Source: Candidatus Bathyarchaeota archaeon (GTDB lineage Archaea; Thermoproteota; Bathyarchaeia; 40CM-2-53-6; RBG-13-38-9). Taken from it: 64,000 nucleotides of DNA. The stretch covers positions 544,001-608,000 of the forward strand of contig CAWECG010000004.1 of assembly GCA_963807605.1 (NCBI GenBank), read 5' to 3'. Below, one piece after another: positions 1-64,000 of the stretch. Below the pieces are notes generated by a model that ran no database searches, was not told the origin of the DNA, and saw only the letters and a program-made list of their open reading frames with translations. The translations under genes and the position numbers were made by a program. How positions within the stretch are numbered: position 1 is the stretch's first letter; every line of letters starts with the position of its first letter.

Positions 1-576
1 GTTAATGATACCGATGTCGATGTAGCATGTCTTAGAGCCTTTCGGCTTGAACAATGGCCTAACCTTTACAGCCTGAAAGACACGCCACTTCCCACCCAAA
101 TCATCATAGATGACCTCGGCCTTTCCCTGCTTCCCACTCCATCTCGGCTTGCCTCGGATGGTTATCTTTAACTTCTTTGGCAGTCTCATCACTCCATCCT
201 TGAGGCGGTAGATGTCGTTTCTCAGAACCATCATCAGCCGGTACTTTCCATTCCTCTTCCAGTATCCAGGCATACACACCTTCTCAATGTTTGGTGGGAG
301 TTTACCCTCTCGCTCCAGCTGCTTTAATGTGAAGAAGCTCCTCCATGACTCGTTGCTCTTCCTGATGATCTGTTGAGATGTCGCCGAATCGATTAGTGGT
401 GTGTACTTTTGATAGAGGTCTTCGCACTCCCAGTCTATGGGTTGATAGTTCATGTATGCCTGTTTTTTGCGGTAGGTTGTCTCATTCCAAAGTTTAGCAC
501 AGTTGGTAGCTCTATCCCTCAGTGTTCTTTCTTGCTCCATTGTTGGGGCAAGAATGAAGGTGTTGGTTCTCCGCAT
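1..576 (-). CDS. tnpB: TnpB family A, N-terminal part (runs off window start)
   Basis: Reverse strand reads MRRTNTFILAPTMEQERTL..., highly similar to the copies at 32965-34224 and 39659-40918. Confidence 0.9.
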   Translation of the reverse strand, partial: MRRTNTFILAPTMEQERTLRDRATNCAKLWNETTYRKKQAYMNYQPIDWECEDLYQKYTPLIDSATSQQIIRKSNESWRSFFTLKQLEREGKLPPNIEKVCMPGYWKRNGKYRLMMVLRNDIYRLKDGVMRLPKKLKITIRGKPRWSGKQGKAEVIYDDLGGKWRVFQAVKVRPLFKPKGSKTCYIDIGIIN

Positions 577-685
577 GAAACTACCATTATTACTATTGGA
601 GTACCAGACGTTTAAACCTCAAATGTTTCTGTCTGGAGTGCAATTCATCTCCCTGCTAAATCAGGGAGCTTTCTTGCTGAGTTGG
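1..685 (-). mobile_element. IS200/IS605 (IS1341-like) TnpB-only element, family A copy 1, partial
   Basis: Left-end hairpin CTCCCTG-ATTTAG-CAGGGAG preceded by AAAG and followed by GATGAATTGC on the minus strand; exact boundary uncertain (CTAC flank). Confidence 0.8.
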
Positions 686-1047
686 GTAGCTCAGGATAGC
701 GCCAGGCTATTTTTGTTCAATCGGGGTTCTATCCAATCCATATGTGATGCTGCACTCAGAACAAACCGATAGTCATGACGGGCATGCGCATAACCATAGT
801 CATTGAGAGCAAGCAGAATTCTCGGGCTGAAGAACCATTATTTCAAGAAGGAAAGTCTTCCTTGCCATAATTGTGGCTTTGGTAATCATAGGTGCCAGGA
901 GTCTTCTTATCCCTTCAACAACACCCCTTTGTGAGCGACGATACGACACGGATTCCACACACTGTCATGAATTGCTTCAGTCGGCGGGAATGAAAAAGAA
1001 ACGTGGTCACTGCGAGGATCCTTGTCTTGGGGGGATGCTGGCCCCAG

Positions 1048-3321
1048 CTATTGATTGTTGAAGTGTGTCCTGAATCGTTTTCGGATTTGTAGGATTATGA
1101 ACAGTGGCGTGACAACGTAGATTGCTGTTGATGTTATGGCTGCAGATAGAAATGCGATTACTGCTGCAAAGGAGGTGTTGACAGTCGCAGTTAGGGTGTA
1201 GATGCTTGCTGTCAGATGTATTATTCCGACAAGGGGCAGTAATAGGACTCGGAATGTTGATTGAAGCGCATCGTTTGATGCGATAAGTTGTGCGAGGGGG
1301 GGCGACCATGAATAGTAGAATGTATTCCATCCATTGACGAGGGTCCTTCCAGTTTGGCTTGAGCCTATCATGTTGTCTCTTACATGTCGCATGTAGACTA
1401 CTTCAGGAGCCATCGCACTTCCATACGCGGCAGTAGCGATAATGCACTGGAATGTGCCTGGTGAGGTCGTAGGTGATGGGTTAAAAGGTGGCGTAGAAGT
1501 TGGTAATGGATAGACTGGCGTTGGTGATGTGGAAGGTGTCGTTGTACTCGTCGTCGTCGTGGTTGGTTGATTCTGGGCTGGTCCCACGCTGAAAACTGTG
1601 CCTGTAAGCTGGGAGAGATTCGGCGTAGTACTAGCTGTAACCTGCATCCAGACACTATTGGTTGTGTTATCAACTTGTGAGCCTATGCATTGTTGCCATA
1701 AGGATCCGTACAGGTAGTAAAGCGCAAGGTTAGACTCGCTTAGTCCAGAACTAGTAAGATCAGCCTGAGTAAAGTAAACCCGAACCACAACCCAGTTTAC
1801 CCCACCCGCACTGCTCAGGCGGAAGTCAACCCACTTTCCTAGAAGAGGGTATGAGGTTGGATTGCCGGGATTTACAGGAAAAGATGAGAGTGTCACCGTG
1901 GGGGTTCCTGTTTGAGTGTTGATTTGACCGGTTAAATTGAAGGATGGGCTGCCAACAGTCGTGGTTGTTTGAGATGGAATGTTGAATGACTCCAAGTACT
2001 GGTTGTAAAACTTGAAAACGAACGAGTTGTTCGTGGGTGTCCCGCTCAACTGTTGGTTGGAATACCACCGTTCAGATGAAGTTGAGCCTGTTAGCGGATT
2101 CGGTCTGACAGACCATGATGCGTCACTAGCAACCCTAAGGGTGGTAGGGGTGGTTGTTAGTGTGTATTGCTGGCTTGCATATCCCTGGGTTCCATTAAAG
2201 TAGAATATGGGGGGGGAGTAGCCTGAACCTCCTCCTATTACAGAGTAACTAACAGTCAATACAATAGTCGTGGTTGGAGCAACCGTGAAGTTCGCCTGCG
2301 CGCTAACTGAAGTATCACTAGCCAAAACAGTGTAAGTGCCATACGCTGCAGAAGGAACCGAAAACCTTACTCCAAGAAACCCTCCAGAACCATTAATATA
2401 TCCTCCACTGGCAACCGCAGCCCCATTAAACTTTATCGTCAAAGGATTATTAGGAACAAAGCCAGCCCCTGAGACAGTTACTGCGGTACCTGGAGGCCCC
2501 GTCGTCGGACTCAGAGTAATGGATGGACCAACCGTGAAGGGTGTCACAGCAACGTTTCCGAAGTAATCACTAGCCTGAACAGTCCAACCGCCAGCCGGTG
2601 AAAGAGGAATCGTAAAATTTAGGTCACTGAAATTCCCAAGTTGATCAGTATAAACGGTATTACTCGTAGTCGTAAACGAACCCCAAGTTCCCCACAACGT
2701 TACAATGATCTGATTATAAGTTGGATATGATGAGGGGGAAGGAACGAAGCCAGACCCTGAGGCAGTTATTAACGTGCCTACAGGCCCCTTCGTCGCCACC
2801 GTACCATTCGAATATTCCAGCTTAAGGGAAGTAAGCCAGAAGGTTGCCGTAGCAAATACGCCATTGCTATCAGTAACCGTAACAGTGTGAGGGCCAACGC
2901 CAAGCGCTGGAGAAGGAACCGTAAACGTTACTCCAGCAAAAGATCCAGAAAAATCAGTTTGAGCACTACCGTAAGTATTACTAGGACCGGGCGTAACCGA
3001 CATCCCACCATACTTTATCGTAATCGTAATTGTGCTTCCTGTGGTGGAAGGAGTAAAGCCAGACCCTGTGACAGTTACTACGGTAAGTGCAGCTCCACTC
3101 TTTGGAGTCAGAGTAATGGCTGCTGCTGCTGATGATGGTGTTACGATGAGAACTGCGCTCAGGGTGAACATTAGCACCAGAATGAAGGCGGCTACAAAAC
3201 CCTTTCGTGTTCTCGATGTTTGTATTCGATGATAACCGCTGTTCTTCCGGACAGTTCTTCCCCTTACTCGGAAGCACCTTGAAGGATAGCTAAATAGCTT
3301 GGAAATAGCTCCAGCCAACAA
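1048..3321 (-). CDS. Cell-surface protein with Ig-like/IPT-type repeats, Thr/Pro linker and C-terminal CFI-box-CTERM domain
   Basis: Hydrophobic signal segment, repeated 'LSPTTGPPGTAVTVSGAGF'-type units, C-terminal CIIATAAYGSAMAPEV...FYYSWSPP motif, TM helix and basic tail; true start may be downstream. Confidence 0.8.
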   Translation of the reverse strand: MLAGAISKLFSYPSRCFRVRGRTVRKNSGYHRIQTSRTRKGFVAAFILVLMFTLSAVLIVTPSSAAAAITLTPKSGAALTVVTVTGSGFTPSTTGSTITITIKYGGMSVTPGPSNTYGSAQTDFSGSFAGVTFTVPSPALGVGPHTVTVTDSNGVFATATFWLTSLKLEYSNGTVATKGPVGTLITASGSGFVPSPSSYPTYNQIIVTLWGTWGSFTTTSNTVYTDQLGNFSDLNFTIPLSPAGGWTVQASDYFGNVAVTPFTVGPSITLSPTTGPPGTAVTVSGAGFVPNNPLTIKFNGAAVASGGYINGSGGFLGVRFSVPSAAYGTYTVLASDTSVSAQANFTVAPTTTIVLTVSYSVIGGGSGYSPPIFYFNGTQGYASQQYTLTTTPTTLRVASDASWSVRPNPLTGSTSSERWYSNQQLSGTPTNNSFVFKFYNQYLESFNIPSQTTTTVGSPSFNLTGQINTQTGTPTVTLSSFPVNPGNPTSYPLLGKWVDFRLSSAGGVNWVVVRVYFTQADLTSSGLSESNLALYYLYGSLWQQCIGSQVDNTTNSVWMQVTASTTPNLSQLTGTVFSVGPAQNQPTTTTTSTTTPSTSPTPVYPLPTSTPPFNPSPTTSPGTFQCIIATAAYGSAMAPEVVYMRHVRDNMIGSSQTGRTLVNGWNTFYYSWSPPLAQLIASNDALQSTFRVLLLPLVGIIHLTASIYTLTATVNTSFAAVIAFLSAAITSTAIYVVTPLFIILQIRKRFRTHFNNQ

Positions 3322-3448
3322 TCGGCACCTGAATATAGTGGTTACAGCCCGAAATTAAAACTTGACCCCGACCAGACGATGCAACCCCTGGGGGTTTAGC
3401 TAGGAAGGAAGTATTGAAATCTGTGTGCGGGTTTCTGAGGTGTGCCTG

Positions 3449-3838
3449 TTAGACTCTGCCTGTAGAGGCGTCTTTTTCCTTGAGAACCTCAATCAGCGTA
3501 GTGATGCTGTAGAGCAGACTCAAGGCTCCTCCCGGGAAGAATGCACATTTGAGGGCTTCAAGGATCTCCTCCTTAGTCGCGCCTTTCTCAAGGGCTCGCT
3601 TCATGTGATTCTTCATACCAGAGGCATCCCCTGGATTACGCGCCGCGATAGCGCATATGAAGAAGAGCTCCTTTACTTTCTCTGGAAAGATTCGTGTTCT
3701 AAGCATCGCCAGCTCGTAGAGCTTGTCGTAGGTCTCAAGGAATTCAGGGTCGTCCTCCGCCAGCATTCTATAAGAAGGGTATATGTAGCCTCGCTTCTTC
3801 ATCATGACCTCAAGAAGCTTCCTTGACCTTTCACTCAT
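3449..3838 (-). CDS. Carboxymuconolactone decarboxylase/AhpD-like protein
   Basis: Motifs 'KVKELFFICAIAA' and 'HMKRALEKGATKEEILEAL'. Confidence 0.8.
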   Translation of the reverse strand: MSERSRKLLEVMMKKRGYIYPSYRMLAEDDPEFLETYDKLYELAMLRTRIFPEKVKELFFICAIAARNPGDASGMKNHMKRALEKGATKEEILEALKCAFFPGGALSLLYSITTLIEVLKEKDASTGRV

Positions 3839-3974
3839 CTTGTTTCACTCATGAATAAGCGCCAAGGTCTTAATTTAACGCTATCTGGCGATTACAATAT
3901 CGCTTAGATTCCGGATGTTCATGACCTCCGGTGGGTGTTGAAAATAAAAAAAGGGAAGTGGAGTTTAGATGTGC

Positions 3975-6263
3975 TTAGTGGAGAATTCTCTGGGTTTGTG
4001 TTACAGTGATCATCACTGCAGAGGCAATGGTTGTCAGGACGAATGCGGCTGTTCCAATCATCATTAGCGGCGATATTGCTGAGATTTCAGCTACCAATAT
4101 CAATGCCGCACTTGAAAGCCATGCTACGGCCAGAGGTTTACCTGACATGTGGATGGTTAATCTTCTCCTTCTGGCCAGTTCGATAGCTAGCAATGTTATC
4201 GGGGCAAAGTAGACTATTCCAATTAGAGTGCTGGCCACAATACCGGCTACGACTACTGCTAATTCAGGAGCAAAGCTTAGGGCTGAATATGACCATTGGG
4301 CCAAGTAGAGCGTGCCTAGCAGCGGGTATATGACTGCTTTTGAAATGTTTCTCAGTACTAGGTTGCTCTTCACCTGCTGGGCAACGGCTGGACTGAACGA
4401 GTAGTACCACGCGTTGAACACGTTCATGAACTGGTTGCCTGCGAAGGTTGTCTGGATCGAACGGTCTCTGAAGAGTCTGAGGAAGTATACCTCAGGAGCC
4501 ATTTCTGAGCCGTAGGTCGCTGTGGCTATTATGCATGGTCTTCCGGCTGTTGGCGATATAGTCAAAGTTGCATAGGCATAGCGTGTCTTCGTTCCACTTG
4601 TTCCTGTGACTGTAATTGTGCCAGTCCCTGCTGGAGCTGTCGGTGCTGTCGTGATTGTCAGAGTAGATGCGACCAAACCATTCGGTGGAGGTGTGACTGT
4701 CGGAGGAGCTATCGCTGCTGTTGCACCAGAGCTAGATGGCATTATGATGGAGAGTGCCACTGGATTGTTGAAGGAGTTTATTGAGTTAACATCTACCGTG
4801 ACGCTCGTCGATGAGCCATTGCGTACACTGGGTGAGTTTGGACTCAATGTCAGAGAGAAGTCTGTCGGGGCCACAATTATCAGCGTGACCTGGGCCATGT
4901 GACTCTCCGTTCCAGATGTTCCAGTGATATTGAGAGTATAGGTTCCGAGCGGAGCGGTAGGAGATATCGCCAGGCTTAGGGTTGACGAGATAGAGCTCGC
5001 CGGAGGTATCAGTATTGATACTGGATTGAAGCTTGGTGTTACTCCTGCAGGTAGACCCGCGACTGTCATGGTCATTGTTGCACTATAGTCATTTGATGAG
5101 GTACCATTTACTGTGTAGGTTACCGTTGAATTCTGTTGCGCCGGAATTGAGGCAGGCGTGACGCTGACAGCGAAGTCACCTACACTGATAGACACTGTAA
5201 CAGCACTCGTAAGGTACCCATACGTACCTTTTAACGTCAGAGCGTACGTGCCTTCAGCTAGAGAGGAGTTTGTGCAGACTGTCGCAACCGAGGTAGCAGT
5301 TCCCATAGGTGCAGGCGTAACGGTCGATGGATTCATGTGCGCAGTCATTCCAGCGGGCAGGCCTGTAAGGTTCAGCGCCACCTGCGAACTGAAGGTCCCC
5401 ACCGACATGACTGCTATCTGGAAGTTTGCGCACTTTCCGCGTATCACTGATTGAGCGAAGGGTGTTGCCGTGACGGTGAAGCCGTTTACTCTTAGCGTTA
5501 TCGCCCATGTATGAATCCTTGTATTTGGTATGGTACCTGTTGTTCCCGTGATAACCAGGGAGTAGTTTCCGGCTTGCGTGAGAGTTGTGGTTGACAATTT
5601 TAGGGTTGCGGTAGCAGTCGAGTAATCAGAGAGAGAAATTGTTGGTGATGGGGTGAATACTGCTGATATTGAGCTTGGAATACTGGGTGCCACCAGCAGA
5701 GCAACAGTGAAATTCGTTGAACCCGGCGAGTAGGCCTCTAGGGTAATCTGGATTGTTCCGTAGCCTCCTGGCACAACATCAACTATTGTCCCAGGAGTAC
5801 TGGAGAGTCGGAAGTCTGTAGATGCTTGCGTGTATTGAAATACATCTAGAGTTGCCGTTCCCGTTGCAGACGGATAAGCAGTGTTTACAGGAGTACCCGT
5901 CACTGTTATCGTGTAGGTGGTTAGAGGGACTCCCGCTCCAACGGTGGCCAATAGATAGGTGAAAGCCTGCCCGTTCGTTGGGACATTTACGGTGCTACCT
6001 CCAGGAAAGCTAAATGATAGCCCAGCGGTGATCGTGCTAGTGACGTTAAGGTTCACTAGTCCGGCGAATCCGCTGACTGATTGAACCAAGACAGAATAGT
6101 AGCCAAACTGGTTCAGTGTATTATCACACGTCTGAGTTACCGGGCTGACCACCACGTTGACTCCTGTCAGTTGAGCTTTAGATTCCCCAATGTTGGGTAC
6201 TGCTCCAGCGGTCAACAATGATATCAAAGACAATATCAGAAGTAGAGAAGCGTATCGTTTCAT
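3975..6263 (-). CDS. Cell-surface protein with repeated beta-sandwich domains and C-terminal CFI-box-CTERM domain
   Basis: Signal peptide MKRYASLLLILSL; ~100-aa repeats (GLPAG...F/M-NP...G-x-Y-x-L-x-I-TGT); CIIATATYGSEMAPEV motif; C-terminal TM helices. Confidence 0.85.
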   Translation of the reverse strand: MKRYASLLLILSLISLLTAGAVPNIGESKAQLTGVNVVVSPVTQTCDNTLNQFGYYSVLVQSVSGFAGLVNLNVTSTITAGLSFSFPGGSTVNVPTNGQAFTYLLATVGAGVPLTTYTITVTGTPVNTAYPSATGTATLDVFQYTQASTDFRLSSTPGTIVDVVPGGYGTIQITLEAYSPGSTNFTVALLVAPSIPSSISAVFTPSPTISLSDYSTATATLKLSTTTLTQAGNYSLVITGTTGTIPNTRIHTWAITLRVNGFTVTATPFAQSVIRGKCANFQIAVMSVGTFSSQVALNLTGLPAGMTAHMNPSTVTPAPMGTATSVATVCTNSSLAEGTYALTLKGTYGYLTSAVTVSISVGDFAVSVTPASIPAQQNSTVTYTVNGTSSNDYSATMTMTVAGLPAGVTPSFNPVSILIPPASSISSTLSLAISPTAPLGTYTLNITGTSGTESHMAQVTLIIVAPTDFSLTLSPNSPSVRNGSSTSVTVDVNSINSFNNPVALSIIMPSSSGATAAIAPPTVTPPPNGLVASTLTITTAPTAPAGTGTITVTGTSGTKTRYAYATLTISPTAGRPCIIATATYGSEMAPEVYFLRLFRDRSIQTTFAGNQFMNVFNAWYYSFSPAVAQQVKSNLVLRNISKAVIYPLLGTLYLAQWSYSALSFAPELAVVVAGIVASTLIGIVYFAPITLLAIELARRRRLTIHMSGKPLAVAWLSSAALILVAEISAISPLMMIGTAAFVLTTIASAVMITVTQTQRILH

Positions 6264-6419
6264 CTAGTTCTCCTCCTTATGGTGTTCCAAGTATTCGGAT
6301 ATAGCGATCTCGAGCTCTTCGCTTTGTTTCTTGGTTGTTCCATGTTTCTTTATTACTTGTCCAAGAAATTTCTTCCACAATTTATCATCTATCTGCATCG
6401 TAGTTTTATGTTTTGGCAT
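6264..6419 (-). CDS. Small ribbon-helix-helix (CopG/Arc-like) DNA-binding protein, 51 aa, absent from ORF track
   Basis: Hand translation MPKHKTTMQIDDKLWKKFLGQVIKKHGTTKKQSEELEIAISEYLEHHKEEN; RHH-type pattern; its TAG directly abuts the ATG of the 762-aa gene. Confidence 0.75.
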   Translation of the reverse strand: MPKHKTTMQIDDKLWKKFLGQVIKKHGTTKKQSEELEIAISEYLEHHKEEN

Positions 6420-6699
6420 CAGGGTTTTTCCCCGTAAGAGCGTGAATGCGTGGTACCATATTTAATATTTTTCAATCATTTTTTGTTGATTGCTCACTAC
6501 AAAATCAAAAACAATTCGAACAGCGCTCTTTGGGTTCGAATAGACCAACTTCCGAGTATTTTCACAAAATTGTGGGCTCTCTAAGGCGCACGGTTTCCCT
6601 CAGACTTGTTAATGCTTTCTCTCGCATAATCCTAAGATATACGTACATTAATGTACACAAAAGCTTAAAATAGAGTATTCATAACCATAGTTGTCCTAG

Positions 6700-7422
6700 T
6701 TGAAATCTTCATCAACCAGACTATCAGTCGTGACAGGAACATTGGATCCAAGCCATTATCCTCTCATGCTTGAAATCGAATGCCTCCGACCACATGAGCA
6801 AGTAGACCCATTCAGATTAGAGGACTTGAAGAAACAACTTGCAGATGACGGCTTCCAGAAAGATCCCATAATAGTTGATGAAAAGTATCTGATAGTGATC
6901 GATGGACATCACAGGATATTAGCTCTGAAAGCCCTCGGCTACCACAAGGTTGTCGCGCACAAGATAAAGTATCTTGATGATGATAGAGTCGTTCTAGGAA
7001 CATGGTATCCAGTCATCAGAGGCTCCAGAGCCAAACTCCTCAAAGCACTTCAGAGATTCATGGAGACCTCAAATCAGGTGAAGGAGGGAGCACAGTCACC
7101 TTTACTCATTCTCAGCAATCGAGAGTACGTCCTCAAAGCCAATAGAAAGGCCATCATGGATTCGTTGTTGGGAAGGTTCAAGATAGAATACGTTTCAGAC
7201 GTAGAGACTGCGAAGAGGCTCGCACAAGACGAAGAATGCGCGGGGATAATAGTGTTCGGATCAATAAACAAGGAAGATGTTGTAAGAGCCGCTTTGTCAG
7301 GCACAATCTTACCTCCGAAGACTACCCAGCACATAGTCCCAAACAAACCTGCAGACTGGTTCATACCTCTTGAGATGCTGGGCAACGGCGTCCAGCTTCA
7401 ACCCACAATAGGAAGAGGATGA
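6700..7422 (+). CDS. serK: ParB/Srx-fold protein, SerK-like free serine kinase
   Basis: PHEQ, DGHHR, TWYP and PKTTxH motifs and ~240-aa length match archaeal SerK. Confidence 0.7.
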   Translation: MKSSSTRLSVVTGTLDPSHYPLMLEIECLRPHEQVDPFRLEDLKKQLADDGFQKDPIIVDEKYLIVIDGHHRILALKALGYHKVVAHKIKYLDDDRVVLGTWYPVIRGSRAKLLKALQRFMETSNQVKEGAQSPLLILSNREYVLKANRKAIMDSLLGRFKIEYVSDVETAKRLAQDEECAGIIVFGSINKEDVVRAALSGTILPPKTTQHIVPNKPADWFIPLEMLGNGVQLQPTIGRG

Positions 7423-7470
7423 GACCTCACCAGACACTAGATATTCTGTATCAAAACAGAGTGCAGTAAT

Positions 7471-8268
7471 TTAAGGTGGTTCAAAGAATTCGCTGATCTT
7501 CTTGGTTGCTTTCTTCTTGATGAATTGAGCGCACGTACGGGGGGTCAGCCTCTTGAACTCTAATCCAAGAACTGCCATCATTCCTTGGGCTCCAGATTTT
7601 AGGCCTGGAGCCGCGACAACTCCCCTAACGTGTAACCCAGTGGTTTTATTCACTGCATCAACGTAACGCTTCAACTGAAGGACCGCATCCTTCCCTGCGG
7701 CAGATCGCTTCAATTCGACAACCACAACTCTCCCCTTAGCATCTCTGCCGTAGAAATCAATGAAGCCAGGTTCAACCTTCCGCTCAAAATCAACAAGTTT
7801 CAAACCCTCCTCCAAAATATTCGGGTTTGAGGTGAGAGCGTCCCTCATCTGGTCCTCACTGACGTACAGGTTGAATTCTGCTTTGTCCATGGGCCTGAAT
7901 GATGCGACAAACAGCAAGTCATTGAAGAATATTTCCAAAGTCTCCCTAGGCTTTGGTCGCTGAACTCTGATCCTGAGCAGAGATTGATCAGCAGAGACGT
8001 GGAGAGTGCATCTGGGAGGCTGCCAGTTCACGGGCTCATAACCTGTTGCCCTATGAACCTGAACAGAGCCGTCTTCTTTTATCAGCGTGACTCTCTCTCC
8101 CCAGTCTAGGCTTGAGGACGCCCTTCCATGGTATTTGCATTGGCAGTTTCCCGCAATTATTACGAGATCTCCTCTTCGAAATGAGTCTTGAAGACAGCCT
8201 GCCGCCTTCTGCAAATCCGGCTTTTCCAGCAGTAGCATCTTTGCGCTTGTCTTTGGTCGCTCGTGCAA
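7471..8268 (-). CDS. nucS: Endonuclease NucS/EndoMS
   Basis: YHGRASS, KEDGSVQVH, PVNWQPP, IDFYG, VVELKR, QLKRY motifs. Confidence 0.92.
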   Translation of the reverse strand: MHERPKTSAKMLLLEKPDLQKAAGCLQDSFRRGDLVIIAGNCQCKYHGRASSSLDWGERVTLIKEDGSVQVHRATGYEPVNWQPPRCTLHVSADQSLLRIRVQRPKPRETLEIFFNDLLFVASFRPMDKAEFNLYVSEDQMRDALTSNPNILEEGLKLVDFERKVEPGFIDFYGRDAKGRVVVVELKRSAAGKDAVLQLKRYVDAVNKTTGLHVRGVVAAPGLKSGAQGMMAVLGLEFKRLTPRTCAQFIKKKATKKISEFFEPP

Positions 8269-8359
8269 TTTCGCTCGGCCCCCACCTTTGATCGTAATCG
8301 AGGCAACATGTTCAAAAGTTTTATAGGGACTTGCTGGTGCACATCAGCATGGGATAGTC

Positions 8360-8593
8360 TTGGAACCATCGAAGAAGCCACTGAACCTGCTTATTAAGAA
8401 GATAAATCAAGAAGTCGCTGTCAGGCTGAAGAATCATTCTGAGTACAGAGGGAAGATGATAGATTGCGACGGCCACATGAACATCATTCTTGAAGGAGCC
8501 ACCGAGTATATAGGGGATGAGCCGTCGGCTAACTTCGGAAACATAATAGTTAGAGGCAATAACGTTCTGTATGTTTGTGTCGAGAAAGCATGA
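8360..8593 (+). CDS. Sm-like archaeal protein (Lsm/SmAP)
   Basis: Sm1 'YRGKMIDCDGHMNIIL' and Sm2 'IIVRGNNVLYV'. Confidence 0.92.
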   Translation: MEPSKKPLNLLIKKINQEVAVRLKNHSEYRGKMIDCDGHMNIILEGATEYIGDEPSANFGNIIVRGNNVLYVCVEKA

Positions 8594-8634
8594 CCATTCT
8601 TGGTTGCTAGTTGATTCATAGATACTTATGCAGA

Positions 8635-9564
8635 CTACAATCTTGGAAGGCTTCTGCTATCTCCTGTGACATAGGCTAGAACTCTCTCAAGGTCAGGTTT
8701 CAGACCTGCCTTCTTTCTGAAACAATTGATAACATTAGAGATATCCTTCCTGAGATAGTCTGAAGAATTAGGATGGTTAACTCCCACGCTTTGGGGCCAA
8801 TCGATTATCAGGATTTTTCCGTCTTGTTTTATGAGGATATTATACTCGCTCAAGTCGGAATGGATTAGCCCTGCCTTCAGATAGGTCCTTCTCACATTTC
8901 TCAGGATTTCTCTCAGGATTGGTTCAGCCTCCTCCATCTCAGCATACTTGAGTTCAGTGCCCGCCACTAAGCCCATTGCAATGACATGCCTATTCTGAGC
9001 AATCGGTTTGGGAACGCTGACGCCCGCCGAATAGAGGCTTTCTAGGGAAGCATATTCTTTTTCAGCCGAAAGCCTTGACTGATAAAGCCAGGAGATATGG
9101 TAGCGGTCAGCTACATACCCTCTCGTTCTAGAAGTCTGCCTGAAACTCGTCCTGCCTAGCCTGTGAAATTTTACAGCGCACCTTCTTCCTCTTGAATCAA
9201 GCGCCTCATAGATATCTGATTCTTTGCCAACGCCCAGGGACTTGCCAATGGCTTCTACTGCCCCAGAGCTTACCAGAGCTCTGAGGGCAAGAGCATCGTA
9301 GCCAAAGGTCGTCAGGGCATAGCCTTCATAGCCTAGGGAGTCTCTCGGGGGCCTGGATAAAAAACGGTCTTTGGATAACTTCCCAATCCTGTAAGTGACT
9401 TCATCGCCTCTGAGTTTAGAGGATCGGACTATTTCCTCGATAGGGGCATATTGGTGATTCTTCATCTTTAGTTCGGTTATCGAAAGAATTCTAAAGTCGT
9501 TTTTTTCAAGAAGCCTGAACTTATCGAGGAGAAGCAAGTTCGATTCGCCTAGTACTAGTGACAA
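8635..9564 (-). CDS. rio2: RIO2 serine/threonine kinase
   Basis: N-terminal wHTH, GYDALAL, GVGKESD, KFHRLGRTSF, HSDLSEYN, IDWPQ. Confidence 0.93.
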   Translation of the reverse strand: MSLVLGESNLLLLDKFRLLEKNDFRILSITELKMKNHQYAPIEEIVRSSKLRGDEVTYRIGKLSKDRFLSRPPRDSLGYEGYALTTFGYDALALRALVSSGAVEAIGKSLGVGKESDIYEALDSRGRRCAVKFHRLGRTSFRQTSRTRGYVADRYHISWLYQSRLSAEKEYASLESLYSAGVSVPKPIAQNRHVIAMGLVAGTELKYAEMEEAEPILREILRNVRRTYLKAGLIHSDLSEYNILIKQDGKILIIDWPQSVGVNHPNSSDYLRKDISNVINCFRKKAGLKPDLERVLAYVTGDSRSLPRL

Positions 9565-9704
9565 AAGAGGATATTAACCAACTTACAGAATGGGTATACG
9601 ATTCTCCACGTCAGAGATCAACCTCAGAGGACATAAGAATGTACAAATCGAGGGGCAGTAACTGGACGCTGAAGGTCAGCTTGGTCGCTGTCTTCACGGC
9701 ACTC

Positions 9705-11030
9705 GTGACATCCTCCCATGGCTAAAGCCGCGGGCTTCCCGCTTCAACATCTTTGCTTACCATTCCCCTTAGGGATGGCAGAGGCTCAGACTCTACGGGC
9801 GTATTCACCCACCGTCCGTGGGCATAGTCGGGTTTGAAGCCTGACAGACCAATCTTTTTGATTAGTTTAGCTGAATTCTCGTCTCTTGGAATCGACTCAC
9901 CGCAATTCGGGCATATATGATCTCTCTCGCTCAGGTCTTTCGGCACCCATGATAGGCAGTTGTGGCAGAATTGTGTGGTACCCCATGGATCGATTGGTAT
10001 GAACCATTTACCGAGTAGGTTGGCTTTGAAATGGGTTTTCCGTATGAATGTTCCTGGTGAGGCGTCTTGAATGCTTTTGGCTAGGCAGTGGTTCTTTATC
10101 ATGTTAGCTACAGCTAGTCTTTCCAAGAATAGGATATCAGTGGTTTTGTACAGCGTTGCCAGTGTCTTGTTTTGGTGGTCGTCTCTCTGACATGCTACAT
10201 GATGGTGTTGCTTTGCCAGTCTCAAAGCCAGCTTTCTCTTATTTCTTGAGCCCTTCTTTGCTCTTGACATTACTCGCTGTAGTCTCTTGATTCTTTCCTC
10301 AGACTTTCTCAGAAATTTCGGTGGCCCCGTCGTGATTCCATCTGAGAGTGTTAGGAACTTAATCAGCCCTATGTCTCCTCCTTTGATCCGCTCATCTGGG
10401 ATCTTCTCGATGGGGGTCTTCTCTTGATTTGGAATTTTGCAGGCGAATACCACATACCACTGTCCAGCGTTGTATTTTACAGTCAAAGTTTTGACTTGGC
10501 CTTCCACCGGTCTATGCATGAAGATTCGGACATTCCCTATCCCCGAGAGGTACAGTTTACTGTTGCATAGTTTGAAGCCTGATTGTGGATAGGTGAGAGA
10601 GAGATACTTCTTTGGATGTTTATTTTTGGGAAATCTTGCTCTACCCTCAAAGTAGTTCTTGAATGATTCTCGCAAGCCTTGTAGCAACGCTCTGGACAAC
10701 CTGACTATGTATTCCCTGAAGATTCTCGTCTTCTCGTCTAAGCCCTAGCGCCTTCAGCCTCAAGTCGGTTCTGCTCAGGCTGACATGCTCCTGTTTCCAA
10801 GTACCAATCTTCAGATCCCTAAGTCTATTGTATAGCTCACACAATGTGGATAGGTGGCTTTTCATCAGCCTTCCCTGCCCCACCTTAGGGTAGATACGGT
10901 ACTTGTAGGCTAGAAGCATCTCAACCATCAACAAATACATGTTTTGAACAAAATTTAAACATCTGGCATCTCACTCTGGAACGCAATTCATCCCCCAGCT
11001 AAAGCTTGGGGGCTTTCTTGCTAGTTTTCT
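9705..11030 (-). mobile_element. IS200/IS605 TnpB-only element, family B copy 1
   Basis: Right end GAAG-hairpin-GGATGTCAC ending 9705; left end TTAC|AGAAAACTAGCAAGAAAG-hairpin; inserted in the 3' end of pyrG. Confidence 0.9.
9722..10919 (-). pseudogene. tnpB: TnpB family B, frameshifted
   Basis: One extra T near 10667 relative to the 42437-43633 copy splits the gene into ORFs 10647-10940 and 9722-10699; could be an assembly error. Confidence 0.85.
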
Positions 11031-12643
11031 GTAAGCGCTCTTTCGAGAGCGGCAGTGATGAACCCGTTGTATGGTGGGGCAGGCCGATTTGGCCTTGATT
11101 TGAATTCCCCATGGAACTGCGTTGCAAGATGAAAGCGTTGTCTTGGGATCTCGAGAATCTCCATGCGTGAGTCGTCCGTGCTTCTTCCAGAGAAGACAAG
11201 TCCTGCCTCCTCCAGCTTCCCTATGTATGTTTGGTTCGCCTCATACCGGTGACGATGCCTTTCATAGATGACATCCGTTCCGTATAATCGATGGGCCAGT
11301 GTTCCGGGCTTCAATGCGATACCGTTCGCACCCAACCTCATCGTGGCACCCTTCTCGTCTATCGACTTTTGTTCAGGCATCAGATCAACCACAGGGTGTT
11401 CAGTGTCAGCTCTTATTTCTGTAGAGTTGGCTCCGCCGAAGCCTATGTGCCGAGCAAACTCGACAATCGCCATCTGAAAGCCAAAGCAGATTCCTAGAAA
11501 AGGAATGTTCTTCTCGCGTGCATGGGAAATGGCCATTATCTTGCCCTCGGTACCTCTAGCCCCAAATCCACCGGGTATTAGGACTCCATGATGACTATCA
11601 AGTTCTTGGAGTCTAGACGGATTCTCCTCGAATGTCTCGGTCTCAACCCAGCTTATCTTGACATGGGCATCGTTGGCAGCACCAGCATGTCTGAGAGCCT
11701 CGTTTATGCTGACATATGAGTCGGCCAGTTCAGCATACTTTCCGCAGACCGCAATCTTTACTGTATATTTTGGATTGAGAAAGCGCGCAACCATTCTTCT
11801 CCAGTTTTGCCAGTCAGGCATCTTTGTTCGGGCGCCCATTCTCTCGACGAAATAGTCGCCCATTCCTTGGTCGTCAAGTACCAAGGGAAGCTCATAGATG
11901 CTTTTGGTGTCAGGTGAGGAGAAGACTGCCCTCTCTTCTATGTTACAGAATAGCGCGATCTTCCTTTTTGGATCGTCCTTTAGAGAACTTTCACTCCTGA
12001 CTACTACTGCGTCCGGCTGAATTCCGATTCTTCGAAGCTCTTGGACACTATGTTGGGTGGGTTTCGTTTTCTGCTCGCCTACAACGTCGAGTATCGGGAC
12101 GAGTGTGACGTGAGCATATACAACATTCAGCGGGCCTTCTTCCAACCTCATTTGGCGTGCAGCCTCAAGAAAGGGAAGGCTCTCGATGTCTCCTACTGTT
12201 CCGCCAATTTCAACGATTACACAGTCGACGCCACTTTTCCTGGCGATGGATCTTATCCGTTCCTTGATCTCGTCTGTGATGTGCGGTATTATTTGGATGC
12301 ATTTTCCAAGAAGCTCCCCCTTTCTCTCTTTGCCTATCACAGCGAGATAGATCTGACCTGTGGTTATGTTGTGTTCCTTGGGTATGTTCACATCTAAGAA
12401 TCGCTCGTAAGTGCCCAAGTCCATATCTGTCTCGCCACCATCCTCTGTGACAAAGACTTCGCCGTGAACAGTTGGGTTCATTGTTCCGGCGTCAACGTTG
12501 AGGTAGGGATCTATCTTCACTGCTGTAACACTCATCCCTCTTGACTGGAGAATCTTCCCTACAGAAGCTGCGGTGACACCTTTCCCAATCCCAGACATCA
12601 CTCCGCCAGTTATGAAGAGGTACTTCTTAACCACGCCCGACAC
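11021..12643 (-). CDS. pyrG: CTP synthase
   Basis: [32 protein letters not shown] motifs; last codons and stop lie in the IS left end. Confidence 0.97.
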
Positions 12644-12710
12644 CTTGACAATAGAAAAACGGCTTCAATTCACATAATACTCTGGTTAAACAAAGCCCCA
12701 GACTCTGCAA

Positions 12711-12974
12711 TCATTCACCAGAGTCGTCCTGCTTAGCTTGCACCTTGCTTCTTTCGGGGAGCTGCGAGTACTTTCCGTCGGAGGTTCTATAGACAGCCAG
12801 CCTTCCGACAGTCTCCCAGAGATTCTCTTTGAGACGCCGAACCTGTATGGTGAGGACTTCTGCAGAGGGATCGGACTTACCGGGCCACATTGCGAAACTC
12901 AGAAAGTCACCGTCCACCGTCCTTGTGGAGAAACGAAACTTTGGTTGTGGTCTTTCAGACAACAGTTCCACCAA
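12711..12974 (-). CDS. Hypothetical small protein
   Basis: Compact 87-aa ORF with protein-like beta-rich composition, co-oriented just upstream of pyrG. Confidence 0.6.
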   Translation of the reverse strand: MVELLSERPQPKFRFSTRTVDGDFLSFAMWPGKSDPSAEVLTIQVRRLKENLWETVGRLAVYRTSDGKYSQLPERSKVQAKQDDSGE

Positions 12975-13006
12975 TTACTTCATCACAAGTATGAGATCTC
13001 TTATAG

Positions 13007-14331
13007 GTGACATCCTCTCACGGCTAAAGTCGTGGGCTTCCCGCTTCAACATCTTTGCTTACCATTCCCCTTAGGGATGGCAGAGGCTCAGACTCTACGG
13101 GCGTATTCACCCACCGTCCGTGGGCATAGTCGGGTTTGAAGCCTGACAGACCAATCTTTTTGATTAGTTTAGCTGAATTCTCGTCTCTTGGAATCGACTC
13201 ACCGCAATTCGGACACATATGATCTCTCTCGCTCAGGTCTTTCGGCACCCATGATAGGCAGTTGTGGCAGAATTGTGTGGTACCCCATGGATCGATTGGT
13301 ATGAACCATTTGCCGAGTAGGTTGGCTTTGAATTGTGCCTTACGGAAGAACCTTCCGGGCGAAGCGTCTTGGAGGCTCTTGGCTAGGCAGTGGTTCTTTA
13401 CCATGTTGGCTACAGCTAGTCTTTCCAAGAATAGGATATCAGTGGTTTTGTACAGCGTTGCCAGTGTCTTGTTTTGGTAGTCGTCTCTCTGACATGCTAC
13501 ATGATGGTGTTGCCTTGCAAGTCTCAAAGCCAGCTTTCTCCTATTTCTTGAACCCTTCTTTGCTCTTGACATCGCTCGCTGTAGTCTCTTAATCTTTTCC
13601 TCAGACTTTCTCAGAAATTTCGGTGGCTCCATCGTGGTTCCATCTGAAAGCGTCAGAAACTTAATCAGCCCTATATCTCCCCCTTTGATCCGCTCACCTG
13701 GAATCTGCTCTATGGGGGTCTTCTCCTGATTTGGAATTTTGCAGGCGAATACCACATACCACTGTCCAGCATTGTACTTCACAGTCAAGGTCTTGACTTC
13801 ACCTTCCATCGGCCTATGCATGAAGATTCGGACATTCCCTATCCCCGAAAGGTACAGCTGATTGTTGTACAACTTGAAGCCTGATTGTGGATAGGTGAAG
13901 GAGAGATACTTCCTCGCATGTTTCTGCTTGGGGAATCTTGCTCTACCCTCAAAGTAGTTCTTGAACAATCTCGCAAGCCTTGTAGCAACACTCTGGACAA
14001 CCTGACTATGTATTCCCTGAAGATTCTCGTCTTCTCCTCTAAGCTCTAGCGCTTTCAGCCTCAAGTCGGTTCTGCTCAGGCTGACATGCTCCTGTTTCCA
14101 AGTACCAATCTTCAAATCCCTAAGTTTATTGTATAGCTCACACAATGCGGACAGGTGGCTTTTCATCAGCCTTCCCTGCCCCACCTTAGGGTAGATACGG
14201 TACTTGTAGGCTAGAAGCATTCTTAACCATCAACAAATACATGTTTTGAACAAAATTTAAACATCTGGCATCTCACTCTGGAACACAATTCATCCCACCA
14301 CTAAAGCCGTGGGTTTTCTTGCGCATTTTCC
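13007..14331 (-). mobile_element. IS200/IS605 TnpB-only element, family B copy 2
   Basis: Right end ...AGGATGTCAC at 13007; left end TTAG|GGAAAATGCGCAAGAAAA-hairpin. Confidence 0.9.
13024..14220 (-). CDS. tnpB: RNA-guided endonuclease TnpB, family B
   Basis: AYKYRIYP start, RuvC GGDIG / FLERL / RDENSA, CHNC...CPNCG zinc finger. Confidence 0.93.
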   Translation of the reverse strand: MLLAYKYRIYPKVGQGRLMKSHLSALCELYNKLRDLKIGTWKQEHVSLSRTDLRLKALELRGEDENLQGIHSQVVQSVATRLARLFKNYFEGRARFPKQKHARKYLSFTYPQSGFKLYNNQLYLSGIGNVRIFMHRPMEGEVKTLTVKYNAGQWYVVFACKIPNQEKTPIEQIPGERIKGGDIGLIKFLTLSDGTTMEPPKFLRKSEEKIKRLQRAMSRAKKGSRNRRKLALRLARQHHHVACQRDDYQNKTLATLYKTTDILFLERLAVANMVKNHCLAKSLQDASPGRFFRKAQFKANLLGKWFIPIDPWGTTQFCHNCLSWVPKDLSERDHMCPNCGESIPRDENSAKLIKKIGLSGFKPDYAHGRWVNTPVESEPLPSLRGMVSKDVEAGSPRL

Positions 14332-14372
14332 CTAAATTACCCTAACCTGAAGCTCAGGGGGTTCTATGCTGC

Positions 14373-14846
14373 TTAGGCTACGTATTCGCTGAGGGATTTC
14401 TGTTTGAATTGTAGGTAGATGTCGTGGTCCACGGCTTTCCAGTGTTTCCTCTGGCTGTGTTCAAGGTAGTACCTGATGGCTTCATTCGTGGTGGCGCCGA
14501 CTGAGCGGTAGAAGTAGCCTGCTGTCCAGAAGGCGTCACCCCAAAGCTTCGCCCTGACCCTGCTCCAGCATTTCTGGCGGATCCGCCTTGAACTGGCGCC
14601 TTTCAGGAAGCGTGCCAGCTCCGAGACGGCCAGATTCTTGCATGCACCCACGAATATGGGGGCATAGTCTGGACTAAACTCTATGGCGTGAACCGCAAAA
14701 CCATATCTAGCCGCTGTCTCGCGGAAGCTATCCTCGCAGGCCCTTTTCACCTCGCCATCGCGGAATATGTCGCGCCTGTACTTGGGTGTGAACTGCAGGT
14801 GGAAGTTAGCCTCGCCGAGGCTGTGTGCTGACCTGACCAACTCCAT
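14373..14846 (-). CDS. tnpA: IS200/IS605 Y1 transposase TnpA with mutated HUH motif
   Basis: HLQFTPKYRR, KGASSR, FWTAGYF and YYLEHSQ motifs; PDYAPIF replaces the expected PDHxH; GGAGGTG RBS before ATG 14846. Confidence 0.88.
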   Translation of the reverse strand: MELVRSAHSLGEANFHLQFTPKYRRDIFRDGEVKRACEDSFRETAARYGFAVHAIEFSPDYAPIFVGACKNLAVSELARFLKGASSRRIRQKCWSRVRAKLWGDAFWTAGYFYRSVGATTNEAIRYYLEHSQRKHWKAVDHDIYLQFKQKSLSEYVA

Positions 14847-14857
14847 ACCGTAACACC

Positions 14858-14873
14858 TCCTCGCCGGCGAGGA
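14858..14873 (-). promoter_or_regulatory. Perfect 16-bp palindrome overlapping the tnpA RBS
   Basis: TCCTCGCCGGCGAGGA overlaps GGAGGTG; RBS-sequestering leader structure is known for IS200. Confidence 0.55.
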
Positions 14874-15059
14874 CAAGCCCGAATACGCTCCGCTACCCGC
14901 TGAGAGCGAAGAAAGCCTCCCAGATAGAAGTATCATGGGAAGAATATCAACCGACTTTTTGCATTCAGAAAGCAGTGACCCATCAACCGAAGACTTGGCA
15001 GAACCCGTCTCAGCAAATCTTTTAGGGAATCCTTCTCAAAGGCTCTTGGGGTCATTCTT

Positions 15060-16073
15060 ATGCCATGCAACGTAGTGGTCGGAGGCTTCTTCGGGGATGA
15101 GGGGAAGGGAAAACTGATCGCCTATCTAGCTCTCAAGGACAAGCCGTCTATTGTTGCAAGGGGTGGAGCCGGACCAAACGCGGGACACACGGTTGAGTTT
15201 GAGGGAAAGACGTACTCTCTTCGGATGGTTCCCAGCGGTTTCACGAATAAAGATAGCAGACTTCTGATTGGACCGGGAGTTGCAGTGAACCTGACTGTTC
15301 TGTCAAAGGAGGTTGCACTGACTCAAACAGAATCCAGAATAGGTTTAGACTCCCAATGTGCCATAATCGAGGACAAACACATCAAAGCGGAAATTTGGTC
15401 TGACCACTTATCAAGAAAAGTTGGCTCTACAAAGAGTGGGGTTGGAGCATGTAATGCTGACAGAGCTCTGCGGACCGTGAAAGTAGCAAGAGATATTTCT
15501 GAGCTATCTAAGTACGTTGTTGATGTTCCTTATGAAGTGAATAGCTCATTAGACAATGGCGAGAACGTGTTAGTCGAGGGCACTCAAGGAACATTCCTCT
15601 CACTATATCACGGAACCTATCCATACTGCACCTCTAAGGACGTTTGCGCCTCAGCGATATGCTCTGACATAGGCTTGGGGCCGACGAGAGTATCTGATGT
15701 CACACTGGTCTTCAAGTCGTTTGTCACGAGAGTAGGCGAGGGCGAACTACAGGGTCAACTTAGTCGAGAAGAAGTTCTCAAGAGGGGCTGGTCTGAGTAC
15801 GGAACCGTCACTGGGAGGGAGCGCAGAGCTGCACCATTTGATTTCAACCTTGCCAAAAGAGCGGTCATGCTGAATGGAGCGACTCAGCTTGCAATCACAA
15901 AGATAGATTTGATCTCCCCAGAAGCATCTGGGCTGAAGAGATTCGAAGAACTGCCCGACGAAGCCAAGGACTTCGTCAAGAGAATTGAGAAGGAGACAAA
16001 GAGACCGGTTGTTCTGATCGGAACTGGCCCTTCAACATGGGATGTGATTGACAGAAGAGAAGATCATCACTAA
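15060..16073 (+). CDS. purA: Adenylosuccinate synthetase (short archaeal type)
   Basis: GDEGKGK, GPNAGHT, EGTQG, TVTGRERR, TKID. Confidence 0.96.
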   Translation: MPCNVVVGGFFGDEGKGKLIAYLALKDKPSIVARGGAGPNAGHTVEFEGKTYSLRMVPSGFTNKDSRLLIGPGVAVNLTVLSKEVALTQTESRIGLDSQCAIIEDKHIKAEIWSDHLSRKVGSTKSGVGACNADRALRTVKVARDISELSKYVVDVPYEVNSSLDNGENVLVEGTQGTFLSLYHGTYPYCTSKDVCASAICSDIGLGPTRVSDVTLVFKSFVTRVGEGELQGQLSREEVLKRGWSEYGTVTGRERRAAPFDFNLAKRAVMLNGATQLAITKIDLISPEASGLKRFEELPDEAKDFVKRIEKETKRPVVLIGTGPSTWDVIDRREDHH

Positions 16074-16146
16074 TCCAAGAGATCTGACCTTACCCTAAAT
16101 GCAATAGTACGAACCATAGAAACGGAAGTAATTGCAATTACATAGG

Positions 16147-16343
16147 GAAGAGAGCATTACTCGGCAACCAAGAGCGTCGCTCTTATGGCATCGATGGTGG
16201 CGCTCGGAAACGTCCTCGCTCTCATCTCAATGTATGTTGGCGATTTTCATCCGGAAATTGCTCTTGATTTCTCACACCTTGCTACTGCAATAGTTGCTAT
16301 CTATTCAGGGCTGGCAATGGGCGTGATCACTGGAGCGCGCTAA
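16147..16343 (+). pseudogene. Truncated membrane-protein fragment resembling an ECF transporter S component N-terminus
   Basis: Hand translation ...SVALMASMVALGNVLALISMYVGDFHPEIALDFSHLATAIVAIYSGLAMGVITGAR*; ends abruptly. Confidence 0.5.
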
Positions 16344-16462
16344 TCTTCAGATAAAATCTATTTTTATTTTTTACAGAAAGCGTGTACACCTACGTTTTAT
16401 TGAAGTCCTTCACCCGACTAGTCTTACCTCCCCAGATCGCGTCAGCCTTCACCGACGTTATC

Positions 16463-16510
16463 GTGACATCCTCCCACGGCTAAAGCCGTGGGTTTTCTTG
16501 CGCATTTTCT
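16463..16510 (-). mobile_element. 48-bp solo-hairpin remnant of a family B element
   Basis: GTGACATCCT + CCCACGGCTAAAGCCGTGGG + TTTTCTTGCGCATTTTCT|ATAA equals the outer right end and outer left end of copy 42420-43743 joined at the shared hairpin. Confidence 0.9.
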
Positions 16511-16568
16511 ATAAAAGCAATCTCAATATTTCACAGAAGTGCTCCCGGTTCTTAGCTCATCAAGCATC

Positions 16569-17914
16569 GTGAACTCACCCACTCCTAAAGGGTGTGGGCT
16601 TCTCCCCTTGCGGATAGAGAAGTTCCTGCTTCAGCGACGAAGCATGCCCACCAATAATGGTGGGTGGAGGCTTCATCTCCACAGGCGTGTATTCGGATGG
16701 TTCCCACCCTATTTTTTCCAGTCCTAAACGCCTTATATTGAGTGATGCATTGAAGTCCCTATCAATATTTAGCCCACAATGGGGGCACTTGTGTATCCTC
16801 ACTGCAAGAGTCTTAGGAACCTTAGCGCCACATCCACTGCAATCCTGGCTGGTGTTCTGGGATGGTACTTGGATTCGTAGTTTACAGGCGGTTTCAGCCT
16901 TGTACCCTACCATCATTCCAAATCTTCCCCATGAAGCATCAGCCATATTCTTGGCATTAGGGATCCCCTGCATCAAATCCTGAATATTCAGATCTTCCAT
17001 GCAGATTACATCGTGTTTGTCAACGTAGTATCTTGAGAGTTTGTGCAGGAAGTCATTCCTGCAATTTGTTATGTCCTCATGGATTGATGCAACCTTGACC
17101 TTCTGCTTCATCCTGTTTCTTGATCCCTTCTTCTTTCTTGATAGCTGCCTTTGCTCTCTTTGGAGTCTCTTCAGTTTTTTGTCGATGTTATGCGGGTGAG
17201 GGGTCACTCTTCCATTAGAATCGTAGGCATAGTTTATTATGCCAACATCTACCCCAACAGTTTTGCTTCTGTCCGCTGGCTCAGTATTTATCGGATGGTC
17301 GTATTCAATGGAGGTTATTGCATACCAATTGTTGTTTGCAGAATGTTTGATGGTAACCTGTTTGATCTCACCATCAATCTCTCTATGCAGCCGTATTGGG
17401 ATGTCTCCTATCTTGCTAAGGTGGAGTAATCCCATCTGTCGTATGTGCTTTGCACCATGCTTGATTGAGAATCCAGATTGGTTGTAGATGAAGGCCTTGA
17501 ACCATTCACGTCCCTTGAATCTTAGTCTCCCAACCTTCCTGCCTTTCTTCTTCATCTGTGAGAGTGCCCTGAGATTGGAGTACAGTTGGTAGAGGACGTA
17601 TTGCCGTGTCTTTGAGTGTAGCTTCTCAAGCTCAGGCTTGTATCTGCATAGGGCAGGGATCATCTCTTGTAGAAGTATCCTGTTTGGCACCTTTACACTG
17701 CACCTAACTATTCCCAAGAAGTAGTTGTAGAGCCACCGGCAAAGCTCAAGGATTGCAGACATCTCCTCCTCTTGTTCCCTTGTTGGGTAAAGCCTATAGC
17801 GCACTGAAGACTGCATTGTACTCACCATATTTTTTGTAAACTCCGCTTATAATGCTGATGCCAGTTCGCTTTCATCCCAACCCTAAAGGGTGTGGGATTT
17901 CCCGCTCACCTTTT
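16569..17914 (-). mobile_element. IS200/IS605 TnpB-only element, family C copy 1
   Basis: Left end TTAA|AAAAGGTGAGCGGGAAAT-hairpin; right end GAAG-hairpin-GAGTTCAC; inserted in the 3' end of cofC. Confidence 0.9.
16575..17828 (-). CDS. tnpB: RNA-guided endonuclease TnpB, family C
   Basis: YRLYPT, RuvC GVDVG / CMEDL / RDFNAS, CSGCG...CPHCG. Confidence 0.93.
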   Translation of the reverse strand: MVSTMQSSVRYRLYPTREQEEEMSAILELCRWLYNYFLGIVRCSVKVPNRILLQEMIPALCRYKPELEKLHSKTRQYVLYQLYSNLRALSQMKKKGRKVGRLRFKGREWFKAFIYNQSGFSIKHGAKHIRQMGLLHLSKIGDIPIRLHREIDGEIKQVTIKHSANNNWYAITSIEYDHPINTEPADRSKTVGVDVGIINYAYDSNGRVTPHPHNIDKKLKRLQREQRQLSRKKKGSRNRMKQKVKVASIHEDITNCRNDFLHKLSRYYVDKHDVICMEDLNIQDLMQGIPNAKNMADASWGRFGMMVGYKAETACKLRIQVPSQNTSQDCSGCGAKVPKTLAVRIHKCPHCGLNIDRDFNASLNIRRLGLEKIGWEPSEYTPVEMKPPPTIIGGHASSLKQELLYPQGEKPTPFRSG

Positions 17915-18474
17915 TTAAGGTCGTCGGGAGTATCGATATCAAATGAGAACCCGGGGGACCAGAAAACCTTGAACCTTCTGCCTCTCTCCATCGCCATTTT
18001 GAGATGCCTCGCAAAGCTGTTAGCACCGAAACTAACAGGCATCGTTCTGGGAGGACGGAGAAAGAGTGCGTTGGTTCCGCAATCCTTTGAAGGACATATC
18101 ACGACTGCTTCATCTTCAGTGTTCTCCAGCAGCTTTTCAAGCTCATAATATGACAGAAGAGGCAGGTCGGCAGCCATCAGCAAGACCGCATCGAAACCAC
18201 TTCTAACACACCTATCAACAGCTTGAGCAACGGCACCATTCAGTGACGTGGCCTTGTCTAACTCAAACAGGACATTGCATTCCTTGGAGACTGCCTTGAC
18301 CTCGTCATCTGAACCTATCACCAAGACTTCTCCGATCGACTTGGTCAAAATACTCAGAACGTGCCGTAGCATCTTCACAGTCAAATCTCTCCTCTCTCTC
18401 AGACTCAACGAGGCTGCAAGTCTAGCCTTTGAAGTGGACAAGCTCTTTACCGGAATAATGATACAAAGCCGCAC
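17872..18474 (-). CDS. cofC: 2-phospho-L-lactate guanylyltransferase (F420 biosynthesis)
   Basis: IIPVK...KARL, SLNGAV, ADLP, GTNAL, SFARH, DIDTPDDL; C-terminus supplied by the IS left end; start approximate. Confidence 0.9.
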   Translation of the reverse strand: MRLCIIIPVKSLSTSKARLAASLSLRERRDLTVKMLRHVLSILTKSIGEVLVIGSDDEVKAVSKECNVLFELDKATSLNGAVAQAVDRCVRSGFDAVLLMAADLPLLSYYELEKLLENTEDEAVVICPSKDCGTNALFLRPPRTMPVSFGANSFARHLKMAMERGRRFKVFWSPGFSFDIDTPDDLKKGEREIPHPLGLG

Positions 18475-18478
18475 CAAA

Positions 18479-19405
18479 TCACACCTCGAGTGTTCGCAGA
18501 GCCAACTCTGCAAGACCGATCTTGGACTGAAGCGATCCCATTAGGATGTCTGTAACAATCACCTGGATCCCTAAACCCTCAATCCTGTCCCGAAGCCTTG
18601 AATCTGCTTTGTCAATGATGAGAGTATCAATGAGACCTCGGTAAATCGATGCCAGGCCGAACACTGAAGGATCGATTCCTAACCCCCTCATCATTCTGTC
18701 AGCTGGGCCTCTGATTGGTTTACCGGCTATTAATGGGCTTATAGCAAGTCTTCTGGCTTGAGATTTCTCAATGGCATCCCTTAAGCCAGGGATAGAGAGT
18801 ATACAGCCGATACTGACGATCGGATTGCTGGGCGCAAAGATTATGCCGCGAGACTGCCGAAGTGCCTCCAAAACCTGAAGGTTCGGACGCGCAGACCCAG
18901 AACCTTCGAAGATCACATTCTTCACATTGACATCAAACTTTCTCTTGACGAAGTACTCTTGAAAATCGAGGAGCCCCGCATCAGAATCTATTTTTGTTCT
19001 CACCGAATCGTCCGTCACCGGCAAAATCTGCTGCTTTACCTTGAGACTCTCACATAGCTTCTCCATCACCTCGGAGAGGGTTAAACCCCTCCTTAGAAGT
19101 GAGGTGCGAAGCACGTGTGTAGCTAGATCCTTGTCGCCGATCCTGAACCACGTTTCAGAGCCATACCGCTGCAACATATTTAGGAAACTGAAAGTATCAC
19201 CTTTAAGCCCCCAACCCCTTTCTTCATCGACTAGACCTGCTAGAGTGTACATTATTGTGTCAAGGTCCGGTGAAATGTGAAGCCCTAAGAATTCTAGGTC
19301 ATCACCAGTATTACCCACAATAACGAGTCTCTCATCGCCCATGACTCGGCTTAGACCGTCAAGAAACTTTGCTCCTCCTACACCGCCAGCGAGAACGACT
19401 ATCAT
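18479..19405 (-). CDS. cofD: 2-phospho-L-lactate transferase
   Basis: LAGGVGGAKF, NTGDD, SPDLDT, GDKDLATH, FQEYFV, PSNPIVSI. Confidence 0.95.
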   Translation of the reverse strand: MIVVLAGGVGGAKFLDGLSRVMGDERLVIVGNTGDDLEFLGLHISPDLDTIMYTLAGLVDEERGWGLKGDTFSFLNMLQRYGSETWFRIGDKDLATHVLRTSLLRRGLTLSEVMEKLCESLKVKQQILPVTDDSVRTKIDSDAGLLDFQEYFVKRKFDVNVKNVIFEGSGSARPNLQVLEALRQSRGIIFAPSNPIVSIGCILSIPGLRDAIEKSQARRLAISPLIAGKPIRGPADRMMRGLGIDPSVFGLASIYRGLIDTLIIDKADSRLRDRIEGLGIQVIVTDILMGSLQSKIGLAELALRTLEV

Positions 19406-19459
19406 CGCGTGTTAGGCCAGCCCGAATCTTAGAAACCTTAGAGTGACTTTGCACCGTGA

Positions 19460-20803
19460 GTGAACTTACCCACCCCTAAAGGGTGTGGGCTTCTCCCCTT
19501 GCGGATAGAGAAGTTCCTGCTTCAGCGACGAAACATGCCCACCAATGGTGGGTAGAGGCTTCATCTCCACAGGCGTGTATTCGGATGGTTCCCCCCCTAT
19601 TTTTTCCAGTCCTAAACGCCTTATATTGAGTGATGCATTGAAGTCCCTATCAATATTTAGCCTACAATGGGGACACTTGTGTATCCTCACTGCAAGAGTC
19701 TTAGGAACCTTAGCGCCACATCCACTGCAATCCTGGCTGGTGTTCTGGGGCGGTACTTGGATTCGTAGTTTACAGGCGGTTTCAGCCTTGTACCCCACCA
19801 TCATTCCAAATCTTCCCCATGAAGCATCAGCCATATTCTTGGCATTAGGGATCCCCTGCATCAAATCCTGAATATTCAGAATCTTCCATGCAGATTACAT
19901 CGTGTTTGTCAACGTAGTATCTTGAGAGTTTGTGTAAGAAGTCATTTCTGCAATTTGTTATGTTCTCATGGATTGATGCAACCTTGACCTTCTGTTTCAT
20001 CCTGTTTCTTGATTCCTTCTTCTTTCTTGATAGCTGCCTTTGCTCTTTTTGGAGTCTCTTCAGTTTTTTGTCGATGTTATGCGGGTGAGGGGTCACTCTT
20101 CCATTAGAATCGTAGGCATAGTTTATTATGCCAACATCTATCCCAACAGTTTTGCTTCTGTCCGCTGGCTGAGTATTTATCGGATGGTCATATTCGATGG
20201 AGGTTATTGCATACCACTTGCCGTTCGCAGACCGCTTGATAATGATCTGTTTGACTTCGCCCTCAACCTTCCTATGCAGCCGTATTGGGATGTCTCCTAT
20301 CTTGCTGAGGTGGAGCAATCCCATCTGTCGTATGTGCTTTGCACCATGCTTGATTGAGAATCCAGATTGGTTGTAGATGAAGGCCTTGAACCATCCACGT
20401 CCCTTGAATCTTAGTCTCCCAACCTTCCTGCCTTTCTTCTTCATCTGTGAGAGTGCCCTGAGATTGGAGTACAGTTGGTAGAGGACGTATTGCCGTGTCT
20501 TTGAGTGTAGCTTCTCAAGCTCAGGCTTGTATCTGCATAGGGCAGGGATCATCTCTTGTAGAAGTATCCTGTTTGGCACCTTTACACTGCACCTAACTAT
20601 TCCCAAGAAGTAGTTGTAGAGCCACCGGCAAAGCTCAAGGATTGCAGACATCTCCTCCTCTTGTTCCCTTGTTGGGTAAAGCCTACAGCGCACTGAAGAC
20701 TGCATTGTACTCACCATATTTTTTGTAAACTCCGCTTATAATGCTGATACCAGTTCGCTTTCATCCCACCCCTAAAGGGTGTAGGATTTCCCGCTCACCT
20801 TTT
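19460..20803 (-). mobile_element. IS200/IS605 TnpB-only element, family C copy 2
   Basis: Same ends as copy 1 (TTAA target; TTCAC right terminus). Confidence 0.9.
19466..20717 (-). pseudogene. tnpB: TnpB family C, frameshifted
   Basis: One extra base near 19880 relative to copy 1, immediately after the RuvC-II MED codons. Confidence 0.85.
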
Positions 20804-20873
20804 TTAAGGTGTAGCTGAAGACACGCTTCGGCGGCTCAAAATCTTCGCAACACTCAATGAGATTAAGTGTGGG

Positions 20874-22694
20874 CTATTCCACTGTAACGGACTTCGCCAA
20901 GTTTCTAGGCTTGTCTGGATCACAACCCCTTTCAACAGCCATCCAATAGGCGAATAGTTGCAACGGTATGACATACACCAAAGGTGTAAGAAGACTCATA
21001 ATAGAGACTGGAATCTCAATAGTATCGTCGAGTATCTCTCTCAGCTTATCGTCGTCCCCGTCGATCACGCCGATGACCGACGCATTTCGAGCCTTCATCT
21101 CCATGATGTTTCCAATAATCTTATGATGCGTCGCGTCTTTTGGAGCGATGAAGATTATCGGGTATTGTGGCTCAACAACAGCGATGAAGCCGTGCTTGCT
21201 CTCACCCGCCGGATACGAAAGAGAAGGAATATACGTCAGCTCAAGAAGCTTCAGCCTCGACTCCAAGGCGGTGGTTACATTTATACCCCGTGCCAAGAAA
21301 CAGAAACTCAATCTATCTTTATACTTCTTCGCCAACTCACGAACCCTGGGTTCTGTCAACAGGGCCTTCTCCATTGCTGTTGGTACGTCCCGGAGGCTTC
21401 TCTTGAGCTTCGCCAATTCTTCATCGGAGAGTGTCTTCCGCTTCTCAGCTAGGACAAGGGCAAGATTTGTCAGAACTGAGACTTGAGACGTGAAGGTCTT
21501 GGTTGCGGCAACACCCACCTCAGGCCCCGAATTCTGACCTATGTAAACCTCGGAGAGCCTTGTAAGAGTCGAAGCCATAACATTCGTGATGCCGAGTATG
21601 GAGGCGCCCATCTTCTTTGCGACACGTACGGCTTCAAGTGTGTCTGCAGTCTCACCAGATTGGCTAACCGCCAAGATGACCGAATGCTCATCAACTGTAT
21701 GACCGTACTGCTCAGTAAACTCAGAAGCGATCACAGGCTGCGTGCGGAGTCCCGCCAACTTAGTGAACAGATAAGACGCCGCGAGACAGGCATGATAAGA
21801 CGTGCCGCAAGCAAGCAGAAATACTTGCTTGGCCTTGTCTAACTTGGACGCCATCAACCCATAATATATCGGCTGTATCCTTAAGACGTTCCTGATTGCT
21901 GAGGGTTGCTCATGAATCTCTTTAATCATGAAATGCCTATACCCAGCTTTTGTTGCATCTTCAGCACTCCAGGTGATCTCTAGGACTTCTCGTTCCAGCT
22001 CTTGGCCAGTCTTGAGATTAGTCAGCCTAACTCTGTCTGATTCAAGGACAGCAAGATCTTCTTCTTCTAAGACAATGGCTCTTCTAGTAAGGGGCAAGAA
22101 GGCGGAGATATCTGACGCACAATACTTAGCAGAGCTTCCGAGTCCGATTACAAGTGGGCTCTCCTTTTTGACACAGACGATTACGTCAGGTTGGGCGGTT
22201 GAGATTGCCGCAATTGCGTATGAGCCCTCTAGCCGTTTGGCGGCAAGCCTTACCGCCTCTACAAAATCTTCGCCGTCTGCCAGATACTCTTCAACAAGAT
22301 GAGGGATAACTTCAGTGTCTGTCCTCGATCTGAATACGTGGTTTCTTCCCTCAAGCTCCTTCCTCAGCTCTAGAAAATTCTCTATTATTCCATTATGTAC
22401 GACCGCAACATCGAACTTACAGCTGTAATGGGGGTGGGCATTCTCCATTGAGGGCATACCATGCGTAGCCCATCTGGTGTGGCCCACACCAACGCTTCCG
22501 TCCATCTCATCTAACTGCAGCTTCAGATTTACTTCTTCGATCGACCCACGGTCCTTCTTCGTCTCCAAACCCTTGTTCGAGACCGTGCTAATACCTACTG
22601 AGTCGTAGCCTCTGTACTCAAGACGCTTTAATGCGCTATGTATGATCGGTGCGGCTCTGTCTTCCTTCAAGACAACTCCGAAAATGCCACACAA
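20874..22694 (-). CDS. glmS: Glutamine-fructose-6-phosphate transaminase
   Basis: MCGIFG, LEYRGYDS, GHTRWATHG, SQSGETAD, PRNLAKSVTVE. Confidence 0.97.
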   Translation of the reverse strand: MCGIFGVVLKEDRAAPIIHSALKRLEYRGYDSVGISTVSNKGLETKKDRGSIEEVNLKLQLDEMDGSVGVGHTRWATHGMPSMENAHPHYSCKFDVAVVHNGIIENFLELRKELEGRNHVFRSRTDTEVIPHLVEEYLADGEDFVEAVRLAAKRLEGSYAIAAISTAQPDVIVCVKKESPLVIGLGSSAKYCASDISAFLPLTRRAIVLEEEDLAVLESDRVRLTNLKTGQELEREVLEITWSAEDATKAGYRHFMIKEIHEQPSAIRNVLRIQPIYYGLMASKLDKAKQVFLLACGTSYHACLAASYLFTKLAGLRTQPVIASEFTEQYGHTVDEHSVILAVSQSGETADTLEAVRVAKKMGASILGITNVMASTLTRLSEVYIGQNSGPEVGVAATKTFTSQVSVLTNLALVLAEKRKTLSDEELAKLKRSLRDVPTAMEKALLTEPRVRELAKKYKDRLSFCFLARGINVTTALESRLKLLELTYIPSLSYPAGESKHGFIAVVEPQYPIIFIAPKDATHHKIIGNIMEMKARNASVIGVIDGDDDKLREILDDTIEIPVSIMSLLTPLVYVIPLQLFAYWMAVERGCDPDKPRNLAKSVTVE

Positions 22695-22718
22695 TCTACC
22701 CGATCCTCCCTGATTTCA

Positions 22719-23774
22719 TCAAGATCCCCCAAGGAAACCCACACCATTTATGGGTGGGAGGAATTGGGGGGCCTCGTACCTACTGAATATTTGCTGATTG
22801 AAAAGTCGCTTGCACTCTTCTAGTTTCGCAGTCTGTGTAAAACGTTTGTTTGTCAGACTAAATCTATGCAGTGATAGGCCATCCATGAATCCTCCAACTC
22901 TAGCAAGTCTGTTCTGATACTGTACTACGTCACCTTTCCTAAATGGTGGAATACTCCATGAACCACCGTACCTTCTGCGGATGTCACCCTTGTCAGGTTC
23001 AAGCCTGTGGAGCTGACGCCTAGTGTACTCGAAGCGTTTCCATACCCAGAACTCAGGTGGGTAGGAATTTTCACAGCTTAACTCTGCACACCCAATAGCG
23101 ATAGCATCTACAGCATGGGAATCCCAAGTTAGACTGTTCTTCTTACTATTCTTTGGTAATCTAAATTTCTCTCTATACTTGGCAGTCTCAACGCCAGTAC
23201 AGAGTACAAGTTCTCCCTTCTCCTTCAAGTGTTGATAATATCTTGCTTTGCCAATCTCAACGGTGCTGAAATGTTTACCCCATCTCTTCTTGTAGTGGTT
23301 GAACCGAACATCTTCCACTACAAATCGGCTGATTGGATAGATTTTGCATAATTCGTCCGCAGCCCCAATACGGAAGTCTACTTTCGCTTTCTGGCTTGGA
23401 GCAATCCAGCCATCAGGCCTACGTCTATTATCAAAACGTTTAGCCCTTCTAGGAGTGTTCCTGTACCGTCTTGCTCTGCGCATTTCTCTACGCTGTTCAA
23501 GTTTCTTAACAATTCTTGATGGAAGCACAAGCATACCACTTGTTAAGACAACCTCTTTAGAAACTACTGCCACTCCATCCCATTTACTCCCCGGATCAAC
23601 GGCAAGGCAAATTGGTTGTATTTCAGTGCCAACTTGTCTTAGCATTTGTATGTAGAACTGCCCAAGTTTGTTCCAATGTTTCTCCGCTAATCCATCTTTG
23701 ATTAACTTTCTAGCTCTCTGAGGAGTTGTAGGCATCAATGGTTTCCCATTAACGCCCACAACAGGTATTCTCAG
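22719..23774 (-). CDS. isrB: IsrB RNA-guided nickase (PLMP + split RuvC, no HNH), ~350 aa
   Basis: GKPLMPT, AVDPG, RRxxRRxRR bridge helix, VVEDV, SHAVDA; no HNH insertion; probable start near CTG 23774 after GGAGG. Confidence 0.88.
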   Translation of the reverse strand: MRIPVVGVNGKPLMPTTPQRARKLIKDGLAEKHWNKLGQFYIQMLRQVGTEIQPICLAVDPGSKWDGVAVVSKEVVLTSGMLVLPSRIVKKLEQRREMRRARRYRNTPRRAKRFDNRRRPDGWIAPSQKAKVDFRIGAADELCKIYPISRFVVEDVRFNHYKKRWGKHFSTVEIGKARYYQHLKEKGELVLCTGVETAKYREKFRLPKNSKKNSLTWDSHAVDAIAIGCAELSCENSYPPEFWVWKRFEYTRRQLHRLEPDKGDIRRRYGGSWSIPPFRKGDVVQYQNRLARVGGFMDGLSLHRFSLTNKRFTQTAKLEECKRLFNQQIFSRYEAPQFLPPINGVGFLGGS

Positions 23775-24021
23775 AGCTGGCGATAAACACCCTCCTTTCG
23801 GAGTTTTGTGACTTTCGACGTTGCATGGAAGGCTTAGGCCGCCAATTTTGGTGACCATGCCATTGAGTGGTTCTGGCGAAGAGGGTAGAACTAGGTCTCG
23901 CATTCTACCGTTCTTGTAGCCTTTCACGCCGCTAACCCGACCATGATGGCCGGGCCATCTAGTCAAAGTTTGCATCAATACCACCATTTCAAGCCCACGG
24001 TTTTAACCGTGGGTCCTTGAC
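22720..24021. mobile_element. IS200/IS605-superfamily IsrB (OMEGA) element
   Basis: Plus strand: TCAT|CAAG...GAAA-hairpin at one end and CAAG-CCCACGGTTTTAACCGTGGG-TCCTTGAC at the other. Confidence 0.85.
23775..24021 (-). ncRNA. Putative omegaRNA scaffold of IsrB (guide would come from 24022 onward)
   Basis: ~250-nt region between the GTCAA element terminus and the CDS, the position established for IscB/IsrB omegaRNAs; structure not modelled. Confidence 0.7.
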
Positions 24022-24276
24022 TGTCTTGATTTGTTCCTTATCTTGGGGATCCGTTACGGAATATCAGGAATCGCTTCGATAGATTAATATATCTCGGACA
24101 GAAACGGAGTTTCCAATTCACATAGCAGGCGAAGAATATGGGTGTCCACTTTTTCGGTGATGGCGTTTACACAGGTTGTTACACTAGGCGTACCTGCCCA
24201 GTCGCCAACGATTCCTAACAAATGGTCTTTTAAGTGTACCAGACATCTAGAAGCAAGTAGCTTGAAGAAGACTCCT

Positions 24277-25545
24277 TTGGAAGTGCGCTCTGCCACATCA
24301 GCGGAGCAAGTCAGAACAAAAAGAATTATAATTGCAAAGTTCGGCGGCACGAGTCTAGCTGATAGCGAAAGAATAAGGAAGGCCGCAAAGTCCGTCACGA
24401 GAGAAATCACGAGAGGAGTCAAGGTTGTGGTAGTCGTTTCTGCAATGGGCAAGACCACTGATGCCCTTCTTGATATTCTGCAGAACTCTTCTGGAAAAGT
24501 AGTTGAGAAACACGATGCTGATGATATCCTCTCGATGGGCGAAAGAACAAGTGCAAGAGTATTCGCTGCCACCTTAAAGTCCGAGGGGATGCGCGTCAGA
24601 TATTTCGACCCAACCGATGAGGACTGGCCCATAATTACCGACGAGAACTTCTCCAATGCAAACCCAATCCTTACCGAGTGTGAGCAAAGAATCAGGAATC
24701 GCATATATCCGTTGTTAAGGGACGGAGTCGTCCCAGTCATAGCAGGATTTGTCGGTCGGACGATAAAGGGGGCCATAAGCACAATCGGAAGAGGCGGCAG
24801 TGATACAACAGCGTTTATTCTAGCCAGAGCCTTAAGGGCTGACGAAGTAATTCTGGTAACAGACTCGGACGGAATAATGACAGCAGACCCAAAACTGGTA
24901 CCAGATGCCAAGAGGCTTGAGAGAGTTGATGTCAATACCCTAGTTGGACTCGCAGATTCAGGTCAAAAGTTCATACATAGAAAAGCTCTCAAGTACAAAG
25001 ATCCCTTGATAGACGCCAGAGTCATCAACTTCTCAAGAGGCAGCCTTGAGGTGGAGGGAACCAAGGTCACGGGGGCAATAGCCTCCGAACTTGAGGTTGA
25101 TATAGCCACAGCCAATCCAGCATCAGCCTTCATGGTGATCGGTCAGGGACTCTCCGGAAACCCAAAGATAATCTCAGAACTAGCCGAGACGATTGAGAGG
25201 TATTCAGAGATTCTCGGCTTGTCAGCGAACTCTGACTCAATAATCCTTTATGTTTCACAGAAAGAAGGTATCGATCCGTTGTACAGTGACTTTCACAAAG
25301 TCTTGCTGAGACATCGCGAGGCTGTTTCTATGACCGTTCGTAAGAGCCTCGCCTATTTGAGGGTCAAAGGGGTCGGACTTGAGGAGACCCCGGGAGTCGT
25401 CGGCAAGATCTCAGAAGTTCTCAGAAGAAACGATATCAACATCTTCGGAATACTCACCATCACCTCCAGTATTCTGATCTTTGTAGATAATGCTGAGAAG
25501 GACAAAGCTCTCTCATTGATCAGGCAAGAATTAGGTGTGAACTAG
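24277..25545 (+). CDS. lysC: Aspartate kinase
   Basis: AKFGGTS, VVSAMG, SMGERTS, GRGGSDTTA, C-terminal ACT region; start uncertain (ORF open from 24142). Confidence 0.92.
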   Translation: MEVRSATSAEQVRTKRIIIAKFGGTSLADSERIRKAAKSVTREITRGVKVVVVVSAMGKTTDALLDILQNSSGKVVEKHDADDILSMGERTSARVFAATLKSEGMRVRYFDPTDEDWPIITDENFSNANPILTECEQRIRNRIYPLLRDGVVPVIAGFVGRTIKGAISTIGRGGSDTTAFILARALRADEVILVTDSDGIMTADPKLVPDAKRLERVDVNTLVGLADSGQKFIHRKALKYKDPLIDARVINFSRGSLEVEGTKVTGAIASELEVDIATANPASAFMVIGQGLSGNPKIISELAETIERYSEILGLSANSDSIILYVSQKEGIDPLYSDFHKVLLRHREAVSMTVRKSLAYLRVKGVGLEETPGVVGKISEVLRRNDINIFGILTITSSILIFVDNAEKDKALSLIRQELGVN

Positions 25546-25547
25546 GA

Positions 25548-26585
25548 ATGTTGAAAGTGGCCATTCTTGGAGCAACCGGCATGGTCGGTCAGAAATTCAT
25601 TGAGGTACTGCAGGGACATCCATGGTTCAGGATAGTCGCCGTCGCCGCTTCAGAGAGGAGTATCGGTATGAAGTATGGGCAGCTCGCCAAATGGAGACTT
25701 CCAATTCCTATTCCCGATGACGTTAAGGATCTTGAAGTCCTTCCCGTCGAGCCCAAACTGATAGGCGATGTAGACGTAGTGTACTCAGCCTTGCCTACTG
25801 AGGAGGCTGGCAGCGCCGAGGAGGAATTTGCCAGAGAAGGTTACATGGTCTTCAGCAACGCCTCATCTCACAGAATGGACGACGATGTTCCAATTCTCAA
25901 TCCTGAGGTCAACTGTGAGCATTCGACAATGATCGATGAGCAGAGAAGAAGGAGAGGCTGGAAGGGCGCCATCGTCACCAATCCAAACTGCACGACTGCA
26001 ATATTGACCCTCTCACTCAAACCGTTGCAGGAAGAATTCGGGATAAAGAGGATCCTAGTATCGACTATGCAGGCCATCTCTGGAGCTGGATATCCCGGCG
26101 TCGCCTCACTGGACATAGTGGACAACGTGATACCCTTCATCAAGAATGAAGAGGAGAAGGTTCAGAAAGAGACCTTGAAGATCATGGGAGAACCAAAGAG
26201 ACCTGCAGAGTTCAAGGTTTCTGCTAGCTGTCACAGAGTCAACACTATAGACGGGCACGTTGAGGCCGTATTCATCGAGACGCAGAAGGAAGCAACACCC
26301 GAAGCGGTGGCCGATGTCATGGCGAATTTCCAAGGCGAACCTCAAAGACTAGGGTTACCGACAGCGCCGAAGAATCCGATAATCGTCAGGCATGAAGAGG
26401 ATAGACCCCAACCTAGACTAGATAGAATGAGTGGGAGAGGAATGTCAGTAGTCGTCGGACGCATTATGAACGATACCGCTCTTGACGGCATCAAGTACAT
26501 AGTGCTCGGCCACAATACTGTCAGAGGAGCGGCAGGTTGCTCGATATTGAACTCGGAGTATTTCAAGACAATCGGCTACCTCTAG
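25548..26585 (+). CDS. asd: Aspartate-semialdehyde dehydrogenase
   Basis: GATGMVG, NPNCTT, QAISGAG, HNTVRGAAG. Confidence 0.96.
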   Translation: MLKVAILGATGMVGQKFIEVLQGHPWFRIVAVAASERSIGMKYGQLAKWRLPIPIPDDVKDLEVLPVEPKLIGDVDVVYSALPTEEAGSAEEEFAREGYMVFSNASSHRMDDDVPILNPEVNCEHSTMIDEQRRRRGWKGAIVTNPNCTTAILTLSLKPLQEEFGIKRILVSTMQAISGAGYPGVASLDIVDNVIPFIKNEEEKVQKETLKIMGEPKRPAEFKVSASCHRVNTIDGHVEAVFIETQKEATPEAVADVMANFQGEPQRLGLPTAPKNPIIVRHEEDRPQPRLDRMSGRGMSVVVGRIMNDTALDGIKYIVLGHNTVRGAAGCSILNSEYFKTIGYL

Positions 26586-26588
26586 GAG

Positions 26589-27389
26589 GTGATGTCCATG
26601 GATATTGGCAAGAGACGAAGAATCCAGAGAATATTCAGACAGGATAGCAGAACGGTCATCATTCCGATGGACCACGGCGTATCCGTAGGTCCGATCCAAG
26701 GACTGACAGATATGAAGAGCATCATTCAAAAACTCAACCAGGGAGGTGCGGATGCAATCCTCGTTCACAAAGGGATAGCGAAGAACGTAGAAACAGGACC
26801 AACAGGCCTGATAATACACCTCTCCGGAAGCACATCACTCGGACCAGACCCGCTATGGAAACGCCAAGTCTGCACAGTTATCGAGGCAATCAGACTGGGC
26901 GCAGACGCAGTCTCAGTTCACATAAACGTTGGGGCACCCAAGGAACACCATATGCTCAGCAAACTTGGAAGAATAGCAGACCGATGCGACGAACTCGGAA
27001 TACCACTCTTGGCTATGATGTACCCCCGGGGTCCAGCTGTAAAGAGTGAGCACGACCCCAAAGCCGTTGCCCACGCAGCCAGAGTCGGGGCAGAGCTCGG
27101 CGCAGACATTATCAAGACAAACTATACCGGAGACAGAGAGACTTTCAGAGAAATAGTTGCCAGCTGCCCAGTCCCGATAGTAATCGCAGGCGGACCCAAG
27201 ACAGAAAGCCTTGAAGATTTCCTCACGATGGTCTGCGACTCAATGAAGGCCGGTTCGGCTGGCGTATCCATTGGGAGGAACGTCTTCCAACATCACAACC
27301 CCGAACTGATGACCAAAGCACTCTCAGCCATTGTACATGAGGGCAGCGACGTTCAAACGGCAGTTAGAATGGTCAGTGAAAAAAGTTGA
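26589..27389 (+). CDS. aroA': 2-amino-3,7-dideoxy-D-threo-hept-6-ulosonate synthase (class I aldolase)
   Basis: PMDHG, MYPRG, ELGADIIKT, AGGPK, GRNVFQ; adjacent to DHQ synthase II. Confidence 0.88.
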   Translation: MMSMDIGKRRRIQRIFRQDSRTVIIPMDHGVSVGPIQGLTDMKSIIQKLNQGGADAILVHKGIAKNVETGPTGLIIHLSGSTSLGPDPLWKRQVCTVIEAIRLGADAVSVHINVGAPKEHHMLSKLGRIADRCDELGIPLLAMMYPRGPAVKSEHDPKAVAHAARVGAELGADIIKTNYTGDRETFREIVASCPVPIVIAGGPKTESLEDFLTMVCDSMKAGSAGVSIGRNVFQHHNPELMTKALSAIVHEGSDVQTAVRMVSEKS

Positions 27390-28456
27390 AACGACTATGG
27401 ATCGAGATACCTGCCGAGCTGTCGGACACGATAAGACAGAAGCTTATGACCACCGCCTCAGAAATTGCTGACGTCTTGATGGTTTCCCCAAAGGACCTAC
27501 CACTAGCCCAAACCTTCATGAAGCCGATTGCCGGCTCCTTCAACGACGCCGATATAAGAATAGTAGAGTTCAAGGAATCCGAAGGTATTCTCTCAGCAAA
27601 GACCACGTCAAGAGAAATAGCAGTCAGGGTGACCGTAGAGACCGGTCAGGACGAAGCGAAGGTTGCAGAGGTTGCTAACCTTGGAGCCAGGTACATCATT
27701 CTTAGATGCACAAACTGGAAGACTATCCCGTTGGAGAACATAATCGCAAAGTCACGAAGCAAATCGGAGATAATAGTGGAGATATCGAGTCCAGATGAAG
27801 CAAGACTCGCAATCGAAACGTTGGAGTTGGGGGCGGACGGAGTTATCTACAAAGCCTCGAACACTGATGAAATAGCCAAAGTCGGCAACACAGTAAAGAA
27901 AGTGCTATTCAAGGTTGATTTAACCGAGGCTGAGGTCGTTCGCCTTAAGCCTTTAGGCACGGGCGCTAGAGTCTGCATCGACACATGCGACCTGATGAAG
28001 ACGCGAGAAGGCGTACTTGTTGGAAGCCAGTCGTCAGGCCTCTTCCTTGTAGAGTCAGAGACCGTAGAGAACCCCCATGTTGAAACAAGACCTTTCCGGG
28101 TTAACGCCGGCCCAGTAGCATCCTATCTATTAACCAATCCCGAGAGGACTCGCTACCTTTCCGAACTCAAGAGCGGAGACGAAGTCATGATAGTTGACTC
28201 AGAAGGGAATACTAGAACAACCAACATCTGCAGAGTTAAGATAGAATGGCGACCAATGATGATGCTTGAAGCCAGAAGCGAAGGCCGCAACTTCAATGTA
28301 ATCCTCCAGAACGCCGAGACTGTTCGACTGGTCACAAAACAAGGATCACAATCGATCTCAGAAATTAAACCCGGAGACAGGATTTTGGCAAGAATCGAGA
28401 CCGGTGGAAGACACTTCGGAATCAAAGTCGAAGAGGAATCGGTGATAGAACGGTGA
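27386..28456 (+). CDS. aroB': 3-dehydroquinate synthase II
   Basis: WKTIPLENIIA, RVCIDTC, RPFRVNAG, QNAETVRL, GRHFG. Confidence 0.93.
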   Translation: MKRLWIEIPAELSDTIRQKLMTTASEIADVLMVSPKDLPLAQTFMKPIAGSFNDADIRIVEFKESEGILSAKTTSREIAVRVTVETGQDEAKVAEVANLGARYIILRCTNWKTIPLENIIAKSRSKSEIIVEISSPDEARLAIETLELGADGVIYKASNTDEIAKVGNTVKKVLFKVDLTEAEVVRLKPLGTGARVCIDTCDLMKTREGVLVGSQSSGLFLVESETVENPHVETRPFRVNAGPVASYLLTNPERTRYLSELKSGDEVMIVDSEGNTRTTNICRVKIEWRPMMMLEARSEGRNFNVILQNAETVRLVTKQGSQSISEIKPGDRILARIETGGRHFGIKVEEESVIER

Positions 28457-29136
28457 AACCCAAGATTTGTCTCTCCATCATGCCACGATCCGCGGACGAG
28501 GTTAGGACGCTTCAGAGAATGGCTGAGCATAAAGGAGCCGATTTTGTGGAGATTAGACTCGACCACTTAAGGCAACCGTTGGAACTGGAAGGGCTCAGCT
28601 TGCGGACAGAGATTCCTAGAATAGCAGCAAACAGGACAGTCAAGCAGGGCGGAAAGTTCACAGGTAGCGAAGATGAGCGATTTCAGATTCTCCTCGACGC
28701 AGCTCACTCTGGATTTGATTACATCGATCTTGAAGACTCAGCTGAAAACCTTCGCGACAGAATAGATGCGATCCGATCATCGGGAGCCAAAACCATAATC
28801 TCTAATCACAATCTAGAATCGACCCCCCCTCTACGAGAATTAAAGGAAGTTTTAAGAAAGATCTCAAAATACAGACCTGATGTCTGCAAAATTGTTACGA
28901 GCGCTAAATCCCTTCAAGACAACCTTGTCACACTAGCCTTCTTGCAAGAAGCATCCAGAGAACTCAAGCTTGTGTGTTTCGCAATGGGTGAACATGGGAA
29001 GATCTCCAGAATAGTCTGCCCGATCTTTGGATCCTTTTTTACAATTGCTTCCCTAGAGAGAGGAGCCGAGACAGCGCCAGGTCAACTAACCATTGACGAT
29101 CTCAGAGCGATATATGAAAGAATGAGCCTCAATTGA
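28453..29136 (+). CDS. aroD: Type I 3-dehydroquinate dehydratase
   Basis: EIRLD, SNHN, KIV, AMGEHGKISR, APGQ. Confidence 0.92.
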   Translation: MKPKICLSIMPRSADEVRTLQRMAEHKGADFVEIRLDHLRQPLELEGLSLRTEIPRIAANRTVKQGGKFTGSEDERFQILLDAAHSGFDYIDLEDSAENLRDRIDAIRSSGAKTIISNHNLESTPPLRELKEVLRKISKYRPDVCKIVTSAKSLQDNLVTLAFLQEASRELKLVCFAMGEHGKISRIVCPIFGSFFTIASLERGAETAPGQLTIDDLRAIYERMSLN

Positions 29137-29288
29137 TCTGCCCGAAAGACCGGGTTAGTTTCTCAGAAAACAGAGTATTGCTCAACACTGACAGAAGCTA
29201 TTTCATGCATCAATATGCTCACGGTCCACAGACCAATTACAGATACAGAAGAAACGCCATTCATTGGAGATTCAGGAGCAAACGCTAG

Positions 29289-30566
29289 ATGAAGCTGATA
29301 GTTGAGAAGACTGAAGAGATCAGCGGAGAATCAAATGTACCAAGTTCAAAATCGTACACAATTCGCGCTTTCATATTCGCTTCTCTTGCCGAAGGAAAAT
29401 CGACCCTCAAGAACGTGTTGGAGTCAGAAGACACGAATGCCGCAATAGACGCATGCTCAGCATTAGGGGCAAGGATCATTAGAAAGACTGAAGGCGAGTT
29501 TGAGATTATCGGCTTCAATGGACATCCTAACGTGAGAAAAGGTACGATTAATACACTCAATTCGGGAACAACGACGAACTTCATCGCGTCTGTCGCCACG
29601 CTGGCAAACAAGAGAATAACTATCGACGGTGACGAGTCAATAAGAAAAAGGCCTGTTGAGCCTCTGCTGTCAGCATTGAGAAATCTTGGTGCAACAGCCT
29701 TCTCCGTCAACAATAATGGTTGCCCCCCTATAGAAGTGCGGGGAAAAATGAAGGGTGGAAAAACAACGCTGGATTGTGGGAGTTCACAATACCTGTCTAG
29801 TCTTTTGATATCCTGTCCCTTATTGGATCATGACACCGAGATAGAGATCTTGAATCCCTGTGAGATGCCCTATATTGAAATGACATTAAAGTGGCTAGAT
29901 GAACTCGGCATAAGATATGATAACAGAGCTTTCAAGACGATCATTGTTCCTGGAAAACAGAGATACCCTTCGTTTAGGCGGACAATTCCTGCAGATTGGA
30001 GTTCGGCAACATTCGTACTTGTGGCAGGCGCTATGCTCGGATGCAATCTCGCCATTAAGGATCTAGATCTGAAGGATACTCAAGCAGACAGAGAGGTCGT
30101 GAACTATCTCAGGAGAATGGGCTCAGACATTGAGACGAGCGAGAGGAGGATCGTGGTCAACAGGGCACGACTGCTTGGGTGTGAACTTGACCTTAACAAC
30201 ACTCCTGACGCATTGCCCGCAATGGCGGTAATAGGATGCTACGCCGAGGGCAAGACTACTATAAAGAACGTTTCTCACGCTAGAATAAAAGAAACAGATA
30301 GAATCTCCGTGATGACCGAAGAACTCTCCAAGTTGGGTGCCCGAATCAAGGAGACTGATGACGGAATGATTATTGAGCACAGTAGGCTGAAGGGAACGAA
30401 GGTAAGTGGCCATAACGATCATCGTGTCGTCATGGCTTTGAGTCTCGCAGGGATGATTGCTGATGGAAAGACGGAGATTGATACGGCTCAAGCTATAAGC
30501 GTAACATTCCCCAGCTATGTTGAAATAATGAAGAATCTGGGCGCGAGGATGAAATTGGAGGGGTAG
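29289..30566 (+). CDS. aroA: 3-phosphoshikimate 1-carboxyvinyltransferase
   Basis: SKSYTIR, NSGTT, SSQYLS, KETDRI, DHRVVM. Confidence 0.95.
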   Translation: MKLIVEKTEEISGESNVPSSKSYTIRAFIFASLAEGKSTLKNVLESEDTNAAIDACSALGARIIRKTEGEFEIIGFNGHPNVRKGTINTLNSGTTTNFIASVATLANKRITIDGDESIRKRPVEPLLSALRNLGATAFSVNNNGCPPIEVRGKMKGGKTTLDCGSSQYLSSLLISCPLLDHDTEIEILNPCEMPYIEMTLKWLDELGIRYDNRAFKTIIVPGKQRYPSFRRTIPADWSSATFVLVAGAMLGCNLAIKDLDLKDTQADREVVNYLRRMGSDIETSERRIVVNRARLLGCELDLNNTPDALPAMAVIGCYAEGKTTIKNVSHARIKETDRISVMTEELSKLGARIKETDDGMIIEHSRLKGTKVSGHNDHRVVMALSLAGMIADGKTEIDTAQAISVTFPSYVEIMKNLGARMKLEG

Positions 30567-30570
30567 TCCA

Positions 30571-31722
30571 TTGTTAGGGAATACGTTTGGCAGGATGTTT
30601 AGGGTCACAACATGTGGAGAATCTTACGGAATAGGTAAAGGAAGCGGCCTAGCCGTAATTGTCGACGGCGTCCCACCCGGAATGGAGATTACTGACGAAA
30701 TGATCCAGAAAGAGATGGACAAGAGACGCCCCGGACAAGGCCAACTTGATTCTCCAAGAAAAGAAACTGATCAGGTTCACATCTTTGCTGGAATCGGCCA
30801 AGACAAGATAACAACAGGTGCCCCCATAGGAATGATTGTCTACAATGTTGACACTCAACAGGTCCACATAGACCAATACCGTGGATACAAGGATCTGATC
30901 AGGCCGGGACATGCAGAATACACTTACTTTCTAAAGTATGGAGATGCCGCCGACTGGTGCGGTGCAGGCAGAGCCTCAGGAAGAGAAACGGTCGGAAGAG
31001 TTGCCGCTGGAGCTTTGGCGAAGATCATTCTCGCCCGAGATCATATTGAGGTAATCGCCTACACGAAGGAATGCATGGGAATAAGAGCCGGGGAGATGAG
31101 TTTTGAAGAGATCAAGCAGGGCTACCGCAAGAATGAGATAAATTGTCCGGATAATGAAGCAGCCGAGAAAATGATACGGAAAGTTACCGAAATAAAGAAA
31201 GAAGGAGACACTGCAGGAGGCGTCGTAGAACTAATTATTCACAATATTCCGGGCGGCTTGGGTGAACCTGTCTTCGATAAATTCAGTGCAATATTGTCGC
31301 ATGCCATAATGAGTATAGGAGCGGTTAAGGGCATTGAATTTGGAGCCGGATTCAAGTGCAGCGATATGAAGGGCTCAGAATTCAATGACCATCCTTACCT
31401 TGAAAATGGCAAAGTCAGATTCAAGACGAATAACGCGGGCGGGGTATTAGGAGGAATGACTAACGGCGAGGATGTCGTTGTTCGAGTCGCTGTAAAGCCT
31501 ACGCCAACAGTCTCCGTGGAACAACCTTCAATCAACATGAAGACACTGAAGGAAGAGATGCTAACCCCGATAACAAGAAGAGATGCAACATTGCTGGGAA
31601 GAATCTATGCTGTTATTGAAGCGATGGGCGCCATTACGACGGTAGATGCATTGTTCATGGATCGCGGCTGGGAAGGAATGACAAGACTTAACAAGAAATG
31701 GATCGATCTGAAAAGGAAATGA
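30571..31722 (+). CDS. aroC: Chorismate synthase (GESYG variant)
   Basis: RRPGQ, RPGHAE, GRASGRET, GEPVFDK, NNAGGVLGG, KPTPT. Confidence 0.92.
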   Translation: MLGNTFGRMFRVTTCGESYGIGKGSGLAVIVDGVPPGMEITDEMIQKEMDKRRPGQGQLDSPRKETDQVHIFAGIGQDKITTGAPIGMIVYNVDTQQVHIDQYRGYKDLIRPGHAEYTYFLKYGDAADWCGAGRASGRETVGRVAAGALAKIILARDHIEVIAYTKECMGIRAGEMSFEEIKQGYRKNEINCPDNEAAEKMIRKVTEIKKEGDTAGGVVELIIHNIPGGLGEPVFDKFSAILSHAIMSIGAVKGIEFGAGFKCSDMKGSEFNDHPYLENGKVRFKTNNAGGVLGGMTNGEDVVVRVAVKPTPTVSVEQPSINMKTLKEEMLTPITRRDATLLGRIYAVIEAMGAITTVDALFMDRGWEGMTRLNKKWIDLKRK

Positions 31723-31802
31723 GCATTGCCACCAATCCCGCCTTCTTTCTGCTACCTTCTCTTCATTCATTTTGAAAACATAGCCCTTGCGGGAGACCGA
31801 CG

Positions 31803-32072
31803 TTGACGGAAGAAATGGTCAAGTTAAGAAATCACATCGATGGATTAGACGATCAAATACTCACGCTCCTCGAAAAGCGTGTGACGCTGGCAAAGCGAAT
31901 TGCTTTAGTGAAGACAAAGAGCGGAATTCCTATTCGAGATGAGCAACGGGAGAAAGAATTACTGGAGAGAGTCGCCTCACAGGCCGAGAGTCTGGGACTC
32001 AATCCTGAACTTACTAGGCGGATCTTCAGAGAAATAATAGAGCTTGCCGTCGATGTTCAGAGAAGACCATAA
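31803..32072 (+). CDS. Chorismate mutase (AroQ type)
   Basis: LRNHIDGLDDQILTLLEKR...K...PIRDEQRE. Confidence 0.9.
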   Translation: MTEEMVKLRNHIDGLDDQILTLLEKRVTLAKRIALVKTKSGIPIRDEQREKELLERVASQAESLGLNPELTRRIFREIIELAVDVQRRP

Positions 32073-32126
32073 TACATACTTCAATCAGACGAAAGCTTAT
32101 TCTTCGTAAAAAGGGGTCTGACATTC

Positions 32127-32945
32127 GTGACTCATCAAGGATCATCTTCGAAGCTCACTGTTTCAATCGTCGGGGGCTCTGGTAAGATGGGCCTTCTCTT
32201 GGCCAGAATTCTGAAAGACAGAGTCCAAAGCGTGAGGATAGCCTCCCGAGACGATAGGAGAGCAGGCGAAGCTGCAGACAGCCTAGGCGTTGATTGGATA
32301 CCGCTCGAAGAGGCGCATAAGAGCACCATTATCATGGTCTCCGTTCCCATAGACCAGACTGTCAGTGTGTGTCGACGCATCGGGCGAAAAATGGAAACGC
32401 AATCCCTCCTTATCGATCTCGCGTCTGTGAAGACTGGCATCACCGACCTTATCGCGAAGAACACCCCTGACAGGATAGAATACCTCAGTCTGCACCCACT
32501 ATTTGGCCCGCAAGTTAAAGACATCAAAGGCAAGAGGTGCATTGCAATTGCCGCAAGAGGCGGCCCAATAACCGAGGAGTTCATAAAAGTCTTGACAGAA
32601 TGCGGAACAACCGTCACAAAGAGCACAGTTGAGGAGCATGACAAGGCAATGGCGGCCATCCAGGTACTTCATCACCATGCGCTTCTAACATTCTCTTCCA
32701 CTTTGAATAGAATTGCTTTTGACCAGAAACTTCCAAGATATGTAACAGAATCCTTGGAGAGAACTCTTCAGAATCTTGAGGGCATGCAAGAAAGCTGGGA
32801 GACGATATCTAGTATTCAAAAGCGTAATCCGCATGCACAAAAGGTAAGAGAGGCTTTCGTCGAGAGCGCCAATGAGTTGGTCACGTTTAATGAGAATCTA
32901 AAGACCAATCTCCACCGTGCCGTCTCATTGTTGCGATCCCCGTAG
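32127..32945 (+). CDS. tyrA: Prephenate dehydrogenase
   Basis: GGSGKMG, DLASVK, HPLFGP, EHDKAMAAIQ. Confidence 0.9.
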   Translation: MTHQGSSSKLTVSIVGGSGKMGLLLARILKDRVQSVRIASRDDRRAGEAADSLGVDWIPLEEAHKSTIIMVSVPIDQTVSVCRRIGRKMETQSLLIDLASVKTGITDLIAKNTPDRIEYLSLHPLFGPQVKDIKGKRCIAIAARGGPITEEFIKVLTECGTTVTKSTVEEHDKAMAAIQVLHHHALLTFSSTLNRIAFDQKLPRYVTESLERTLQNLEGMQESWETISSIQKRNPHAQKVREAFVESANELVTFNENLKTNLHRAVSLLRSP

Positions 32946-32949
32946 AAGC

Positions 32950-34334
32950 TTGACACTCCCCTGCCTAAAGACAGGGGATTCTAGCTTCTATCATGTTCAT
33001 CGGTTGATGGGTCATAGCGTTGTTGCGCTCCCACCTCATTCCATCCCACTTTAGAAGGTTAGGTCGTGTCATCGCCCTGTTAATGACTCCCGCAGGGAGC
33101 TTAACACCCTGAGTGAGTCCTATATTTACAACACCAATAGCATCCCTATGAGCCTCCAATCCACAGTTAAGGCATTTGAAGAGTCTACCTTTTCTCTCAA
33201 TACTTTCTGACCCACATCTCACGCATCTGCTTGAAGTCTTGTATTCACTGACTTCTTTGACCCGTATCCCATACTCCTGCGCTGTATGTTCCAGTCTTTG
33301 AATAATATAGTTGAAACTCCAGAAGTTGTGGATCATTGAATTGCTCTTCTTGCCTTTGCTATTGTCATCTCTGATGCCTGTTAGGTCTCCTATCACAATC
33401 TTTGAAACACCGAGATCATATAGATCTCTTACCATGACCCTTATCATGGTGTTGATGGCCTGCCTGAATCTCCGTTGCCTTATACTGTAGAGTTTGCTGA
33501 GTCGCTTCGAACTCTTCTTGCCGTTGACTGCTTCAAGCATGCTCTGGCAATCCGCTATTCTCCTATTCCAGTACCACCAATCTGCTAGGAGGTTTCTTCC
33601 ATTGTATGCTATTGGTTGTCTCCATCCTTCAAGCCAGATGGTGAACAGGTTGATTATGCCGGGGTCGATGTAGCATGTCTTGGAGCCTTTCGGCTTAAAC
33701 AATGGCTTTACCTTTACAGCCTGAAAGACACGCCACTTCCCATCAACCTCATCATAGATGACCTCGGCCTTTCCCTGCTTGCCACCCCATCTTGTCTTGC
33801 CTCGGATGGTTATTTTCATCTTCTTGGGTAGTTTCATCACTCCATCCTTCAGGCTGTAGATGTCGTTTCTCAGAACCATCATCAGCTTGTATTTTCCATC
33901 TCGCTTCCAGTATCCAGGCATACACACCTTCTCAATATTTAGTGGCAGTCTGCCTTCTCGCTCCAGCTGCTTTAATGCGAAGAAGCTCCTCCATGACTCG
34001 TTGCTCTTCCTGATGATCTGTTGAGATGTCGCCGAATCGATTAGTGGTGTGTACTTTCGATAGAGGTCTTTGCATCTCCAATCTAGGGGTTGATAGTTCA
34101 TGTATGCCTGTCTTTTGCGGTAGGTTGCCTCATTCCAAAGTTTGGCACAGTTGGTGGCTTTATTCCTCAGTGTTCTTTCTTGCTCCATTGTTGGGGCAAG
34201 GATGAAGGTGTTGGTTCTCCGCATGAAACTACCTGTATTATTATTGAAACACCAAGACATTTAAGCCCCAGACGTCTCACTCTGGTTGCAATTCATCCCA
34301 CCCCTGAAGGGGTGGGCTTTCTTGCTAGTTCAAT
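32950..34334 (-). mobile_element. IS200/IS605 TnpB-only element, family A copy 2
   Basis: Left end TTAC|ATTGAACTAGCAAGAAAG-hairpin; right end GAAT-CCCCTGTCTTTAGGCAGGGG-AGTGTCAA. Confidence 0.9.
32965..34224 (-). CDS. tnpB: TnpB family A (rearranged RuvC-II)
   Basis: YIDPG, VIGDL, VSEYKTS, CVRCG...CLNCG, RDAIG. Confidence 0.92.
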   Translation of the reverse strand: MRRTNTFILAPTMEQERTLRNKATNCAKLWNEATYRKRQAYMNYQPLDWRCKDLYRKYTPLIDSATSQQIIRKSNESWRSFFALKQLEREGRLPLNIEKVCMPGYWKRDGKYKLMMVLRNDIYSLKDGVMKLPKKMKITIRGKTRWGGKQGKAEVIYDEVDGKWRVFQAVKVKPLFKPKGSKTCYIDPGIINLFTIWLEGWRQPIAYNGRNLLADWWYWNRRIADCQSMLEAVNGKKSSKRLSKLYSIRQRRFRQAINTMIRVMVRDLYDLGVSKIVIGDLTGIRDDNSKGKKSNSMIHNFWSFNYIIQRLEHTAQEYGIRVKEVSEYKTSSRCVRCGSESIERKGRLFKCLNCGLEAHRDAIGVVNIGLTQGVKLPAGVINRAMTRPNLLKWDGMRWERNNAMTHQPMNMIEARIPCL

Positions 34335-34725
34335 GTAAAGTCACTGAGTACTCCATAAAAGTTATACGCTATTGCTCACCTACTGTAGTCAGGTGTCATT
34401 GAATTGTGCGAGTCATCTGAGGAGCCGAGGTGGACGACTTGGCTACTGTTCGGCTGCTCCAATTCCGAGGAACATCCGGACGACGCTGAGAAGGGAATTG
34501 CTGTCATAACCAACGATATGAGGACGCAGCAGGTCACGGCAGTCATGGAGGAGCGGATATGCAGCCTGTGCGGAGCACCCTTTGAGACCATTGGCGAAGA
34601 GAGCGCGCTAACACCCTACTTGAACCTTGATATTGAACGATTTCGATCCTGATGGCTACGCAATACTGAAGGATGACGAGATCACAGGCTGACTATTATC
34701 AGAGGAGGACGTCGGCCGTGCAACG

Positions 34726-36630
34726 CTAGGCTTTGCCTAGCCGCCTAGCGATCTCTTCTCTCAGTATTTCACTTACCTTCTTTGCCTCCACCTTACCCCT
34801 AACTTCCGACATAATTATATTCATTAATCTTCCAGTCGATGATCCGCCTTCTTGTTTCAGCAGCTCAGTATTCCTTTCAAGTAAGGCATTCACTCTGTCT
34901 CTCAATTCATTATCTGAGATAGTGGCCAGACCAAGTCCTTCAACAGCGTTCTTGACATCTGCCCCTGGTTTTTGAGCTAGCCATTTCAGAAGGTCAGGAA
35001 CCGACTCCTTCGCAGTTAGATTTGAATCAACTGCTTTGAAGACTTCGATAATCTTCTCGTCGCTAAGATTCTCTGTCGGAACCCCTTCTCTGTTGAGACT
35101 TTTGATTATCTCTGTTAGGCTGGTGGCTACGAATGATGGGGCGACACCGGTGTCCCGCGTGATATTTTCGAAGAGTTGCAAGTAATCAGAGTTTACCAGC
35201 TGCTCGGCCAGTTTCTTGTTAATCTTGTAGGTCGCGGCCAGCTGGTTTACAATATCATCTGGCATGGTTGGAAGGCTCATTCTTAATCTAGAAAGCCTCT
35301 CTTCAGTCACGGTCACTGGAGGCACATCAGTCTCCGGATACATTCTTGCGGCGCCGGGCCTTGGCCGCATATATCTGCTTGTTCCATCATCATTAGCAGC
35401 ACGAGTTTCTTCTGGAACGCCGGTGAGACATTCCCTTGCCCTCTCGATCACCGCTCTCAGAGCTTCCTGAGCTCTCTCTTCAGAATCGGCAACAAAGGCG
35501 ACTGCGTCATCTTCTGATGCGTTCAGCTTCTTCCTGAGTTCAAGCACCTCTTCTTGGGATATACCGTAGTTCGGCAACTCGTCTGTGTGGAAGATTCCAC
35601 CAACCCCTCCCCAGTAGATTGCCCTCTGAGCCATCTCCGTCCCTAGTCTATGGCCGTTCTGAAGCTCTGCACCCAGCAATCCTCTGTATCTCGGAAGCAT
35701 AACTGCCAGAACTATTCCTCCTTTCTTAAGAGTTGATGACAGAACCTTGGACTTAGTCTCGGCGAATATTGCTGAGACTTCCAGGAATTCCCTTTTCAAA
35801 TCGTTCTCTTTAACGCCTCTAGCCTCGAGTTCATTTTTGATCTTTAGAAGTGCAAGTTGTCTCGCTACCTCGCCCTCAACAATTTTGGGTATTAGTTCAA
35901 GCTTCTGTACGCCTTTGATCTCTATGAGTGCACCTTGTCTCGTCGAGATGTTGAGGTCTTGGCGTATTGTTCCAAGTCCTCTCTTGACCCTTCTTGTCGC
36001 CCTCAACAATCTCCCTATTTCCAGGGCGACCTCTTCAGCCTCTTCAGGTGACTTTATGGAGGGTGCTGTTGCAATCTCTATGAGTGGGATTCCAAGTCTA
36101 TCGATTCTGTAGGTTGTGATCTGTCCAGACTCTGCAATCTTCCTGGCTGCGTCTTCTTCTACGCTCAGATGTTGGATTCCTACCTTCTCATTCTTTCCTA
36201 TGACGCCACCTAGAGAGATTACGCATGTTCTCTGGAAACCTGTCGTGTTTGAGCCGTCTATGACTATCTTTCTCATCACGTGTATCTCGTCTACAGGTTT
36301 CGAATTCATAAGCAAAGATGCTGTGAGGGCGACGTCGATCGCCTCCTCATTCAGTTTGTGCGGAGGCTCCTCATCCATTTCAACAAGACATGAAGTATCG
36401 CTGGACACTTCATACTCTATTGTTCTCTCTTTCTTGAATTCGAACAGTGCTGCTTGGTCGACTTGGCCCAACTCGCTCTGGGTGGGTCTGAGTATCCGAG
36501 TGAAATTTATGTTGGGTTTCTCAGAGAGCTCTGTGGGGCAGCTGCAAAAGAGCTTGTGTCTCGTGTCTAGTTGTTGGTGTATCTCCAGTCCTACTTTCAG
36601 TCCAATCTCTTGATAGTCAACATTCACCAA
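34726..36630 (-). CDS. gatE: Glu-tRNA(Gln) amidotransferase subunit E
   Basis: GLEIHQQL, DEEPPH, DGSNTTGFQRT, DRLGIPLIE, RPGAARMYPETD. Confidence 0.97.
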   Translation of the reverse strand: MVNVDYQEIGLKVGLEIHQQLDTRHKLFCSCPTELSEKPNINFTRILRPTQSELGQVDQAALFEFKKERTIEYEVSSDTSCLVEMDEEPPHKLNEEAIDVALTASLLMNSKPVDEIHVMRKIVIDGSNTTGFQRTCVISLGGVIGKNEKVGIQHLSVEEDAARKIAESGQITTYRIDRLGIPLIEIATAPSIKSPEEAEEVALEIGRLLRATRRVKRGLGTIRQDLNISTRQGALIEIKGVQKLELIPKIVEGEVARQLALLKIKNELEARGVKENDLKREFLEVSAIFAETKSKVLSSTLKKGGIVLAVMLPRYRGLLGAELQNGHRLGTEMAQRAIYWGGVGGIFHTDELPNYGISQEEVLELRKKLNASEDDAVAFVADSEERAQEALRAVIERARECLTGVPEETRAANDDGTSRYMRPRPGAARMYPETDVPPVTVTEERLSRLRMSLPTMPDDIVNQLAATYKINKKLAEQLVNSDYLQLFENITRDTGVAPSFVATSLTEIIKSLNREGVPTENLSDEKIIEVFKAVDSNLTAKESVPDLLKWLAQKPGADVKNAVEGLGLATISDNELRDRVNALLERNTELLKQEGGSSTGRLMNIIMSEVRGKVEAKKVSEILREEIARRLGKA

Positions 36631-37967
36631 ATTGAGTCCTCGGGCATAGTTCTTTGAGTAATCTCTCTGGCTATGTTTGTAGTGAGAATGTTCTTGACCT
36701 TCTCGAGATTTTTTGTTTGACCCAGTGCCCACATTGTCTTGACCAGAGCTGTTTCTGGGAGCATGTCCTCTAAAGGCACCACTCCTAGGTCCAAAAGGTC
36801 GCGGCCTGTAGCATAGACGTTCATGTTGACTCTACCCCAGAGGCACTGTGAAGTCATCCCAACTAGTGTGCCTCTTTCAATCGCTTCTTGGATAGACTCT
36901 TGGAGATTTTTGCTCACGTGTCCTAGACCCGTGCCTTCGAGAACTATTCCCGAGTATCGTTCATCGTTTGCCCATTTGATTATTGCATCACTCATTCCGG
37001 GGTAGAACTTCAGCAAGAGGACTTTCTCGTTGAAGTTTGTCCTTAATTCAAGTCTTCTCGTGGGATCCCGCCTGGAGTAATCGGAACAAATCATCTCAAG
37101 CGAGGCGGTCTGCAGATCATAAGCTGCGAGTGGGGGGGAATTTATAGATTTGAAAGCGTACCGACTGCTTGTATGGCATTTCCTAACTTTTGTCCCTCTA
37201 TGAACTGTAATGGTCTTGTCTGAGGAACCACCATGCATTGCGACCGCCACTTCCGCGAAGGGGGCCTTTGAGGCCATGGCCACTGCACCCATAAGGTTGG
37301 AGGCAGCGTCTGAGCTCGGCCTGTCTGAAGATCTTTGGGAACCGACGAGGATGACAGGAACGGGAAGGTTTCCTAGAATGAAGCTCAGAGCCGCTGACGT
37401 GTAAGCCATCGTGTCCGTTCCATGACAGACAACAACGCCATGTGTACCGGACTTCACAGCCTCCGAGATCTCTTGGGCCATTCCGACCCAATGCCTCGGC
37501 GCCATGTTCTCGCTTAACTCACTATAGAGAATATGAGCGTTTACATCGGCCAACTCAGAGAGTTCGGGAACAGCGCTGTATAGATCGGCGGCAGATAGGG
37601 CGGGTTGAACCGCTCCTGTCCTATAGTCAACTCTGCTTGCTATTGTCCCTCCTGTGCTGATTATGTCGATCCGTTCGAGTCCCTTCTTGCCTGATGGTTG
37701 GATCGTGCTTGTAAAGGCAGGCTTAGCCCCGATCCCAATCCGTTCGATCTTACTCACTGATGATATATTGACCCCAATATTGTAGCCGCTTCCAATCTTG
37801 ATGACCACGTGGAGATCATCCCCTGACTCTGATCGGGGCATCAGTCCCCCTTTGTAGATCTCCCCGTCCTTAACGATTCTTATCCTATCACCTATCGAGG
37901 TTTTTGCATCACTGAGAATCTTGTAGGCTCTTCCAGTGTAGCCCTTCAGCTCATCAGTAGACTGCAA
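36624..37967 (-). CDS. gatD: Glu-tRNA(Gln) amidotransferase subunit D
   Basis: TGGTIASRVDYRTG, HGTDT, QRSSDRPSSD, KCHTSSR. Confidence 0.97.
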   Translation of the reverse strand: MQSTDELKGYTGRAYKILSDAKTSIGDRIRIVKDGEIYKGGLMPRSESGDDLHVVIKIGSGYNIGVNISSVSKIERIGIGAKPAFTSTIQPSGKKGLERIDIISTGGTIASRVDYRTGAVQPALSAADLYSAVPELSELADVNAHILYSELSENMAPRHWVGMAQEISEAVKSGTHGVVVCHGTDTMAYTSAALSFILGNLPVPVILVGSQRSSDRPSSDAASNLMGAVAMASKAPFAEVAVAMHGGSSDKTITVHRGTKVRKCHTSSRYAFKSINSPPLAAYDLQTASLEMICSDYSRRDPTRRLELRTNFNEKVLLLKFYPGMSDAIIKWANDERYSGIVLEGTGLGHVSKNLQESIQEAIERGTLVGMTSQCLWGRVNMNVYATGRDLLDLGVVPLEDMLPETALVKTMWALGQTKNLEKVKNILTTNIAREITQRTMPEDSIW

Positions 37968-37982
37968 GTCTTCATCTCACCG

Positions 37983-39602
37983 CTACTCGGTATCAGCCCT
38001 AGTTTCCGGCTCATGCAGGCTCTTTGACATGTAGGGACCCTCTAGAGAATATCCAGACTTCATAAAGTATCTTCTCGAGCCAAGGGCGCTCGTCACAAGA
38101 ATCTTCCTGCACCCATAGTTGCTAGCAGCTATCTCCTCGGCCTTACCCAGGAGACGGGATCCAAACCCCTTATGCTGCCACACATCTGGAACCGACTCTC
38201 CAACTGGGACTAGGGGACCTAGGACGTGTATTTCGCGTATTATACCAGCTGCTTTTCCTGCAATCTCTTTTCTGTGAGCACTATCTGAAGGTATTCTCAG
38301 TCTAGTGTAGCCGACTAAACACCCAGAGTCAGGATCTTCTATTGAGATGAACACTTCCATACCTTCTGATGCCTCGTATGTGCGAGTCATGAGCCTCAGA
38401 TTGTCTGTCTGGGGAAGGTGTTCTTTTCTTCTGAGTCTGTGTCCTACCTCTCTGCATCTGATGCATCTGCACTTCAGGCCTTTCTCACTCATCGTCTTGA
38501 GGACCATCTCTCGAAGATTTCCTCTCTTAACACCTGCGAGGATAAGGTAGGCGGGAATATCCCTCTGTATCCGCATTATCCTAATCCACGGTGGAACCAT
38601 CTTCTTGATCTGACTTAGAAGCTCAATCGATTCTTCAAGCTCGTATGGACGGTATGATCCTTTAAGCCACCAATTATGAAGCTTGGTTCCTTTCAACACG
38701 AGGCAGGGGTAGATCTTCAACATATCGGGCTTGAGTCTTGGATCTTCGAAGAGCCTCCTGAAGGCTTCAAGATCCCTCTGAGCATTGGAGCCGGGTAGAC
38801 CGGGCATCATATGAGCAACAATCTTCAAGCCTGAGTCCTTCAAGGTCTGGAATGACTCTATGACTGCGTCCAAGTGGTGACCTCTATCGACCAAATCATA
38901 GACGTCGTCGTAGAGGTTCTGAACCCCCACCTCTACTCTGGTAACGCCCATTAAGAGCATATTGTCGACGTCATCTTTCTTCGTATAGTCCGGTCGTGTC
39001 TCGACTGTTATTCCAACGTTTCTGTTCTTGCTCCACGTAGCTTTCTCCATAGCATCTTCCAGAGATCTTGACGGTTTCTCCGTAATGGCGTCAAGACATC
39101 CTTTGATGAATGATCTTTGATATTCGATCGGCGAGGCTGGGAAGGTCCCTCCCTGAATTATGAGCTCAATCTTACTGGTGCTATGTCCTATCGCCTTGAG
39201 TTGGTCCAATCTGCTTCTGACCTGCAGGAATGGGTCGAACATGTTCTGCAGTCCTCTCATCGCAGCAGGCTCTTTTCCCGTATAGCTGGAAGGTACACCT
39301 TGCTCGTGTGGACAGTAAGCGCATCTCCCGTGAGGGCAGTCACGTGGTTGACTCATCACAGAGATGATGTTTACGCCGGAGAGGCTCCTTACTCGTTTAA
39401 GTTGGAGAACGGAGAGAAGACTGGCCCGTTCACTTTGAGACGCAAGAGATAGGATTTCTGAGTTCTTGGGCAGAAACTCAAGGTGATGATGCTTGCTGGA
39501 TTCGAGCTTCAACTTGTTAACATCAACCGTCCCGCTTGGATTTTCTATCAGCTTATCAAGTACTTCTCGACATACAGCGCTCCGGACTACTGAGGTCTTC
39601 AT
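37983..39602 (-). CDS. elp3: Elp3 tRNA uridine(34) acetyltransferase (radical SAM + GNAT)
   Basis: CPHGRCAYCP, QGGTF, ETRPD, KIYP, RIQRDIP, WQHKGFG. Confidence 0.95.
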   Translation of the reverse strand: MKTSVVRSAVCREVLDKLIENPSGTVDVNKLKLESSKHHHLEFLPKNSEILSLASQSERASLLSVLQLKRVRSLSGVNIISVMSQPRDCPHGRCAYCPHEQGVPSSYTGKEPAAMRGLQNMFDPFLQVRSRLDQLKAIGHSTSKIELIIQGGTFPASPIEYQRSFIKGCLDAITEKPSRSLEDAMEKATWSKNRNVGITVETRPDYTKKDDVDNMLLMGVTRVEVGVQNLYDDVYDLVDRGHHLDAVIESFQTLKDSGLKIVAHMMPGLPGSNAQRDLEAFRRLFEDPRLKPDMLKIYPCLVLKGTKLHNWWLKGSYRPYELEESIELLSQIKKMVPPWIRIMRIQRDIPAYLILAGVKRGNLREMVLKTMSEKGLKCRCIRCREVGHRLRRKEHLPQTDNLRLMTRTYEASEGMEVFISIEDPDSGCLVGYTRLRIPSDSAHRKEIAGKAAGIIREIHVLGPLVPVGESVPDVWQHKGFGSRLLGKAEEIAASNYGCRKILVTSALGSRRYFMKSGYSLEGPYMSKSLHEPETRADTE

Positions 39603-39643
39603 TGAGTTCTACGGCCACCCATGGAGTCAAGTGAGTTTAATCC

Positions 39644-41027
39644 TTGACACTCCCCTGCCTAAAGACAGGGGATTCTAGCTTCTATCATGTTCATCGGTTG
39701 ATGGGTCATAGCGTTGTTGCGCTCCCACCTCATTCCATCCCACTTTAGAAGGTTAGGGCGTGTCATCGCCCTGTTAATGACTCCCGCAGGGAGCTTAACC
39801 CCCTGAGTGAGTCCTATATTTACAACACCAATAGCATCCCTATTTGCTTCTAGTCCACAATTAAGGCATTTGAAGAGTCTGCCTTTCCTTTCAATGTTTT
39901 CTGACCCACATCTCACGCATTTGCTCGAAGTCTTGTATTCGCTGACTTCTTTGATCCGTATCCTATACTCTTGCGCTGTATGTTTCAGTCTTTGAATGAT
40001 GTAGTTGAAGCTCCAGAAGTTGTGGATTATGGCGTTGCTCTTCTTTCCTTTATCGTTGCCGTCTCTGATGCCTGTTAGGTCTCCTATCACAATCTTTGAA
40101 ACACCGAGATCATATAGATCTCTTACCATGTTTCTTATCATGGCATTGATGGCTTGCCTGAATCTCCGTTGTCTCATCCTATACAGTTTGCTGAGTCGCT
40201 TCGAACTTTTCTTGCCGTTGACTGCTTCAAGTCTGCTCTGACATTCCGCTATTCTAGTGACCCAGTACCACCAATCAGAGAGTAGATTTCTACCACTGTA
40301 TGCTACTGGTTGCCTCCATCCTTCAAGCCAGATGGTGAACAGGTTAATGATACCGATGTCGATGTAGCATGTCTTGGAGCCTTGCGGCTTAAACAATGGC
40401 TTTACCTTTACAGCCTGAAAGACACGCCACTTCCCATCAACCTCATCATAGATGACCTCGGCCTTTCCCTGCTTCCCACTCCATGTGGGTTTGCCTTGGA
40501 TGGGTATCTTCAACTTCTTTGGTAGCTTCATCGCTCCATCCTTCAGGCTGTAGATGTCGTTTCTCAGAACCATCATCAGCCTGTATTTTCCATCTCGCTT
40601 CCAGAAGCCAGGCGTACACACCTTCTCAATATTTAGTGGCAGTCTGCCTTCTCGCTCCAGCTGCTTTAATGCGAAGAAGCTCCTCCATGACTCGTTGCTC
40701 TTCCTGATGATCTGTTGAGATGTCGCCGAATCGATTAGTGGTGTATACTTTCGATAGAGGTCTTTGTACTCCCAATTTAGGGGTTGATAGTTCATGTATG
40801 CCTGTCTTTTGCGGTAGGTTGCCTCGTTCCAAAGTTTGGCACAGTTGGTAGCTTTATCCCTCAGTATCTTCTCTTGCTCCGCTGTTGGATCAAGGATGAA
40901 GGTGTTGGTTCTCTGCATGAAACTACCAGTATTATTATTGAAACACCAGACATTTAAGCCCCAAACGTCTCACTCTGGTCGCAATTCATCCCACCCCTGA
41001 AGGGGTGAGCTTTCTTGCTAGTTCAAT
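39644..41027 (-). mobile_element. IS200/IS605 TnpB-only element, family A copy 3
   Basis: Same ends as copy 2; TTAC target at 41028-41031. Confidence 0.9.
39659..40918 (-). CDS. tnpB: TnpB family A (rearranged RuvC-II)
   Basis: YIDIG, VIGDL, VSEYKTS, zinc finger, RDAIG. Confidence 0.92.
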   Translation of the reverse strand: MQRTNTFILDPTAEQEKILRDKATNCAKLWNEATYRKRQAYMNYQPLNWEYKDLYRKYTPLIDSATSQQIIRKSNESWRSFFALKQLEREGRLPLNIEKVCTPGFWKRDGKYRLMMVLRNDIYSLKDGAMKLPKKLKIPIQGKPTWSGKQGKAEVIYDEVDGKWRVFQAVKVKPLFKPQGSKTCYIDIGIINLFTIWLEGWRQPVAYSGRNLLSDWWYWVTRIAECQSRLEAVNGKKSSKRLSKLYRMRQRRFRQAINAMIRNMVRDLYDLGVSKIVIGDLTGIRDGNDKGKKSNAIIHNFWSFNYIIQRLKHTAQEYRIRIKEVSEYKTSSKCVRCGSENIERKGRLFKCLNCGLEANRDAIGVVNIGLTQGVKLPAGVINRAMTRPNLLKWDGMRWERNNAMTHQPMNMIEARIPCL

Positions 41028-41671
41028 GTAAGACGATACCTGTTATTTTTGGGTTCTAGGTTGGTTCATCTCTTGTCTGCCTCTCGCTCTAGGTGATCTT
41101 TTTCACGGATCTGTTGTGAAGCCTAGCCTCGATAAAACAGGAACGAATCATTGGTTTTAGGAGAACTAGCGGTCCTAGACATAGACCTATCGGAAAAGGG
41201 AATAAAATGTAAACTGATGGTCTAGGCGCGCGGCTGGAAAGAACTTGAGAAAGTAGACGAGAAGTACAGGTTGATAAGGGACGCTCGAATTGAGATGGCT
41301 AAGAGAGACCTTGAGCGAACAGAAGCACTGGAGAAGAGGAAGAAAGCCTAATTCACTTTCCACTCTCCCTTCCATTCTTATTCTGTTAGCCTTGAGTTGT
41401 TTAGGGATATTTCTTGCCTGTTTTGAAGACGAAAGGGATTGAAGAGGTTAGGTTTTGGCGAGCGCGGTCTGTAGTTCTATAGCACTTATAAGCTTAATCT
41501 GTCTCGAACGAATCCGCTAGTCTAGGCAGAGATGCAATATGGTTTGAGTGTGAATCTTCCCTTTTCGGTGACCAGTCTTCGCGAATGGGCTACAAAGACA
41601 TTGAGAACGTAGAGGCTGAGAAAGATGTCCAGCAAAAGACAAGATTGATCTTAGGAACACGGTCTCAAAGA

Positions 41672-42333
41672 ATGGACCAAGCAGAATCAATGTCAACTAA
41701 GCAAGAAACATCATAAATTGGAGGAAAGGAAAATCGAACCCTAGAATCACATTCAGAATACTACTGATCATACCTGCCTTCCTAATCTTACGACCGAATG
41801 CAGACCAAGTGTATCCCCCGGAAATGCGATTCGCACTAATCATTTGGCTGGTATCAGCGTTTTGGTTGTCGTTCTGGATTCCAGAGCGACTAGATGGAAG
41901 TGGAAAAGCGTTACTGAGAGTTTTTGCAATTCTTTTCCTGATCGCTTGGTTTTCCATAAGCATGATTCCGACGTTTTATGATTATTTTGTCCTGCACCTT
42001 TATGGTGGTACTGAATTCAATGTCCCAGAATTTGCAGCTTGGGTGATCCAAACGACCTTCTATTGGTATTGGGGATGGTGGGTCTTCAGTTATTGGATTG
42101 GACTATTGTTTATCGTGGGAATTGTACTTCTAATTCTGAGTTTCCAGCTTCCAAAGGAGAAACTTAATCCTAGAGCCGATAGGGCAACTAGAGACGAGCC
42201 CAAACCCTTAGGCAAAATCAAATCGGAAACAGTTCCATTGACTAAAGAGGAACTTATACGAAGCGCTATGAAAGCCCTTGATCAGGGAGACAAAGAACTT
42301 GCCAAGAAGTTTATGGACCAAGCAGAATCAATG
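41672..42333 (+). repeat. 21-bp direct repeat ATGGACCAAGCAGAATCAATG at 41672-41692 and 42313-42333
   Basis: Exact match read from the sequence. Confidence 0.85.
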
Positions 42334-42351
42334 CGCCACGACAATCACTAG
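41809..42351 (+). CDS. Hypothetical membrane protein
   Basis: Several Trp-rich TM segments and a charged helical tail; frame is open back to 41701. Confidence 0.6.
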   Translation: MYPPEMRFALIIWLVSAFWLSFWIPERLDGSGKALLRVFAILFLIAWFSISMIPTFYDYFVLHLYGGTEFNVPEFAAWVIQTTFYWYWGWWVFSYWIGLLFIVGIVLLILSFQLPKEKLNPRADRATRDEPKPLGKIKSETVPLTKEELIRSAMKALDQGDKELAKKFMDQAESMRHDNH

Positions 42352-42419
42352 TTTTCTTCGCGCTCCTGTGTCTCCTCATCCACACTGCCCTTTTTTTAAA
42401 AATACCGCCATTAAGGTCT

Positions 42420-43743
<1,324 letters not shown>

Positions 43744-43763
43744 ATAAATCGAATCCACAGACG

Positions 43764-43940
43764 CTAGAAGCCTTCGTTAAGGCTATCCAGTCGTTTCAGC
43801 TTGGCAAGCAAGTCGGATCTGTGCCTGCAAGGTTGCTCAATCTCACGATGAGTTGCGAAGAGGCTACAGTAGTCACAATACATAATCTCAATATCCACAC
43901 CCTTCAATCTTGTAATCCTGTGCGACGGATGAGGATTCAT
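43764..43940 (-). CDS. Small putative metal-binding protein (58 aa)
   Basis: GGAGG RBS then MNPHPSH...YCDYC...PCRH. Confidence 0.4.
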   Translation of the reverse strand: MNPHPSHRITRLKGVDIEIMYCDYCSLFATHREIEQPCRHRSDLLAKLKRLDSLNEGF

Positions 43941-44269
43941 CAAGACAACCTCCGACTTAACTATCAACTGAGAAATCATGGAGAATAAAAGACAGAGAGA
44001 ACAGCGAAAAGCCCCAAGCCGGTTGTCGACCAACTCAACATCAAAAAAAGCGATTTCTTAGGTCTAAGCTTGACAAGGGAGAAACCGTCATACACAAGCT
44101 AGACAAGACCATAGCAAAGAAATAGAAGACACACCTAGACCCTGACGAATTGTCCCAACAAACTTGACAGAACCGCTGAGATCTCCACCCTCTTAGACCA
44201 CACTTCGACGGAAAAAAATAACCTTACGAAACCGTATCCTTCATATTCAGAAGTGTGTGATGAGACGTT

Positions 44270-44596
44270 ATGGAAGACAATATATCAGCTCTAAGAGATG
44301 AGACACCGGAACTCTTCGAACTTATTTTGATTGGCTCACATATTGAAGTAGAGAGAATGATAAAGAAACTGCATTCCAAGCACGATATCAAAGGCGCTAT
44401 TGCTCGTGAGTACATCGACGAGATTAAGAATGCTTGGCAAGCTTCCATGAGAGGAGAGCTTCTGGAGGATTACTTTCAGAGGATAAGAACGGAACTCATT
44501 AAAGAGAAGAATGCGTCGACACCCAAGATGCTCCTCATAAGAGATTATCAGAAGTTCATCAACGAATCTAGGAGAAGCGAGCTATCTCTCCACTAA
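44270..44596 (+). CDS. Hypothetical helical protein
   Basis: 108-aa ORF with charged helical composition; no recognised family. Confidence 0.55.
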   Translation: MEDNISALRDETPELFELILIGSHIEVERMIKKLHSKHDIKGAIAREYIDEIKNAWQASMRGELLEDYFQRIRTELIKEKNASTPKMLLIRDYQKFINESRRSELSLH

Positions 44597-44761
44597 CAAC
44601 ACTGGATAACTATGCGCATCTATTGACATGCCTCGGCTAAGGCTCACGAAGAAATCTAGCCCTGATGTGCTAGCGCGCGCCAGAGCAGTGCTGCTGGTTC
44701 TGTGGTAGCATGTTGGATGAAGTCTGTATTCTGACCGTCTGTGACAGGTCCCAGAAGCAGT

Positions 44762-44965
44762 CTAGAATCTTTTGCCTCTTCTGCCTCGTCCGCCTCTTCC
44801 TCCGCCGGCCCAGTTTTGTCCGATCTTCCTGCCGAGCAGGAATCTCTTAGCATGAATTCTTCTAAACCGTATTCTTGGCGATGGAGAAACGTGTGCTGTT
44901 GCTTGTATTTTTGGTGTCTGGCTCCTGACCTTTCCAGCCTTTGTCAATGATCCGTGAGTCGGCAT
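44762..44965 (-). CDS. rps30e: 30S ribosomal protein S30e
   Basis: MPTHGSLTKAGKVRSQTPK. Confidence 0.95.
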   Translation of the reverse strand: MPTHGSLTKAGKVRSQTPKIQATAHVSPSPRIRFRRIHAKRFLLGRKIGQNWAGGGRGGRGRRGKRF

Positions 44966-45018
44966 CCTAATCGACCTTGAAGCTTACATTTCGGTAAGGA
45001 GTGATTTAAGGATGTCCT

Positions 45019-45882
45019 CTATATCGGTACGCGTCTCCCCGAATGGTCGCGCTTCGTTACGCCAAGCTCCTTCATGCGCTTTAGCGTCTCGCCATCAAAG
45101 ACGGGCCCCTCCTTGCAGACTCTGTAAGAATCTATGATGCAACTTCCACACACCCCTATCCCGCACTTGATGATCCGCTCAAGACTGGCTTCGACTGGGA
45201 CTGAGTATTCAGAACCAAGATCAACGATCTTCTTGATCATCGCTTCCGGACCGCATGTATAGATGATATCATAATCATTCTTCTTTAGTTCAGCCTCAGC
45301 GACTTCAGAGGCGAGGCCCTTCACCCCGTATGCCCCATCCTCCGTCACAGGAATCACTTCGCCTCCGACCATCTGAGCGTTCAGTCGCATCCTATCCAAG
45401 AAGAGAAGCTCACCCGTGATCGGCGCTCCAATAATTGCAGTGAAGGTTTGGATATTCTTGGCAAGTAGATCTGAGAGGGGCCCAAGCGGCGCCCCTCCAG
45501 CACCACCCGCAATAATTAGGGGTTTCTTACTGCTCATTAGGGTGAAGCCTGTGCCGTAGGGGCCTCGTACCCCTATTGGTTGTCCTGTCTTCTTAGAGTG
45601 GAGGTTGTTGGTTGAGGGGCCGGCCATCTTAACAGTGATTGCGGCGAAGCCATCTTGCGTCATGGATGAGATGCTCATTGGTATCTCGTCTAGACCTGGT
45701 ATCCAGACCATTAGGAACTGTCCAGGTGTGGCTCTGGAGGAGGGTTCGTCTCTGAAGTAGACTGACTTTATCGTTGCTGTCTCGAATGTGGTTTTCTCGA
45801 TCCTCACGATTCTCGGTGTATGAATGGGCTTGGTCTGTGGTCTGGACTCTGAATGCAATTTGGCCACAGAAGACAACTGCAT
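45019..45882 (-). CDS. pyrK: Dihydroorotate dehydrogenase electron transfer subunit
   Basis: PGQFLMVWIPG, RGPYG, CGPE, CGIGVCGSC...VCKEGPVF; start approximate. Confidence 0.88.
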   Translation of the reverse strand: MQLSSVAKLHSESRPQTKPIHTPRIVRIEKTTFETATIKSVYFRDEPSSRATPGQFLMVWIPGLDEIPMSISSMTQDGFAAITVKMAGPSTNNLHSKKTGQPIGVRGPYGTGFTLMSSKKPLIIAGGAGGAPLGPLSDLLAKNIQTFTAIIGAPITGELLFLDRMRLNAQMVGGEVIPVTEDGAYGVKGLASEVAEAELKKNDYDIIYTCGPEAMIKKIVDLGSEYSVPVEASLERIIKCGIGVCGSCIIDSYRVCKEGPVFDGETLKRMKELGVTKRDHSGRRVPI

Positions 45883-45910
45883 TTGCGTGGAGTCTAAAAG
45901 TCTTTCTTGA

Positions 45911-47350
45911 TCAGTCCTGGAAGAAGTGTCTGGTCTGGCCCATCGTCTGGACATCTAGAGGCTTGATATTAACAACGACAGGGAAGTCTCTGACTATATC
46001 GCCGACGATGAGGCAGTTGTGGGCGGGAAGATCTTTAACGATCGATTTTAGACTCTCAGCATCTATCTTCGCCACTTTTGAAACCGCATCCAAGTCATGT
46101 TCATTCGTGAAGTTGAACATGAAGATGTTGTCAGCCTGTCTGTAGACGCTCTCTTGGACAGTATCGGGCGAGTTGGTCACGAAGGTTGTGAATATGCCGA
46201 GATGTCTCATCCTTGTCACTATATCGTCCCAGTAGGTCTCTCGCAGGTAGAAGTGCGCCTCCTCTGCGAAGAGGAAGACTGCTTTCAACCTCATCTCTGA
46301 GAGTTCTTCCGTCACTTTGCTTATGAATAGTTCAACTATCAGTCTTCGGCTGATTGGATGTTCATCTTTCATGTTGATGACGTAGGCGTGGCCTTCATTC
46401 ATTTTCTTCTCAAAGGTGCTGAAGTCGAATGCTTGGGACTGATCGTTGGTGAAGAGTTCTAGATCCAGCAGGGTGTTGAATCTTGAGTAGATGGCTTCTC
46501 TGACGCTTTCGTGGCATGGGAATCTCCTGATGGAATCGTTGAGCGAATCGAGGTTTAGATTTCCATTTCTCTCAAGCTCATTCCACATTCTAGAGAAGAC
46601 CTTTGACGAGGTCCTGGGAAGGTCTAGGGCGTAGATCATGGTGTTAAGAAATGTCTTCAGACCAACCCCTGCTAAGCTGAACCTGAGGTTCTGGCCTGAT
46701 TTCAGAACGGAGATCTTATCTGCCACAGCATTAGGCTCGTCATTCTTTCCGCGGCCTATGTTTACATATTCACCGTTGATGTCGATTATCAGACATGGGG
46801 CTCCGTTCTGGACTAAACTTAATATGAGCAACTTAGAGAGATGTGACTTTCCTACTCCCTTCTTTCCGGTTATGATGTTCAGCCTCCCGTCGAGCATCTT
46901 CACATCTACTGTAAGGGAGTCTGACCTTGTTCTTCCAAGGGTGACGGGTCTTTTCCCATCCGTCGTCGAGGCCAACTTCTCGATCGGGTAAGGGACTATT
47001 CTCGAGGTTGTTCTTGATGGGAGCCATGATGCTTCTGTCTTGGCTTTTCCGCCTTCAATCGCGCCCCTGATCTTGCAAACGAGTAGTTTAGTGTCTTTCA
47101 AGACAGCGATCTGAGATGAGATGTTGAATGGATCATAATCACATCCTTGAACCGAATCCTCAGTCATAGCGTCCCTAAGTATATCTTCAAGGATGCCGGG
47201 CAGATTTGCGAATTGAATATCTATTACCTGGACCATGAGTCCCTTCTTCAGCTTCTTATCATCGATAAGCAGGTAGTCACCCTTCTCGATCATCTCTTCC
47301 GGTGAACATATGATCTGTACAGTATCGCCCTGTTTCTTGTAGATCTTCAG
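45911..47350 (-). CDS. HerA/FtsK-family ATPase
   Basis: Walker A GKKGVGKS, DINGEY, Walker B LFAEEAH, MRHLG; frame open to CTG 47350 with GGAGG upstream. Confidence 0.88.
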   Translation of the reverse strand: MKIYKKQGDTVQIICSPEEMIEKGDYLLIDDKKLKKGLMVQVIDIQFANLPGILEDILRDAMTEDSVQGCDYDPFNISSQIAVLKDTKLLVCKIRGAIEGGKAKTEASWLPSRTTSRIVPYPIEKLASTTDGKRPVTLGRTRSDSLTVDVKMLDGRLNIITGKKGVGKSHLSKLLILSLVQNGAPCLIIDINGEYVNIGRGKNDEPNAVADKISVLKSGQNLRFSLAGVGLKTFLNTMIYALDLPRTSSKVFSRMWNELERNGNLNLDSLNDSIRRFPCHESVREAIYSRFNTLLDLELFTNDQSQAFDFSTFEKKMNEGHAYVINMKDEHPISRRLIVELFISKVTEELSEMRLKAVFLFAEEAHFYLRETYWDDIVTRMRHLGIFTTFVTNSPDTVQESVYRQADNIFMFNFTNEHDLDAVSKVAKIDAESLKSIVKDLPAHNCLIVGDIVRDFPVVVNIKPLDVQTMGQTRHFFQD

Positions 47351-48466
47351 TCAAGCCGCCTCCATCGATGTGCCGTAGGGACCGAAGAGGGATCTTCTGA
47401 GGCTAAACCTAGGCGCGAGTCGGAGCCCGTACTCTATCGACAGATGCCTCTGAATAGCCAAGATCTCATTCGCTGTGAAGGTTGAGAGAATATGTGCCAG
47501 CCTGAGTGTCTCCGGATAGCCTTGTTCGAGAACGTCTGTGTTAATCAGGCGCCCCATGGCTGTAAGCCCCAGTTCTTCAGGCACTTGGCGATCAATATCG
47601 ACTCTGAACGGAAGGCCCTGTGCGGCTAGTTTCGCTACGTAGACTCTTCCCATCAACCTGACAGGGGTCGAAGGAAATTGCGGAGCTATCAGTTTATCAA
47701 TATTCAATATGCACGGAGGTTTTGCCCTATCCAAGAGTCTAGTTATCCTCTTGCCGGAGAAGCAAAGTCTTGTCTCCTTTGAGAAGGCAACTGCCACGTT
47801 GCCATTCTCTCTTGAGCTGTTAAGAAGATCCTCGACACAAGCCGCTGGGTTGTCTGGCGTACCGGCGGTTAGAGAGCCATCCAAAAGGACTATTCCCTGT
47901 GAAAGGCTTGAGCAGGCGAATCTCTGCATCCATCTCTCCAGTGTATTTCTAAGCCTCGCGAGCAAGCGTTCAGTCACGGGCGACCATGCCGAGTATGAGA
48001 GACCTTGATGCGTGTGTGATCGCTTGTTGAGAAACCTAGCGATTGAGTCGTTGAGGTGGAAGGTGAGCGGTCCACATCTGGTAAAGTTGTAGCCTGATCC
48101 TTCCCTCCATACGAGAGCTCCTCTAATGGAATATATGAACCCCTCCTCAGATTCTCCAACCCTTACGCTTGAGACGTCGACTGCAGCAACAGGACAGCTC
48201 CCTTTGACGACTGGCAGCGGCCTTGGTTCATCGCTTATCGGCGTGTTTGTCAGGTCTACGTGAGGATCCTCCTCGACTTCCTCTTCTAAGCTAACCTCGA
48301 CTGTTGAGACTTCTCTAGGTTCAAAGAATCCGCCGTTGATCGTACGCATCGATTTGCTGCTCAGATCGAGGAGGAATTCTGGAAGCAGTGTCGTTTTTGA
48401 TTCTTCAAAGAGTAATCTACTTATCTTTGAATCTTCAAATTCTATGCCTTGGGTGCGGTGTGTCAG
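47351..48466 (-). CDS. NurA-family nuclease
   Basis: AAVDVS, VLLDGSL, AFSKET, GYPETLRLAH; frame open to CTG 48466 (first ATG 48349). Confidence 0.85.
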   Translation of the reverse strand: MTHRTQGIEFEDSKISRLLFEESKTTLLPEFLLDLSSKSMRTINGGFFEPREVSTVEVSLEEEVEEDPHVDLTNTPISDEPRPLPVVKGSCPVAAVDVSSVRVGESEEGFIYSIRGALVWREGSGYNFTRCGPLTFHLNDSIARFLNKRSHTHQGLSYSAWSPVTERLLARLRNTLERWMQRFACSSLSQGIVLLDGSLTAGTPDNPAACVEDLLNSSRENGNVAVAFSKETRLCFSGKRITRLLDRAKPPCILNIDKLIAPQFPSTPVRLMGRVYVAKLAAQGLPFRVDIDRQVPEELGLTAMGRLINTDVLEQGYPETLRLAHILSTFTANEILAIQRHLSIEYGLRLAPRFSLRRSLFGPYGTSMEAA

Positions 48467-48536
48467 TTATTTCCCCCCTGTGGGAGTTTGCCCTCCAAAC
48501 TCCTGTGGCCGCCGCACCTACTCGCGCTCGTGGCAG

Positions 48537-49079
48537 TTAACTGCCAGGCTTGCGGCCTCCTTCGAGGTTTCTATCTCCGGCATCCCCCAGGGTCTTTAGA
48601 GTCTCTTGGACCTCTCTGGTTCCGGCTGCTGTGAGCCTGTAGCTGCCTTTTTCTACACGTTCTACTATCCCGGCTTTGCTCATCTCGGTCAGCGTATTCT
48701 GGATGGTTTTCTGAGCTTTCCCTATTGCCTTGGTTATCTCCTCCAACTGTACGTCATCTGATACCTTCTTTCCCAGTTTGAGGGCTACTTGGGCCGCAAG
48801 CAGGATCGTTGCTACAGCCTGGTCTGTGGAGAGGTCTGATCTCAACAGTATCGGCTGGCCGTCGCGTGTCAAGTTGACGAAAGCTGATATCTCCTCAAGG
48901 AGCGCGAGGTAGTCTGGACTGTAGATCAATTTTGAGGCAATGTCGTAGGCAGGATAGATCTCTGCTATGTATTGGCTTATTGCCCTGAGGACCTTTTCAG
49001 GTTCGCCTTCTATGGTATGTTTGAATCCTCCATGCTCTATTTGGACTTTCAATTTTGATTCTTGACTCATCTTTCTCAT
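48537..49079 (-). CDS. Winged-helix protein, paralog 4
   Basis: N-terminal KVQIEHGGFKHTIEG, LTRDG, C-terminal TLTEMSKAGIVERVEKGSYRLTAAG. Confidence 0.8.
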   Translation of the reverse strand: MRKMSQESKLKVQIEHGGFKHTIEGEPEKVLRAISQYIAEIYPAYDIASKLIYSPDYLALLEEISAFVNLTRDGQPILLRSDLSTDQAVATILLAAQVALKLGKKVSDDVQLEEITKAIGKAQKTIQNTLTEMSKAGIVERVEKGSYRLTAAGTREVQETLKTLGDAGDRNLEGGRKPGS

Positions 49080-49080
49080 C

Positions 49081-49578
49081 TCACGGAGTGAGTTTGGGTA
49101 GGATGTTTTGCATGAAGTTGTCAAGCCCATAGGTCGTTATCCGGTACTCGCCTTTGCCTATTCTCTCGACCAGTCCTTCTGTACACATCTCGCTTATTCT
49201 GCCGGCTACGGTTCCAGCTGTTTTCTTGGTGTAGGTTATCAGGTTACCAATCAGAGCCTTTTCGGAATCTAGATTCTTGGTGATGTAGCCGATGTGGACC
49301 TTGGCTAGGTGGAGGAGGATTAGTTCGCGGTCGGTTAGGTGTTCAGTTGGTACTATTACGACGACTCCTTCTGGTGTGAGTTTCATTATCTCGGAGCATG
49401 ATGAGAGGAGCTTCTCCTCATCCACTGTCAGCGTGAGTTTCGATATGAGCTCTAGTTTGGGAATGTTTTCTGACATGAAGCTGATCAATTCGCGGATCAC
49501 TTCGCTAGCGTCTCCTTTGATCTTCTTCTCTAGATTGTTGTATTTGATCCAGACCTCGACCGTTCTATCTTCGCTCAA
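49081..49578 (-). CDS. Winged-helix protein, paralog 3
   Basis: LTPEG, LTDRE, RISEMCTEGLVERIGKGEYRITTYG. Confidence 0.8.
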   Translation of the reverse strand: MSEDRTVEVWIKYNNLEKKIKGDASEVIRELISFMSENIPKLELISKLTLTVDEEKLLSSCSEIMKLTPEGVVVIVPTEHLTDRELILLHLAKVHIGYITKNLDSEKALIGNLITYTKKTAGTVAGRISEMCTEGLVERIGKGEYRITTYGLDNFMQNILPKLTP

Positions 49579-50044
49579 CTGGGGTCCCTCCTGGCTTCAT
49601 CGACTTGACTGTGTTTTCTACCCACTGTTTTCCTGCGACTGTGAGTTTGTAGACGTCGCCTTCCCTGTAGGCTAGGCCTTCGCGTTTGAGTTCACTGAGT
49701 CTGCTTGCAAATCCGACTGAGAGGAATCCGCTGAGGCTCAGTAGGCGGCTGAGTTCTCTCGGTCTGACACCCTGTGGATCCATCGCGTATAGAAGAATGG
49801 CAACTGCCTCGCGGTCCGTCAGCTTTTCTCTTGTGACTGTCAGCACGGGTCCTTCAGTTGTCAGTTGGACTATCCTTGAGAGGATGTCTTTCTCACCTAC
49901 GGCTGTTGACTGGGTCGAGATCATGCTATCGATGACCTCGAGCCATTCGGGAAACTCTTTGATGCGGTCTATGATCTCGTCGAAGTTTTCTCCTTCGAGT
50001 TCTATGTTACCGTAGCTTCTGTGGAGTACGAGCTTGACCTTCAA
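49565..50044 (-). CDS. Winged-helix protein, paralog 2
   Basis: GNIELEG, LTTEG, LTDRE, RLSELKREGLAYREGDVYKLTVAG. Confidence 0.8.
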   Translation of the reverse strand: MKVKLVLHRSYGNIELEGENFDEIIDRIKEFPEWLEVIDSMISTQSTAVGEKDILSRIVQLTTEGPVLTVTREKLTDREAVAILLYAMDPQGVRPRELSRLLSLSGFLSVGFASRLSELKREGLAYREGDVYKLTVAGKQWVENTVKSMKPGGTPVERR

Positions 50045-50077
50045 AGCTTTTCTGAGACTGTTGTACTATGGAAAACG

Positions 50078-50127
50078 TATATAAGGTTTGCCGTAAAGTA
50101 TGAAGTATACGTAACGTTTACAGGCAA
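50078..50127 (-). promoter_or_regulatory. BRE/TATA-like box with adjacent imperfect inverted repeat
   Basis: AAACCTTATATA on the minus strand ~35 nt before the start at 50044; TTGCCGTAAA...TTTACAGGCAA inverted repeat at 50088-50127. Confidence 0.5.
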
Positions 50128-50160
50128 CTCTGACATGGGGTTACATCCATTGTCCAAGAC

Positions 50161-50670
50161 TTATCGGAGCCTTCTCAGAACCTCATTCTCAACCCACTGC
50201 AACCCAGCGCCTGAGAGAGAATACTTACCGTTTTCAGCAACTAGCCGACCTTCCCTCCTAAGTTCACTCGCTCTGGCCCTCACTGCTTCAGGCTTCATCG
50301 TCTTCCAGCTTGAGCTGAGGATATTGCTCAGTTCATCACACTCAACGGCTGTTGGCTTAGCCGCATAGAGAATAAGTGCCAAGGCCTCCTTTGCCTTAAG
50401 AGAGTCCACTGGGATCGTCAGTCGGGGTCTGCCTTCCGGCGTGAGTTCAACAATACCTTCCAGAGAAGGCGTAACCGTGGTGCGGGTCGCCCCAAACTCG
50501 GAGAATGTCTTTTGAACAGGTTGTTGCTCAACACTTGTCTGGGGGAGGCTTTCCAGAAGCTTCTCGAAGTATTCTTTTACGTATGCAAAATCACCTTCGA
50601 GTTCAACTTCATAGTCCCCGCGTCTTATTCTGAATCTCAGGGTCTTTTCCTCGCTCAACCTTTCTCCCAT
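50161..50670 (-). CDS. Winged-helix protein, paralog 1
   Basis: RFRIRRGDYEVELEG, LTPEG, RASELRREGRLVAENGKYSLSGAG. Confidence 0.8.
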   Translation of the reverse strand: MGERLSEEKTLRFRIRRGDYEVELEGDFAYVKEYFEKLLESLPQTSVEQQPVQKTFSEFGATRTTVTPSLEGIVELTPEGRPRLTIPVDSLKAKEALALILYAAKPTAVECDELSNILSSSWKTMKPEAVRARASELRREGRLVAENGKYSLSGAGLQWVENEVLRRLR

Positions 50671-50687
50671 CCAATGTCGTCCTCAAG

Positions 50688-52339
50688 AGGCTGTCGGAAA
50701 ATTCTTCATATTGACATCTCCATATATGGGGATGGAGCGTTACCTCCGTGCGCTCTAGCCCGCCCATCATATCGGGTGGCTTCCACCCGCCAAGGCGTAT
50801 GCTTTACAGGCATAAGCCATGATAGCCGCTGCATTCTTTCCTTTGCGGCGTAGCGGGTGTGGGCTGTAAGTCGCTCTATCAAAGGCTCCACATCTTTTGC
50901 ATCCTGCATATTCATCCTTCCATCGGTGGATATGCTAGGCTTCAGATATGGATGCCCGTGATCTTGAAGTAGAATTTTCTTAACCCAGGCTTGACGTTTA
51001 CGTATGCGTCCTGCAACTGTCTTCAGCTGGTCTGGGCTGAGATGTTCCTGTAGACCAAGTGCTCGTCTGCCAAGTATGAGTGCTGCAAGCTGATGTACAC
51101 TCATCCTTGGAAAGATTGGTTTGTATTTTGCTTCGGCGACTCGACTTGTATAGGCTGCTGGAATCCCTGCTAGGATCCACTCACGCCTCAGCGCTTTTGT
51201 GGCTGCAAGTGTGATAAGCTTCTTCCGCATGAAGTTGGCTATGAGTCTGTTCGCTCCGCCATGTTCAATACCTTTGAAATCGTTCAGGTCTTCAATGACC
51301 AGCACATTAACACCAAAGAAGCTTGCCCATTTGAGAGCCTTCTCTAGAAGGTTGCTTGCAAGCCACAGTCTCTTTTCCTTGCGGGCATAGATGAGTGCTG
51401 GTTCCTTGAAGGATTTGGCTGCAATGAGGTTTCCATCGCTGTTTACTATGACCAAGTCAATATGGGTAGGATTAACATCTATTGCAACCAATCTTGTCCC
51501 AGACCAAGGTTTGATCGGTTTGTCTGAGACCTCGAAGGATACGTAACAGTCATAATTTCCGTCAGGACGTTTCACCAGACGAATGGTGTATGGTCGAGTT
51601 GGATTCTTCGCCTTGACTGGGTGAACTGGTGGAAGGGTTTGGTCGGCGATGGCGTTGAAGATTCGCAGGTACGTTTCTGGCACGTGTAGTGGGACCATAA
51701 AGTTATCATGATTTGCTCCCCAACTTCGGATGTCAAGCATGAAGTCGCCATCAATTTTGCGGATGCGTGTGTGCAGGTTGCCCTTGTTCCATCCATCCCC
51801 AACGCTTACGAGTTGTCCTCGACGCTTCATGCGCCACCTCTCCGATCCTATGTGTTTTCGTCCGCCAAACACGACCTTCGGCAACGTACCATTCTTGAGA
51901 TGTGTTTGGATTGTGGCTTTTCGTTTCTCCAGCTTTGCGATCCGCATCTCATAGCCATGCTTCTTCAATGGGTTACAGGTTCGGTTCAGCTTCTTCTGGA
52001 CTTGGCCGATCTTCCAGTTTACTTCTTGAATGTGAAGGGCCAGCAGTTCTCGCTGACTCCCAATAATGGCTTTGGCTTGGAAGATGGCGTTATTCCGCCA
52101 GAGATAATTCTGAATACCGTAACGCTCCAAAAGGATGGGTGCGACTTCTGGCTGCTTGGTTCCAGGAATAAGTTGGTTGTAGGCTGAGCGGACCATACTC
52201 TGGAATATTCGACATGCATCGTCTAGGCTTAGATTCTGTTGTGCTTTGCAGTGAACTGTGTAGAATTGCAAATCGCAGACTCACCCATAATTCTCCAGAT
52301 GGTGTTTTAAACAAATTTGTATCAATTTTCCGACAGCCT
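50688..52339 (-). mobile_element. TIR-bounded element carrying only a TnpB-like gene
   Basis: Perfect 16-bp inverted repeats AGGCTGTCGGAAAATT (50688-50703) and AATTTTCCGACAGCCT (52324-52339); no transposase, no clear TSD. Confidence 0.75.
50706..52271 (-). CDS. Large TnpB-related RuvC protein (521 aa, no zinc finger)
   Basis: VVFGGRK, KGN, RuvC-I AIDVN, RuvC-II VIEDL, AAYTS, HQLAALILGRR in the RuvC-III position. Confidence 0.82.
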   Translation of the reverse strand: MQFYTVHCKAQQNLSLDDACRIFQSMVRSAYNQLIPGTKQPEVAPILLERYGIQNYLWRNNAIFQAKAIIGSQRELLALHIQEVNWKIGQVQKKLNRTCNPLKKHGYEMRIAKLEKRKATIQTHLKNGTLPKVVFGGRKHIGSERWRMKRRGQLVSVGDGWNKGNLHTRIRKIDGDFMLDIRSWGANHDNFMVPLHVPETYLRIFNAIADQTLPPVHPVKAKNPTRPYTIRLVKRPDGNYDCYVSFEVSDKPIKPWSGTRLVAIDVNPTHIDLVIVNSDGNLIAAKSFKEPALIYARKEKRLWLASNLLEKALKWASFFGVNVLVIEDLNDFKGIEHGGANRLIANFMRKKLITLAATKALRREWILAGIPAAYTSRVAEAKYKPIFPRMSVHQLAALILGRRALGLQEHLSPDQLKTVAGRIRKRQAWVKKILLQDHGHPYLKPSISTDGRMNMQDAKDVEPLIERLTAHTRYAAKERMQRLSWLMPVKHTPWRVEATRYDGRARAHGGNAPSPYMEMSI

Positions 52340-52453
52340 ATTTAATCTTTAATGACCGATCAAACCTCGACAAGACCGGTTGATTCTGGCGCGCGAAATA
52401 TAGGCACGGTCAGTTAATGTTCTATCCGTTTTGAACCTTCACGTACTCTTTTT

Positions 52454-53341
52454 TTATTCGGTGCCGACTGACTCCTCAGCCAACAGGTAAAGTGAGCAGA
52501 AATCCAAGACTCCTTTGCCGGTTGAAGCAGCCTGCGACAGCATTTTGCGAACCAGATCAGTTACAGGCACGGAGACTTTCATTTCCTTGGCCTGTGCGAG
52601 TACAATATCGAAATCTTTCTCCATCATCTTTACGGTGAACGCCGGGGTGAAGTCACGGTTGATCAATGCCTTCGTCTTGTATCCAACAAAAGGAGAGGCG
52701 ATAGCACTGTTATTCATGACCTCCAGCATCTTGTCTGTTGCCAAGCCTGAGCGGTTGCCAAAGACCAGTGCCTCAGCCATGGCTTGGCATGTAACACCTA
52801 TCACCATGTTGAGCACCAGCTTCATGTATCTGGCCTCTTCTCCTGAACCCAGATAGAAGACCTTCTGACCCAAGACCTTTAAGATTGGCAGTGATCTTTC
52901 ATAGGTATCTCGTCTGCCTGAGACCATAATGCCGAGGGTGCCCGCGGCAGCCATCACTGTGCTTCCACTAACAGGAGCACGAAGCAAACTTACTCCTTTC
53001 TCTTCTGCCACTTTCGCCAGCTGGACTGAGGTCTGAGGAGAGACTGTACTCATATCAATCAAAGTACTACCGGGCTTCGCCCCTGCTAGCACTCCGCGGG
53101 GAGGCAGGGTAACAGCCTCTAGTGCCGCTGAGTCTGATACCATAGTGAAGATGATGCTTGCGTCATGCACCAAATCCTCTGGCGTCTCAGCAACTCTTAC
53201 TCCGCGAGCAGCAAGTTCAGCAACTTTTTCCCGAGTCCTGTTGTATACTGTAACGGCATAACCTGCATGGGTCAGGCGCTCCGACATGGGCCGGCCCATC
53301 TTTCCCATTCCTATCCACCCGATGCATGGCCTCTCAGACAT
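52454..53341 (-). CDS. Beta-hydroxyacid dehydrogenase (3-hydroxyisobutyrate dehydrogenase/tartronate semialdehyde reductase family)
   Basis: GWIGMGKMG, YNRT, DMSTV, APVSG, KLVLN, KD. Confidence 0.9.
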   Translation of the reverse strand: MSERPCIGWIGMGKMGRPMSERLTHAGYAVTVYNRTREKVAELAARGVRVAETPEDLVHDASIIFTMVSDSAALEAVTLPPRGVLAGAKPGSTLIDMSTVSPQTSVQLAKVAEEKGVSLLRAPVSGSTVMAAAGTLGIMVSGRRDTYERSLPILKVLGQKVFYLGSGEEARYMKLVLNMVIGVTCQAMAEALVFGNRSGLATDKMLEVMNNSAIASPFVGYKTKALINRDFTPAFTVKMMEKDFDIVLAQAKEMKVSVPVTDLVRKMLSQAASTGKGVLDFCSLYLLAEESVGTE

Positions 53342-53465
53342 TCTGCTGCCTTCTCCTCCGCAAGTTGGATCTAGCCATTCAGGAATAAGATAAGCACATC
53401 ACCCTAAAAGAACCAACTACTCGGCAAAACTCTTTATTTAATCAGTAATGTAAAATAGCCGGCGT

Positions 53466-53601
53466 GCGGCCGTAGTCTAGATGTGGCTACTGGACTATTC
53501 CCAGAGCGCAGGACAATCTAGTCTAGGACATTGGCCTTCCATGACCACTAAGCTGTCGAAAACAGCCAACAACCCGGGTCCGAATCCCGGCGGCCGCACC
53601 A
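53466..53601 (+). tRNA. tRNA-Gly(TCC) with a 22-nt intron at 37/38 (53542-53563) and ~36 nt extra in the D arm; CCA encoded
   Basis: Acceptor GCGGCCG/CGGCCGC-ACCA, anticodon stem TTGGC/GCCAA with TCC at 53538-53540, T stem CCGGG/CCCGG, relaxed BHB, upstream TTTATTTAA box. Confidence 0.88.
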
Positions 53602-53741
53602 CGATGTCATGTGTAGACAAATCAATCTACCAGATGTAGCAATAATTAGGCTCAGAGTCAGAAGTACCTCAATGGGGTTCAATTCTGCTTCTAAGCACCG
53701 AGGCGGGGGGTGATTACGCTCGCGCAGCGAGCGCCCGAACA

Positions 53742-54911
53742 TCATCTGCTGACATGAACCACTTTAGCAGGCGGGAAACCGTTAAAGTAAGTGGATGAAG
53801 CATGTGAATATGCACCAATGTTTTCAGAATACACTAAATCCCCTATATTGAGCTCAGGCAACTCTGCACTTAATGTGATTGTATCGAATGCATCACACGT
53901 TGGTCCAAACACTGCAGAAATATTCTTCTCTCCCTCTTTGAAGGTCTTGATTGGATAGATGCAGTGGTCAAAGATTTGTCCTGAAAATGTATGGTATATT
54001 CCGTCATCGATATAGTAACATGGCTTCCCATCACGGACAGCTTTGCCGATAACCTTCGCAACCAAGGTACACGCGTTGGCCACTAGAAATCTTCCAGGCT
54101 CAGCAAGTATCTCCATATCTGGCGTGAATAGTCTTTTGATTTCGGCATTCAGTTTTCTCGCAAGTAACTTAATCGATCTCACTTTAGGATTGTACTTAAC
54201 GGGAAAGCCCCCACCTATATCGAGGATCTTGATTTTCTGACCACCTCGTGTCTCTGCCTCTTTTAATATGTTTGCAGAAAGCTGCAGTCCTTGGACATAA
54301 TTCTCAAAATTTGTGCATTGACTACCAACATGGAAACTTAATCCTTCAACAACAAGGCCCATACCAAATGCTTCAACAATCAAATCGACTGCCTCACCCG
54401 GATCAGCACCGAACTTTGAGGAAAGCTCAACCATTGAACCGGTATTAGGGACTCTTATCCTCAACACAAGACCGGCATGAGGCGCGTACTGCACTATTTT
54501 TTTCAGCTCTTCAATATTATCAAAAGTGACAAGTGGCTTGTATTTATCAAGAGCTTCAAGAGTCTCTATTGGTTTGATGGTGTTAGCATAGATTATTTTG
54601 TCCCATATCCAATCCTGCCGCTCTTTATCAGGCATATGCTTGATATTGTCATATACCAGCATGAATTCGGGCATGGATGCAACGTCGAAGCTACAGCCCA
54701 TATCAAAAAGCGTCTTCACAATGCCAGGATCTGGATTTGCTTTTACAGCAAAATACGCCTGGACACTAGGCAAATGCTCCTTAAATTCGTTGTAATTCTG
54801 TCTTATCTTTTCGTGGTCGATTACAAAGATAGGAGTTCCGTGCTCCTTCGCCAGCTTCTGTAAAAGTTCCTTTTTGGTCTCGTCGATATGGGGCACGCCG
54901 TTATCATGCAC
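53742..54911 (-). CDS. Ornithine/lysine decarboxylase (alanine-racemase fold, PLP)
   Basis: FAVKANP, FDVAS, SKFGA, SFHVGSQ, DIGGGF, EPGR, GPTCD, GAY, FNGF. Confidence 0.92.
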   Translation of the reverse strand: MHDNGVPHIDETKKELLQKLAKEHGTPIFVIDHEKIRQNYNEFKEHLPSVQAYFAVKANPDPGIVKTLFDMGCSFDVASMPEFMLVYDNIKHMPDKERQDWIWDKIIYANTIKPIETLEALDKYKPLVTFDNIEELKKIVQYAPHAGLVLRIRVPNTGSMVELSSKFGADPGEAVDLIVEAFGMGLVVEGLSFHVGSQCTNFENYVQGLQLSANILKEAETRGGQKIKILDIGGGFPVKYNPKVRSIKLLARKLNAEIKRLFTPDMEILAEPGRFLVANACTLVAKVIGKAVRDGKPCYYIDDGIYHTFSGQIFDHCIYPIKTFKEGEKNISAVFGPTCDAFDTITLSAELPELNIGDLVYSENIGAYSHASSTYFNGFPPAKVVHVSR

Positions 54912-54970
54912 GTGCTTTTGTCTCGTCCTTCCCCGCTTCGTCGTCGGTTTTTGCCATTAGGTAAGATGCG

Positions 54971-56413
54971 CTATTGAACAAATAAGAAGTTTTTGAATTG
55001 CCAGACATCGCTGTTGTCATAATTGTTTGCAGGATTCTCTTTGAAGTATACCAGCCTGTTCCTCAAGGGAGTCCAATCAGACGGTCCTGAAAAAAATTCA
55101 CCAAGGTATGGCTTAGCGATGTCTAATACAAAGTCGTGGGGCAGATCGTCAGGGAGGCAAAAGCCCTTTCTGGGGTTTTCAATCATCCACATAACTGCGG
55201 TTATGACCCCCAATGCCACCTGGACCGTTGTTGCGTTCTCTCCCGGGGCAAGCTTCCTTGATTCTTCTATCGACAATATGCTGCCTGTCCACCACGAGCC
55301 ATACGGATGGCCCATCAATAGAGCACCCAAAATATCTGCACCAGAAATGATATCGCTATCATCCATTATCCGTGACTTTGATTGCATCTCGTAATTCCTG
55401 CACCGGAGCTCATGCAACGATGCTATTGTTGCATCACATGGCATGTACGCGTAGTGTACAGTTGGCCTGTAAATCGCTTTACCATTTTTCCAGACAGTCC
55501 ATCGATCTGAGATTCCAAATGCCTCGCCGTGCCGTATTACCATCCCAACTATTTCATTGTGCGGAACATATGACCGTACCCAAGTGTTAATTCCCATCTG
55601 GGCGAGCATAATCTGATTCTTCGGCCCTGTTGGTGGCACATGAGCAAGTTCCGGAAGCTCTTTTTCATGTGTACCCCATCCCATCTCTGCAGGAGCCGTG
55701 CCTTCTTCCCGTAACCCCTCAATACTCCATGTCCCGACAAACTCATCAACTTGTTTTGGCTTATTGGAAATCTGAGTGTCTCTCTCTGAACAATGAATGA
55801 CTTTTACCCCTATCTCCATGGCAAGCTCAGGAAAATTCTGCTCCTTGATCAGTCGCTTGATCGTATCTGGTTCTTTTGCTATCTCATCCGCAACCATTTT
55901 ATTTGCTATGTCAATCAGGCCTTGCTTTGCGAAATGAGATATCAGACCCGGGTTGGCACCATGGTCAACTACAAATGTTGTGGCGTTTTTCCAGTCTTTT
56001 GTTAGCTCCCGAAGGCTCATCTGTCGGTAATAGAGGGATTTCTCATAGGGGCTCGCACTGAATCTCTCACCATAGGAGTCCCAGTCTTCAACTGAGGAGT
56101 TTACATAGAGCACTTCATGCTCATGGCACCATTTGACGATGTCACAGCATTCTATATTCCACGCAAGATCGATAAGCAATCCTCCCGGCGAAAGGTACTC
56201 TGAAAGAATATGGTCAAGTTCTTCAGGAGTGATTTTTCGCTGGAAGAATTTTATGCCTTTCTCGGTCCATGGCTCAAGTTCTTTTGTTTTGTCTTCGAAA
56301 TCTAGTATCGTGATATTCTCATAAGGTATTGTGATATGCTTGAGCAAGATCGGCAGCGTGCACTTTGCCACTGCACCATATCCAATAATCAAAACCTTGT
56401 TTCTAAATTCCAT
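54971..56413 (-). CDS. hss: Homospermidine synthase
   Basis: GYGAV, HGANPGLISHF, IHCSERDTQ, TWSIEG, RHGEA, YRPTVHYAY, NATTVQV, WQF. Confidence 0.9.
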   Translation of the reverse strand: MEFRNKVLIIGYGAVAKCTLPILLKHITIPYENITILDFEDKTKELEPWTEKGIKFFQRKITPEELDHILSEYLSPGGLLIDLAWNIECCDIVKWCHEHEVLYVNSSVEDWDSYGERFSASPYEKSLYYRQMSLRELTKDWKNATTFVVDHGANPGLISHFAKQGLIDIANKMVADEIAKEPDTIKRLIKEQNFPELAMEIGVKVIHCSERDTQISNKPKQVDEFVGTWSIEGLREEGTAPAEMGWGTHEKELPELAHVPPTGPKNQIMLAQMGINTWVRSYVPHNEIVGMVIRHGEAFGISDRWTVWKNGKAIYRPTVHYAYMPCDATIASLHELRCRNYEMQSKSRIMDDSDIISGADILGALLMGHPYGSWWTGSILSIEESRKLAPGENATTVQVALGVITAVMWMIENPRKGFCLPDDLPHDFVLDIAKPYLGEFFSGPSDWTPLRNRLVYFKENPANNYDNSDVWQFKNFLFVQ

Positions 56414-56523
56414 TGCAAATTCTACGCCCGCGTATTACACCGTTGGTGTGGTGTAAGTTTAGAGTAGCTTAATAACCGATTAGCCATCCCCCTGGCTCCG
56501 GCAATTTTCACTTAAATTCTACG

Positions 56524-56540
56524 TCTCGGTGGCCGCATCA
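56524..56540 (+). repeat. Degenerate direct repeat of the tRNA-Gly 3' end (att-like)
   Basis: TCTCGGTGGCCGCATCA vs TCCCGGCGGCCGCACCA (53585-53601): 14/17 identical, all differences C>T. Confidence 0.65.
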
Positions 56541-56561
56541 CTTGAGCAATTAAAGGGGGAT

Positions 56562-57227
56562 TTAGTCTTTGAACTTCTTCTCTCCGGCCTTTATGGGTAC
56601 TTCAAGCCAATTGTCCTTGGGAGGTAACGGGCAGCTGTAGTCCTCGCTGTATGCACAGTAAGGGTTGTAGGCCCTGTTGAAGTCTAGCAGAAAGAGTCCA
56701 TCCGGTCTCTGCTCCACATCTAGATATCTGGCAGCGTCATAGGACTCTCCTCCTGATGTCGCGTCCCTGAATGGGATGAAGAGCGATTCTTTCTCGCCTT
56801 CATCTTGGGGTGTGAGAACGTCTTTGTATGCCTGAAGAGTCTGTGTCTTGCCTTCTATTGTAAATCTGAGGTAGCCCGCCTTGATGTATTCTCGCTCTTG
56901 ACCTGTGCTGGTGGCAATTCTGGAAGTGGCGGGATTGGGGTATCTGTTGAGTTTGCAGAGGAATCTGTAGGACGGATTCACGGGGAAAAAGTTCAGACCT
57001 TCGAACGTTGATCTCATATTTTCTGGGATGGGGGATTGTGGATGGTTTTTGAAGGCTTGATCCTTTTCCTGACGCATCTGAAGGATTGCTTCGACCTCAC
57101 TTTTCGTCATCTTTCCAAGAGGTTCTGATGGTGCTTCACCCTCAAGTGGGGCCCCACACGAATCGCAATATTTCGCGTTAGCCTCCTGCGTTTCACCGCA
57201 GTTTGGACAGATTGGTTCCGAACCCAT
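56562..57227 (-). CDS. DUF1684-family protein with N-terminal double zinc ribbon
   Basis: CPNCG...CDSCG; PFRDATSG, RYLD, LDFNRAYNPYCAYS...CPLPP..N.L...AGEK. Confidence 0.88.
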   Translation of the reverse strand: MGSEPICPNCGETQEANAKYCDSCGAPLEGEAPSEPLGKMTKSEVEAILQMRQEKDQAFKNHPQSPIPENMRSTFEGLNFFPVNPSYRFLCKLNRYPNPATSRIATSTGQEREYIKAGYLRFTIEGKTQTLQAYKDVLTPQDEGEKESLFIPFRDATSGGESYDAARYLDVEQRPDGLFLLDFNRAYNPYCAYSEDYSCPLPPKDNWLEVPIKAGEKKFKD

Positions 57228-57309
57228 TTTTCGTCGACAACTTACTCTCAGAATTCTCGTGGTTAAGCCTTGTCATTGTTCCTGAGGTTGTAACGCGCAC
57301 GATGGGGTG

Positions 57310-57807
57310 TTACGGGTTGAGTGCGTAGAGGAGATAGTTCAGGCAACTCGCCAAACTTACCCAAGCCAAGTATGGAATCAGTAATGAGGCAGCTACTTTC
57401 GAGACTCTGAAGAAGAAGATTGTTGTAAAGACAATCATGAACCATAACACTACGATATCAATTAAGCCCAGAAGGGGGGACTTTAGCCCAAAAAACAAGT
57501 AGGACCAAAGGACATTCAATGCCAGCTGAACAAAGAACATAATGATGGGGTTCCTTACAGCATCGTTGCCACGCCCAGTATTCCAGATCATGAAGAAAGA
57601 GATGCCCATCAATAGGTAGAGCGTCGTCCAAACTGGTGCAAAAACCCAGTTCGGAGGAGCGACATTTGGCTTGTGGAGATTAGCATACCACGTTGATATT
57701 GCAGGAATCGTGAATATGGAGCCCACGAGTCCAGCTATTTGGCATAAGACGATGGCCATAACCAAACGAGTATAGGTCTTACCTTTGCCCTCTTCCATAG
57801 TATTCAC
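57310..57807 (-). CDS. tspO: TspO/MBR family protein
   Basis: WYANLHKP, PPNWVFAPVWTTLY, LNVLWSYLFF, PYLAWV. Confidence 0.93.
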   Translation of the reverse strand: MNTMEEGKGKTYTRLVMAIVLCQIAGLVGSIFTIPAISTWYANLHKPNVAPPNWVFAPVWTTLYLLMGISFFMIWNTGRGNDAVRNPIIMFFVQLALNVLWSYLFFGLKSPLLGLIDIVVLWFMIVFTTIFFFRVSKVAASLLIPYLAWVSLASCLNYLLYALNP

Positions 57808-58226
57808 CGCATAATCGCGTTATTAGCAAAAGCTACAGTTGACTCATCATTAAAGACGGAACCTACATAAAACACTGATCGGACACGTGTACATGAGACA
57901 AACATCCGGAGAGATCTGCAGAGACGCTTAAACTGCAGGAATTTATCACTGAATACTAAAGAAGCCGATGCTCGTTAGTCAGCCTTCTATGACCGACCTA
58001 AACACTAGAAACATGTTGCTTGACTTTTAGCGCGCGCTGTCTGCCTATCTAGAGATATCCTAAGGCCGCACCATGTCAAGGAATAGGATCCTTAGAAGAA
58101 CTGCTGTAACATAGAATCCCGTTTCTTAGCAGTTAGTCAATAAAAGAGGTTTCGCGTATTATCTTTTTTGAAGACGCCTTCAACGCGTTTGAAAACTATC
58201 TATTCTTAAGTAGCAGCCAATTCAAA

Positions 58227-59569
58227 AAAAGGTGAGCGGGAAATCCCCCACCCTTTAGGGGTGGGATGAAAGCGAACTGGTATCAGCATTATAAGCGGAG
58301 TTTACAAAAAACTTAGTGAGTACAATGCAGTCTTCAGTACGCTATAGGCTTTACCCAACAAGGGAACAAGAGGAGGAGATGTCTGCAATCCTTGAGCTTT
58401 GCCGGTGGCTCTACAACTACTTCTTGGGAATAGTTAGGTACAGTGTAAAGGTGCCAAACAGGAAACTTCTACAAGAGATGATCCCTGCCCTATGCAGATA
58501 CAAGCCTGAGCTTGAGAAGCTACACTCAAAGACACGGCAATACGTCCTCTACCAACTGTACTCTAATCTCAGGGCACTCTCACAGATGAAGAAGAAAGGC
58601 AGGAAGGTTGGGAGGCTAAGATTCAAGGGACGTGGATGGTTCAAGGCCTTCATCTACAACCAATCTGGATTCTCAATCAAGCATGGTGCCAAGCAGATAC
58701 GACAGATGGGATTACTCCACCTCAGCAAGATAGGAGAAATTCCAGTCAGACTGCATAGAGAGATTGATGGTGAGATCAAACAGGTTATCATCAAACATTC
58801 TGCAAACAACAATTGGTATGCAATAACCTCCATTGAATATGACCATCCGATAAATACTGAGCCAGCGGACAGAAGCAAAACTGTTGGGGTAGATGTTGGC
58901 ATAGTAAACTATGCCTACGATTCTAATGGAAGAGTGACCCCTCATCCGCATAACATCGACAAAAAACTGAAGAGACTCCAAAGAGAGCAAAGGCAGCTAT
59001 CAAGAAAGAAGGGATCAAGAAACAGGATGAAGCAGAAGGTCAAGGTTGCATCAATCCATGAGGACATAACAAACTGCAGGAATGACTTCCTGCACAAACT
59101 CTCAAGGTACTACGTTGACAAACACGATGTAATCTGCATGGAAGATCTGAATATTCAGGATTTGATGCAGGGGATCCCTAATGCCAAGAATATGGCTGAT
59201 GCTTCATGGGGAAGATTTGGAATGATGGTGGGGTACAAGGCTGAAACCGCCTGTAAACATCGAATACAAGTACCGCCCCAGAACACCAGCCAGGATTGCA
59301 GTGGATGTGGCGCTAAGGTTCCTAAGACTCTTGCAGTGAGGATACACAAGTGTCCCCATTGTAGGCTAAAGATTGATAGGGACTTCAATGCATCACTCAA
59401 TATAAGGCGTTTAGGACTGGAAAGAATAGGGTGGGAACCATCCGAATACACGCCTGTGGAGATGAAGCCTCTACCAACCATTATTCGTGGGCATGCTTCG
59501 TCGCTGAAGCAGGAACTTCTCCATCCGCAAGGGGAGAAGCCCACACCCTTCAGGGGTGGGTAAGTTCAC
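58227..59569 (+). mobile_element. IS200/IS605 TnpB-only element, family C copy 3
   Basis: AAAAGGTGAGCGGGAAAT-hairpin left end; GAAG-hairpin-TAAGTTCAC right end. Confidence 0.9.
58316..59563 (+). CDS. tnpB: RNA-guided endonuclease TnpB, family C
   Basis: Near-identical to 16575-17828; RuvC D/E/D intact. Confidence 0.93.
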   Translation: MSTMQSSVRYRLYPTREQEEEMSAILELCRWLYNYFLGIVRYSVKVPNRKLLQEMIPALCRYKPELEKLHSKTRQYVLYQLYSNLRALSQMKKKGRKVGRLRFKGRGWFKAFIYNQSGFSIKHGAKQIRQMGLLHLSKIGEIPVRLHREIDGEIKQVIIKHSANNNWYAITSIEYDHPINTEPADRSKTVGVDVGIVNYAYDSNGRVTPHPHNIDKKLKRLQREQRQLSRKKGSRNRMKQKVKVASIHEDITNCRNDFLHKLSRYYVDKHDVICMEDLNIQDLMQGIPNAKNMADASWGRFGMMVGYKAETACKHRIQVPPQNTSQDCSGCGAKVPKTLAVRIHKCPHCRLKIDRDFNASLNIRRLGLERIGWEPSEYTPVEMKPLPTIIRGHASSLKQELLHPQGEKPTPFRGG

Positions 59570-59606
59570 GAAAACATAAACAGTAGCATGTCCGAGTCGC
59601 TGGAAT

Positions 59607-60934
59607 TTGTCCGAAGAACTGGTAAAGAAGGCTTTGAAGACTATCGGACTAACTGATAAGGAGTCAGAAGTTTACATAATTCTTGGAGGAAGCGGCGTTT
59701 TAAGAGGCATGGATATCTCGAAGCGCCTGAGTATGCACAAGGCACAGGTATACAGCATTCTGAAGAGTCTTCAAAGAAAGGGTGTAGTGGAGGCCACTCT
59801 CGAATCTCCTACGCGCTTCAGCGCTGTTTCACTTGAAGACCTGCTAGACTCCTTTATCCGAGCAAGAAGGGATGAAGCTAATTCTATAGAGAAAGAGAAA
59901 GACGTCCTACTAGCTAGTTGGGAACTTACTAAATCAGGCGATACCCTTGTAGCCCCAGAGAAATTCGTGGCGATTCAAGGACCAAAGAAGATCGAGCATA
60001 AGATCCTAGAGATGATCAACGAAACGAAAAAAGAGATTAGAGCGATCACTACAAGTCTTGACATAATTCGAGCCGATCAGACGCAGCTTACAAGGGAAAT
60101 AGTGAACAAACCAACAAGAACCGCGCTATCAAGATCAGAATTCTCACAAGCGTGTCAAAAGAGAACCTGAACATAATAAAGAACGCCGTCAAAGTCGGCT
60201 CGAACAGACGTCTGGACATGAAATGGCGCCACCTCGATCTCAAGTCAGGCTCAACCCCTCGAGTCATAATAAAGGATGGGAAAGAGACCTTCATACTGCA
60301 ATCAGAAGATTATCCTATGCAAGTCCGAGAGGGAACTGGCCTATGGACCAACAGTGCGCTGATCACTGACGTGAACATGAGGCTCTTTACAGAACTGTGG
60401 AATTCTGGAATAGATATAGGCGAAAAGATGCGCGAGATTGGAACCAGAAAGCCGCTGGGAAGGACTTTAACGATCGGGAATTGGCAAAGAGCATATGAAG
60501 AATTCGGTGACAGGATGGAGAAGGCTAAGAACGAGATAATCCAAATTGGGCCATCGATCGATATTCTCAAACACCAAGGCAAGTACACGATACCAGAGGT
60601 CTTCAAGAGACGTGTCAAACTACGCGCGATGGTTCCACTCGATGCAGATACCCTAAGAAATGCTCAAGATCTCTCGAAGTACTGTGAAATAAGAGATCCT
60701 AACGTTGGCTACTTAGGAATGGCACTCATCGACGGCGAACATCTCTTCCAATTCAACGTACAAGCACGCGATCCTCAAGTGATCAAACCCTCCTTCTACT
60801 TCAGAAACACATTCTACACAAACGAACCAAGCCATATCAGAAGAGCAAGCGAAATGCTGGAGGGGTTATGGCGCAGGTCCGCTAAGATATCAGATATCGA
60901 AGATGGTCTGAGAGGAAAGAAGATGACCGGTTAG
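59607..60934 (+). pseudogene. TrmB-family transcriptional regulator split by a one-base frameshift
   Basis: GLTDKESEVY...QVYSILKSLQRKG wHTH followed by two effector-type domains; adding one A near 60110 joins ORFs 59607-60170 and 60152-60934. Confidence 0.78.
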
Positions 60935-61264
60935 GTCGACACCTCTACAGGCTAGCTCCACTCATCCTTAGCGCGCGCGTAGAAAGAGCCAAGACATAAG
61001 CGAACTTCTCATTTTAGACTACATCCTTCACTTTGTCCCCCGGCCTTCCCTCTAACGGCTCCACTCTCATCCCTGACTCATATCATCAATAGTTCACGTT
61101 TCGACCGGTATGAGGTTACAGGTCCTGCTGAAACGGATGCACATGGTTCAAAGCCTGTTCAACTTCACAAACTCGTCGTACAGCGTTTCTAGTCGGAAGT
61201 GTAAACCCATCGTCATTGAAGGTCTTCTTCGTATCAGGGTTTGATGACTGAATCGTTACATGTT

Positions 61265-62419
61265 CTAAGCCGCTTTCAAAGAGTAAGCAGCTATTGCCCC
61301 CATTGTCGGAAATAGTGCCATGCCTATGAAGCTAGGCGTTAGCTTATTGGTCATGTCAATAATGAGTCCTATGAACGGTGGAGCAGTGGCTACTGCCAGA
61401 CTCAGACATGCTGTAAATATTCCATAACCAGTTCCTGCCGCAGATTGTCCCAGGATCCGAGGAGGCAGCATCATCGCAGTTGGGACAATCATGAATACCG
61501 AAGCTCCCATGATTGCAACGGCCAATATCACTGCTTGATCAGGCAAATAAGGCATGATTCCTAAGATCACTACTACTGATAAGAAATTCGCGATCAGGAT
61601 GATCCTACGGTGCCTGATCCAATGCAATATCCAACCATATATCGGCACACATAGGATGCCCGCCAACATAACCACGGTGGCAAGCAGATTCGCGTAGATT
61701 GGGTCTGTTCCCCTAAACCTCTCGAAGAGCACTGGAAACCACGTTGTGAACGCGAAGACAGTGGCGAAAGAGAATCCGTAAATACACCCCGCCTTCCAAA
61801 CTTCAAGATTCCTGACAGTCTGGCTGGCTTTTATTCTTTTTTCATATGTGAGTTTGACCGGGCCTTCCTTAATCAGAGACACGAAAACTACCAGGCTTAA
61901 TGTGGCCAAAGCAACGTCAAGGTATAATGGATAGCGCCATCCAAAATTAAACATCAAAACGCTTACCAGTGGAAAAGCTAGAAGGGTGGCAAATGGCAGA
62001 TTTATCCCATAAACACCCATAGCTCTTCCAAGCTCCTTCAGTGAAAACCATTGAGTGACTATTGAGGGCAGTAGCGTTATCATGATCATCCCTCCAACTC
62101 CGAAGATAAAACGCCCCACCAAGGCGATTTGATAAGAATCGCTGATGGCAACCACAAAACTGCCAAGTGTCATCATGCTTGTTGCCAGAGCTCCAACACG
62201 TCTGGCACCGTAATGGTCGATGAGCATCCCTGCAGGTATCGTTACAAGAACTCCTGGGACAAAAAGGATGGACATCAACAAACCAGCTTGCGCGTGACTG
62301 ATGCCGAAATCCTTCATTATCGACGGAATCAAAGGGGGAATCGACTGGACGGTGAAAGCGACTGTGACAATGACGTAGAACACCGAGAATAACATGACCC
62401 ACCGATATCGCAGATCCAT
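61265..62419 (-). CDS. Major facilitator superfamily transporter
   Basis: ~12 TM segments, GMLIDHYGARR motif A, GRFIFGVG; start probably MDLRYRW. Confidence 0.9.
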   Translation of the reverse strand: MDLRYRWVMLFSVFYVIVTVAFTVQSIPPLIPSIMKDFGISHAQAGLLMSILFVPGVLVTIPAGMLIDHYGARRVGALATSMMTLGSFVVAISDSYQIALVGRFIFGVGGMIMITLLPSIVTQWFSLKELGRAMGVYGINLPFATLLAFPLVSVLMFNFGWRYPLYLDVALATLSLVVFVSLIKEGPVKLTYEKRIKASQTVRNLEVWKAGCIYGFSFATVFAFTTWFPVLFERFRGTDPIYANLLATVVMLAGILCVPIYGWILHWIRHRRIILIANFLSVVVILGIMPYLPDQAVILAVAIMGASVFMIVPTAMMLPPRILGQSAAGTGYGIFTACLSLAVATAPPFIGLIIDMTNKLTPSFIGMALFPTMGAIAAYSLKAA

Positions 62420-62564
62420 GAAACCAATTTCACCCTTTAAACCCAAGGCAACCGAATCGTGCCTTCTTCTCAACAGCTTCGAATACTTGTCATGGGTGGT
62501 CTCTTGGAGAAAAGGAGACCCCGTCAAGAACTGGGGAGCTTGGATGTCTCATTAGGCTTTGGAA

Positions 62565-63242
62565 CTAGTAGCCTAGATTCTCTCCGACCAGCAGGACTGT
62601 AGTCTCTGTCTTCATAGGCTTCTTTTCTATTATGGTAATGATGTGGCAATGTCGGTCTGGAGGTTGGCACTCATTCAAGTCGCAACATCCTTTTTCCGTG
62701 CATGGTGTTTTGCCGCCTAGTCTTTTCACATTCATGGGAGCTGAAACTTCTCTAACACGCTTAATCCCGTCTTCAACAGTCTTGACTATCTTGTTGATTC
62801 CTGCCACAACGATGACTCTTCTGGGGCCAAAAGCCATGGCGGCTACTCTATTTCCCAAGCCATCGATGTTGATCAGTTTTCCGTCCTCTGTTATTGCATT
62901 GCTGCTCGTTAAGAATACGTCAGCATCAAAATGTCTCTTCCTGATAGCTAGGTGTTCTTCCATCTTATACTTCTTAGCCCATATATCGTCAACCTGATCT
63001 CCACGGTTCCTCAAGGCATCGTCGAGACCGATTTGTCGTATCGTCATAGAACCAGCAATCCCAACTTTGGATCCCTTCGGTATTAGTTGTAGCAGCTCTT
63101 CAAGTGCTGCAGCCTTCGTAGGAACGTGGAAAGAGTCGAAGCCATTCTTCTTTAGAGCTTCTACCGTTCTCTTGGTTTTGTCCTCGATGAACCACTCTGT
63201 ACTTTGTTTCAGTTCAACTTCCCAAGTGTTCGCTTTTGACAT
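62565..63242 (-). CDS. LUD-domain (lactate utilisation-like) protein
   Basis: GSMT, SSNAITEDG, NIDGLGNRVAA, GINKIV, APMN, PC...C...C...C. Confidence 0.88.
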   Translation of the reverse strand: MSKANTWEVELKQSTEWFIEDKTKRTVEALKKNGFDSFHVPTKAAALEELLQLIPKGSKVGIAGSMTIRQIGLDDALRNRGDQVDDIWAKKYKMEEHLAIRKRHFDADVFLTSSNAITEDGKLINIDGLGNRVAAMAFGPRRVIVVAGINKIVKTVEDGIKRVREVSAPMNVKRLGGKTPCTEKGCCDLNECQPPDRHCHIITIIEKKPMKTETTVLLVGENLGY

Positions 63243-63332
63243 CCTGACCACTTCAAGAGTTTGACTGAGTCCGCCGGTCCAGCCCCTTAAGTCTATCTAT
63301 CTTAAATGGCAAGAACAACAATTTGAAAGAGC

Positions 63333-63377
63333 TTGACACTCACCCAGCCGAAGCTCGGGCTTTCTTGCTATTTTTCT
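63333..63377 (-). mobile_element. Second solo-hairpin IS605-type remnant
   Basis: TTGACACTC (A-type right end) + hairpin CCCAGCCGAAGCTCGGG + CTTTCTTGCTATTTTTCT|GTAA (left end, TTAC target). Confidence 0.75.
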
Positions 63378-63548
63378 GTAACAAAGGAGACTATATCTAC
63401 AAGATTGAAAGCCTGTGAACCAGACGCCCCTGACATAACTGATTTCCTCAAAAGTGTCCTCAGCCCACGGTTTAAGCTCTCAAACTGGCAAAGATCAGAC
63501 TTGGAACTGAAGTTTATGAGCGAGGAACAACTATGAAAGAATTAAGGG

Positions 63549-63980
63549 ATGACATCCAAAATGACCCAAGAGAAACCTAACACAAACTCCCTGTTTGTTC
63601 ACACGAGTATCCGAACCAGCAATATGGAGCGATCGATTGATTTCTACACTCGAATTATGGGGCTAAAACTTCTTAGTCGGCGTGAGATAGCCCAGAACAA
63701 TGCCGAGATAGTATTTCTTCAAGATCCTGAAGGGAAGGGAGCTAGACTCGAATTGACAATCTTCAGGAATCAAAAGCGATTCGTCCAAGCTGAATATGAA
63801 GACCGATTATTCGATCATCTTGCCTTTGAAGTGAAGAATATGGATCAGATTATCTCTTTGCTCAGAAAGGAAAAAATCACAATTACAGATGAACCTTTCA
63901 AACTGGGTCCTACTGGGCCTCTCATAGCGTTCGTTGAAGATCCGGATGGAATATTGATTGAACTAATTGAGAGAAAATGA
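63549..63980 (+). CDS. VOC/glyoxalase I family protein
   Basis: HTSIR, SIDFYT, LEL, DHLAF, FVEDPDG..IELIE. Confidence 0.9.
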   Translation: MTSKMTQEKPNTNSLFVHTSIRTSNMERSIDFYTRIMGLKLLSRREIAQNNAEIVFLQDPEGKGARLELTIFRNQKRFVQAEYEDRLFDHLAFEVKNMDQIISLLRKEKITITDEPFKLGPTGPLIAFVEDPDGILIELIERK

Positions 63981-64000
63981 GAGAGTAAGCACCTATCTTC

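Follow-up and report, generated by a model that had tools for sequence, protein, structure and literature searches.

The locus occupies the minus strand of a 64,000-nucleotide stretch of DNA (the window, to which all positions refer) from a Bathyarchaeia MAG, and consists of six genes running in the same direction: four genes for predicted winged-helix (wH) paralogs, P1 to P4, followed by nurA and herA. From upstream to downstream, the features are:

50688..52339, minus strand: transposon with a 521-aa ORF (ORF call), context only and outside the system
50161..50670, minus strand: P1, wH paralog of 169 aa (ORF, homology to P2-P4)
49565..50044, minus strand: P2, wH paralog of 159 aa (ORF, homology, orthogroup)
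49081..49578, minus strand: P3, wH paralog of 165 aa (AF2 model, orthogroup)
48537..49130, minus strand: P4, wH paralog adjoining nurA, 197 aa if read from ATG 49130 (ORF, homology, orthogroup)
48439..48524, minus strand: nurA leader RNA, structured (covariance model, nucleotide ultraconservation)
47351..48466, minus strand: NurA-type nuclease, 371 aa from 48466 or 332 aa from ATG 48349 (Pfam, predicted fold)
45911..47293, minus strand: HerA-type hexameric ATPase/translocase, 460 aa (DUF87, ATPase motifs)
45019..45954, minus strand: PyrK-like flavoprotein gene, context only (Pfam DHODB_Fe-S_bind)

As the initial annotation had described, the four small genes are consecutive and co-oriented, with products of 159-177 aa; the upper value refers to P4 read from Met21 at 49070 (177 aa), which is probably its true start and is favoured by orthologue alignments. 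P2 and P3 overlap by 14 nt and P3 abuts P4, so the tight packing claimed for P2-P4 was confirmed, while a gap of 116 nt separates P1 from P2. The reported succession of P2-P4, nurA and herA holds with regard to gene order, but the 187 nt between P4 and nurA are not a plain spacer; because nurA almost certainly starts further upstream, at 48466, this interval is made up of a conserved RNA leader and the 5' end of nurA. The transposon lies 18 nt upstream of the P1 start, and its 521-aa ORF gave no match in a Pfam search; in a related locus, L067, a dehydrogenase gene is found directly upstream of P1. On the other side, pyrK is co-directional and directly downstream of herA in ~18 related loci, and the genes flanking the locus are metabolic.

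The NurA-HerA pair

NurA exceeds the Pfam PF09376 cut-off only marginally (23.8 bits vs 21, E 3.5e-5). Its AF2 model (pLDDT 83.4) adopts the RNase H-like NurA fold, with Sulfolobus NurA (2YGK, E 5.5e-10) as the best Foldseek match, followed by 8WFD_G (TdpB), 9X1L_G and 7F6D_G, and with EndoV and Argonaute PIWI domains ranking below the NurA structures. All 55 orthologues share D58, D157, K191 and H286, with E138 at least 90% conserved among them, and the LLDGSL and GYPE..AH motifs align with Sulfolobus NurA. The protein is thus predicted to be a divergent NurA nuclease with intact catalytic residues, in agreement with the earlier claim that its main motifs are preserved. The nurA frame is open for 39 codons 5' of the first ATG at 48349, giving 371 aa, and translation almost certainly starts at the CTG at 48466 rather than at that ATG. 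Relatives have ATG, GTG or TTG at the upstream start position; six close relatives carry TCG, and this locus CTG.

HerA was recognized by its DUF87 domain (53.1 bits vs a cut-off of 23.2, E 6e-14), and its Walker A (G143/K145/G148/K149/S150), Walker B (E344/E345) and TRMRH arginine motif (R361/R363) are invariant, as expected from the initial annotation. Among solved structures, Sulfolobus HerA (4D2I, E 1.5e-20) is the closest relative, ahead of Sir2-HerA (5e-14) and TdpA (1.6e-7). The protein falls far below the NCBIfam equivalog thresholds of HerA_Thermprot/helicase_HerA (22.7 bits vs 800, 13.4 vs 970), and judged by its sequence it branches separately within the family, apart from the characterised repair HerA.

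The pair was described as stand-alone, which our searches support. No Rad50 or SMC-type ATPase exceeded its family cut-off inside the window, and herA-nurA are encoded without mre11 and rad50 beside them, in departure from the canonical mre11-rad50-herA-nurA operon. Two Metallophos plus Rad50/SbcC-like (Mre11/Rad50-like) pairs are located on contigs C3 and C1, away from the locus. The NurA of this locus is the only one found in the genome; a six-frame whole-genome search with the same Pfam model did not recover it at E≤0.001.

The main rival explanation of the locus is defence, in which a NurA-HerA effector would degrade invader DNA in the style of TdpAB or HerA-plus-effector systems, with the wH proteins acting as sensors of foreign or unmodified DNA. 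In PADLOC, HerA matches best the defence-system ATPase model mad8 (1e-18) and next several HerA models of anti-phage systems, and among the structural matches of the NurA model TdpB of TdpAB ranks second. The same PADLOC search returned no complete system, only the ATPase being matched; NurA matched nothing, the wH proteins matched only generic HTH models, and no system's NurA or wH model rose above noise. The closer relationship of HerA to Sulfolobus HerA than to TdpA or Sir2-HerA also argues against defence, as does the finding of no second NurA in the genome to serve repair.

The winged-helix family and its linkage to nurA-herA

P1-P4 are true paralogs, far beyond chance, with pairwise E-values of 1e-7 to 1e-19, BLASTP and phmmer being in agreement. 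In BLASTP, P1-P2 (4e-18) and P3-P4 (5e-17) are the closest pairs, and the remaining ones range from 1e-6 to 1e-9. The claim of four homologous and highly diverged genes therefore withstood this comparison. The four copies correspond to four orthogroups that match array position, with conserved gene order: P1 (22 members, support 0.999), P2 (28 members, support 0.935), P3 (51 members) and P4 (60 members, mostly in the position nearest to nurA). The P1 orthogroup is restricted to arrays of 3-4 copies, in some families encoded elsewhere, and in one family the fourth copy is unlinked and sits among housekeeping genes. The wH duplications are old and ordered.

The family is small, with 325 representative clusters among 1.8 billion proteins, and no Pfam or NCBIfam family covers it. 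All matches of P1-P4 to Pfam winged-helix families remained below cut-off, the best for P4 being HVO_A0261_N (7.9e-6), and weak matches were obtained to TrmB, HxlR, Csa3 and AbiEi-type HTH models. The AF2 model of P3 (pLDDT 93.9) predicts a beta-hairpin and long helix at the N-terminus, then another helix with a hairpin, and finally a winged helix at residues 75-165. In the model, this last region has the three-helix bundle and beta-hairpin wing of a MarR-like winged helix; its best superposition is AF1382 (2QVO, Z 11.0), followed by MarR-type proteins, dozens of whose chains match at Z 8.5-10. No full-length match of P3 was found by Foldseek, and none for the N-terminal ~75 residues, a region that was only cursorily compared. 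In all four copies the N-terminal half is acidic (pI about 4.8) and the winged-helix half is basic (pI 8.0-9.8).

Two further explanations start from this fold. The MarR-like winged helix is the commonest archaeal regulator fold, and the wH proteins could be ordinary transcription factors for the nurA-herA operon or for other genes, standing outside the machine. The MarR-like C-terminal half, the weak HTH matches, the DtxR-type label given to some members in source annotations and the position of the genes upstream of their presumed targets are all consistent with this. Against it, two to four paralogs persist in fixed order across class-level divergence, their co-directional reading frames overlap or abut, and the most conserved part of P1 is the N-terminal beta-hairpin rather than the winged helix. 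Together with the fusion to HerA and the shared distribution described below, these features make a purely regulatory role improbable.

The other explanation is segregation or DNA transfer, with HerA, a member of the FtsK-HerA pumping ATPases, as the DNA pump and the wH proteins as centromere-like DNA binders. For the P3 winged helix, Foldseek ranks first AspA, the centromere-binding protein of plasmid pNOB8 (E 1.3e-3, TM by target 0.66-0.72), and comparison of P4 with Kite proteins gave weak matches to MksE (E 0.0098) and JetB (E 0.013). Neither the AspA nor the MksE match is strong, both spanning the generic winged helix only, and MukE matches had an rmsd of 12 Å. The partner is always a nuclease with an intact active site. 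Pfam identified no SMC or kleisin gene in the locus, and neither a ParA-type gene nor a membrane component was seen there by Pfam or in the neighbourhood. We regard segregation or transfer as very improbable.

The wH family occurs in 168 of 201 Bathyarchaeia genomes, including 109 of the 120 good ones (91%), and in 134 of 301 Thermoproteota, where it clusters in entire families, for instance Caldarchaeaceae (12/12). Linkage to nurA-herA, on which the initial annotation had staked its reading, is supported by the survey: of the 62 Bathyarchaeia loci whose upstream DNA spans at least 1.5 kb, 52 have a wH gene upstream within the nurA-herA locus, and outside the class linkage holds in lineages of Nitrososphaeria type, Caldarchaeum among them. 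In 53 of 80 Bathyarchaeia loci the order is wH(n)-nurA-herA, and nurA and herA are 0-6 nt apart or overlap in most relatives. The wH gene is apart from nurA-herA in ~10 of the 62 loci and in some genomes (e.g., G114). In a second, independent configuration, three wH genes and a short wH-like gene are divergent from another NurA-HerA subtype, whose NurA is more canonical (Pfam 65 and 52 bits) and whose HerA has 514-526 aa. One lineage carries a natural HerA-coiled coil-wH fusion (P0242). The wH, NurA and HerA genes are all missing together from four genomes (G004, G007, G010 and G015), NurA and HerA being present in the other 37 of the 41 searched (G000 included). Outside genomes with this NurA-HerA the family is hardly ever found. 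Since four relatives lack the module as a whole, it is dispensable in some lineages.

These distributions also bear on defence. The absence of the module from some close relatives and the transposons flanking the locus here would suit a defence system, as would proteins from elsewhere in which the wH core is fused to TIR, AbiTii or Ser/Thr kinase domains. Such fusions are typical of conflict systems and suggest that the core is a reusable nucleic-acid-sensing module. On the other hand, the locus is single-copy in 91% of good Bathyarchaeia genomes, its flanking genes are metabolic with pyrK as a stable chromosomal neighbour, and identity follows taxonomy, that of HerA falling from 88% within the genus to 77-86% within the family and 49-65% within the order. 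The best reading is that the HerA-NurA machine has been inherited mostly vertically and is core-like, and we consider a defence function unlikely.

A folded leader in front of nurA

The leader of ~87 nt is ultraconserved at the nucleotide level, and the P4 stop codon lies 18 nt before its helix. Leader helix P1 (48518-48512 paired with 48458-48452) encloses hairpin P2 (48503-48498 paired with 48488-48483), a G-rich ribosome-binding-like tract (48478-48473) and the nurA start position (48466-48464, CTG here). Compensatory changes were detected in five of the six pairs of hairpin P2, with 0 of 500 shuffles reaching the observed score; helix P1 never varies, so its pairing is deduced from invariance and not from covariation. 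The covariance model R1 scores 94.6 bits here and identified 31 loci with one match each, always in front of nurA. The leader has a single copy in the whole genome and is restricted to the front of nurA in one Bathyarchaeia order. No Rfam family matches it, the best scores being 14-19 bits against gathering scores of 31-70. This conserved, folded leader upstream of nurA is described here as a new RNA element.

Proposed function and comparison with known systems

HerA-NurA is considered the minimal engine of archaeal end resection, and work on its partners has been confined to a small number of thermophiles that encode it together with Mre11-Rad50. In our favoured reading, which we hold with some confidence, the locus encodes a lineage-specific HerA-NurA with wH DNA-binding accessory subunits for DNA-end processing, coupled through the leader. 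The wH module points to an undescribed accessory part of this machine: in Bathyarchaeia, Caldarchaeales and their kin, the addition would be a small two-part protein in one to four old paralogs. DNA ends, or a damaged or branched DNA structure, would be bound by its basic winged-helix half, and its acidic N-terminal half would make contacts with the NurA-HerA ring and the other paralogs. The DNA would then pass through NurA and HerA, being degraded 5'->3' in the manner of end resection during recombinational repair, with Mre11-Rad50 acting from separate loci. Ribosomes finishing P4 might open the leader helix and permit nurA translation (translational coupling), tying NurA production to the wH genes through the folded leader.

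The proposal builds on the observed homology, folds, intact catalytic motifs, conserved linkage and gene order, on the joint absence, and on the HerA fusion and the leader structure; from these we infer DNA binding, physical association, assembly into a hetero-oligomer, a role in repair and the mechanism of coupling. The initial annotation, in which four paralogs form a hetero-oligomeric DNA-binding or loader complex delivering DNA to the nuclease-translocase, is as a whole partly supported. A bolder version is speculative and doubtful: a wH hetero-oligomer may be a DNA-end or damage sensor on the NurA-HerA ring, replacing the recruitment that Mre11-Rad50 performs in the textbook archaeal pathway, with the leader licensing nuclease synthesis only while the sensor subunits are produced. 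If true, this sensor reading would define a distinct DNA-processing machine, present class-wide in Bathyarchaeia and in Aigarchaeota.

In a very abundant uncultured class and in Aigarchaeota, the diverged HerA-NurA is consistently linked with a protein family that has no name and, within one order, with an RNA element likewise unnamed. As subunits, if that is what they are, the wH proteins would reveal how these lineages target or restrain the nuclease-motor. The complete genome of Caldarchaeum subterraneum carries a simple two-copy wH version, giving a defined six-gene or four-gene set open to expression and assay.

Among known systems, leaders that occlude the ribosome-binding site (ribosomal-protein leaders and translational-coupling hairpins) resemble the nurA leader in that a helix encloses a G-rich tract and a downstream start codon; the nurA leader differs in lacking an Rfam match and in being confined to nurA of one order. 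MarR/AF1382-type proteins, including AspA of plasmid pNOB8, superpose on P3 residues 75-165 (Z 9-11, rmsd 1.5-2.8 Å), whereas the wH proteins carry a further ~75 residues at the N-terminus (a beta-hairpin, a 25-residue helix, then another helix and a hairpin), are tied to NurA-HerA and reach the cut-off of no Pfam family. TdpAB (PDB 8WFD/8WET) is likewise a stand-alone HerA-like hexamer with a NurA-like nuclease and no Mre11-Rad50; TdpA is nevertheless a weaker sequence match than Sulfolobus HerA, the distribution here is core-like and vertical, and to our knowledge TdpAB has no counterpart of the wH genes. The archaeal HerA-NurA resection complex of Sulfolobus, Pyrococcus and Thermococcus (4D2I, 2YGK, 9X1L) shares the NurA fold with its catalytic D/E/D/K/H, the HerA Walker A, Walker B and arginine motifs, and the nurA-then-herA order. 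The HerA-NurA literature searched mentions neither wH accessory genes nor a leader RNA. In contrast to that complex, the locus described here lacks mre11-rad50, its two proteins are very divergent, one to four wH genes lie upstream, and in this Bathyarchaeia order a leader RNA precedes nurA.

A winged-helix gene array upstream of nurA and herA

The initial annotation described four co-oriented winged-helix genes running into a NurA-HerA pair, and this arrangement in the Bathyarchaeia MAG was confirmed by open reading frames and pairwise BLASTP. The features of the region are as follows.

50688-52339, TnpB transposon, 18 nt ahead of the start codon of P1
50670-50161, minus strand, winged-helix paralog P1
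50044-49565, minus strand, winged-helix paralog P2
49578-49081, minus strand, winged-helix paralog P3
49130-48537, minus strand, winged-helix paralog P4
end at 47351, minus strand, NurA-type gene
47293-45911, minus strand, HerA-type gene

All six genes are co-oriented; P1 and P2 are spaced by 116 nt, the P2 and P3 reading frames share 14 nt, and P4 abuts P3. The farther-out neighbours are metabolic, comprising a 3-hydroxyisobutyrate-dehydrogenase-like gene, an ornithine decarboxylase and a PyrK-like gene. The TnpB transposon separates P1 from the dehydrogenase gene, which in the relative locus L067 directly adjoins P1, and the transposon may have displaced the native promoter of the array. About 1.4 kb downstream of the PyrK-like gene located after herA, a gene at 42437-43633 encodes an IS605-type OrfB/TnpB protein (398 aa), which places mobile elements on both sides of the region. 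Because the host is an archaeon, the sigma-70 promoter and terminator scan was uninformative.

The proposed homology of the four small proteins was borne out by pairwise BLASTP, with E-values of 4e-18 for P1-P2, 5e-17 for P3-P4 and 1e-6 to 1e-9 for the remaining pairs. Pfam, NCBIfam, PADLOC and PHROGs gave no meaningful family score for any of them, only generic winged-helix models below cut-off. PHROGs as a whole yielded nothing beyond generic regulator and terminase-ATPase matches. The AlphaFold2 model of P3 was confident (pLDDT 93.9; 117 sequences in the alignment) and revealed, from N to C terminus, a beta-hairpin at residues 7-22, a 25-residue helix, a short helix with a second hairpin that carries the conserved T-x-E-G motif, and a winged helix. 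Residues 75-165 are predicted to form a MarR-like winged helix, resembling AF1382, MarR-type proteins and AspA (Z up to 11). Full-length fold searches of P3 (Foldseek PDB, VIA wide, ESM Atlas) returned only generic winged-helix entries or unnamed clusters of the family itself, with no structural match for the N-terminal half, which such searches probe barely. Each of the four copies combines an acidic N-terminal half (pI about 4.8) with a basic winged-helix half (pI 8.0-9.8). For the hetero-oligomeric loader suggested in the initial annotation, complex prediction of P1+P2+P3+P4, run with orthologue alignments, with P4 as partner and without controls, gave ipSAE values of 0.18 and 0.00 (mark 0.32), which count neither for nor against binding.

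A tree of 161 family members resolved four orthogroups (support 0.80-0.999) branching as ((P1,P2),(P3,P4)), with orthogroup identity tracking array position. Judged from this tree, the four copies are old and have been kept in order, and copy number across the class ranges from 1 to 5.

Distribution, linkage and inheritance

The family, searched for with a profile built from the four paralogs, is present in 34 of 41 close relatives and in 168 of 201 Bathyarchaeia (109 of 120 among good genomes). Among Thermoproteota it was present in 134 of 301 genomes, clustered in whole families that include Caldarchaeum subterraneum and Calditenuaceae, while three large families nearly or wholly lack it (3/45 with weak matches, 0/23 and 0/20). 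There were 325 matches among 1.8 billion representative proteins. Four metagenomic proteins (P0128, P0200, P0208 and P0242) carry the winged-helix core minus the first hairpin; the fusion partners in this set are a Ser/Thr kinase, AbiTii, a CAP12/Pycsar-type TIR domain and HerA.

Loci were collected by alignment of HerA, and the winged-helix alignment had no conserved stretch. One to four co-directional winged-helix genes followed by nurA and herA were found in 53 of 80 Bathyarchaeia loci fetched through HerA. A neighbourhood survey had been put forward as the check on conserved linkage, and the linkage held: a winged-helix gene was present in 52 of the 62 informative loci, those with 1.5 kb or more of DNA upstream, and the same gene order recurs outside the class, in Caldarchaeales and further lineages. 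One lineage encodes a HerA-coiled coil-winged helix fusion, and winged-helix, NurA and HerA genes are jointly absent in four relatives. In some lineages, such as the relative G114, the winged-helix gene is unlinked. Based on these genomic patterns, a functional tie between the family and NurA-HerA is well supported.

In three further families, the winged-helix genes adjoin, in divergent orientation, another NurA-HerA pair of a more canonical kind. This alternative architecture (loci L047, L051, L052, L055 and L056) has three winged-helix genes and a short relative on one strand, with NurA (382-412 aa) and HerA (514-526 aa) on the opposite strand. The short relative (134-151 aa), which does not occur in the window, is a very weak match (E 1e-5 to 1e-7) and in several lineages lies directly upstream of nurA, often divergently oriented. 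Its positions in the fetched loci include the following, among others.

L056:8528-8971, short winged-helix relative
L047:9068-9523, short winged-helix relative
L101:4114-4563, short winged-helix relative
L053:6122-6553, short winged-helix relative

HerA identity falls with taxonomic rank (88%, then 77-86%, then 49-65%), pyrK is the next gene after herA in about 18 loci, and in two genomes an unlinked fourth winged-helix copy of one family is embedded amid ribosomal-protein and metabolic genes. Taken together, these features fit a vertically inherited core locus of housekeeping type. The rival reading is a role in defence, to which point the lack of the module in some genera, a defence ATPase model as the top PADLOC match of HerA, and fusions of the winged-helix core elsewhere to TIR, AbiTii and kinase domains.

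Divergent NurA and HerA

NurA scored barely above the Pfam threshold, and its predicted model matches the Sulfolobus NurA, TdpB, and Thermococcus and Deinococcus NurA structures. The main motifs had been reported as intact, and indeed the NurA catalytic residues are kept across 55 orthologues and the HerA ATPase motifs are invariant. Sulfolobus HerA is the closest solved structure to HerA, which scores far from NCBIfam equivalog models. Both proteins are genuine yet divergent.

No second NurA was detected in the genome, which is 94% complete, and its second HerA gene is unrelated to that of the window. The second HerA gene encodes a 619-aa ATPase of the HerA type and shares 20 nt with the gene for its upstream partner, a 622-aa protein without Pfam match. 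This pair is separated by an M28 peptidase gene from an XPB-Bax1 (DUF790) pair. Membership of the second HerA in a canonical repair operon was considered and rejected; together with its 622-aa partner it may represent another HerA-plus-effector system. As to a separate mre11-rad50-herA-nurA locus, raised in the initial annotation, two Mre11/Rad50-like (Metallophos plus Rad50/SbcC-like) pairs do exist on contigs other than the window's, and neither adjoins herA or nurA.

L030:9206-12914 (own genome, contig C3, about 714-718 kb), second HerA pair
L039 (own genome, contig C3, about 365 kb), Metallophos and Rad50/SbcC-like pair
L041 (own genome, contig C1, about 515 kb), Metallophos and Rad50/SbcC-like pair

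A conserved RNA leader of nurA

Nucleotide conservation in the stretch from P4 to the first nurA ATG exceeds that of the flanking genes. The elements of this leader, in which helix P1 and hairpin P2 are RNA structures, are listed below.

48518-48512 with 48458-48452, minus strand, helix P1 (GGUGCGG with CCGCACC), both strands invariant and able to pair
48478-48473, minus strand, G-rich ribosome-binding-like tract after hairpin P2
48464-48466, minus strand, nurA start position, six nt past the G-rich tract

Hairpin P2 lies between the strands of helix P1, and its stem varies by compensatory substitutions, with double changes in five of six pairs; 94.8% of cells pair, the figure being 84.9% for shuffles and 37-61% for slid controls. 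From a MAFFT alignment RNAalifold retrieved helix P1, which is invariant, and nothing else; hairpin P2 emerged with covariance-model alignment. The whole 187-nt stretch folded no better than shuffles (z -1.3). A third hairpin at ~48440-48417, plausible in close relatives, was dropped, being lost in more distant ones. Across related loci totalling 1.18 Mb the covariance model gave 31 matches, one for each locus and always before nurA, and it gave a single match in the whole genome; among class genomes 24 of 151 were matched, 23 of the 24 from the same order.

The start position is ATG, GTG or TTG in order-level relatives and CTG in the window; among close relatives it is TTG in three and TCG in six. 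From here the nurA frame is open, with 39 upstream codons free of stops, and the motif L-P-x-x-F-x-E-L-S, immediately ahead of the first ATG, is kept at the protein level in Bathyarchaeia orthologues, which argues that the NurA protein starts upstream of that ATG. Caldarchaeales NurA has a similar L-L-K-A-F-S in the corresponding upstream region. The 3' strand of helix P1 coincides with nurA codons 3-5 and the first base of codon 6, and is invariant even at wobble positions; the codons that follow vary freely. Since the P4 stop codon is located 18 nt before helix P1, translation of P4 would open the helix and could couple NurA synthesis to that of P4. Just downstream of the leader, within the extended nurA frame, lies GAUAAGUAG (48417-48425, minus strand), whose core AUAAG does not vary in any of the 23 relatives aligned; it may act as a promoter or some other RNA signal.

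Rfam holds no family for the leader, and the HerA-NurA reviews and structural papers searched (PMC13748450, PMC3326311, PMC9960219, PMC12977600 and others) make no mention of such accessory genes or leader. The winged-helix quartet with NurA-HerA is a confirmed observation, and the nurA leader is a new element.

Follow-up and report, generated by a model that had tools for sequence, protein, structure and literature searches.

A candidate TIR transposon from Bathyarchaeota carrying an RIIIr-4-type TnpB gene and an omega-RNA-like scaffold

The segment 50687-52339 of the window (the whole 64,000-nt stretch of Candidatus Bathyarchaeota DNA analysed here) is best explained, with a probability of roughly 0.6, as a non-autonomous, cut-and-paste-type transposon with terminal inverted repeats (TIRs) that acquired a TnpB/omega-RNA module and would be moved in trans. 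Its sole cargo would be a His-type, zinc-finger-less TnpB of clade RIIIr-4 plus an omega-RNA-like scaffold encoded within the gene's 3′ end, and the right TIR of the transposon would at the same time close the conserved part of the RNA. A transposase coded elsewhere would move the unit by its TIRs, and the TnpB-RNA complex would obtain its guide from the sequence adjoining the right TIR on the outside and cut alleles without the element, favouring its retention or homing. The models for such homing are IS605 TnpB, where it has been shown, and the TIR-bounded Fanzor1, where it has been proposed.

The element spans 1.65 kb and its features are collected in Table 1. As stated in the original prediction, a single 521-aa RuvC gene almost fills the space (1566 of 1652 bp) between perfect 16-bp inverted repeats, of which the forward strand shows AGGCTGTCGGAAAATT at the right end and its reverse complement at the left. 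Even when two mismatches are tolerated, this sequence does not occur elsewhere in the window (chance expectation 0.02), and the repeat reaches 19 nt when one mismatch is allowed (50685-50703/52324-52342). The promoter probably lies in the 5′ untranslated stretch; the matching region in relatives measures 50-100 nt and has in common a TTAAC/TTTCACC...ATTTA-like block.

Table 1. Features of the element, in window positions.
Feature	Positions	Strand	Remarks
Putative guide-templating flank	50667-50686	-	Predicted, if the scaffold-guide boundary coincides with the drop in conservation
Right-end TIR (3′ side of gene)	50688-50703		Gene strand reads AATTTTCCGACAGCCT; kept in relatives
Linker	50704-50716	-	Stop codon TGA (50706-50708) and GTCAA motif (50711-50715), in minus-strand reading
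Omega-RNA-like conserved structured RNA	50717-50872	-	Overlaps the last ca. 50 codons of the ORF; seven local helices, terminal hairpin included
TnpB-family gene, RIIIr-4 type	50706-52271	-	521 aa; codons of D265 at 51477-51479, E327 at 51291-51293 and H393 at 51093-51095
5′ untranslated stretch	52272-52323	-	Between left TIR and start codon
Left-end TIR (5′ side of gene)	52324-52339		Gene strand reads AGGCTGTCGGAAAATT

The TnpB-family protein

The 521-aa protein did not match any Pfam entry, PF07282 included, and only a sub-threshold N-terminal match to TIGR01765 appeared in NCBIfam; its precomputed family is PF27229 (SSO2105_N), and we found no mention of SSO2105 in the literature. A profile of the family, in turn, matched Cas12f/TnpB-like chains with E values from 1.5e-10 to about 1e-4, aligning GiDlN with VDL and viEdL with IENL, so that D265 and E327 correspond to the RuvC-I Asp and RuvC-II Glu of Cas12f. 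The AF2 model has pLDDT values of mostly 75-95 for residues 1-420 and below 50 for the tail (residues 423-521), and Foldseek related it to Cas12f, Cas12k and ISDra2 TnpB with probability 1.0, the top Cas12f matches extending over about 500 alignment columns. With its split RuvC, the Asp and Glu in canonical order and a WED-REC-RuvC architecture, the protein belongs to the TnpB/Cas12 superfamily. Residues 1-420 evolve under purifying selection (dN/dS about 0.17-0.18).

D265 (in IDVNP), E327 (VIEDL) and H393 (VHQLAA) vary little or not at all across the family; H393, within the motif S-V-H-Q-L-A-A, is shared by at least 90 % of 44 members. H393 follows YTS376 after only 16 residues, and Cys pairs (CxxC) are missing, so that the absence of a zinc finger and the His at the RuvC-III position, both noted beforehand from the sequence, were borne out. 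In PMC10691335, TnpB clade RIIIr-4 is defined by the change of the RuvC-III Asp to His and by the lack of a C4 zinc finger between RuvC-II and RuvC-III. The protein has both traits, and its oddities are therefore already known, since they define a published clade. Nuclease activity with a D-E-H site would be expected. A point against the main reading is that the family is without the TNB/zinc-finger domain, which every Cas12f/TnpB structure solved so far contains. Two papers that use the name of the clade report no assay of any RIIIr-4 member.

Terminal repeats, mobility and the search for a transposase

Comparison of the boundaries of other copies showed that the TIRs go with the gene. Similarity at the DNA level to L098 and L099 spans exactly from TIR to TIR, and both TIRs are kept in the relatives L098, L100, L114, L115, L117 and L282, which have 51-90 % amino acid identity and lie at different loci. 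Among relatives the similarity ends at the outer edges of the TIRs, the C at 50687, just outside the right TIR, being always conserved. Some 100 nt separate the left TIR from the downstream start codon in L098, L100, L114, L117 and L282, and in L115 it overlaps the start codon called in that record. Synonymous sites between these relatives are saturated (pS about 0.75), yet the TIRs remain; judged from sequence, then, the TIRs are conserved beyond neutral expectation. Exact inverted repeats were not found around distant relatives, and one-ended TIR repeats folded as DNA gave no consistent structure.

The same-genus genome G001 has an empty orthologous site, with the two flanks 142 nt apart and neither TIR nor MITE between them, and holds a 99 %-identical copy of the left element end at another locus, its flanking genes being only 70-77 % identical to those here. 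This comparison suggests a simple insertion. Additionally, contigs of run X3 diverge from the window at 50686 and 52340; the DNA-run contigs, whose cover is low and patchy, contained no joint across the element, and no RNA run with this stretch is listed. No target-site duplication was seen at the copy in the window, nor at L098 and L115. Taken together, the TIRs evidently delimit a mobile unit and belong to the element.

The protein occurs in 1 of 61 related genomes, and the element is single-copy in every genome seen; because of this distribution, current activity of the element is unproven. The one copy per genome would also suit an immobilised, exapted module, in which the TIRs are relics and TnpB and its RNA act, for the host or for themselves, as a regulator or a toxin-like nuclease. 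The purifying selection on the protein and the failure to find a transposase favour this, as does PMC10691335, in which a MazE/RHH-linked clade from archaea is reported to be exapted and non-mobile, its catalytic site being rearranged, and the same association is named among RIIIr-4 TnpBs. Nevertheless, the relatives are each in a different neighbourhood, no conserved partner gene is present, and neither the empty site in G001 nor the preservation of the TIRs is what such a module would predict; we consider it improbable.

The ends, of 16-18 bp and of the form T/N-AGGSTGTCGGAAWATT, are those of a wider family that is spread in the archaeal order, both as MITEs and as small units with cargo. 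The motif was found in 15 of the 61 related genomes, against 2 matches in total for a reversed-pattern control. TIR-bounded units measure 132-3477 bp; some are empty, and the cargo of others is an operon for an ABC transporter, a small protein or a canonical TnpB in degraded form; the MITEs among them range from 132 to 386 bp. Exact flanking duplications of 6-11 bp, mostly 6-8 bp and in one case 11 bp, accompany 7 of 15 units, whereas the longest flanking match in 60 controls was 4 bp. A metagenome scan with a 17-mer yielded 80 loci, most of them chance matches in bacterial coding DNA, and about a dozen true members (MITEs, a 1007-bp unit and one right end of a relative). The TIR family is thus judged to be a real transposon family. 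The initial inference of a TIR transposon that captured a TnpB fits all this: relatives keep the TIRs, other cargo is flanked by duplications, and there is no transposase inside.

A transposase was not found inside any TIR unit, nor, with the same ends, in the genome itself, in 60 relatives or at the 80 metagenome loci. By type, the multi-copy insertion sequences of the genome comprise three kinds of IS5-family element and IS6-like ones, with ends unlike the TIRs here. One IS5-family kind resembles them in the inner TIR, but it has a GCGCGC tip and a TA duplication; it was discarded as partner, and the resemblance to IS1182/IS5-type ends that had been proposed from the sequence could not be established. 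Elements of the ISC1217 group have TAG ends and 6-8-bp duplications; a transposase of this type was likewise discarded, with PF04693 matches in 0 of 61 genomes. Other multi-copy ORFs were ordinary genes or unannotated, two unannotated families not being near TIRs, and the ORFs inward of TIR motifs in relatives were host or defence genes, with no transposases among them.

The genome does hold four Y1 TnpA genes and one serine recombinase gene, and a mover of either kind (IS200/IS605 or IS607), with the inverted repeats incidental, would agree with the missing duplication at this copy and with the IS607-type ancestry discussed below. This is very unlikely: other units with the same ends bear 6-11-bp duplications, the TIRs are conserved at both ends, and no conserved target tetranucleotide or other nucleotide motif occurs at the left junction among the copies. 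The hallmarks of both groups are lacking, since the unit has TIRs and neither a fixed left-junction motif, as in IS200/IS605, nor a serine recombinase, as in IS607. The resident IS607 element, tried as partner, has no TIR-like motif at its ends. It is hardly credible, moreover, that the RuvC-fold protein is itself the transposase cutting and joining the TIR ends. It is the sole ORF that the TIRs enclose, DDE and DEDD transposases are themselves among the enzymes with a RuvC/RNase H fold, and a second TIR unit likewise holds only a TnpB remnant; but the protein is far rarer among the related genomes than the motif, MITEs and units with unrelated cargo show duplications without it, its closest TIR-less relatives ride serine-recombinase IS607-type elements, and its fold and RNA match RNA-guided nucleases.

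The structured RNA and its guide

A conserved RNA could be folded at the 3′ end of the ORF into a consensus of nine helices and 45 pairs, in which 93.7 % of cells are paired. Changes on both sides were seen in 16 pairs, in comparison with 8.7 ± 1.8 in shuffles (0 of 500 reached 16) and 2-5 in slid controls. Synonymous sites are constrained in this region (pS 0.33-0.39, versus 0.75 in the gene body). Both the covariation and the constraint on synonymous sites speak for a structured RNA of ca. 156 nt resembling an omega-RNA scaffold, which did not match any Rfam family. The element had originally been described as lacking a hairpin end; in fact, it has a covarying hairpin immediately inward of the right TIR, with GATGTCAA after it. 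This end is similar to the ...GGGAGTGTCAA right ends that canonical TnpB elements have in the same genome, which finish in ...GTGTCAA or ...ATGTCAC directly before the variable flank.

The position of the guide can be approached from the relatives, in which the GTCAA motif is kept and conservation falls sharply right after ...CCGACAGCCTC. Such a drop is the criterion used in the field for the scaffold-guide boundary (PMC10278001), and because of it we infer that DNA outside the right TIR probably serves as template for the guide. The 24 nt after GTCAA are conserved among relatives, which counts against a guide in the flank. They could instead belong to a fixed guide: the scaffold would stop at GATGTCAA, and the next ca. 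20 nt (TATGAAGAATTTTCCGACAG), TIR included, would be an invariant guide against the same TIR/MITE ends, serving for homing into MITEs or as a weapon between elements. The ends of the canonical elements, the hairpin directly 5′ of GTCAA and MITEs in G014 that bear ...CATGAAGCGAATTTTCCGACAGCCT, close to the 24-mer, favour such an arrangement, as does TTGAT adjoining the left TIR here and in L098. However, TTGAT is replaced by other letters in L100, L114, L117 and L282, and is not supported as the element boundary it had been taken for. Nor is GTCAA the scaffold end, because the homologous scaffold of the IS607-type sister clade goes on for about 60 nt after GATGTCAA. Neither the 20-mer of the fixed guide nor that at 50667-50686 has another match in the genome with fewer than four mismatches, and similarity below the TIRs between the element and a 132-bp MITE is weak (p about 0.08 and 0.2). 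We listed every TIR-like site of the genome itself, together with the TIR sites fetched from relatives and metagenome contigs; TIRs do occur without the ORF, as expected if a TnpB element had inserted into a palindromic MITE, but the short palindromic empty site of ca. 42 bp that this origin entails was not found. A fixed guide is accordingly considered unlikely.

For the flanking guide, AAG was found directly 5′ of the duplicated segment in 3 of 4 RIIIr-4 copies with a flanking direct repeat, the repeat being exact in L114 and L117 and with one mismatch in L100. A more specific version of the main reading can be drawn from this, possible but held tentatively: an archaeal counterpart of Fanzor1, in which an IS607-derived RIIIr-4 TnpB and its omega-RNA would have been re-housed in a DDE-style TIR/TSD transposon, the right TIR would be the 3′ end of the scaffold, the duplicated target plus flank would supply the guide, and a transposase of an unrecognised kind would move the unit. 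If true, AAG would serve as TAM and match the insertion site, allowing RNA-guided homing for a cut-and-paste transposon.

Comparison with known systems

The duplication of IS630 is TA, versus mostly 6-8 bp in the family of the element. IS630-linked TnpB and the DDE-2 to DDE-6 branches have symmetrical (inverted) ends in place of IS605/IS607 ends, as here, according to PMC10691335; these elements encode a DDE transposase beside TnpB, whereas the element here encodes none. In IS1341-type and IS200-IS605 elements TnpB can be the sole ORF with the RNA at the right end, as here, but these have neither TIRs nor duplications (PMC3627910), and they depend on Y1 TnpA.

Further links are to IS607 elements carrying TnpA and TnpB. 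In a sister clade with 45-48 % identity, the remnant of a serine recombinase lies upstream, TIRs are missing and the scaffold is homologous up to GATGTCAA, and bacterial relatives lie downstream of an IS607-type TnpA-like sequence. Since the nearest TIR-less relatives are of IS607 type, the best reading is that the TnpB/RNA module derives from elements of IS607 type, with a serine recombinase. TIRs and duplications are lacking in IS607 elements, as described in PMC6188088, in contrast with the unit here, which has TIRs and no serine recombinase. An apparent vehicle switch within one TnpB clade, from IS607-type element to non-autonomous TIR/TSD unit, is thus documented.

Clade RIIIr-4 itself (Altae-Tran et al., 2023, PNAS; PMC10691335) shares the RuvC-III His, the retained D and E, the absence of the zinc finger, a 3′ RNA-coding region and the link of distant relatives to a serine recombinase. 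Here, however, the gene stands alone between DDE-style TIRs common to MITEs; the passages of that source consulted make no mention of TIR-bounded RIIIr-4 members. The locus also reveals a MITE family in the archaeal order. A compact protein of about 420 structured residues, with D-E-H and no TNB/zinc finger, and a scaffold of ca. 156 nt with its boundaries would allow this major TnpB clade to be assayed directly for RNA-guided nuclease activity.

Known vehicles of TnpB are Y1 and serine transposases and a few DDE branches coding their own transposase, TIR-bounded units with TnpB only having been described for the Fanzor1 of eukaryotes (Bao and Jurka, 2013; PMC3627910). Fanzor1 elements have a single TnpB-like ORF, TIRs and duplications, no transposase in cis and ends common to a DDE family; the element here is archaeal and its TnpB is of a different clade, RIIIr-4 by its traits, the likeness to Fanzor1 described here being one of anatomy.

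Terminal inverted repeats and extent of the element

The original prediction of a TnpB-like gene nearly filling the space between perfect 16-bp terminal inverted repeats (TIRs) was confirmed, with the ORF occupying 1566 of the 1652 bp of the unit. With one mismatch allowed the repeat lengthens to 19 nt. The 16-bp sequence has no further match at ≤2 mismatches in the 64 kb (chance expectation 0.02). The source genome (G000; 2.65 Mb, five contigs) holds a single copy of the ORF.

Both TIRs are present in six relatives with 51–90 % amino acid identity, each at a different locus (L098, L100, L114, L115, L117 and L282); in most of them the left TIR lies ca. 100 nt 5′ of the start codon, and the right one terminates 15–19 nt past the stop codon, the right end on the gene strand being invariably ...CCGACA(G/A)CCT and then C. 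Locus L097 has lost its left TIR, and the ends of L283 and L284 are decayed or out of reach. DNA similarity of the window element to L098/L099 (88 % amino acid identity, other neighbours) spans exactly from TIR to TIR, and contigs of a relative from sequencing run X3 cease to match the window at 50686 and 52340. In G001, a genome of the same genus, the two flanks of the element are 142 nt apart, with nothing resembling a TIR or a MITE in that interval, and direct joining of the window flanks reproduces this site; a separate G001 locus has a left end 99 % identical to that of the window element, although the flanking genes are just 70–77 % identical. These comparisons show the TIRs to be part of the element. 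Of the alternative originally proposed, a TnpB element inserted into the loop of a palindromic MITE, only the general point is supported, namely that the TIRs form a family of their own.

Features of the element, other TIR-bounded units and IS5-family elements (unqualified positions are those of the window)
Feature	Location	Strand	Remarks
Right TIR, AGGCTGTCGGAAAATT	50688–50703	+	exact match
Left TIR, reverse complement of AGGCTGTCGGAAAATT	52324–52339		exact match
521-aa ORF	50706–52271	minus	sole ORF
MITEs, 132–386 bp	G014, L206, L233		TIR-bounded
1007-bp unit with small membrane protein	L170		TIR-bounded
3477-bp unit	G000:C1:562703–566179 (L110)		TIRs of same family; 7-bp duplication TGAATCC
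1371-bp unit with degraded canonical TnpB	G000:C4:719935–721305 (L111)		outside window; 6-bp duplication
IS5-family, kind 1	G000:C1:531279–532405, six more copies		TA on either side
IS5-family, kind 2	G000:C1:343573–344712, six more copies

Encoded protein and structured RNA

The 521-aa protein had no match in a Pfam search with a local profile set and only a weak N-terminal match (TIGR01765) in NCBIfam; its precomputed annotation is PF27229 SSO2105_N. An exhaustive search identified 413 clusters at E ≤0.001, most alignments ending near residue 411–420. Alignments of 19 and 44 family members show no or almost no variation at D265 (IDVNP), E327 (VIEDL), N341/R342, S376 (YTS) and H393 (VHQLAA..RRALG); just 16 residues separate YTS from H393, and cysteine pairs are absent. 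In the PDB, the family profile matched chains of Cas12f and TnpB-like proteins (E 1.5e-10 to about 1e-4), pairing the RuvC-I Asp and RuvC-II Glu with their catalytic residues, and the AF2 model, confident for residues 1–420 and with pLDDT <50 for 423–521, matched Cas12f, Cas12k and ISDra2 TnpB in Foldseek with probability 1.0. Over residues 1–420, dN/dS against two close relatives is ~0.17–0.18. The His at RuvC-III and the missing zinc finger, previously regarded as unusual, are indeed seen but are no oddity, because a His in place of the RuvC-III Asp and the loss of the C4 zinc finger are precisely what defines RIIIr-4, described by Altae-Tran et al. (2023; PMC10691335) as a major TnpB clade and argued there, on conservation grounds, to be active. 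By these traits, the protein is a predicted member of RIIIr-4; among the papers examined, those using that name report no assay of a member.

The last ~220 nt, aligned for 11 relatives, are conserved in nucleotides without third-position bias. Against relatives with saturated synonymous sites in the gene body (pS ~0.75), the tail has a pS of just 0.33–0.39. RNAalifold predicted nine helices: seven local ones, within 50717–50872, close with a hairpin directly before GATGTCAA, and two are weak pairings extending into the right TIR. Overall, 93.7 % of the cells in the predicted structure are paired, and 16 pairs are changed on both sides, compared to 8.7 ± 1.8 after shuffling (0 of 500 shuffles attained 16) and only 2–5 in a slid-partner control. 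No Rfam family matched this RNA. Covariation and synonymous-site constraint mark the stretch as an omega-RNA-like scaffold overlapping the poorly structured protein tail.

Origin of the right end and proposed position of the guide

Upstream of the genes of the nearest relatives lacking TIRs (proteins P0024, P0026 and P0027; 45–48 % identity) there is the remaining C-terminal part of an IS607-type serine recombinase, and their scaffold is homologous to that of the window element as far as GATGTCAA, continuing for ~60 nt more to end in ...GTTTAGTT(G/A)C(A/G)ACTCT. Bacterial relatives (Hydrogenibacillus, Desulfofundulus and a Clostridia MAG) are situated downstream of an IS607-type TnpA-like coding sequence, recognised by reading the DNA and not by family search; the ends of their elements read ...GTTGACCTC or close to it. 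Since TIR-less and bacterial relatives are IS607-type and the scaffold is homologous up to GATGTCAA, the TIR clade descends from IS607-type elements, a 24-nt segment bearing the TIR having taken the place of the final portion of their right end. Together with the TIRs of relatives at other loci, this origin supports the idea, already put forward, of a non-autonomous TIR transposon with a captured TnpB.

The boundary between scaffold and guide is set in the field at the last sharp fall in conservation (PMC10278001). Because this fall comes at the outer end of the right TIR, the guide would be templated by window ~50667–50686, just beyond it. A fixed guide beginning after GTCAA, as originally suggested, is the less likely alternative, weakened by the sister-clade scaffold homology, by the lack of a target in the genome and by the lack of conservation of TTGAT. 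AAG occurs directly 5′ of the duplicated segment in three RIIIr-4 copies (L114 and L117, each with an exact duplication, and L100, with 1 mismatch in 8 bp). In 7 of 8 copies it is also present within 5–14 nt of the left TIR (background 0.024 per position), its distance in the window copy being 7 nt (52340–52352). AAG is possibly a TAM-like signal, albeit from small numbers; for a guide read from the flank it is a lead only, because the G001 and X3 data suggest that it can also fall within the duplication.

The wider TIR family and known systems

At ≤2 mismatches there are 15 TIR matches in G000 versus 3 for a control, and of 61 genomes from the order, 15 contain the motif in degenerate form (2 matches in total for the reversed pattern). 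Exact flanking duplications of 6–11 bp, mostly 6–8 bp, border 7 of 15 TIR units, the longest match in displaced-flank controls (n = 60) being 4 bp; the window copy has no such duplication. The family ends are genuine staggered-cut-type transposon ends. No TIR unit encodes a transposase, and a transposase with these ends was not found in the source genome, 60 relatives or 80 metagenome loci. The motif is present in 14 related genomes where the protein was not found, which argues against the protein being the family transposase. The L110 unit is a cargo-carrying non-autonomous transposon, because it holds an ABC-2 transporter pair and two regulators, PadR and HxlR. In the L111 TnpB the zinc finger is of the CxxC type, the RuvC-III motif is DxN and the frame continues through the right TIR; being canonical and zinc-finger-bearing, it shows that a second TnpB clade entered the same TIR vehicle. 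A right end homologous to that of the L111 unit was also seen in G045 (L151).

Six repeats of ~120–240 nt in G000 (C1:394809, C1:566179, C3:747006, C3:765538, C3:452171 and C5:73946) begin with the TIR motif, followed by ~22 variable nt and then by a block of conserved sequence, which in relatives reads GGCTTAAG...TTAGGNCCTAA; a second TIR was looked for and not found in them, and they are possibly MITEs that have one end only or have decayed. Long (CA)n/(TG)n runs occur at C1:520645–520711, C3:39707–39822, C4:19354–19416 and C1:394960, one of them directly adjoining a TIR-bearing repeat. The segment C4:480000–655000, which includes the whole window, has a concentration of around 40 TnpB genes from three or more canonical families, with right ends ...GGGAGTGTCAA, ...GGAGGATGTCAC or ...GTTCAC; genome-wide there are only four Y1 TnpA genes and one serine recombinase gene. 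The two IS5-family elements (DDE_Tnp_1 plus DUF772, ~1.12–1.14 kb) have TIRs beginning GCGCGC, tips that may account for the recurrent TTAGCGCGCGCT islands.

In its probable way of working the window element resembles Fanzor1 elements and the DDE-linked TnpB branches, but by their definitions it belongs to neither. Its novelty is the vehicle, an archaeal TnpB-only non-autonomous transposon of the TIR/TSD type whose ends are common to MITEs.
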